Origin: a virus
Lineage: Duplodnaviria; Caudoviricetes
Direction: 5' to 3' (one strand)
DNA: 27,779 bases
Virus record (IMG/VR): IMGVR_UViG_3300020365_000101
Location: 1 to 27,779 of that record
This document shows, one piece after another, positions 1 through 27,779 of the stretch. The notes under the pieces are model-generated. The model was not told the origin of the DNA, searched no databases, and saw only the letters and a list, made by a program, of their open reading frames with translations. The position numbers and the translations under genes are program-made. The first letter of the stretch is position 1, and each line of letters opens with the position of its first letter.

Positions 1-2
1 CC

Positions 3-275
3 AATCAGATCGACATGGAGATCGTTGGTAAAGAAGGCCGTGCAGCGATTCTTCGTGAAGTGGCTAAAGGGTTGCAAATGCCTGTGGACGACATCATCCC
101 ATCTAGGGAGAAGGAAGGCTACATGAATCGAATGGCAGCTACAATGCAGCTTGAAGCTAAACAAGCAGAACAAGCAGCAGGAGGTAAGCCAGCCGAGATG
201 CAGCCTGACGGTACCCCCAAAGGTGGGCAAGATGCGAACACAGTTAGTAACCGCGACACAGGAGGAGCAGGATGA
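3..275 (+). CDS. Portal protein, C-terminal fragment (5' truncated by window)
   Basis: The frame is open from the window edge (NQIDMEIVGKEGRAAILREVAKGLQMPVDDIIP...) and ends in a Q/A/G-rich tail. It sits directly upstream of the small protein-scaffold-capsid block, the usual portal position. Confidence 0.7.
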   Translation, partial: NQIDMEIVGKEGRAAILREVAKGLQMPVDDIIPSREKEGYMNRMAATMQLEAKQAEQAAGGKPAEMQPDGTPKGGQDANTVSNRDTGGAG

Positions 276-490
276 TCCGGCCCTCTCCTGAAGTTACTAA
301 GGCACTAGCCGCAAGTGTGCGCCAATATCCCGAGATAGCTAAATGGCTACAGGAATGGCGTATGCACGAGTTAGAGCAGCTACCCAACGTCGCACAGAAT
401 ACGACACTTGCACAGGGGCGGTGTCAAGTTCTGTCAGAGCTTTCTAAGCTCGTGAGCGAGTCCCCTGAGATAGCGGCAAAGTCATCATGA
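272..490 (+). CDS. Small conserved protein between portal and scaffold (Bbp19-like position)
   Basis: AGGAG RBS, ATGA overlap with the portal stop, helical 72 aa with a 'QGRCQVL' motif typical of the small gene after podoviral portals. Confidence 0.7.
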   Translation: MIRPSPEVTKALAASVRQYPEIAKWLQEWRMHELEQLPNVAQNTTLAQGRCQVLSELSKLVSESPEIAAKSS

Positions 491-527
491 CAGCTGTTAA
501 TTGCGCACACCGATAGGAGCGTTCAAC

Positions 528-1538
528 ATGGCAATACCAAAGCAAGTTCAGATGCAATCTGAGGCAGTACAAGAACTTTATAAGGAACTCAATGGTGAGG
601 TTGAGGCACAGGGCGATGCGCCCGAGGCTGAAGCTAATACTAATGAGGCACCTGTAGAGGAGGTTGTAGCCGACAGTGCAGAAGAGCAAGCACCTCAGTC
701 TGGAACCGAGGAGCAAGGACAACCAGACACCGAAACTAAAGATACTTGGGAACAGAAGTACAAAACACTGCAGGGTATGTACAATGCAGAGGTTCCCCGC
801 ATGAAAGCGGAGAATCGTGAGTTGACATCCCGTGTTTCTCAAATGGAGCAACTGCTTAGCACTTTGAATAACCAACCCGTTGCACAGCCTGAGTCTACTG
901 ATCCATTGATCACAGACAAAGATGTTCAGGAGTATGGAGATTCTATTGATGTTATGCGGCGTGCAGCACGAGAAGAAGTGGCGCAAGCTAATGCTCGTGT
1001 AGCGCAGCTAGAGAAGCAAGTAATGCAGATGCAGACCAGCGTGGTACCGCAGATGAATCAGATCTCGCACGCACAGGCTCAGTCAGCAACGCAGCAGTTT
1101 TGGGCAGATCTTTCCAATAAAATACCCGAGTGGAATGACATCAATAATGATCAAAACTTTCAGTCTTGGTTGTTAGAGATTGACCCGCTTACAGGTATTT
1201 CTCGCCAGACATATCTAGAAGACGCACAGTCTAACCTAGATTCTAACCGTGTGGCGCAGTTCTTTAAGTCTTGGCAAGAGGCAAACGGTACACCAAGTGT
1301 TGCTCAAACCAATCGGAAGGTTCCTTCTGAACAGTTGGAGAAGCAGGTATCGCCAGGGCGAGGTCGCTCAGGCACCAATACTATGCCATCCGAAGGCCAG
1401 ACGTATTCACCCGCCGACATCGAGCAGTTCTTTGATGCTGTTCGTAAGGGTAAGTACAAAGGTCGTGAAGAGGAACGTGGCCGAATAGAGCGTGACATTT
1501 TCGCTGCACAGCGAGAAGGTCGCATAGTCACTGCATAA
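528..1538 (+). CDS. Capsid scaffolding protein
   Basis: ATG at 528 follows AGGAG (515-519), a better start than the track's TTG at 501. Acidic disordered N-terminus, coiled coils (WEQKYKTLQGMYNAEVPRM), C-terminal 'IFAAQREGRI'; directly upstream of the capsid gene. Confidence 0.8.
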   Translation: MAIPKQVQMQSEAVQELYKELNGEVEAQGDAPEAEANTNEAPVEEVVADSAEEQAPQSGTEEQGQPDTETKDTWEQKYKTLQGMYNAEVPRMKAENRELTSRVSQMEQLLSTLNNQPVAQPESTDPLITDKDVQEYGDSIDVMRRAAREEVAQANARVAQLEKQVMQMQTSVVPQMNQISHAQAQSATQQFWADLSNKIPEWNDINNDQNFQSWLLEIDPLTGISRQTYLEDAQSNLDSNRVAQFFKSWQEANGTPSVAQTNRKVPSEQLEKQVSPGRGRSGTNTMPSEGQTYSPADIEQFFDAVRKGKYKGREEERGRIERDIFAAQREGRIVTA

Positions 1539-1554
1539 TTAAAAGGAGGCTAAC

Positions 1555-2463
1555 ATGGCTTTTGCAGTATCATCAGGTCGTCCGGACTACACGGGCAACT
1601 TTATTCCTGAGATCTGGTCAGGCAAGCTCATCGAGAATTTCTACGATGCGACTGTTCTGTCTGCGATCTCTAACACTGACTACGAAGGTGAAATTCGTAA
1701 CATGGGTGACACGGTTAACATCCGTACCACTCCGGAGATCACCATTCAAACCTACGTTAAGGGCCAGACTCTTGCAGTCGAAAACCCTGACAAGGCTAAA
1801 CTGCAGCTCGTAATCGACAAAGGCGAGTACTTCGCTTGCGTTGAAGACGATGTTGATCAGGTTCAGTCTGACATCGCTTTGATGGATATGTGGTCTAAAG
1901 ACGCTTCTGAGCGTATGAAGATCAAAATCGACGAGCGTGTCTTGACTGATCTACTACCAGATGTATCCGCAAATAACAAAGGCACAACAGCTGGCGCTAT
2001 TTCTGGGAACATTGATCTTGGTGTAGCAGGTACTCCCGAAGCTCTTACAAAGAGCAATGTCATTGATAAAATCGTAGACATGGGAACAGTTCTTGACGAA
2101 GCTAACTGTCCAGAAGGGGATCGCTTCCTTGTGATTCCTGCGAAGATGGCTGGCCTTATCAAGCAGTCTGACCTGAAAGACGCATCCATTACTGGTGACA
2201 ATCAGTCGCCGCTGCGTAATGGCCGTCTGGGCATGATCGACCGCTTTACTGTTTACGTTTCCCACAACCTGAAGAAAACTGCAGGCGGTGAGTTCAGCGT
2301 AATCGGTGGTCATAAGATGGGCTTTACATTTGCATCTCAGATGACAAACATGGAAACCATCCGGTCTGAAACAACTTTTGGCAACATCATTCGTGGTCTT
2401 CAAGTTTACGGCTATAAAGTCGTTAAGCCTGAAGCTCTAGCCACAATGATTGTTACTGTATAA
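1555..2463 (+). CDS. Major capsid protein (HK97 fold, P22-coat-like)
   Basis: Strong AGGAGG RBS; motifs FIPEIWSGKL, YEGEI..GDTVNI and FGNIIRGLQVYGYKVVKPEAL; biased codon usage consistent with high expression. Confidence 0.92.
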   Translation: MAFAVSSGRPDYTGNFIPEIWSGKLIENFYDATVLSAISNTDYEGEIRNMGDTVNIRTTPEITIQTYVKGQTLAVENPDKAKLQLVIDKGEYFACVEDDVDQVQSDIALMDMWSKDASERMKIKIDERVLTDLLPDVSANNKGTTAGAISGNIDLGVAGTPEALTKSNVIDKIVDMGTVLDEANCPEGDRFLVIPAKMAGLIKQSDLKDASITGDNQSPLRNGRLGMIDRFTVYVSHNLKKTAGGEFSVIGGHKMGFTFASQMTNMETIRSETTFGNIIRGLQVYGYKVVKPEALATMIVTV

Positions 2464-2476
2464 GGAGGGCTAGATC

Positions 2477-2932
2477 ATGGCTACTTATAACGATGGTAAA
2501 GGTTACAACATGGGTACAGGTGCCGCGCACGTTGCTGCAGGCATCAACAAAGTATCTGCTGTATCTGTAACACTAAACTTTGCAACAATCACTACTGAGC
2601 GTGCAGCAGCAGGACTTACTGCTCTAGCTGCAACCGACGTATTGGAAGTTATTAAAGTTCCAGCAAACACTCTAGTCACTAACGTGGCTTTGAATGTTAC
2701 TACTGCTGAGGGCGGAACACTGACAATCGACGTTGGTGACGGCGATGATCCTGACGGATTCCTCGACGGCGTAAACGGTAATGCCACAGCAGCGTATCTT
2801 CCTGTTGCTGGCACAGCTGCTTACGAGCAAGGTAAGTACTATACAGCTGCTGATACAATCGACGTTACTACTGTTAACGCCGCAGACGCAGCAGTTATGA
2901 CACTTACTGCAATCATGGTAGATTGTTCATAA
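2477..2932 (+). CDS. Capsid decoration/cement-like protein
   Basis: AGGAGG RBS; 151 aa, A/T/V-rich and beta-type (TLTIDVGDGDDPDGFLDG...YYTAADTIDV); follows the capsid gene and precedes a terminator. Confidence 0.7.
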   Translation: MATYNDGKGYNMGTGAAHVAAGINKVSAVSVTLNFATITTERAAAGLTALAATDVLEVIKVPANTLVTNVALNVTTAEGGTLTIDVGDGDDPDGFLDGVNGNATAAYLPVAGTAAYEQGKYYTAADTIDVTTVNAADAAVMTLTAIMVDCS

Positions 2933-2939
2933 CTTGGAT

Positions 2940-2964
2940 AGGGGGCTTCGGCCCCCTTCCTTAC
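2940..2964 (+). terminator. Rho-independent terminator-like hairpin
   Basis: AGGGGGC-TTCG-GCCCCCT perfect 7-bp stem with a C(UUCG)G tetraloop, 7 nt after the decoration gene stop. The T-tail is weak (TCCTTAC). Confidence 0.8.
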
Positions 2965-2976
2965 AGAGGGTTAGTT

Positions 2977-3138
2977 ATGGCGAAAAAAGCAGTTCAAGCA
3001 CCAAAAGGCTATCATTGGATGAAAGCTGGTAAAGGCTATAAGCTAATGAAAAATCCACCCGCAGGTTACAAACCTCATAAAGGTGCTAGCTTAAAAGCCA
3101 CATTTGAAATACAGAAGGTTCATAATGGCAAAAATTGA
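2977..3138 (+). CDS. Small Lys-rich hypothetical protein (53 aa)
   Basis: GAGGG RBS then ATG 2977 (MAKKAVQAPKGYHWMKAGKGYKLMK...). The track start at 2923 would cross the terminator. Confidence 0.75.
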   Translation: MAKKAVQAPKGYHWMKAGKGYKLMKNPPAGYKPHKGASLKATFEIQKVHNGKN

Positions 3139-3370
3139 TAAGTCTAAAATGGCCTGTAATAAACCCAAACGTCAGGTTTCTGGGGGTAAAAAATTTGTTG
3201 TTAAGGCATGTCAGAACGGTAAAGAAAAGATAATCCGGTTCGGGGATGCCAATATGAAAATTAAAAAGAATCAACCTGGGCGGCGTAAAAACTTCCGCGC
3301 AAGACATGGCTGCGATAGTAGACCGCCCTCAAAGATGACCGCACGTTATTGGTCTTGTAAGAAGTGGTGA
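3125..3370 (+). CDS. Small basic Cys-containing protein (DUF5754-like)
   Basis: MAKIDKSKMACNKPKR...KIIRFGD..M.IKK..PGRRKNFRARHGC....ARYWSCKKW. The RFG / RRxxFRARH / YWS..W pattern is recalled from a viral DUF family; not searched. Confidence 0.75.
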   Translation: MAKIDKSKMACNKPKRQVSGGKKFVVKACQNGKEKIIRFGDANMKIKKNQPGRRKNFRARHGCDSRPPSKMTARYWSCKKW

Positions 3371-3374
3371 TAAC

Positions 3375-3536
3375 ATGGCAGCTCCTAAAGCAAAGTCTAA
3401 AAAAGACGCTTGTTACTATAAAGTAAAGGCGCGGTATAAAGTTTGGCCTTCGGCTTATGCCTCAGGGGCTTTGGCTAAATGCCGAAAGGTTGGAGCAGCA
3501 AACTGGGGTAATAAGAGTGGCCGTAAGAAAAAGTAA
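3375..3536 (+). CDS. Small basic protein (53 aa), missing from ORF track
   Basis: Hand translation: MAAPKAKSKKDACYYKVKARYKVWPSAYASGALAKCRKVGAANWGNKSGRKKK*. It fills the gap, has GGTG upstream and a recognisable PSAYASG motif. Confidence 0.8.
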   Translation: MAAPKAKSKKDACYYKVKARYKVWPSAYASGALAKCRKVGAANWGNKSGRKKK

Positions 3537-3753
3537 AAAAGGCGCATCGCTTCGAAAGTGGTTTAGCCAAAACGACGGCAAAGGCTGGGTAGACTGCAAA
3601 ACAGGCAAACCTTGTGGACGAAGTGGGTCAAAAAGTGATAGTAAGAGGGGGTATCCAGCGTGCCGCCCTACTATGGCGCAATGTAAAACTGCAGCGGCAA
3701 AGGCAGCAATGAGGAAAAAAAGCTCGTCTAGTCGCGTTAGCTGGAAAAAATAA
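3517..3753 (+). CDS. Small basic Cys-containing protein (DUF5872-like)
   Basis: Likely GTG start at 3517 (MAVRKSKKGASLRKWF...WVDCKTGKPCGRS...YPACRP). The track start at 3457 overlaps the previous gene heavily. Confidence 0.75.
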   Translation: MAVRKSKKGASLRKWFSQNDGKGWVDCKTGKPCGRSGSKSDSKRGYPACRPTMAQCKTAAAKAAMRKKSSSSRVSWKK

Positions 3754-3763
3754 GGAGACTGAA

Positions 3764-4000
3764 ATGACCAGATGGTTAAAAAACAAAGTTGACGGCGAAA
3801 TTTACGAGTGGGATCCAATCCTAGCTGAAAATCCTAAGACAGAGGAAGTTACTGAGGAGCAAGCGTTCCCTGAGAAACATATTCCTAAGAAGCAACGTGG
3901 CAGACCTGCAAAGGTAAACTTAGCTACTGAAGAGCCAGAGGCACCTGATAACACCCCTGCAGAGCTGGCTGAAGAAGCATCAAGAGGACTACCTGAATGA
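3764..4000 (+). CDS. Hypothetical protein (78 aa)
   Basis: TAAGGAG RBS; ATGA overlap with the next gene. Confidence 0.75.
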   Translation: MTRWLKNKVDGEIYEWDPILAENPKTEEVTEEQAFPEKHIPKKQRGRPAKVNLATEEPEAPDNTPAELAEEASRGLPE

Positions 4001-4641
4001 TCTTAGACGATGTAATCTTAGAGGTTAGACGTATCATCCAAGATACCAACACACCATTTCGCTACAGCGATGCTGTATTGCTGGGGTTTGCTAATCAGGC
4101 TCTCAAGCGTATTGCTGTGTTGCGGCCTGATCTCTTTGCTTTCATCGGAGATATTACATGTACAGACGGCGAGGTTGTTCAATCTACACCGTCTGACTCT
4201 ATCCGCCTTATAGAGATATACTCTGTAAAGAACGGCAACGGGATCATCGAAACAAATCGTGAAGCGCTAGATCAGGCATACCCTACATGGATGAACGATG
4301 CAGCTGGCCCAGCTGTAAACTTTATGCGGCACGTTCGTAACCCTAATAAGTTTTTTATCTACCCGAAGGCTCCTGCAGGACAGGTGTTAATAGGTGAGTA
4401 TGCAAAGACTCCGCCTGATTATACTGGTACTCAGCCTGTAGATCTAATCCCCGACGCTTATTTTCCTGTAGTTATTGACGCTACAGTGTTTATCGCTGAG
4501 TCTGTGGACAACGAACACGTTAACTCTAATCGAGCGCAGTTGTTTCAGCAGTCGTTTACTCAGGCACTTGGCGTTGCCGCTCAGAGCCGCGCGATTACTG
4601 ATCCTGAACGTGGCGGGCTACAAGAGGAGGACGTTGTATAA
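3997..4641 (+). CDS. Head-tail adaptor-like protein (DUF6682-like)
   Basis: N-terminal 'VRRIIQD...RYSDAVLLGFANQA...RPD' and 'FFIYPKA' patterns typical of podoviral adaptor/tail tubular A proteins; size and position fit. Confidence 0.7.
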   Translation: MILDDVILEVRRIIQDTNTPFRYSDAVLLGFANQALKRIAVLRPDLFAFIGDITCTDGEVVQSTPSDSIRLIEIYSVKNGNGIIETNREALDQAYPTWMNDAAGPAVNFMRHVRNPNKFFIYPKAPAGQVLIGEYAKTPPDYTGTQPVDLIPDAYFPVVIDATVFIAESVDNEHVNSNRAQLFQQSFTQALGVAAQSRAITDPERGGLQEEDVV

Positions 4642-5294
4642 TGCCTAATAGAAAGTTTTCTGAATTAGTCACTAGGCTCGCTCCAAGCGTCCCTGGCGCT
4701 CCTAACGTAGTTGTAGAGCAGTATGTGCGGGACGCGGCTATAGAGGCGTGTGAGCGCACTCTAGCGTGGCGTCACGAGCAACCTCCCATACGTTTAACAC
4801 AGGGTGCACATGATTATGCGTATGACCCACCAAATTTTGCAGAGGTTCATGCGATTATTACAGCGACTATCAATGGCGCTAAAATGGCCCCAGTGTCTCT
4901 AGAACAACTACATGATATTTATCCAAAGTGGCCATTTGGTAGTTCTGATGATGAAGCTGAGCCTAGATACATAACGTCTATAGACCCAGATAATTTCGCA
5001 GTGGCTCCTAGACCTGATAGTATTACTACGTATGATGTACGCATGATAGTTGCTTGTAAACCTTTACGCACAGCCACAGAAATGGATAAGACGGTATTAG
5101 ATGATTTAGAAAATGTTATAATGCACGGAGCTTTACAGCATCTACTTGTGCTGCCAGAGCGAACTTGGAGTGATAGAGAGTTAGCATCTTATCATGCTAA
5201 ACAATTTGCCTTTAAGCTGGCTGAACGTAGGGCAAGGGCTAATCTGGGCACGGGTAGAAGCTCCATGCGTGTCCAATATCCAAGATTTGCATGA
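4641..5294 (+). CDS. Second adaptor-like virion protein
   Basis: GAGGAGG upstream and TAATG coupling; 'PSVPGAP...VRDAAIEACERTLAWR' and 'VIMHGALQHLLVLP...WSD' helical ends flank a beta-rich middle. Confidence 0.65.
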   Translation: MPNRKFSELVTRLAPSVPGAPNVVVEQYVRDAAIEACERTLAWRHEQPPIRLTQGAHDYAYDPPNFAEVHAIITATINGAKMAPVSLEQLHDIYPKWPFGSSDDEAEPRYITSIDPDNFAVAPRPDSITTYDVRMIVACKPLRTATEMDKTVLDDLENVIMHGALQHLLVLPERTWSDRELASYHAKQFAFKLAERRARANLGTGRSSMRVQYPRFA

Positions 5295-5302
5295 GGTGAA
5301 AC

Positions 5303-5644
5303 ATGGCGGACACAATTAAGTTAGTATCAGGAGACTCTAAACCAGTAATTGTATTAACACTTACTGATGATGTAACTGGTAGCGCGGTTGATCTGTCAGG
5401 TGGGCAAACAAGCGTTGCTGTTAGGTTTAGGAAAAAAGATAGCAGTACTCTTATCTCAACAATAGCAGCATCCAATGTAAACACAGGTACAGATGGCAAA
5501 GTACAGTTTGATTTTTCCAACGGTGCTTTGATAGGCGCAACAGCTGGGTCTTACGAAGGTGAAGTTGTAGTTACTACAGTAGGGGTAGGGACTCAAACTG
5601 TGTTTGAAAAACTATCTTTTAGAGTGAGAGATAGCCTTGCATGA
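5303..5644 (+). CDS. BppU-N-like Ig-fold virion protein
   Basis: GAGGTG RBS; pattern 'GDS.P...LTLTD...AVDLSG...G.V.F......G.YEGEV......QT......FRVR'. Confidence 0.6.
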   Translation: MADTIKLVSGDSKPVIVLTLTDDVTGSAVDLSGGQTSVAVRFRKKDSSTLISTIAASNVNTGTDGKVQFDFSNGALIGATAGSYEGEVVVTTVGVGTQTVFEKLSFRVRDSLA

Positions 5645-7398
5645 CGCTGAGACTGACGGTAGATAATGCTAATACTTTTGCTGTATCTGCGTCAGTACAT
5701 TATACAGCTATTTCTGTTGCTGCAAGTAGATTTGTAGCTTCATCAGTTGAAAAACCCAGACTAATATTTGGTGCTGGGGGCGGAATCCCCGAAGTTTTAC
5801 CACAAACTAATTTACCAACAGAGAGTGTTTCTGTTGGCGATGGGGATACTGGGTTTGCAGCTAACTTAACAAAAAGTTTTACTACTACAAAAGGCGCAGA
5901 TGACGAAGCCTTACCTTCTGATGTTCTTAACAGGTTTGATATTGATTTAATTAAAACGGACTCAGTCACAGTAACTGAGACCCGCGTAAAAGTTTTTACC
6001 GATTTTATTGATTTCGATCCTTCAGACGCTGACATAGATGCTACGCCTGTCACTATAGCTGAGGCGGACGCTAAAGATGTGGATAAGCCGTTTAGCGATA
6101 CTACTTCTGCTACTGAAGCTATATCAAATCAGCCAGATTTACCCAAAACAGACTCGGTAACTGCTAGCGATGCTGTTGATGATTTTGATGTTAACAAGGC
6201 TGCAACAGACACAGCAACAGCTTCTGAGGCGATTGACCGCTTTGATGTGACGACTGAGTTTGGCGACACAGTTACTGTCACAGAAGCTATAGAAAATGAA
6301 GTCACTATACCTAAATCGGATTCTGTTGCTGCTGTCCAGTCAAACGTAAAAACGTTTACATCTAATGTAGACTTTGACTTATCTGATGCAGATGTTGACC
6401 CAGATCCAGTAACAGCATCAGATGCTATTAACGACTTTGACATTGATAAAGGGCTTACTGACACGGCTACAGCTACTGAAGCTGATGCTAAAAACTTTAC
6501 ACATGGTGGGTTTACTGACACGGCTACAGCTACTGAATCGGATGCTAAAAACTTTACACATGGTGGGTTTACTGATGCTCTTACTGCAGTAGAAGGTATA
6601 AAGCTAGAACCTACTGTAAAACTATCATCAGCTTCTTCTGGCGCACAGACATTTGTTATTACAGTTGTTAGTTCTGGCGGAAATAAATTTGCTATTGATG
6701 GTGTTACTAATCCAGTTTTAGAGCTGTTTAGCGGTATTACTTACACGTTTGATGTCAGCGACAGTAGTAATTCTGGACATCCGTTAAGATTTAAAGATGG
6801 GTCAAGCTCTTATACTGATGGCGTTACTACAAGTGGTACAGCGGGTCAGTCGAATGCAACTGTAACTTTTGCAGTACCTAACGACGCACCTACGTCAACG
6901 TTACTCTACTACTGTACAGTACATGGAAACGCTATGGGTAACAGTATTTCTGTACCGAATAGCATAACCGCAAACCAAATCCTTGCAGTAGAATCAGCAG
7001 TGTTTGATGTACAGTCAGTGTTTTCTGATACTGCGACTGCTACAGAAAGTATACACGCTAGTCTAGCTATAGGTGATTTAACATTTATGTATCCTGATTT
7101 TGTAACTGTTTCAGACGGTTACATAGGCGGTTTCATTAAAGAACCTTATTCATACACTATTTCTAACACCGAGTATTTCGTCCCGAATACGGGCGTAATA
7201 GGAGCAGCTGAAACACTTAACACTGTTATTATGGCTGCAGACCGCGTAACTGCCCCAGATGAAAGTTCTTCTGGACTTGTTGTCAACTTCCATTATACTG
7301 ATGTGGACGAAGATGACCGAGCACTGGGTGGTTATCAATTCAACCAGACGCCTCTCAATCCTGGCAACAGCACTGTGGGGCAAAGAGCGATCTTGTAA
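5641..7398 (+). CDS. Acidic repeat-rich fibre-like virion protein with cupredoxin-like insert
   Basis: 585 aa; about 18-19-aa D/T/A/S repeats (DTATATEA...); insert with GHPLRF...YYCTVHGNAMG. Confidence 0.7.
   Translation: MTLRLTVDNANTFAVSASVHYTAISVAASRFVASSVEKPRLIFGAGGGIPEVLPQTNLPTESVSVGDGDTGFAANLTKSFTTTKGADDEALPSDVLNRFDIDLIKTDSVTVTETRVKVFTDFIDFDPSDADIDATPVTIAEADAKDVDKPFSDTTSATEAISNQPDLPKTDSVTASDAVDDFDVNKAATDTATASEAIDRFDVTTEFGDTVTVTEAIENEVTIPKSDSVAAVQSNVKTFTSNVDFDLSDADVDPDPVTASDAINDFDIDKGLTDTATATEADAKNFTHGGFTDTATATESDAKNFTHGGFTDALTAVEGIKLEPTVKLSSASSGAQTFVITVVSSGGNKFAIDGVTNPVLELFSGITYTFDVSDSSNSGHPLRFKDGSSSYTDGVTTSGTAGQSNATVTFAVPNDAPTSTLLYYCTVHGNAMGNSISVPNSITANQILAVESAVFDVQSVFSDTATATESIHASLAIGDLTFMYPDFVTVSDGYIGGFIKEPYSYTISNTEYFVPNTGVIGAAETLNTVIMAADRVTAPDESSSGLVVNFHYTDVDEDDRALGGYQFNQTPLNPGNSTVGQRAIL
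6455..6575 (+). repeat. 57-bp tandem repeat (about 2.1 copies; 19-aa unit TDTATATE[A/S]DAKNFTHGGF)
   Basis: Units start at 6455, 6512 and 6569; the first two differ only at one codon (GCT vs TCG). Confidence 0.95.
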
Positions 7399-7409
7399 AG
7401 GAGCTAACC

Positions 7410-7850
7410 ATGATTCAAGATTCTATCAAAATGACCGGTGAACTTCGGATCACGGTTACTAACCCTGAAGGGAATATCACACAGGAAACGGTTGTACCAA
7501 ACCTTGTCGTTACAGCAGGTAAAGATTTTATTGCTGAGCGTATGAAGGACGCTACTACTAGCGCTATGTCTCATATGGCTATTGGTACTGGCAGCACTGC
7601 GGCTGCAGCTGGTGATACCGCGCTAGGTACTGAAGCAGGCCGTGTTGCGCTTACCTCGACGACTGTTACGGCAAACGCAGTAGCGTATGTTGCTACGTTT
7701 GGAGCAGGTACAGGCACTGGTGCGATTACCGAGGCAGGCTTGTTTAACGCAAGCTCCAGTGGAGATATGTTGTGCCGTACAGTTTTTTCTGTTATCAATA
7801 AAGGAGCAGCTGATACTCTGGGGATTACTTGGACTGTCACTGTAAACTAA
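7410..7850 (+). CDS. Tail collar/fibre-anchor-like structural protein
   Basis: AAGGAG RBS; motifs NLVVTAG, MAIGTG, DTAL..E, ITEAGLFNA and INK...DTL.ITWT. Confidence 0.7.
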   Translation: MIQDSIKMTGELRITVTNPEGNITQETVVPNLVVTAGKDFIAERMKDATTSAMSHMAIGTGSTAAAAGDTALGTEAGRVALTSTTVTANAVAYVATFGAGTGTGAITEAGLFNASSSGDMLCRTVFSVINKGAADTLGITWTVTVN

Positions 7851-7861
7851 GGAAGTAGAAA

Positions 7862-8365
7862 ATGGGCATCAAATTTTCAAACAATGCCTTCGGCACCCTT
7901 AATGCTGGTATTACAAACAGTGCTACCAGTATTACTCTTGCGAGTGGTCAGGGTGCCCGTTTTCCTACTCTAAGCACCGATGATTACTTTTACGCCACGT
8001 TAATTGACACTGCTAACAATCTAGAGATTGTTAAGTGTACAGCTAGGAGTAGTGACGTTCTTACTGTAACTCGTGCGCAAGATAACTCAACTGCTAGGGC
8101 TTTTCTTTCCGGAGACCGTATTGAACTTCGTGTTACAGCGGCAGCGCTAGAAGAAGCTACAGCAGGCGCAGGTGGCGGATTTTACAAAGGTGAAAGAGGT
8201 AGCGTAGGAGAAGCGGTAAACAAGGGCGATATTTTTCGTATCCACGAGCAGCAGCTGGATACAAACACTACAATAGATTCTACAGAAAACGCTCTGTGCG
8301 CTGGCCCCTTAACGATAGCTTCGTCGGTAACGCTGACTGTAAACGGGAACTTGACGGTGGTATAG
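7862..8365 (+). CDS. Short tail-fibre anchor/adapter protein
   Basis: N-terminal 98 aa are paralogous to the 10495 gene (EIVK.TAR....LTVTRAQD); C-terminus is 'NALCAGPLTIASSVTLTVNGNLTVV'. Confidence 0.75.
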   Translation: MGIKFSNNAFGTLNAGITNSATSITLASGQGARFPTLSTDDYFYATLIDTANNLEIVKCTARSSDVLTVTRAQDNSTARAFLSGDRIELRVTAAALEEATAGAGGGFYKGERGSVGEAVNKGDIFRIHEQQLDTNTTIDSTENALCAGPLTIASSVTLTVNGNLTVV

Positions 8366-9007
8366 ATGAGTACATTATTTGTAGAAAATCTTAAAGGGCC
8401 AACAAGCGGGTCAAACGCTAACAAAGTAACTATACCAAGTGGTCAAACTCTTACAGTGTCAGGTGGTATGATTCCTCCTGCGGGCCAGATTGTTAAAGTA
8501 GGGAGCTACAACACAGGCACTGGCAGCGGAGCTTTGACATCTACCACCAGCACCAGCTGGTTTACAGTAGCTATTAACGGCGACAACCAAAAAGCCCACA
8601 ATCTATCTCAATCTGGTAATGTGATAACTTTTAACAAAAGCGCTAGCAGTGATCTGTATATCACAATGAACTTCCCAACCTATAACAATACTGGGGGTTC
8701 TGGACACGGCTTTAGGGTTTACCTAAAAAAATCTGGAGGCTCTTACGCTCTAGTTGATATTGTAACTGATGGCCCAGCACACGGTTGGGGTTGGCACGGC
8801 TATGGTGGCCAGCATTCAGCTATGAACAACTTTACATGGTGTACTGCTGATAGGAATAGTGACCTTGGGGACGTAAATGCTTTTGCTGGCGATGTGCTAT
8901 TCTACTTTGAAGCAAGAAACTGGAGTTCCGGTGATACCATATCTTATATAAATCATAGCGGCTACAACAAGTTCGGCACAGTGCAAGTTGTGGAGGTGAA
9001 GACATGA
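8366..9007 (+). CDS. Tail-fibre tip/receptor-binding-like protein 1
   Basis: MSTLFVENL N-terminus, 'GQIVKV' motif, G/S/N/aromatic-rich beta domain ending 'VQVVEVKT'. Confidence 0.7.
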   Translation: MSTLFVENLKGPTSGSNANKVTIPSGQTLTVSGGMIPPAGQIVKVGSYNTGTGSGALTSTTSTSWFTVAINGDNQKAHNLSQSGNVITFNKSASSDLYITMNFPTYNNTGGSGHGFRVYLKKSGGSYALVDIVTDGPAHGWGWHGYGGQHSAMNNFTWCTADRNSDLGDVNAFAGDVLFYFEARNWSSGDTISYINHSGYNKFGTVQVVEVKT

Positions 9008-9498
9008 GCGTCCTAAAGGTAGACACCATCAACGAAAAGACCTCCGGTAATGGGGTGCAGGTTCCTGGCCACGTTATTCAGACTGTTAATACTTTATCTA
9101 ATACAAGAACTACAACGACTTCAACATCGTATGTTGCTTGCACAGATTTAACCGTTTCTATTACCCCAAAGTCTGCGTCGTCTAAATTATTAGTAACGTA
9201 TCATGCAATGCTTAGGTCATATAATAATAGTGGAGCTGATAGTAGTGTAAAGGTTGGTATCTCAAGAGATGGCGGCTCAACAATTTTAGCACCTACTAGA
9301 ACAAGAGCTTATGATTATGGCAGTAGTGGCATTATTGTTGAAAGCGGTCTTTCAAATTCAATTTTAGATAACCCTGCAACAACTTCAGCTTTAACTTATC
9401 AAATATATCTGGCTTATGTTAGTGGAACTAACGCAACAATAAATAACTTTAGTCCAGACGCATATAGCTCAATTACAATTCAGGAGATCGCTCAATGA
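9004..9498 (+). CDS. Tail-fibre tip/receptor-binding-like protein 2
   Basis: MSVLKVDTI, GHVIQTV, SITPKSASSKLLV, PATTSALTY and SSITIQEIAQ; ATGA coupling. Confidence 0.72.
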   Translation: MSVLKVDTINEKTSGNGVQVPGHVIQTVNTLSNTRTTTTSTSYVACTDLTVSITPKSASSKLLVTYHAMLRSYNNSGADSSVKVGISRDGGSTILAPTRTRAYDYGSSGIIVESGLSNSILDNPATTSALTYQIYLAYVSGTNATINNFSPDAYSSITIQEIAQ

Positions 9499-10094
9499 GT
9501 TCTGTTCTTAAAGTTGACACGATACAGACTGCATCGGGAGCGACTCCTACAATAACGGATCTCGGAATATCAAACGCAGCAGGATCAGTGCTCCAAGTAG
9601 TTCACGGTACGCTACCCACCACTGTTTCATCGACTGGTGCGTCGGGTTCTGATTACTTAGTAAATATTGGGCTAAGCGCTACCATAACGCCTAAAGCTAA
9701 TAATAGTAAAATATTGATCGACGTAACTATGTATATTGGTTCAGATCAGGCAAACTCTGGCGGTTATCTACAGTCTTACCTAATATATAAAGCAGGAAGT
9801 GTTTTCGATGATGTTCACGGAACATCTGAAAGCGGTAGAAGACGGGTAGCTGGATCAATAAATATGTACGATACGGGCGGAACTTACACGACGTATAGAA
9901 TGGGTGTGCTTTCTGGTACGCATATGGACACTAATGTAGGCACTACAAGTGCGACTACCTACGCGATATACATGAGGGCTTATTCTAGTGGCCCGCATAT
10001 ATATGTTAATAGGAGTCAGGCGTATCAGTCATCGGGTACTAACTACGATCATAACCCTTCATCAACTATAACACTTACAGAAATTGCGGTATAG
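9495..10094 (+). CDS. Tail-fibre tip/receptor-binding-like protein 3
   Basis: MSSVLKVDTI, GSVLQVV, TITPKANNSKILI, TTSATTY and STITLTEIAV; paralog of the preceding gene. Confidence 0.72.
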   Translation: MSSVLKVDTIQTASGATPTITDLGISNAAGSVLQVVHGTLPTTVSSTGASGSDYLVNIGLSATITPKANNSKILIDVTMYIGSDQANSGGYLQSYLIYKAGSVFDDVHGTSESGRRRVAGSINMYDTGGTYTTYRMGVLSGTHMDTNVGTTSATTYAIYMRAYSSGPHIYVNRSQAYQSSGTNYDHNPSSTITLTEIAV

Positions 10095-10103
10095 GAGGCA
10101 AAC

Positions 10104-10490
10104 ATGGCATCAGTAAGCGAAGCATTGACTGCTCTCGAAATCGAAGAGTGGGTTTTGCGCGGCGAACCCACTGACGAAAATGAGTTTGGCCAGATGTTTA
10201 GAAAAATAACAGGCGTAGACGCTAACGGCTCTGCAGTAGAAAGTAGCAACCCATCTGACTGGGGTACTACTTGGGCAGCAGTGTCGGCTAAGCAGACTGA
10301 ATTAACAGCTGCGGAGCCTATGAAGCTTTTGCGTGAAGAGCGTAACCGCCGACTTGCGGAAACAGATTGGTGGGCATCATCAGATCTTACTATGAGCACT
10401 GCCCGTACAAACTACCGGCAGGCTCTACGTGACATTACAGACAGTGCAACAAGTCTTGATGATGTGACATGGCCAACTAAACCGGAGTAG
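10104..10490 (+). CDS. Tail fibre assembly chaperone
   Basis: AGGAGG RBS; C-terminal LREERNRRLAETDWW...YRQALRDIT...WPTKP signature. Confidence 0.85.
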   Translation: MASVSEALTALEIEEWVLRGEPTDENEFGQMFRKITGVDANGSAVESSNPSDWGTTWAAVSAKQTELTAAEPMKLLREERNRRLAETDWWASSDLTMSTARTNYRQALRDITDSATSLDDVTWPTKPE

Positions 10491-10494
10491 TCCT

Positions 10495-11844
10495 ATGGGC
10501 GTAAAAGTTACAAATAACGCGTTCGGAACGTTATCATCTGCAATAAGTACGTCAGCCACGACCATTACGTTGGATAGCGGCCAAGGAGCTAGATTTCCTA
10601 CGCTTGGCGCTGGCGATTATTTTTATGGTACGTTAATTGACACGAGCAATAATCTAGAAATTGTTAAAGTAACTGCACGCTCTACTGATTCACTTACTGT
10701 AACTCGTGCGCAAGACAACACTACAGCTACCGCGTTTTCTATTGGCGACAGATTTGAGCTTCGTCCTGTAGCTGCATTGTTTGAGGATATTATTACAGAA
10801 GGCTCGTCTAGCATTACTAACGATGGATATATTGTCCACAAATCTGCCTCTAGCAATCCATCAAGCCCTAGTGCCGGTCAGGTGTACTACAACACTACTG
10901 ATAATCTCGTTAAACATTGGAATGGCTCCAGATGGATTAACATGTCCAACACTTTTGTGGCTTCAGGCGGTACTGAAACTACTACAACTGTAGGTTCTGA
11001 TACATACAGAGTCCATACGTTTACATCATCTGGCACATTTACAGTGGAGTCTGGGTCTAAAAACGTTGAGTACTTAATTATTGCTGGCGGAGGCGGCGGA
11101 GGTGGCCACTCAAGTGAAGGGTACTACAACGACGGCGGCGGAGGCGGCGGCGCAGGCGGCTATAGAACTAATGTGTCTGGCGAAACTTCCGGTGGCGGTG
11201 CAAGTGCTGAGTCTAGCTATACAGCTGTAGCCGGAGCATATACGGTTACTATAGGTGCAGGCGGCGCGTCAGTAAGTAACGCTAATAGCAGTAATAATGG
11301 TACCGATTCGTCCGTATTTGGTATTACCTCTGTAGGCGGTGGCGGTGGCGCTGTAGGCGCATGGAACCCTCCGCGAGGAAATACAGGCGCTAGCGGCGGC
11401 TCTGGCGGCGGCGCAGCTAACGGTTATAGCAACGCAAGCAGCGGTGGTAGCGGAACATCCGGACAAGGTTTTGCGGGCGGTGGCACTAATGCGTCTAACC
11501 AAACAGCTGGCGGCGGTGGCGGCGCAGGTGCCGTGGGTACTACTGCGGGCGCAAATTCAGGTACAGGCGGCAACGGCGTGTCCTCTTCTATTACTGGTTC
11601 TGCAGTAACTCGTGGCGGTGGCGGCGGTGGCGGCGGTGTTAACGGTAACGGTAACGCAAGCGGTGCAGCTGGCGGATCTGGCGGCGGAGGTAATGGTGCG
11701 GATAACAACACCCTTAATGCCTCGCACGGAACAGCTAACACTGGCGGCGGTGGCGGCGGCTCTGGCGGTTCTACTAGCTCTGGTGCAAAAGTCGGCGCTA
11801 ACGGCGGTTCCGGTATCGTAATTATAAGATACATAGAGGACTGA
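10495..11844 (+). CDS. Glycine-rich tail fibre protein
   Basis: Shared N-terminal anchor, 'GQVYYNTT....KHWNGSRW' linker, then a Gly-rich domain (YRVHTFTSSGTF, EYLIIAGGGGGG, GTANTGGGGGG, GGSGIVIIRY). Confidence 0.85.
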   Translation: MGVKVTNNAFGTLSSAISTSATTITLDSGQGARFPTLGAGDYFYGTLIDTSNNLEIVKVTARSTDSLTVTRAQDNTTATAFSIGDRFELRPVAALFEDIITEGSSSITNDGYIVHKSASSNPSSPSAGQVYYNTTDNLVKHWNGSRWINMSNTFVASGGTETTTTVGSDTYRVHTFTSSGTFTVESGSKNVEYLIIAGGGGGGGHSSEGYYNDGGGGGGAGGYRTNVSGETSGGGASAESSYTAVAGAYTVTIGAGGASVSNANSSNNGTDSSVFGITSVGGGGGAVGAWNPPRGNTGASGGSGGGAANGYSNASSGGSGTSGQGFAGGGTNASNQTAGGGGGAGAVGTTAGANSGTGGNGVSSSITGSAVTRGGGGGGGGVNGNGNASGAAGGSGGGGNGADNNTLNASHGTANTGGGGGGSGGSTSSGAKVGANGGSGIVIIRYIED

Positions 11845-11845
11845 T

Positions 11846-12202
11846 ATGGGACATTACGCAAAAGTTGTAGATGGAGTAGTCACACAAGTTATTGTTGCTG
11901 AACAAGACTTTATGGATTCATATGTTGATACATCTCCAGGCAGGTGGATTCAAACATCTTACAATACACGCGGCGGCGTACATGAAACTGGAGGTACTCC
12001 GCTTAGATATAATTTTGCAGGAATAGGTATGCTGTACGACGAAACTGCCGACGCATTCCACGAGCCTAAGCCGTATGAAGGCTGGACGCTAAACACCTCT
12101 ACGTATATTTGGGAGGCACCTGAAGATTTTCCTGACGATGGCCAGACTTATGCTTGGGATAACGATACCGAGGCATGGGTAGTGGTAGACGGGCAAGACT
12201 AA
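11846..12202 (+). CDS. Partner/chaperone-like protein of the Gly-rich fibre
   Basis: GAGGA RBS; MGHYAKV..GVVTQVIVA...WIQTSYNT...LRYNFAGIG..YD...DAF..PKPY.GW.L.....WEAP is typical of genes following Gly-rich fibres. Confidence 0.7.
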   Translation: MGHYAKVVDGVVTQVIVAEQDFMDSYVDTSPGRWIQTSYNTRGGVHETGGTPLRYNFAGIGMLYDETADAFHEPKPYEGWTLNTSTYIWEAPEDFPDDGQTYAWDNDTEAWVVVDGQD

Positions 12203-12203
12203 G

Positions 12204-12383
12204 ATGAAACGAACTCCTCTATACATGTTCCCTAACGGTACGTTTGCTAGGACAGCAGATAAAGTGCCTGAGGGTTGTGTGCTTGTAGAAGAGCCAGAGC
12301 TACCGGATGAGCCAGAAGTAAAGTTAGAAGATCAAACTCAAGCTGTATTGGAGGCAGAGCGTGGCGAGAATGACAGTCGCTGA
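12204..12383 (+). CDS. Hypothetical acidic protein (59 aa), missing from ORF track
   Basis: Hand translation MKRTPLYMFPNGTFARTADKVPEGCVLVEEPELPDEPEVKLEDQTQAVLEAERGENDSR*; starts 1 nt after the previous stop and fills the gap. Confidence 0.65.
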   Translation: MKRTPLYMFPNGTFARTADKVPEGCVLVEEPELPDEPEVKLEDQTQAVLEAERGENDSR

Positions 12384-12543
12384 GATACAGCAAGAACTTC
12401 TCACACACGAAGCTGTGTGTGCTGAGCGGTATAATACGTTCATAACCCGTGTTGATCGGCTTGAACGTATTTTGATTGTGGCATGTGGCACAATCATTGT
12501 CGGACTAGCGTCCATCCTTAGTGCAATTTTAATAGGAGGTTGA
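12361..12543 (+). CDS. Small membrane protein (coiled coil plus C-terminal TM; XhlA/holin-like)
   Basis: GGAGG RBS then GTG; HEAVCAERY motif followed by a hydrophobic helix. Confidence 0.72.
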   Translation: MARMTVAEIQQELLTHEAVCAERYNTFITRVDRLERILIVACGTIIVGLASILSAILIGG

Positions 12544-12544
12544 T

Positions 12545-12682
12545 ATGCCAAGCGGTAAGAAAGTAGGAATGACAGTGAAAGATAAAAACGATAAGAAAAT
12601 CGCACAATATGGCGGTGGCGGAAAAATTAAAAAACCAAGGAAGCCAATGTCTTATAAAAAAGGCGGCGTTATTAAAAAGTAA
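12545..12682 (+). CDS. Small Lys-rich protein (45 aa) with two YxxGGxI motifs, missing from ORF track
   Basis: AGGAGGT RBS; MPSGKKVGMTVKDKNDKKIAQYGGGGKIKKPRKPMSYKKGGVIKK*; TAATG coupling to the next gene. Confidence 0.8.
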   Translation: MPSGKKVGMTVKDKNDKKIAQYGGGGKIKKPRKPMSYKKGGVIKK

Positions 12683-13131
12683 TGTTAGCTGAACTTGCTG
12701 CCGCAAACGCTGCTTTCTCAGTCATAAAGTCAGCTGTACAGAACGGCGCAGATTTGACCCGCTGTGCGAAGCAAGTCGGTCAGTTAGTCGGTGCAAAAGA
12801 GGATCTGCAAAAGAAGGTAAATAAGAAAAAGGCTACGCATCAGACAAATGACTTTGAAGAGTTTATGGCACTTGAGCGTATCCGAGAGCAAGAGGAGCAA
12901 CTGAAACAACTAATGATCTATGTGGGAAGGCCAGGTTTACTTAGTGATTGGCAGAAGTTTCAAAAGGACGCACGAGTGGCCCGTAGAGAAGCTGAGCTAG
13001 CTGCTGAGCGTAGACGGGAAAGAATCATAGAATATGTTGGCGCAGGAGTTTTAGCTCTGATTTTAATAGCTATGCTTGCGGCTTTTGCTGCATGGGTAGC
13101 GTGGCTAAAAGGGTGGATAAGATGGCCATAA
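12682..13131 (+). CDS. Coiled-coil protein with C-terminal TM helix
   Basis: MLAELAAANAAFSVIK N-terminus; charged helical middle; hydrophobic C-terminus. Confidence 0.75.
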   Translation: MLAELAAANAAFSVIKSAVQNGADLTRCAKQVGQLVGAKEDLQKKVNKKKATHQTNDFEEFMALERIREQEEQLKQLMIYVGRPGLLSDWQKFQKDARVARREAELAAERRRERIIEYVGAGVLALILIAMLAAFAAWVAWLKGWIRWP

Positions 13132-13331
13132 CAATGGAAAGATTCTTGGAGTGGAAGATACTCCCACGTCTTATGATGTTTGTAATGACGTTTATGTACA
13201 TCCGCGTTATCGAATGGTTTATGGCTTTACCCCCTGACGCCATGACTTCGCAAGCTACAGCTCTAACTGCTACTGTTACAGGCGCTATGACAGGCGCGTT
13301 TGCTGTATGGTTGGGTAGCGAAAAGAAATGA
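13122..13331 (+). CDS. Small two-TM membrane protein (holin-like)
   Basis: Likely start at ATG 13122 (or 13134); WKILPRLMM motif, two hydrophobic segments, basic C-terminus. Confidence 0.65.
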   Translation: MAITMERFLEWKILPRLMMFVMTFMYIRVIEWFMALPPDAMTSQATALTATVTGAMTGAFAVWLGSEKK

Positions 13332-13338
13332 GATTTGT

Positions 13339-13737
13339 ATGGCAGCTAAGCTTAATGAGAATACAGAAGTAGCGTTACCGCTTCGAAACATTATTTCGAT
13401 GGTGGTTGCCGCATCTGTTGCTACTTGGGCTTACTTTGGCATCATAGAACGTCTTAACCAGATAGAGACTAACATCACTATGATGAAGTCAGATCTGGAG
13501 CATAATACAGAATTTAGGATCAAATGGCCTCGCGGTGAGATGGGTAGTCTGCCTGCTGACAGCGAGCAGTTTATGCTGATCGAACACCTTGCACAGCAAC
13601 TTGATGAGCTAGCTAAGCAGATCGACGAGGGGCGTGCACCTCACGACCAACAACAAAAACTCACTTTAGATTTTTATGAAAAGCGCATTGCAGGACTAGA
13701 AGCTCAAATAGAAAAGCTAAGGAACGGGGGTCAGTGA
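13339..13737 (+). CDS. Single-TM coiled-coil protein
   Basis: MAAKLNENTEVALPLRNIISMVVAASVATWAYFG then a coiled coil; likely start at 13339, after the previous stop. Confidence 0.7.
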   Translation: MAAKLNENTEVALPLRNIISMVVAASVATWAYFGIIERLNQIETNITMMKSDLEHNTEFRIKWPRGEMGSLPADSEQFMLIEHLAQQLDELAKQIDEGRAPHDQQQKLTLDFYEKRIAGLEAQIEKLRNGGQ

Positions 13738-13955
13738 TGGGCGTAATAACTATAGTTCTTATTTTATACCTAGGCGGCGAAGCTATAGAGTATACACAAA
13801 GAGGCAGTATATCTGAGTGTCTAGGAGTAAAGCGTAAGATTGAGCGTCTAGGGTGGAAAGACACACGCAACACTAGATACGCATGTGAAAAACGTGAAGT
13901 GGAACTTGAAGCTGGCCCAGACGGTAAGCCACAAGTTGTAAAGTTATTAGATTAG
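13734..13955 (+). CDS. Small protein with hydrophobic N-terminus and two Cys
   Basis: GTGA overlap with the previous stop; 'SISECL..KRKIER...YACEK'. Confidence 0.7.
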   Translation: MMGVITIVLILYLGGEAIEYTQRGSISECLGVKRKIERLGWKDTRNTRYACEKREVELEAGPDGKPQVVKLLD

Positions 13956-13970
13956 GAGGAGGGTATACTA

Positions 13971-14366
13971 ATGATACAAGCGTTGATCGGCCCTGTTACA
14001 GGGATTCTTGATAAGTTTATCGAGGACAAAGACCAGAAAGCTAAGCTCGCTCACGAGATAGCCACGATGGCAGAAAAGCAAATGCACGAGCAGGCAATGG
14101 GCCAGCTTGAGATCAATAAGATGGAGGCGCAACACAGGAGCATATTTGTGGCTGGCTGGCGTCCCTTTCTTGGCTGGGGCCTTAGCTTTGCGATGATATG
14201 GCATTTTGTTCTGGTGCCTATGGTCACGTTTGGTTTTGCGTACGCAGGCATGGAAGCTCCTGATTTACCAGCGTTTGACATGGACTCGCTGATGACTGTA
14301 CTACTGGGAATGCTCGGACTCGGAGGACTCCGTAGCTTCGAAAAAGCAAAAGGATTAACTAAATGA
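13971..14366 (+). CDS. Holin (GTA 3TM holin family-like)
   Basis: LDKFIEDKDQKAKLAHEI, INKMEAQHRSIFVAGWRPFLGW and LLGMLGLGGLRSFEK signatures; directly upstream of the endolysin. Confidence 0.88.
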   Translation: MIQALIGPVTGILDKFIEDKDQKAKLAHEIATMAEKQMHEQAMGQLEINKMEAQHRSIFVAGWRPFLGWGLSFAMIWHFVLVPMVTFGFAYAGMEAPDLPAFDMDSLMTVLLGMLGLGGLRSFEKAKGLTK

Positions 14367-14875
14367 AAGATAACTTTGGTAAGTGCCTAACACTAATTTT
14401 ACATCATGAAGGGGGCTATGTTAACCACCCCCGAGATCCAGGCGGTGAAACCAATCTTGGTGTAACTAAACGTGTCTACGAAGAGTGGGGCGGCACTAAG
14501 GATATGAAGGAGCTTACAGTAGAAGATGTTGCTCCAATATACGAAAAGAACTACTGGCTAAGAGCAAAATGCCAGCATCTTCCTGCGGGTCTTGACCTCG
14601 CCGTTTTTGACTGGAGTGTAAACTCTGGTGTTGGTAGGGCTGCTAAAAAGCTGCAAGCTATGATTGGCACAGAAGTAGACGGAGGCATCGGCCCGAATAC
14701 TTTACGTACACTGGATGAGTATATCGAACACCACGGTATAGAGAAAACGATTGAAAATTACAGAAAAATACGGCAAGATTTCTATGAGTCTTTGTCTACG
14801 TTTGACACGTTTGGCAAAGGCTGGACTCGTAGAAATGAAGAAACCTGCGAGGCTGCTTTAGGAATGGTAAAATAA
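14363..14875 (+). CDS. Endolysin, glycoside hydrolase family 108 with PG-binding domain
   Basis: HEGGYVNHPRDPGGETNLGVT catalytic motif, FD..VNSG, DG.IGP.T and FGKGWTRR. Confidence 0.93.
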   Translation: MKDNFGKCLTLILHHEGGYVNHPRDPGGETNLGVTKRVYEEWGGTKDMKELTVEDVAPIYEKNYWLRAKCQHLPAGLDLAVFDWSVNSGVGRAAKKLQAMIGTEVDGGIGPNTLRTLDEYIEHHGIEKTIENYRKIRQDFYESLSTFDTFGKGWTRRNEETCEAALGMVK

Positions 14876-17247
14876 TGGCGTCAGTAAAGCTTACAAAGTT
14901 TCTAGGTGAAGCACCTAAAATTTCATCAGAGCTATTGCCTGACGGCGTAGCCCAAGAAGCATTTAACGTTAAGCTTTATTCAGGTGACTTACTTCCTTAC
15001 CGCACACCAAAAGAAGTAGATAGTACAGAGCGGTCTACAGAAGCAAAAACTTTACACGCACTTCGTGACCCAGCTACAGACGCTCTTGTATGGCTATCTT
15101 GGACTACTGATGTAGATATTGCCATTGCGTCTGATAGTGCTGATAACGCCCAGCGGTTTTACTACACAGGCGATGGCGCACCCAAAGTATCTGACTATGC
15201 TTTAGCTACCAACGGTAGCGAGCCGTATCCTGTGGCTAACGGGTACTATGACCTTGGCCTGCCGCTACCAACTACTAAGCTAAACGTATCAGCTACATCT
15301 TTTACTGTTGTAAATTCGACACACTACGAGCGTGATTCTGGCAACACAGCCACTTACTACGGAAGCACTGCGCATAATTTGCGTACAGGTAATATCGTAA
15401 CTGTCCGTGATTTTGGCACATCTGATGAAGCTAAAGGGTTTAACGCTAAGAATGTTGAGATCACAGTAACAAGCACTAACAACTTTCAGTATTTTAGCTC
15501 AGGCGATCAGGTTTCTAAAACAGCAAATACTACAGGTCGCGCTGACTTGGCCGGTAACACGCAGATTAGAACTTATGTCTATACTTGGGTTACGCCGTGG
15601 GATGAAGAATCTATTCCGTCAAATGTATCTAACGAACTTTACATTAAAGAAGGCCAGACAGTTACTGTTTCCTCGCTGCCCCAGTCCGCACCGTCTGGGG
15701 ACAACTTTATCCGTGGCGTCAGGCTGTATCGAAGCGTAGCTTCTGCGTCTGCCACGGATTACTTTTTACTTGCGACACTGTGGTTTCCTACAACTATCGA
15801 CACAGTAAAACGTACAAGTAACGTAGCTGAGGTAGCGTTAGACTTCCCGCACAATTTTATTGTTGGTGATAGATTTAAGATTAGTGGCTGCTCTGATTCT
15901 AGTTTTGATATTACAGACGGTGAAGTAACTGAAGTAGTAGATGACTACACGTTTAAGTTTGCCCAAACTGCTTCGGATGTAGCTGAAACTACCGTTACTG
16001 CTGGTACTGTCTACCATGACGTATCTGAATCTTTGGACGACCCTGCACGTTACTGGGGCGATTCTAGCTATAGCTTTACCGATGATTTTTTAGTATCTGG
16101 TTTAGAGACAATTATTCCATCTGAAGAATACGATCCTCCACCTACAAATATGCAAGGTCTGATTACGGCCCACAACAATATCCTAGTTGGTTTTTTTAAT
16201 AACCAGCTATGTTTTTCTTTTCCTGATACGCCACATGCGTGGCCCGAAAAATACAGACTTACGTTTGACGCTGACATTGTAGGTATCGCAGCAGCAGCCG
16301 GATACATTATTGTCCTAACAGAAGAATACCCTTACCAAGTATCCGGTAACGACCCAGCTACTATGGTGTCTGCGCGTATTGATACGCTATACCCGTGTTA
16401 TTCTAAGAGATCTATTGTAAACATGGGCTACGGCGTTGTGTGGGCTACCCACGGTGGACTTGCTACATGGAGTCCTACAACAGGTATTGATCTGATTACT
16501 AAGTTTGTCCACGACTGGGATACTTGGAACGAAGCATTAGACCCGAGTACCATTGTAGGTCATTTCTACGACGGTAAATATTTTGGGTCACATAGCACTA
16601 GATCATTTATTTTTGAGCGTGACGACAAAGTCGGCGGGTTTTTTGTACAGGTACAGTATAGGTTTAGCGCAGCGTATAGTGACCCAAAGACCGGCACTAT
16701 GTATTACACTGAAGGTAATAGCGGAGAAATCTATGAGTGGGATAATGAAGGCGAGATTTTATCCCCTATGGAATGGAAGTCTAAAACTATTGTAACCAAA
16801 GATTACCTTAACCTAGGAGCGTTTAGAGTTGTAGCTGATTACGAAACAAGTTCTCAGGAGACGTTAAATATTATTGCGTATAATAACGGCGTGCCTGTGT
16901 TTAATACAGCTATCTGGGCTAGAAGCCAGCAAATTGGTACGTTAAACGGGCCAACAAACTATATATCAGGCGGCATTACATACATAAACAACGGTACAAT
17001 TAACGGGTTTACTCTAAACGGAGATCCACAAACTAGATACCAAAAAGCAAATACAGGCACACAGCCTGTAACGTTTAGGTTATGGGTGGAAAAAGATCTT
17101 GTTTTCCAAGGAACTGTACAGTCAGATGACGTATTTAGATTGCCAACTGGCTATCGTTCGGATACATTTGAAGTAGGGGTGTCAGGTTCCGCTAGAGTGC
17201 GTGCTATACATTTTGGCGAAACACCCTATGGATTGAGGACATCATAA
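14875..17247 (+). CDS. Tail nozzle / tail tubular protein B-like
   Basis: 790 aa, beta-rich; F.GE.P.....LLP...AQ.A.NV N-terminus, YVYTWVT..DEES.PS, PHAWP..Y, WKSK and FRLP.GY; position before the ejection genes. Confidence 0.78.
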   Translation: MASVKLTKFLGEAPKISSELLPDGVAQEAFNVKLYSGDLLPYRTPKEVDSTERSTEAKTLHALRDPATDALVWLSWTTDVDIAIASDSADNAQRFYYTGDGAPKVSDYALATNGSEPYPVANGYYDLGLPLPTTKLNVSATSFTVVNSTHYERDSGNTATYYGSTAHNLRTGNIVTVRDFGTSDEAKGFNAKNVEITVTSTNNFQYFSSGDQVSKTANTTGRADLAGNTQIRTYVYTWVTPWDEESIPSNVSNELYIKEGQTVTVSSLPQSAPSGDNFIRGVRLYRSVASASATDYFLLATLWFPTTIDTVKRTSNVAEVALDFPHNFIVGDRFKISGCSDSSFDITDGEVTEVVDDYTFKFAQTASDVAETTVTAGTVYHDVSESLDDPARYWGDSSYSFTDDFLVSGLETIIPSEEYDPPPTNMQGLITAHNNILVGFFNNQLCFSFPDTPHAWPEKYRLTFDADIVGIAAAAGYIIVLTEEYPYQVSGNDPATMVSARIDTLYPCYSKRSIVNMGYGVVWATHGGLATWSPTTGIDLITKFVHDWDTWNEALDPSTIVGHFYDGKYFGSHSTRSFIFERDDKVGGFFVQVQYRFSAAYSDPKTGTMYYTEGNSGEIYEWDNEGEILSPMEWKSKTIVTKDYLNLGAFRVVADYETSSQETLNIIAYNNGVPVFNTAIWARSQQIGTLNGPTNYISGGITYINNGTINGFTLNGDPQTRYQKANTGTQPVTFRLWVEKDLVFQGTVQSDDVFRLPTGYRSDTFEVGVSGSARVRAIHFGETPYGLRTS

Positions 17248-17594
17248 TGGCGAGGTTTACAGCTATACCAGCAGTTCCCCAAGGTGGGATTACAGATTGG
17301 CAGAGTGTACTTATCAGCTCTGTTAAGGAAAACGTTGAGCTTCTTACAGGACTTCGTGGAGAAGCTGACCTTGCTAGTAAAGCTATTACCAAAGGCCAAA
17401 TAACTTTACTTGAGATGCCCGATCAAAACATGAGGCAAATATCTTCTAAAGGTACAGGCTTTACAATCAGCGGCCAACAGGTTGCTGGACTTGACGACTA
17501 TGGTTTGTTAATAACAGATGTACAAACTTTAGCAAACGACCTTGCGTATACTAGAGCTGTAGTAAACGCGTTAATTAACCAGCTTAAAGGATGA
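17247..17594 (+). CDS. Small virion protein following the nozzle
   Basis: GAGGA RBS and TAATG coupling; 'KENVELLTG.RG' motif and C-terminal coiled coil. Confidence 0.7.
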   Translation: MARFTAIPAVPQGGITDWQSVLISSVKENVELLTGLRGEADLASKAITKGQITLLEMPDQNMRQISSKGTGFTISGQQVAGLDDYGLLITDVQTLANDLAYTRAVVNALINQLKG

Positions 17595-17600
17595 TGTGAC

Positions 17601-18458
17601 ATGGCTATGAGACCTACAACACCACCCGCAGGCATGGCACCTGTTCCTGTCATGGCTGGCGGCGCAACCCCTGCAGCAGTACCAACTACTGTTTCTATGG
17701 ATTTACCAGCGAGTATTCAGCAACTTATTGCTGCACCTTCTCCTGCTGTAAACGAACAAGCTGTAGGAACTATACCTACAGGTACAGCAAACACAAACCC
17801 ACAGGTTCCAGTTCTTGATTTCCGTATGCAGCCTTCTTACGAGGAAGGCGGCTTGATCGGCCCTAGTGGTATGCCAGCCCCTACAGGCGTAGGATTACAG
17901 ACTCAGGCACCTCAACAGATGAACTCACAGATGGCTGACATGCAGATCAATGACATGCTCAGCAAAAACCCTGAAGTTGTAGCCCGTATTCGTGCTGCTA
18001 TCGAAGCAGGTTTGCAATCAGGTGAACTATCACAACAGGAACTACAGATGGCCACGCAGCTTGCGCAGGTTGCATTGCAGAACCCACAGATGTACCCGCA
18101 GCTCCGTCAGTTTGCTATTGATCGCGGACTGGCTGGGCCTAATGACCTGCCTATGGAATATGACCAAGGTTTAGTTATTGCACTTGTTACTGCAGCAAAA
18201 GCTATGCAGGCCGATGTACAGATCGAAGGCGGACAGCCAATGCCGCAACAGCCTCCAATGCAAGAGATGGAGTTTGGCGGAATGGTTTACGGCCCCTCAC
18301 ATGACGATGGCGGTGTTCGTGTAAAGATGAAACACGGCGGTGAAATCGAAGTAGAAGGTGGCGAGTACGTTATCCCTAAGGATATTGTAGCCCGTAAAGG
18401 CACAGAGTTTTTTGATAAACTAATTGGTAAAGATACTAAAAAGACAGATATGGCATGA
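17601..18458 (+). CDS. P/Q/M-rich putative internal virion protein with C-terminal GPSH..GG...EGGEYVIP domain
   Basis: Low-complexity N-terminus, helical middle, repeated [YM]xxGGx[IV] motifs. Confidence 0.7.
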   Translation: MAMRPTTPPAGMAPVPVMAGGATPAAVPTTVSMDLPASIQQLIAAPSPAVNEQAVGTIPTGTANTNPQVPVLDFRMQPSYEEGGLIGPSGMPAPTGVGLQTQAPQQMNSQMADMQINDMLSKNPEVVARIRAAIEAGLQSGELSQQELQMATQLAQVALQNPQMYPQLRQFAIDRGLAGPNDLPMEYDQGLVIALVTAAKAMQADVQIEGGQPMPQQPPMQEMEFGGMVYGPSHDDGGVRVKMKHGGEIEVEGGEYVIPKDIVARKGTEFFDKLIGKDTKKTDMA

Positions 18459-18943
18459 GCTTACAAGTAGTAGAAAAACAAAAATCGGAGAGTCTCGCAC
18501 CCAAAAAGTACGAGGCTATTCTGCTATCTACGCAAGAGGCTTATGATAAGTACTGGGCGCAGTGCATACCCCACCTACAGAAGTGTATAGAAGGTATGCA
18601 CGGTGAGCTTACTGTCGAAGATATATACACCAGAGCATTGCAAGGTCAGATGTTTGTCCTTGTGGCTAAGAACGACGACACGGAAGTGCCTGAGGTAAAG
18701 TTAGTTCTGGTTATGGAATTGGTGTACTACCCACAGTACACCACAATGAACGTGGTTGCGATGGGCGGCAAAGACTTACGCCACCTTATCAAGCTGTTCT
18801 GGAAAGACGTTTGTGGGTGGGCGCGAATTTGCGGCGTCAAAAAAATTGAATGTTCAGTAGCACCAGCTATGGAGCGCATCCTGCTAAGTACTGGTTTTGA
18901 ACGCAAATATGTCCAGTTACAACAGGATTTAATGGAGGTCTAA
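18455..18943 (+). CDS. GNAT-fold-like protein (P22 gp14 / T7 gp13 position)
   Basis: 'NVVAMGGK....WARICGVKKIEC....AMERIL...GF' resembles the GNAT C-terminal half; directly precedes the first ejection protein. Confidence 0.6.
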   Translation: MSLQVVEKQKSESLAPKKYEAILLSTQEAYDKYWAQCIPHLQKCIEGMHGELTVEDIYTRALQGQMFVLVAKNDDTEVPEVKLVLVMELVYYPQYTTMNVVAMGGKDLRHLIKLFWKDVCGWARICGVKKIECSVAPAMERILLSTGFERKYVQLQQDLMEV

Positions 18944-18944
18944 A

Positions 18945-20513
18945 ATGACAACTATCGCTATAAACCCGATGGTAGTATCCGTTAGCCCAAGTGCCGATGC
19001 TACCATTACTCGTATTCAACCCACTATGCACGGCGGAGGCGGCGGCATTAAGAAAGTTATTGCGGTTGTTGCCGCAGTTGCCATTCCTATTGCAGCCCCG
19101 ACTATTGCAGCGTCTATCGGACTTTCAGGTGCGATTGGTGCCGCGATTGGTACCTCAGCTGCTGCAGGTGTAGCAGGTGCTACTATAGGTTCCGCCATTG
19201 TAGGCGCAGGACTTGGAGCTATTTCTGCTAAAGTAACAGGCCAAGACGTAAGACGCGGCGCTATTATGGGCGGTCTTAGTGGCGGTATCGCAGGATACTT
19301 TAGAGGAGCACCTCAGACTCAGACTACATCCAGCGGTGCTCTTTCCGAAGGGCAATCATCTCTTACAGGTATGGAAGGCGGCACTAGCGCTACAGGCACC
19401 AGCCAGTTAGGTTCGCAAGCCTCAGGGAATATTGGCCCTGGCGATCCTACTACTTTTAACGCTGAGACCTTGGCAGAAGCAACAGCTGGTGGTGATCAAT
19501 CACTTATTCAAGCTAGCTACTCAACACAAGGGCAGAATCTAGGTGCGCAGCTATCTAACACTACCAACCCAAATTTAGTACAAACTAACCTTGGTGGCGC
19601 ACAGAATCTAGCACAAGGTGGTGCAAATCTACAAGGTGCAGTAGCAGGCTCACAGACAGCCCCTACAGCGCTGAGCCAACTTGGCCCTAACGCTAGCTTT
19701 GGCGAAAAATTTGTAGCTACTATGAAAGACAGCGGCTCTGCTTTAGCTAGTAAGTTTACTGATCCTGAGGCTCTTGCCAACGTTACCATGCAGGCCGGTG
19801 GTCAGCTACTTGGTACTGTGCTAGCACCAGATCCAGAAATGCCACCAGAGCAGCGTGAGATGCTTGAGATGCGTAAGCAGGAACTTGCGGAACTTAAAGA
19901 ACGAGACGAAGCAGCATTTAACGCACAGATGGACGCAGCTAAACAGTATTTACAGCAGGCTAAGCAGTATGATCCTACATACATGGCGTTCCAAGCAGCT
20001 AACAAAGAAGCCATTGACCAGCAGCGTAAGCTGCGTGAGCAATACCGTAGGGCAGCTCTTGGTAGGGGTCGTGACATCAGTGAAGCTGAAAAGCGCCGTA
20101 TGAGCCTAGACTCTGCTCGTCAGGTTAGCTCTGAGTATGACCGTGGATTCCAACAGGGTCTGTCAGCTCAGAACAAAGTGACACAAGCTGGCCTGTCTGC
20201 GATACCTAACTCAGCGCAGTTTGCTAACTACACCAACGCACTTCGCAACCTACAAAGCGATGAAGGCAGGCTTGCTGAATACTACGCTGGCAAATCTTCT
20301 AACGCGGCTAAGAATATTTCTGATCTGTTTTCTAACTTTAACACTGAGACAGGCACAGGCGTTCAGTATCAACGGCGCGGCGGGCAGGCTCCCAAAGCTC
20401 CTACGAAAAAGAAGAGCGGCCTTCCTGACTCCGGTATTGAGAAAAAAGGTGGGCTAATAACACCAGAAGATATGGAAGAGTTTTACAAGCCTGACCAGCA
20501 GTATATGGTTTAA
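18945..20513 (+). CDS. DNA ejection/pilot-like protein
   Basis: GGAGGT RBS; long G/A hydrophobic stretch near the N-terminus, S/T/Q/G-rich linker, coiled-coil C-terminal half. Confidence 0.7.
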   Translation: MTTIAINPMVVSVSPSADATITRIQPTMHGGGGGIKKVIAVVAAVAIPIAAPTIAASIGLSGAIGAAIGTSAAAGVAGATIGSAIVGAGLGAISAKVTGQDVRRGAIMGGLSGGIAGYFRGAPQTQTTSSGALSEGQSSLTGMEGGTSATGTSQLGSQASGNIGPGDPTTFNAETLAEATAGGDQSLIQASYSTQGQNLGAQLSNTTNPNLVQTNLGGAQNLAQGGANLQGAVAGSQTAPTALSQLGPNASFGEKFVATMKDSGSALASKFTDPEALANVTMQAGGQLLGTVLAPDPEMPPEQREMLEMRKQELAELKERDEAAFNAQMDAAKQYLQQAKQYDPTYMAFQAANKEAIDQQRKLREQYRRAALGRGRDISEAEKRRMSLDSARQVSSEYDRGFQQGLSAQNKVTQAGLSAIPNSAQFANYTNALRNLQSDEGRLAEYYAGKSSNAAKNISDLFSNFNTETGTGVQYQRRGGQAPKAPTKKKSGLPDSGIEKKGGLITPEDMEEFYKPDQQYMV

Positions 20514-20525
20514 GGAGTAAGTCAG

Positions 20526-23165
20526 ATGGGATTGCTCGGAGATTTTGTAGGTAACACGCTAGGGCTTCAGTCGGGGCAAGAGTATGCTAGTTCCGTTGAG
20601 GCAGCTAGTAGGTTGCGTGCGCTACAGCGTAAGAATCAAGCTATTGCTGATATGCGGGATTTTGCTCAACCGTCGCAGTCAACTCCTATAAGCTCTGTAG
20701 AAGCATTTAACCCTGACGATTCCTCGCTTAACTTTGACAACCTGCAACAGCCAGGATTGCGTGACATTCCCCCACCACCAAAGCCACCTGTTGACCAAGA
20801 AGGCGGCGTGGCACAGGGTATGGATCAAGCGGATGAAGTTACTACTGAGCCTACACCTAAGCGTGATTCAAGTGGTAACATTATTATGGAGCCATCAGCC
20901 GATGGCCGTCTAGGTGACGCACCTACTCTTGATACACCTGATCCATACGAAAACCCAGCAAATGAATTTTCTTTGTTGCCTGATCTTGGGCCAGAGCTTC
21001 CAGACCTAAGCACATACAACAGAGCTGCTCGCGCAGGCGAAGTAGCAAAGCGTAAGAATTTACAGACTTCTCTTACAGACATTATGAAATCTGCAGGCAT
21101 TCGACGTAAAGCAGGTATTGCTGGGCGGAATGTTACAAAGGAGCAAGGCGATGCCTACAAATGGTGGTCTAGCGACGATGCTTTCCGGTTGTTCTACAAC
21201 AATCCAAGGTTGCTTGATGAAGCTAGAAGAGATCCTATCGGATTTGCCAAACGTTATTCAAGTCAGCAGCCTCAAAGAACTCAATCTGATATTGCTGCTA
21301 ATTCTGGAACTCGCACTAAAAAACTTATCGACGGGCGTATCGAGGGTCTAAAGACTCAGATTGATGGCGATAAAGTACAAGAAGTTTATAGAGCCGCCAA
21401 CGAAATTGGTATCGACCCGTTTGCTGCAATCGCAATTTTTGGTATTGAATCTGACTTTGGACGAGCCAAAGGTGTAAGCGCTAAGGGTGCAGTCGGCGGT
21501 ATGCAGGTTATGCCTGAGCAGTTTAACCGCCTAAAGAAATGGTTTGCTGACCCTGCCAACCTTGAGCAAATTAAAAATGCGTTCCGTATGCCTAACGGCG
21601 AAGTAAACATGGCTCGCGTAGAGTACGCAATTCAAACATTTTCTAACATGAAACAGCCTGGGTCTCGTGGCCGTGGCACTCCTAACGCCAACATCTACGC
21701 TGGACTTGCGCAGCTAGTGTACAACAAAGCCATTGGGCTACCCAAGAACCTATGGGGTGCAGGCTATCAAGGTAACGCTAACGAAGTCTTAGCTGCAGGT
21801 CGCCCACTTATGGTGGACGATGGTAACATTAGTAACTCTGATTACAACCGCGCCTATGTCTCACTATACAACCATATCCAACAGACCTATGGCGGAAAGC
21901 TAGCAGAAATACAAACTCCGTATGGTATAGACCTCAACACGATTGCAGGGTCTGGCGTAGGCCAACCTGTTATGACACAGGCAGAAGTACCATCGCAAAA
22001 CAATCAAACTACACAGACCACAGAAAACACTGATGTAAGCACAGCTATGCCTGCTGCAGGTCTTAATACAGGCCAACAGCAAACACAGACAAGCACCAGT
22101 GGCTATGAGATTCGACAAGAAGATGGCCCTGTAGTCTATAAAGACGGTAAGCCCGTAATGCGGTTTGCTGGCGAAGACGGCCAAAAAAGAGCTGAAGATT
22201 ATATTGCAGGTGAAACAGGCACATCCATCTCAAGCCCATCAGTACAGCCTGATGAGAATACTATTACTCGATTCCTTGAGAATCCGCCTGACATTGGCAT
22301 TGAGATGCAGAATCTTCTCAAACAGCGCGAGCTTACAGTAAACTCTATTAACCGTCAGCTACAGCTAACTAATGAAAAGATCAACGCCGCAAATGCAAAA
22401 GCTGCTGAGTATGACAGGTATGCAGAGATTGCACTGGCTAACGGTCAGGTTGCTGATTTTGAAAGGTATAAGGGTCTAGCTCAGACCGAAGTTGATAACG
22501 CTAGAACCCTGCGCGATGAAGCTATTATAGCTAGAGACGGCAAACAGATTGAAATTTTACAGTACGACAACAAGATGCTACTGGTACAGGGTGCACAAGC
22601 ACTGCGTGACCTGTCGTTTGGCTCTACCGCTCGCGCTGGCGCTGTTATGTCTGCCTTCACTGGGCTAGATATTCAGATACAGCCACGATCTGACGGCAAG
22701 TTTGACATCGTTGTACAAGGTAACGTGCAGCAGACACTCACAATGGCGCAGCTGTCAGACAGACTGCAGCGTACATATAGCCAAGCATATAGAGATAGCC
22801 AGACCAAAATCCAGACAGAACGTCAAACATATCTGTTTGAAAAGTCTGTCGATCTTGAAGTTAAACTGGCTGAAGAACAGGCAAAATTCATAAACCAAAT
22901 GAAAACAGATCAGCTAAAATATGAAGCTGAAAGATTCCTTGAGAAAATGAAGCAAATGGGCGGTGAGTTTAAAGCTCTGGGTAACGGCATGGCTCTTGTT
23001 CAGCAAGGTGGTCAGTTCTTCTTGGTCAATCCTACTAAGGTAGTTAAAGGCGCAGATGGTAAAGCAGAAGAGCGCTTGGACGTACAGCAGATCCCACTAG
23101 CACAAGCTATGGCGCTACTAAGCAGTGCGTCACAAGGTGAAGATTTCGTAGCCGCGACAGAGTGA
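20526..23165 (+). CDS. Internal virion protein with lytic transglycosylase (SLT-like) domain
   Basis: TAAGGAG RBS; GIDP....AI..IES (catalytic Glu codon 21447-21449), SAKGAVGGMQVMP, later GAGYQG and YV; long C-terminal coiled coils. Confidence 0.82.
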   Translation: MGLLGDFVGNTLGLQSGQEYASSVEAASRLRALQRKNQAIADMRDFAQPSQSTPISSVEAFNPDDSSLNFDNLQQPGLRDIPPPPKPPVDQEGGVAQGMDQADEVTTEPTPKRDSSGNIIMEPSADGRLGDAPTLDTPDPYENPANEFSLLPDLGPELPDLSTYNRAARAGEVAKRKNLQTSLTDIMKSAGIRRKAGIAGRNVTKEQGDAYKWWSSDDAFRLFYNNPRLLDEARRDPIGFAKRYSSQQPQRTQSDIAANSGTRTKKLIDGRIEGLKTQIDGDKVQEVYRAANEIGIDPFAAIAIFGIESDFGRAKGVSAKGAVGGMQVMPEQFNRLKKWFADPANLEQIKNAFRMPNGEVNMARVEYAIQTFSNMKQPGSRGRGTPNANIYAGLAQLVYNKAIGLPKNLWGAGYQGNANEVLAAGRPLMVDDGNISNSDYNRAYVSLYNHIQQTYGGKLAEIQTPYGIDLNTIAGSGVGQPVMTQAEVPSQNNQTTQTTENTDVSTAMPAAGLNTGQQQTQTSTSGYEIRQEDGPVVYKDGKPVMRFAGEDGQKRAEDYIAGETGTSISSPSVQPDENTITRFLENPPDIGIEMQNLLKQRELTVNSINRQLQLTNEKINAANAKAAEYDRYAEIALANGQVADFERYKGLAQTEVDNARTLRDEAIIARDGKQIEILQYDNKMLLVQGAQALRDLSFGSTARAGAVMSAFTGLDIQIQPRSDGKFDIVVQGNVQQTLTMAQLSDRLQRTYSQAYRDSQTKIQTERQTYLFEKSVDLEVKLAEEQAKFINQMKTDQLKYEAERFLEKMKQMGGEFKALGNGMALVQQGGQFFLVNPTKVVKGADGKAEERLDVQQIPLAQAMALLSSASQGEDFVAATE

Positions 23166-23172
23166 GGGTAGT

Positions 23173-26100
23173 ATGGCAAAAGCAGGACTTAAATCTTTCG
23201 GAAGCCCTACACTTAGCGCGATGGATTTGGAGCCACTAGGCAATCCTTACGATGTCGCACCTGACATCGGGATGGGCAACCTCCTAGGTAGAAGGGAAGC
23301 TCTTACTAACGAAGCAGACAGTGTCTTTAATCAGGCTATGTCTCAGTTCTCTATGCCTGAGATGAAACGACCTGCACCTACTGGCCCTAATGTTCTGTTC
23401 GATCCATCAGCTAACAAGATGTTTGTAAACGGGTCGTTGTTTGACCTTGACGACGCTGACGCAGCCGTAAAGTCCAAAGGTTTTTTAACTGGCCCACGCC
23501 AAGAGCCACCGTCAGGCAACTGGCAGCGTGTTACACCTGCTGAATATGGCAGGTACTATAAGTCTATTACTGACCCTACACTTAGCCGTAGATTCTCTGA
23601 GAACGTTGATATTGGTATGGCCAACCTGCGGTCTTTGTTTGGCGCAGGTGCTGTGTTGCTTGGCGCTGACGAATACGGCCTTGGGGTCATGGAGCGTGCA
23701 GATGAAGTTATCCGCAAAAAATCACCGTTTGCAGGTGAAGCTACAGACATCGGCTTTGGAGATGAAGATCTCGGCCCTGTAGAGTGGTTTGTAGGTGTAC
23801 TGGGCGCACAAGGCCCGATGCTTCTTGAGACCATTGCTGCAGCAGGTATAGGTTTTGTCCTAGGTTCTGCCACTGCAGGGCCAGGTTTGGGTTCCGCAGC
23901 AGGTACAGTCGGTGGCCTGTTTGGTAAAACAGCGTTCAAGAAAGCTGTAAAAGAAGCCGCAGAAGAGTATACAAAGATTAAAGCTAAGGACGGCAAGGCA
24001 GCAGCCAAAGCCTTCCTGAAGACTGACAAAGGTAAGACGCTCAAACGTGCGTCAGGTGCCGCAGGTGCCGTTGGCCTTAGCTACACTAACAACTTTGGTA
24101 TTGCATCGTCTGATGTGTACTCAGAGCTATTGGAGTCAGGCGTAGATGTAGACGATTTTAACGCTAAAATGACTGCACTTACAGCTGCAGTGCCATACGC
24201 TGCACTCGATACCATCCCTGAATTTGTTGTAGGTGCTAAGCTTTTTGGTGGGTTGCGTGCAGGATCAAAGGGCGGGCGCTTGCGTCGTGGCGCAACAGGC
24301 GTTGGGGTAGGTGGCGCACTAGAAGGTGTTACAGAAGCAGGCCAAGAAGGCATTATTATGGGTGCAACTAGCGCCTACACTGGACGCGAGTATGAAAGCG
24401 ATGAAGTACTCAACCGTCTGGTCAACTCATTTGCTGCAGGCGCAGCCATCGGTGGTACCATCGGTGGCGTTACTAACCTGAAGAGCAACAAAGAAGCTGA
24501 CCTACTACAAGGCACGCCTACTGAACAAGAAGAAACTCTTTTACTTGAGGATAAGCGGGATGAGAATGAGGCTATAGCAGGCCCTGATGCCCCCGCTGGA
24601 CTTTTAACAGGGCCACCACCTAGGCAGCTTCCAGCGCCCCCTCTAATGATTGAAGACTCAGGCACTATATTTGTAGGCCCAGAACAAACAGCTATTCCAA
24701 TGCCGCCACCGGCTCCACCAACTCCTCCACAGCCTGTGGATAACGTTGTGGAAAGCATTGAGCAAGTTGCACAACAGCAACCTGCAAACCCGCAAGAGCA
24801 ACCTAATCTTATGCAGCAGCGTATGCAAGAAGCTGCTGCACGACAGCGAGAGCAAGAAGCTCAGCAGCAACAACAAGCGCAACAAGCAGCACAAGAGGCT
24901 GAACTGCGCAGACAGGAAGATGAACGCATAGAACGGAATAACCGCGAAGTCGAAAACGCACTGGCTTTACAGCAGGCGCAAAACGAAATCGCGGCTTATG
25001 AGGCGGAGCAGGCTGGCGTGACGCAGCCCGAACTTCCTCCCGTGGCAGCGCCGGTACAGACTAATCTCCCTACTGTACCAGTTCCTCCTGCTCCGCCTCG
25101 CCAGCTAGATCTGTTTCGTGGTCAGGTAAAAGCTCCAAAACCATCGAAAGCAGAACAAAAGGCTATCAACAAAGCTAACCGTCTGCGCCGCAAGCAAGAG
25201 CGTGAGTTCCAGAAAGCGCAAGAAGAAGCGGCACTCCCAATGACTCCAACGGAAGCTCGTGCAGCAGGGCAAGGTATCCTACTTACACAGCGTGGCGAAC
25301 CGTCAGTTGCTGCACTCAAGGCAGCCGGTACTGTAGCGCCAGCCACACCAGAACTTGTTCAGACAACACCTGCTGAAGAAGTTGCAGTTGCGCAACAGCA
25401 AGAAATCAACAGACTTCAGCAACAAGTGCAGGAACTTTCTGCAGCTCGTGCAGAGGAAAGCAGTTCCGCCGCTGAGTATAAAACTACTAAACAGGAGGAG
25501 TTTGACGTTGCTGTGCGCGAAATGCCTGCGCAACTGGCTATGGGTCAGTATTGGCAGAATCAATGGAACGACGCTAATTCTATCTCAGATATAGATAAAG
25601 TTCTTGCCGATATGAAGCAAGTCAGAGAGGAGGTAACACAAAATGTACAAGAGCAAAGCACAGAAAACGTGGATGGAAGCGAACAGGCCAGACCTAGCGA
25701 AGCAGTTCGAAGCGGAAACACCCAAGAACGCGCAGCTGCCGCAGTCGTTGAGTCCGAGAAGCGCCTCAGAGAAGCGGAGGATAGCAAGGCAGCTAGCCGC
25801 CCTGCGGAAACAGAAGCAGCCGTTCGGGAAGATAGCGGTCAACAAGGTGTACAGGAAGATAGCGTACAAGGGGGAACTCAGCTAGACCCAGACTCTGAGC
25901 AAGCCATTGCCGAGGAGCTAACATACCAGTTTGATTTCCAAGAAGCTCTAGGGGAACTGCGTGGTATTGCTGTATCCCTGTTGGATTACGCATACTGGGC
26001 TGCTGCACCTAGTGGCACAAGTAACGCAGCAGATGACTACAGAGCTGCACGGGCCACAGCTAAAGCCTATGTAGATAAAGCGTTTACAGACCCTGAGTAT

Positions 26101-27779
26101 TTTACAGAGGCTCAACTAAAAATTTTAGACGAACAGTTTGTTAAGTTTGCTACATATGAAACGGACACCCGCTCGTCTACTCAACCGTGGTTTGAGTATG
26201 CTGCACGCCGTGGTCTTGTAGAAAGAATTGCTAATCCTGACCCAAAGAAAGGTATAAAGATTACAGGTGCGCCGTACGAGAAGATGAGCAAGGCAGCAGC
26301 CAAGGCTGCTAACGTATCTCCGGCTCGCAGTGAAGACACCACAGACCTTAACGAAGCAGCGGCAGCGGCTGATGGCAAAGTTACTGGCGGCGGTAGGTAC
26401 TTCAAGATCGACGACAACACTGAGATCACACAGCCTCTGGATAAGCTGCGTGTAACTGCTATCGCAAAGAACGCTATCCGTAAGCTAAAGACCAAGCCTA
26501 CTGTGACCGTGGTCAAAGACCAGAACGATCTGCGTGAGAACCACCCAGAGCTATTCAAACGGGCTATGGAGTCTCGTCCTGACGGCGACTTTGAGTTCAC
26601 ACCTGCTGGCGGTTTCTCTGTTGGCGATCAAGTCATTCTGTTCAGCGATAACATTAAGACTGAGAAGCAAGCTCGCTTCATCATTGCCCACGAAACTATG
26701 GGCCACTTTGGTCTGGGTGCTTTCTTAGGCAAACCGCAGCTAGAAACTGTGATGGATAACATCTATCAAGATGACTCTAGTGTACGAGTGAAAGCTGACC
26801 GCCGTATGGAAATGTACGGTGAAAGCAAAGCCGAAGCAGTTGAAGAAGTCATTGCCAATATGGCAGCTGACCTAGACGCACACCTCATCAAGCGGATCTG
26901 GTACGCCATCAAGGATGCTCTTGAGACTATGGGTATGGAGTTTGAGGATAGTCTTGCCAGGTATATGTTAAGACAATCACGCAGGAACTTGTTGCAGGGT
27001 GGTAGCGGCCTTGTAAGTATGCAAGAGCTTAGCAAAAACTTAGAAAGCCTAAGAACTGACAACACGTTGGGGCGGTTTAATGTTGTTGACGACACTGCAA
27101 ATGCCGCATCACGGGCGCTTTCGTCACATGCCTACACCAAGCGTGCAGGCGATACAGGCGGACTGAAAGGACTGGCGCAGACATTTAAGAAGATTAAAGA
27201 TGTAGAAAACATCCGCGACTTTAGTGTATGGCTTGGCTCACTAGCTGAAAACGTACAGTCACTAGACAATGCAGCCACCAGAAGTGACGGCCTACAGCAG
27301 GTGTTTAACATCTTCCAAGCTAGAGCCAACCGTTCACGCCGCCACCTTGCGACCTACGAGTCTATGACTTCGTACTCACACCAAGCGTTTAACGGGCCAA
27401 CGAAAGAAGAACTAGAAAAAGCTGGCGAGCTTCTTGCCCATGCTGCACTACACAAGCAGGACATGATTACTGATGAGCAGATTAGAGACTTGTCAGTAGA
27501 AGTAGGCACTGATCAGAACGGCGATCCGATTAGGGTAAGCGATCTCGTGGTTATGGAGAACGGTGTAGCTGGCATCAACCGTGAGCTGTTTGAAGCAGCA
27601 GTAGCGGCAGGGAATATTACACGCGAACAGTTTGCTCAGGGGCTTGCTGTTACTCTGGGCGACCAAGAGCAGAAAGTATTTGCAACCAAGACTTACACAC
27701 CAGCAGAAGCTATCACAGATAACGAGTGGCGCATCTACACCGAGCAACGCAAAGCAGTAAATCAAGCAGCACTGGATGT
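23173..27779 (+). CDS. Giant internal virion/ejection (polyvalent-like) protein, 3' truncated, with zincin-like metallopeptidase motif; missing from ORF track
   Basis: GAGGG RBS and ATG 23173 (MAKAGLKSFGSPTL...); frame open to the window end (1535 codons). G/A-rich membrane-like region with EGVTEAGQE, P/Q/E-rich linker, AHETMGHFGL (His codons 26689 and 26704) with EEVIA downstream (26842). Confidence 0.88.
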   Translation, partial: MAKAGLKSFGSPTLSAMDLEPLGNPYDVAPDIGMGNLLGRREALTNEADSVFNQAMSQFSMPEMKRPAPTGPNVLFDPSANKMFVNGSLFDLDDADAAVKSKGFLTGPRQEPPSGNWQRVTPAEYGRYYKSITDPTLSRRFSENVDIGMANLRSLFGAGAVLLGADEYGLGVMERADEVIRKKSPFAGEATDIGFGDEDLGPVEWFVGVLGAQGPMLLETIAAAGIGFVLGSATAGPGLGSAAGTVGGLFGKTAFKKAVKEAAEEYTKIKAKDGKAAAKAFLKTDKGKTLKRASGAAGAVGLSYTNNFGIASSDVYSELLESGVDVDDFNAKMTALTAAVPYAALDTIPEFVVGAKLFGGLRAGSKGGRLRRGATGVGVGGALEGVTEAGQEGIIMGATSAYTGREYESDEVLNRLVNSFAAGAAIGGTIGGVTNLKSNKEADLLQGTPTEQEETLLLEDKRDENEAIAGPDAPAGLLTGPPPRQLPAPPLMIEDSGTIFVGPEQTAIPMPPPAPPTPPQPVDNVVESIEQVAQQQPANPQEQPNLMQQRMQEAAARQREQEAQQQQQAQQAAQEAELRRQEDERIERNNREVENALALQQAQNEIAAYEAEQAGVTQPELPPVAAPVQTNLPTVPVPPAPPRQLDLFRGQVKAPKPSKAEQKAINKANRLRRKQEREFQKAQEEAALPMTPTEARAAGQGILLTQRGEPSVAALKAAGTVAPATPELVQTTPAEEVAVAQQQEINRLQQQVQELSAARAEESSSAAEYKTTKQEEFDVAVREMPAQLAMGQYWQNQWNDANSISDIDKVLADMKQVREEVTQNVQEQSTENVDGSEQARPSEAVRSGNTQERAAAAVVESEKRLREAEDSKAASRPAETEAAVREDSGQQGVQEDSVQGGTQLDPDSEQAIAEELTYQFDFQEALGELRGIAVSLLDYAYWAAAPSGTSNAADDYRAARATAKAYVDKAFTDPEYFTEAQLKILDEQFVKFATYETDTRSSTQPWFEYAARRGLVERIANPDPKKGIKITGAPYEKMSKAAAKAANVSPARSEDTTDLNEAAAAADGKVTGGGRYFKIDDNTEITQPLDKLRVTAIAKNAIRKLKTKPTVTVVKDQNDLRENHPELFKRAMESRPDGDFEFTPAGGFSVGDQVILFSDNIKTEKQARFIIAHETMGHFGLGAFLGKPQLETVMDNIYQDDSSVRVKADRRMEMYGESKAEAVEEVIANMAADLDAHLIKRIWYAIKDALETMGMEFEDSLARYMLRQSRRNLLQGGSGLVSMQELSKNLESLRTDNTLGRFNVVDDTANAASRALSSHAYTKRAGDTGGLKGLAQTFKKIKDVENIRDFSVWLGSLAENVQSLDNAATRSDGLQQVFNIFQARANRSRRHLATYESMTSYSHQAFNGPTKEELEKAGELLAHAALHKQDMITDEQIRDLSVEVGTDQNGDPIRVSDLVVMENGVAGINRELFEAAVAAGNITREQFAQGLAVTLGDQEQKVFATKTYTPAEAITDNEWRIYTEQRKAVNQAALD
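25628..25634 (+). promoter_or_regulatory. Intragenic perfect Shine-Dalgarno (AGGAGGT) for the nested ORF
   Basis: AGGAGGT, then an 8-nt A/C spacer (AACACAAA), then ATG at 25643. Confidence 0.7.
25643..25885 (+). CDS. Nested out-of-frame small basic protein (80 aa) inside the giant gene
   Basis: Perfect SD; +1 frame relative to the host ORF; MYKSKAQKTWMEANRPDLAKQFEAETPK..QLP resembles the small phage 'MPFKSxAQRxWMxANxPxxAKxWxxETP...LP' peptides (recalled, not searched). Confidence 0.72.
   Translation: MYKSKAQKTWMEANRPDLAKQFEAETPKNAQLPQSLSPRSASEKRRIARQLAALRKQKQPFGKIAVNKVYRKIAYKGELS

Follow-up and report, generated by a model that had tools for sequence, protein, structure and literature searches.

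The question raised by this locus is whether an 80-codon reading frame that starts from a strong ribosome binding site deep inside a giant phage gene is a gene in its own right, and what its product might do for the virus. The window, by which we mean the whole 27,779-nt stretch of DNA that was analysed, is a linear virus record with an estimated completeness of 52%, and the sequencing runs that match it best are marine metagenomes. The features on which the argument turns are as follows.

20526..23165, + strand: 879-aa gene preceding the giant gene, with a weak lytic transglycosylase match (Pfam SLT, PHROG 38211)
23173..27779, + strand: giant host gene, open at the window end, about 2500–2700 aa in relatives
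25403..25644, + strand: exchangeable host segment ending at the nested start codon (from contigs of runs X5 and X10 and an alignment)
25628..25634, + strand: Shine–Dalgarno (SD) sequence AGGAGGT of the nested gene, read from the sequence, with an 8-nt spacer to the ATG at 25643
25643..25885, + strand: nested gene, +1 relative to the giant frame; MPFKS-type family, 80-aa product with a net charge of +13
25643..25741, + strand: family core, residues 1–33, predicted two-helix hairpin (5–14 and 16–25) with a conserved Leu-Pro end
25742..25882, + strand: clade-specific basic extension, predicted helices 41–58 and 62–78
26371..26955, + strand: conserved giant-protein domain that contains an invariant HExxH-type motif and served as the anchor for collecting relatives

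The virion module of the window, as assigned by PHROG, includes a major head protein, tail fibre genes, a holin, an endolysin and an “internal virion protein”, and is followed by the 879-aa gene and then by the giant gene. The 879-aa gene matches Pfam SLT with an E-value of 4e-4 (20.3 bits, under the cut-off of 21.3) and PHROG 38211 with an E-value of 0.003. The part of the giant protein within the window has no PHROG or Pfam name; in the relative L011, which is 95% identical, the giant frame spans 2587 codons from stop to stop and its C-terminus matches PHROG 11358, a group of unknown function. Motifs of the HExxH type, like the one in the anchor domain, are characteristic of the zincin-like domains that polyvalent proteins of phages carry. 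Homology of the giant protein to any named ejection protein was not found, and it is from its position after the tail and lysis genes, next to an SLT-bearing neighbour, that we consider it probably an internal virion or ejection protein. T7-like ejection proteins are described as coming from a large gene that shares a block with a peptidoglycan hydrolase downstream of the tail genes (PMC8954989), a setting that the giant gene and its neighbour would fit. The major capsid protein of the window (1555–2463) has hits in an estimated 1,800 or so IMG/VR stretches, the best 80 at 81–99% identity, and shares 54% identity with that of the nearest cultured phage, Rhizobium RHph_TM3_14A; by this measure it points to an abundant uncultured group.

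The elements that an earlier note had read from the bare letters were confirmed on the sequence: AGGAGGT, a spacer of 8 nt and an ATG open a +1 frame of 80 codons whose product carries 19 K/R and 6 D/E. Over the same bases the giant frame encodes 17 D/E and 9 K/R, passing through the nested gene as an acidic linker. The length of the frame, taken alone, is within chance expectation: when the giant gene was shuffled synonymously 500 times, an ATG-started +1 ORF of at least 80 codons turned up in 133 of the shuffles, and such an ORF together with a strong SD in only 4. The note had also ranked the initiation site with the best of the window, which proved accurate: of the 116 out-of-frame ATGs tested in five long genes of the window, none has an SD that pairs as strongly (−13.4 kcal/mol), and among the 29 starts listed this one ranks second. 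An SD-like element is kept at the right distance in relatives even though the sequence upstream is non-homologous. A search for sigma-70-like promoters between 23000 and 27779 found none, with 3.5 expected. Short contigs from RNA runs X19 and X20 (a small share, from one study) touch the nested ORF and other parts of the giant gene; carrying no information on strand, start or level, they were excluded from the evidence. Two further small Lys-rich ORFs with an SD lie in the head/tail module of the window, at 2977–3138 (53 aa) and 12545–12682 (45 aa), and a PHROG match was found for neither.

Selection on the overlap is the evidence that separates a gene from an open frame. Across five relatives, synonymous differences in the giant frame amount to 19/237 (0.08) in the overlap and to 0.27–0.64 in the other 31 stretches of 80 codons along the giant gene. 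The wobble position of the host codons is the least variable of the three within the overlap (152 differences vs. 244 and 326), and across four disjoint pairs the second and third codon positions of the small frame show 43 vs. 92 differences (p 3e-5), so that changes are mostly silent in that frame. In uncorrected pairwise counts, overlap sites where a change alters the host protein and leaves the small one as it is show 0.48 differences per site, those where it alters only the small protein 0.15, and host synonymous sites outside the overlap 0.56–0.72. These site-class rates indicate that the small frame is under purifying selection and that the giant frame is close to neutral there. A second candidate overlap, at host codons 652–812 of L011 where synonymous differences fall to 0.27, was rejected because a six-way alignment gave pS of 0.40–0.52 and the forward frames are closed.

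The 80-codon frame thus has two of the properties expected of a functional same-strand nested gene, namely its own initiation site within another CDS and purifying selection on the nested frame, and on this comparative evidence we regard it as almost certainly a real gene. This was the central claim of the earlier note, which had named homologs, conservation of the SD and start in relatives, and constraint on host synonymous sites as the points to check. Family homologs exist, stand-alone ones among them, the SD and start are both retained in relatives, and the excess of synonymous conservation over the overlap is strong. Its expectation that standard gene callers would miss the gene was borne out for two GenBank records, where the nested copy is unannotated, but not for some metagenome contigs, on which it is called.

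Searches with the 80-aa protein gave no match in Pfam or PHROG, no tblastn match in GenBank phages, and in the ESM Atlas only unnamed viral clusters (0.86–0.87). The likeness to small stand-alone proteins of the MPFKS type, which the earlier note had put forward, was confirmed by search. A profile of this family finds 1,106 short proteins, and the family extends to 3,010 representatives at 50% identity with E ≤ 0.001. The window protein contains the core motif S-x-x-Q-x-x-W ... P-x-x-A ... L-P, whose positions are invariant in the family alignments, followed by a basic tail, and scores 55.8 bits against the family profile, which includes its own sequence. At a threshold of E ≤ 0.1, thirteen of 16 relatives match PHROG 1375 (E 4e-5 to 0.08), all of them short members, and three long clade members do not; this PHROG has neither an assigned function nor recorded nesting. 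The nested gene is a member of a large, old and uncharacterised family near PHROG 1375. The literature listings and abstracts covered contain no account of this family or of its nesting.

Nesting recurs across the family. The 80-aa protein alone recovered ten loci, several of which are near-copies, and in all ten the gene lies nested within a long open frame, in +1. The profile scan yielded 38 loci, 18 nested and 20 not, and a motif-defined IMG/VR sample 120 loci, 79 nested and 41 not; clustering the latter at 90% identity leaves 46 nested clusters, 30 stand-alone and 1 mixed. Every nested case seen lies in the +1 frame of its host. Hosts of at least 250 aa separate into four groups that BLAST does not connect at E<1e-8, made up of 29 Elemovirus-type giants, 19 copies of an acidic protein of about 400 aa, 16 window-type giants and 2 terminase large subunits. 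The two kinds of giants could be remote homologs. The ~400-aa host appears scaffold-like from the position of its homolog in Cellulophaga phage phi38:1, which has the portal on one side and a structural protein of 446 aa on the other. The terminase-nested copies, in L121 (2916-5018, − strand) and in L141, lie in the N-terminal part of the large-subunit reading frame. Among cultured phages, 68 records of Flavobacterium Elemovirus match the family, and both the one Elemovirus record inspected and MW202828 carry the gene nested in +1 of a giant structural gene, unannotated. In the A-rich loci L092–L168, of the Elemovirus and scaffold types, the SD is mostly absent from nested copies and the leaders are A-rich. 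Such leaders lacking an SD are known for translation initiation in Bacteroidota.

The neighbourhoods of 42 stand-alone loci are mixed. Eight lie within two genes of a portal, two adjoin a terminase (one of them also in the portal set), eight immediately follow a gene of at least 979 aa and five adjoin tail genes, and many neighbours are unnamed; some copies adjoin genes for ribonucleotide reductase, ligase/helicase, ParB-like proteins or glycosyltransferases. Homologs in actinophages are found just downstream of the portal, namely Indlulamithi gp3 (36.6 bits), an ORF of LilyPad (20.8) and, weakly, Patience gp10 (14.4); in Troll4, gene 9 before the homolog is unlabelled and its portal role comes from position. 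The LilyPad member (Gordonia phage, ON970620; L214:4960-5140) is unannotated and fills a gap between genes 7 and 8, and other Gordonia records likewise lack an annotation under the family match.

The core also occurs in longer proteins. Among 142 newly listed representatives 80 are at least 100 aa long, the module being nearly always N-terminal, and the C-terminal parts of these fusions fall into 63 clusters. Nine of the 80 have Pfam matches, including SAM lyase/DUF3293, cupin, ParB-like, DnaJ and DUF5661. P0176 (707 aa) combines the MPFKS module with a domain of the S-adenosylmethionine lyase/DUF3293 type, and the same type of domain lies just after the nested gene in an Elemovirus giant (L049 host residues ~1317–1405). 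An origin of the fusions by frameshift of the small ORF into the host frame found no support, only one of the 80 matching a host protein, through the SAM-lyase/DUF3293 domain.

How firmly is the gene tied to its site? In related strains from two other studies the host segment 25403..25644 is replaced by a different one of 140 nt, with the junction at the nested ATG. Eighty relatives of the giant gene were gathered by the anchor domain alone, independently of the small gene, and 73 were informative after seven had been dropped as too short. In these the slot holds an MPFKS-type gene in 46, a PHROG 2423-type gene in 8 and neither in 19, which corresponds at 90% anchor-domain identity to 28, 4 and 11 clusters, plus 2 clusters with both types. 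Either gene is in +1 of the giant frame. The second slot gene encodes a basic protein of 58–60 aa that matches PHROG 2423 in six of six cases tested (E 3e-10 to 3e-6) and, weakly and below the cut-off, DUF6496 in four of the six. No homology to the MPFKS family was detected in either direction. The PHROG 2423 family is mostly stand-alone (2 of 120 nested), and its stand-alone copies adjoin head genes, one directly following the portal.

Near-identical giant genes of sister phages can differ solely in whether a PHROG 2423-type or an MPFKS-type gene fills the slot. L242 and L250 have 55/60 bases in common upstream of the start and 58/60 downstream of the stop, and L264 and L265 are identical at 56/60 and 55/60, with different small genes in each pair (L242:8757-8933, L250:8864-8998, L264:8730-8900, L265:265-441). 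Two more sister pairs on the tree differ in the slot, with less similar flanks. On a quick tree of the giant downstream region, which used 62 of the 73 loci and to which long-branch warnings apply, the eight PHROG 2423-type rows need eight changes, seven of them forced by starred branches. In L250, counted among the 46 MPFKS-type loci, the giant frame is broken by a stop and a frame change after the nested gene (9834-10001), reflecting either a split gene or an assembly error. A slot shared by two non-homologous genes and swapped among close relatives is new.

The idea that a stand-alone copy replaces a missing nested gene was rejected, as none of the nine complete genomes without a nested MPFKS gene (three of which have the PHROG 2423-type) carries one. 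A distant PHROG 2423/DUF6496-like gene is found elsewhere in 3 of 9 empty-slot genomes and in 2 of 26 MPFKS genomes, the latter implying that the two families are not strictly exclusive. Four of the six complete empty-slot genomes have neither family anywhere, although diverged copies could be missed, and the role is therefore dispensable or filled by a third protein. Judged by this distribution, the nested gene is accessory.

Why the guest is always seen in +1 has a likely answer in the codon table. Relative to the small gene the host is read in −1, and this frame stays open in 9% of simulated recodings, compared with 53% for the other frame; among 40 stand-alone genes it is open in 4 and the other in 33. 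Ease of keeping −1 open was therefore rejected as the reason, the simulation showing the opposite. The −1 product of stand-alone genes has 13% D/E and 9% large hydrophobic residues plus Cys, whereas the other frame gives 26% K/R, 22% hydrophobic residues and 6.5% Cys. One thus encodes a polar acidic sequence and the other a basic, hydrophobic and Cys-bearing one, and of the two probably only the former can pass as a linker. The acidity of the host and its charge contrast with the guest are thus largely a property of the codon table, and the rise of −1 D/E to 22% in nested copies indicates some adjustment of the host frame.

As to the product, AlphaFold2 models (mean pLDDT 78–79, pTM 0.39–0.50) give the segment with the Leu-Pro after the predicted hairpin as extended, and most other family members have only a short Lys/Arg tail in place of the long basic extension. 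A sequence search of solved structures returned two matches at chance level (E 0.4, 13 residues), and fold searches of the model gave nothing meaningful (best Z 2.2), which is not proof of a new fold. We lean towards an accessory protein of the head interior that would dock through its helical module and bind DNA with its tail. This would best fit a portable N-terminal module, a basic tail and a linkage to head genes across host phyla, and the identified nested hosts, which are giant structural-type, scaffold-like or terminase genes, support a role in the head. A gene position in the head/core module is what an internal head protein should show; it is found here, and is not universal among stand-alone copies. 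Patience gp10 is listed among the virion proteins on mass-spectrometric grounds (PMC4324244, Table 1), with stringent spectra numbering 1 in particles and 4 early plus 2 late in infected cells (PMC4324244, Table S1). The link of gp10 to the family is weak at 14 bits. The preponderance of cell over particle spectra counts against the head role, as do the stand-alone copies next to non-structural genes, and basic charge alone is insufficient to show DNA binding.

If the product is such a head protein, the proposed sequence of events would be as follows. A member of an old family of small basic proteins sits as an exchangeable cassette in a linker of the giant gene, where ribosomes would start at the internal SD on late mRNA and thereby co-produce it with head and core proteins. 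The 33-residue hairpin would dock in the prohead, at the portal, scaffold or inner capsid face, while the basic tail would bind packaged DNA. Nesting would be tolerated since the −1 frame naturally gives a polar, acidic linker, and homologous recombination in the common flanks could swap one cassette for the other. Further still, giant virion genes might have a programmable slot, in which an internal ribosome binding site within a tolerant linker receives unrelated small basic genes, exchanged by recombination, as dual-coding cassettes, and the MPFKS module might be a universal prohead-targeting tag with which thousands of proteins of uncultured phages load cargo such as anti-restriction enzymes into the head, a speculation that we advance tentatively.

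Other explanations account for parts of these data. The product may act in the infected cell instead of the virion, as a late factor binding nucleic acid or a host protein, for instance by shielding portal, terminase or ejection proteins from host defence, with the slot as a site of diversifying selection. The repeated exchange of two unrelated cassettes among sisters (8 changes for 8 rows, 7 forced), their patchy presence among genomes, the larger number of Patience gp10 spectra from infected cells, some non-structural neighbours of stand-alone copies and the S-adenosylmethionine lyase domain in one fusion would all suit such a factor. Yet the core is much alike in phages of Flavobacterium, of Mycobacterium and of the window clade, which a universal ligand fits better than a target in an arms race, and linkage to head genes is strong; we consider an in-cell role, the main rival, rather unlikely. 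The earlier note had suggested, beside a DNA-binding internal head protein, a charge-complementary chaperone or partner of the encoding giant, and such a partnership would explain why the gene is nested throughout a well-supported clade of 12 rows whose giants diverge to ~25–30% identity, and why a very large gene directly precedes 8 of the 42 stand-alone copies. This proposal did not hold up well, because nested copies of the family also occur in scaffold-like and terminase genes, actinophage siphoviruses carry it as a separate gene, the host frame evolves almost neutrally over the overlap, and the −1 frame of stand-alone copies is already acidic (13% D/E) and poor in hydrophobic residues. 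Moreover, 19 of 73 giants lack a nested gene and 8 carry an unrelated protein, and a dedicated partner is accordingly improbable.

The two remaining explanations concern origin and reality, and the data leave little room for either. “Overprinted”, in the sense of a gene newly born de novo on the giant, would agree with its full nesting and with residues 41–80, which are clade-specific and may derive from the linker. The core, however, has homologs among genes that stand alone (20 of the 38 profile-scan loci and 41 of the 120 sampled by motif are not nested) and in thousands of further proteins, so that de novo birth is refuted for residues 1–33 by homology, and for the gene as a whole we think it very unlikely. 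The term has to be turned around: the family is old, with stand-alone members, and the giant frame is its near-neutral passenger. The small-protein tree, with 46 columns for 85 rows and a bootstrap that did not converge, resolves neither the order of the stand-alone and nested states nor the number of nesting events. A chance open frame, or a constraint on non-coding RNA or DNA, draws on the frequency of equally long ORFs among the shuffles. It has next to no credibility given a triplet pattern of change that tracks the small frame, an SD retained despite non-homologous upstream sequences, and stand-alone homologs that are annotated genes.

An accessory head protein from an old family remains our preferred reading. 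What the comparison shows reaches beyond this virus. One widespread family lives repeatedly inside several unrelated morphogenesis genes, and two non-homologous genes share one slot, a natural experiment on overlapping genes that come about when an existing gene is captured instead of a new one being born de novo. Annotation has a gap here as well, since nested copies make up 79 of the 120 sampled by motif and those in the two inspected GenBank records are unannotated. The acidic “linker motif” of many giant phage proteins is no more than the shadow of this gene. If the N-terminal module is a head-targeting tag, many unannotated fusion proteins would be explained. With Flavobacterium Elemovirus as a cultured carrier, the function is open to direct test.

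Fixed pairs such as Rz/Rz1 are the known form of nested genes in phages, and it is against these and other small phage proteins that the MPFKS gene is best measured. PHROG 2423/DUF6496-like proteins resemble its product in being small, basic, uncharacterised and found in the same slot, but they are non-homologous to it and mostly stand-alone. T7 gp6.7 and gp7.3 offer a functional analogy only, as small proteins associated with portal and ejection core: they are virion proteins ejected with the core, gp7.3 anchoring the DNA end, and their genes are not described in that source as nested (PMC11784390). The window protein has no sequence match to any solved chain. Mycobacteriophage Patience expresses out-of-frame ORFs that are embedded on the same strand inside its genes 20 and 91; they have ribosome binding sites of their own, and mass spectrometry detected their products (PMC4324244). 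They share with the MPFKS gene the same-strand embedding, the independent ribosome binding site and the tailed-phage setting; in that account they have no close relatives and ambiguous conservation, whereas the MPFKS gene belongs to a large family with clear signs of purifying selection. The nearest parallel is lambda Rz/Rz1, where the smaller gene lies entirely within the larger on the same strand, in +1; spanin pairs also occur overlapped and separated, the embedded form is argued to derive from separate genes, and embedded spanins include 116 cases in −1, without frame bias (PMC6139136). The MPFKS gene is likewise embedded in +1 on the same strand, and separate layouts of its family also exist. 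The two spanins of a pair assemble into a single complex, and the embedded gene keeps to its partner. By contrast, the 80-aa protein of the window has no cysteine and no hydrophobic signal, is encoded inside a giant gene and not an i-spanin gene, and is not a lipoprotein of the lipobox-type o-spanin (Rz1) kind; its family occurs in at least four host gene families, always in +1 where seen, and the gene is replaceable at its site.
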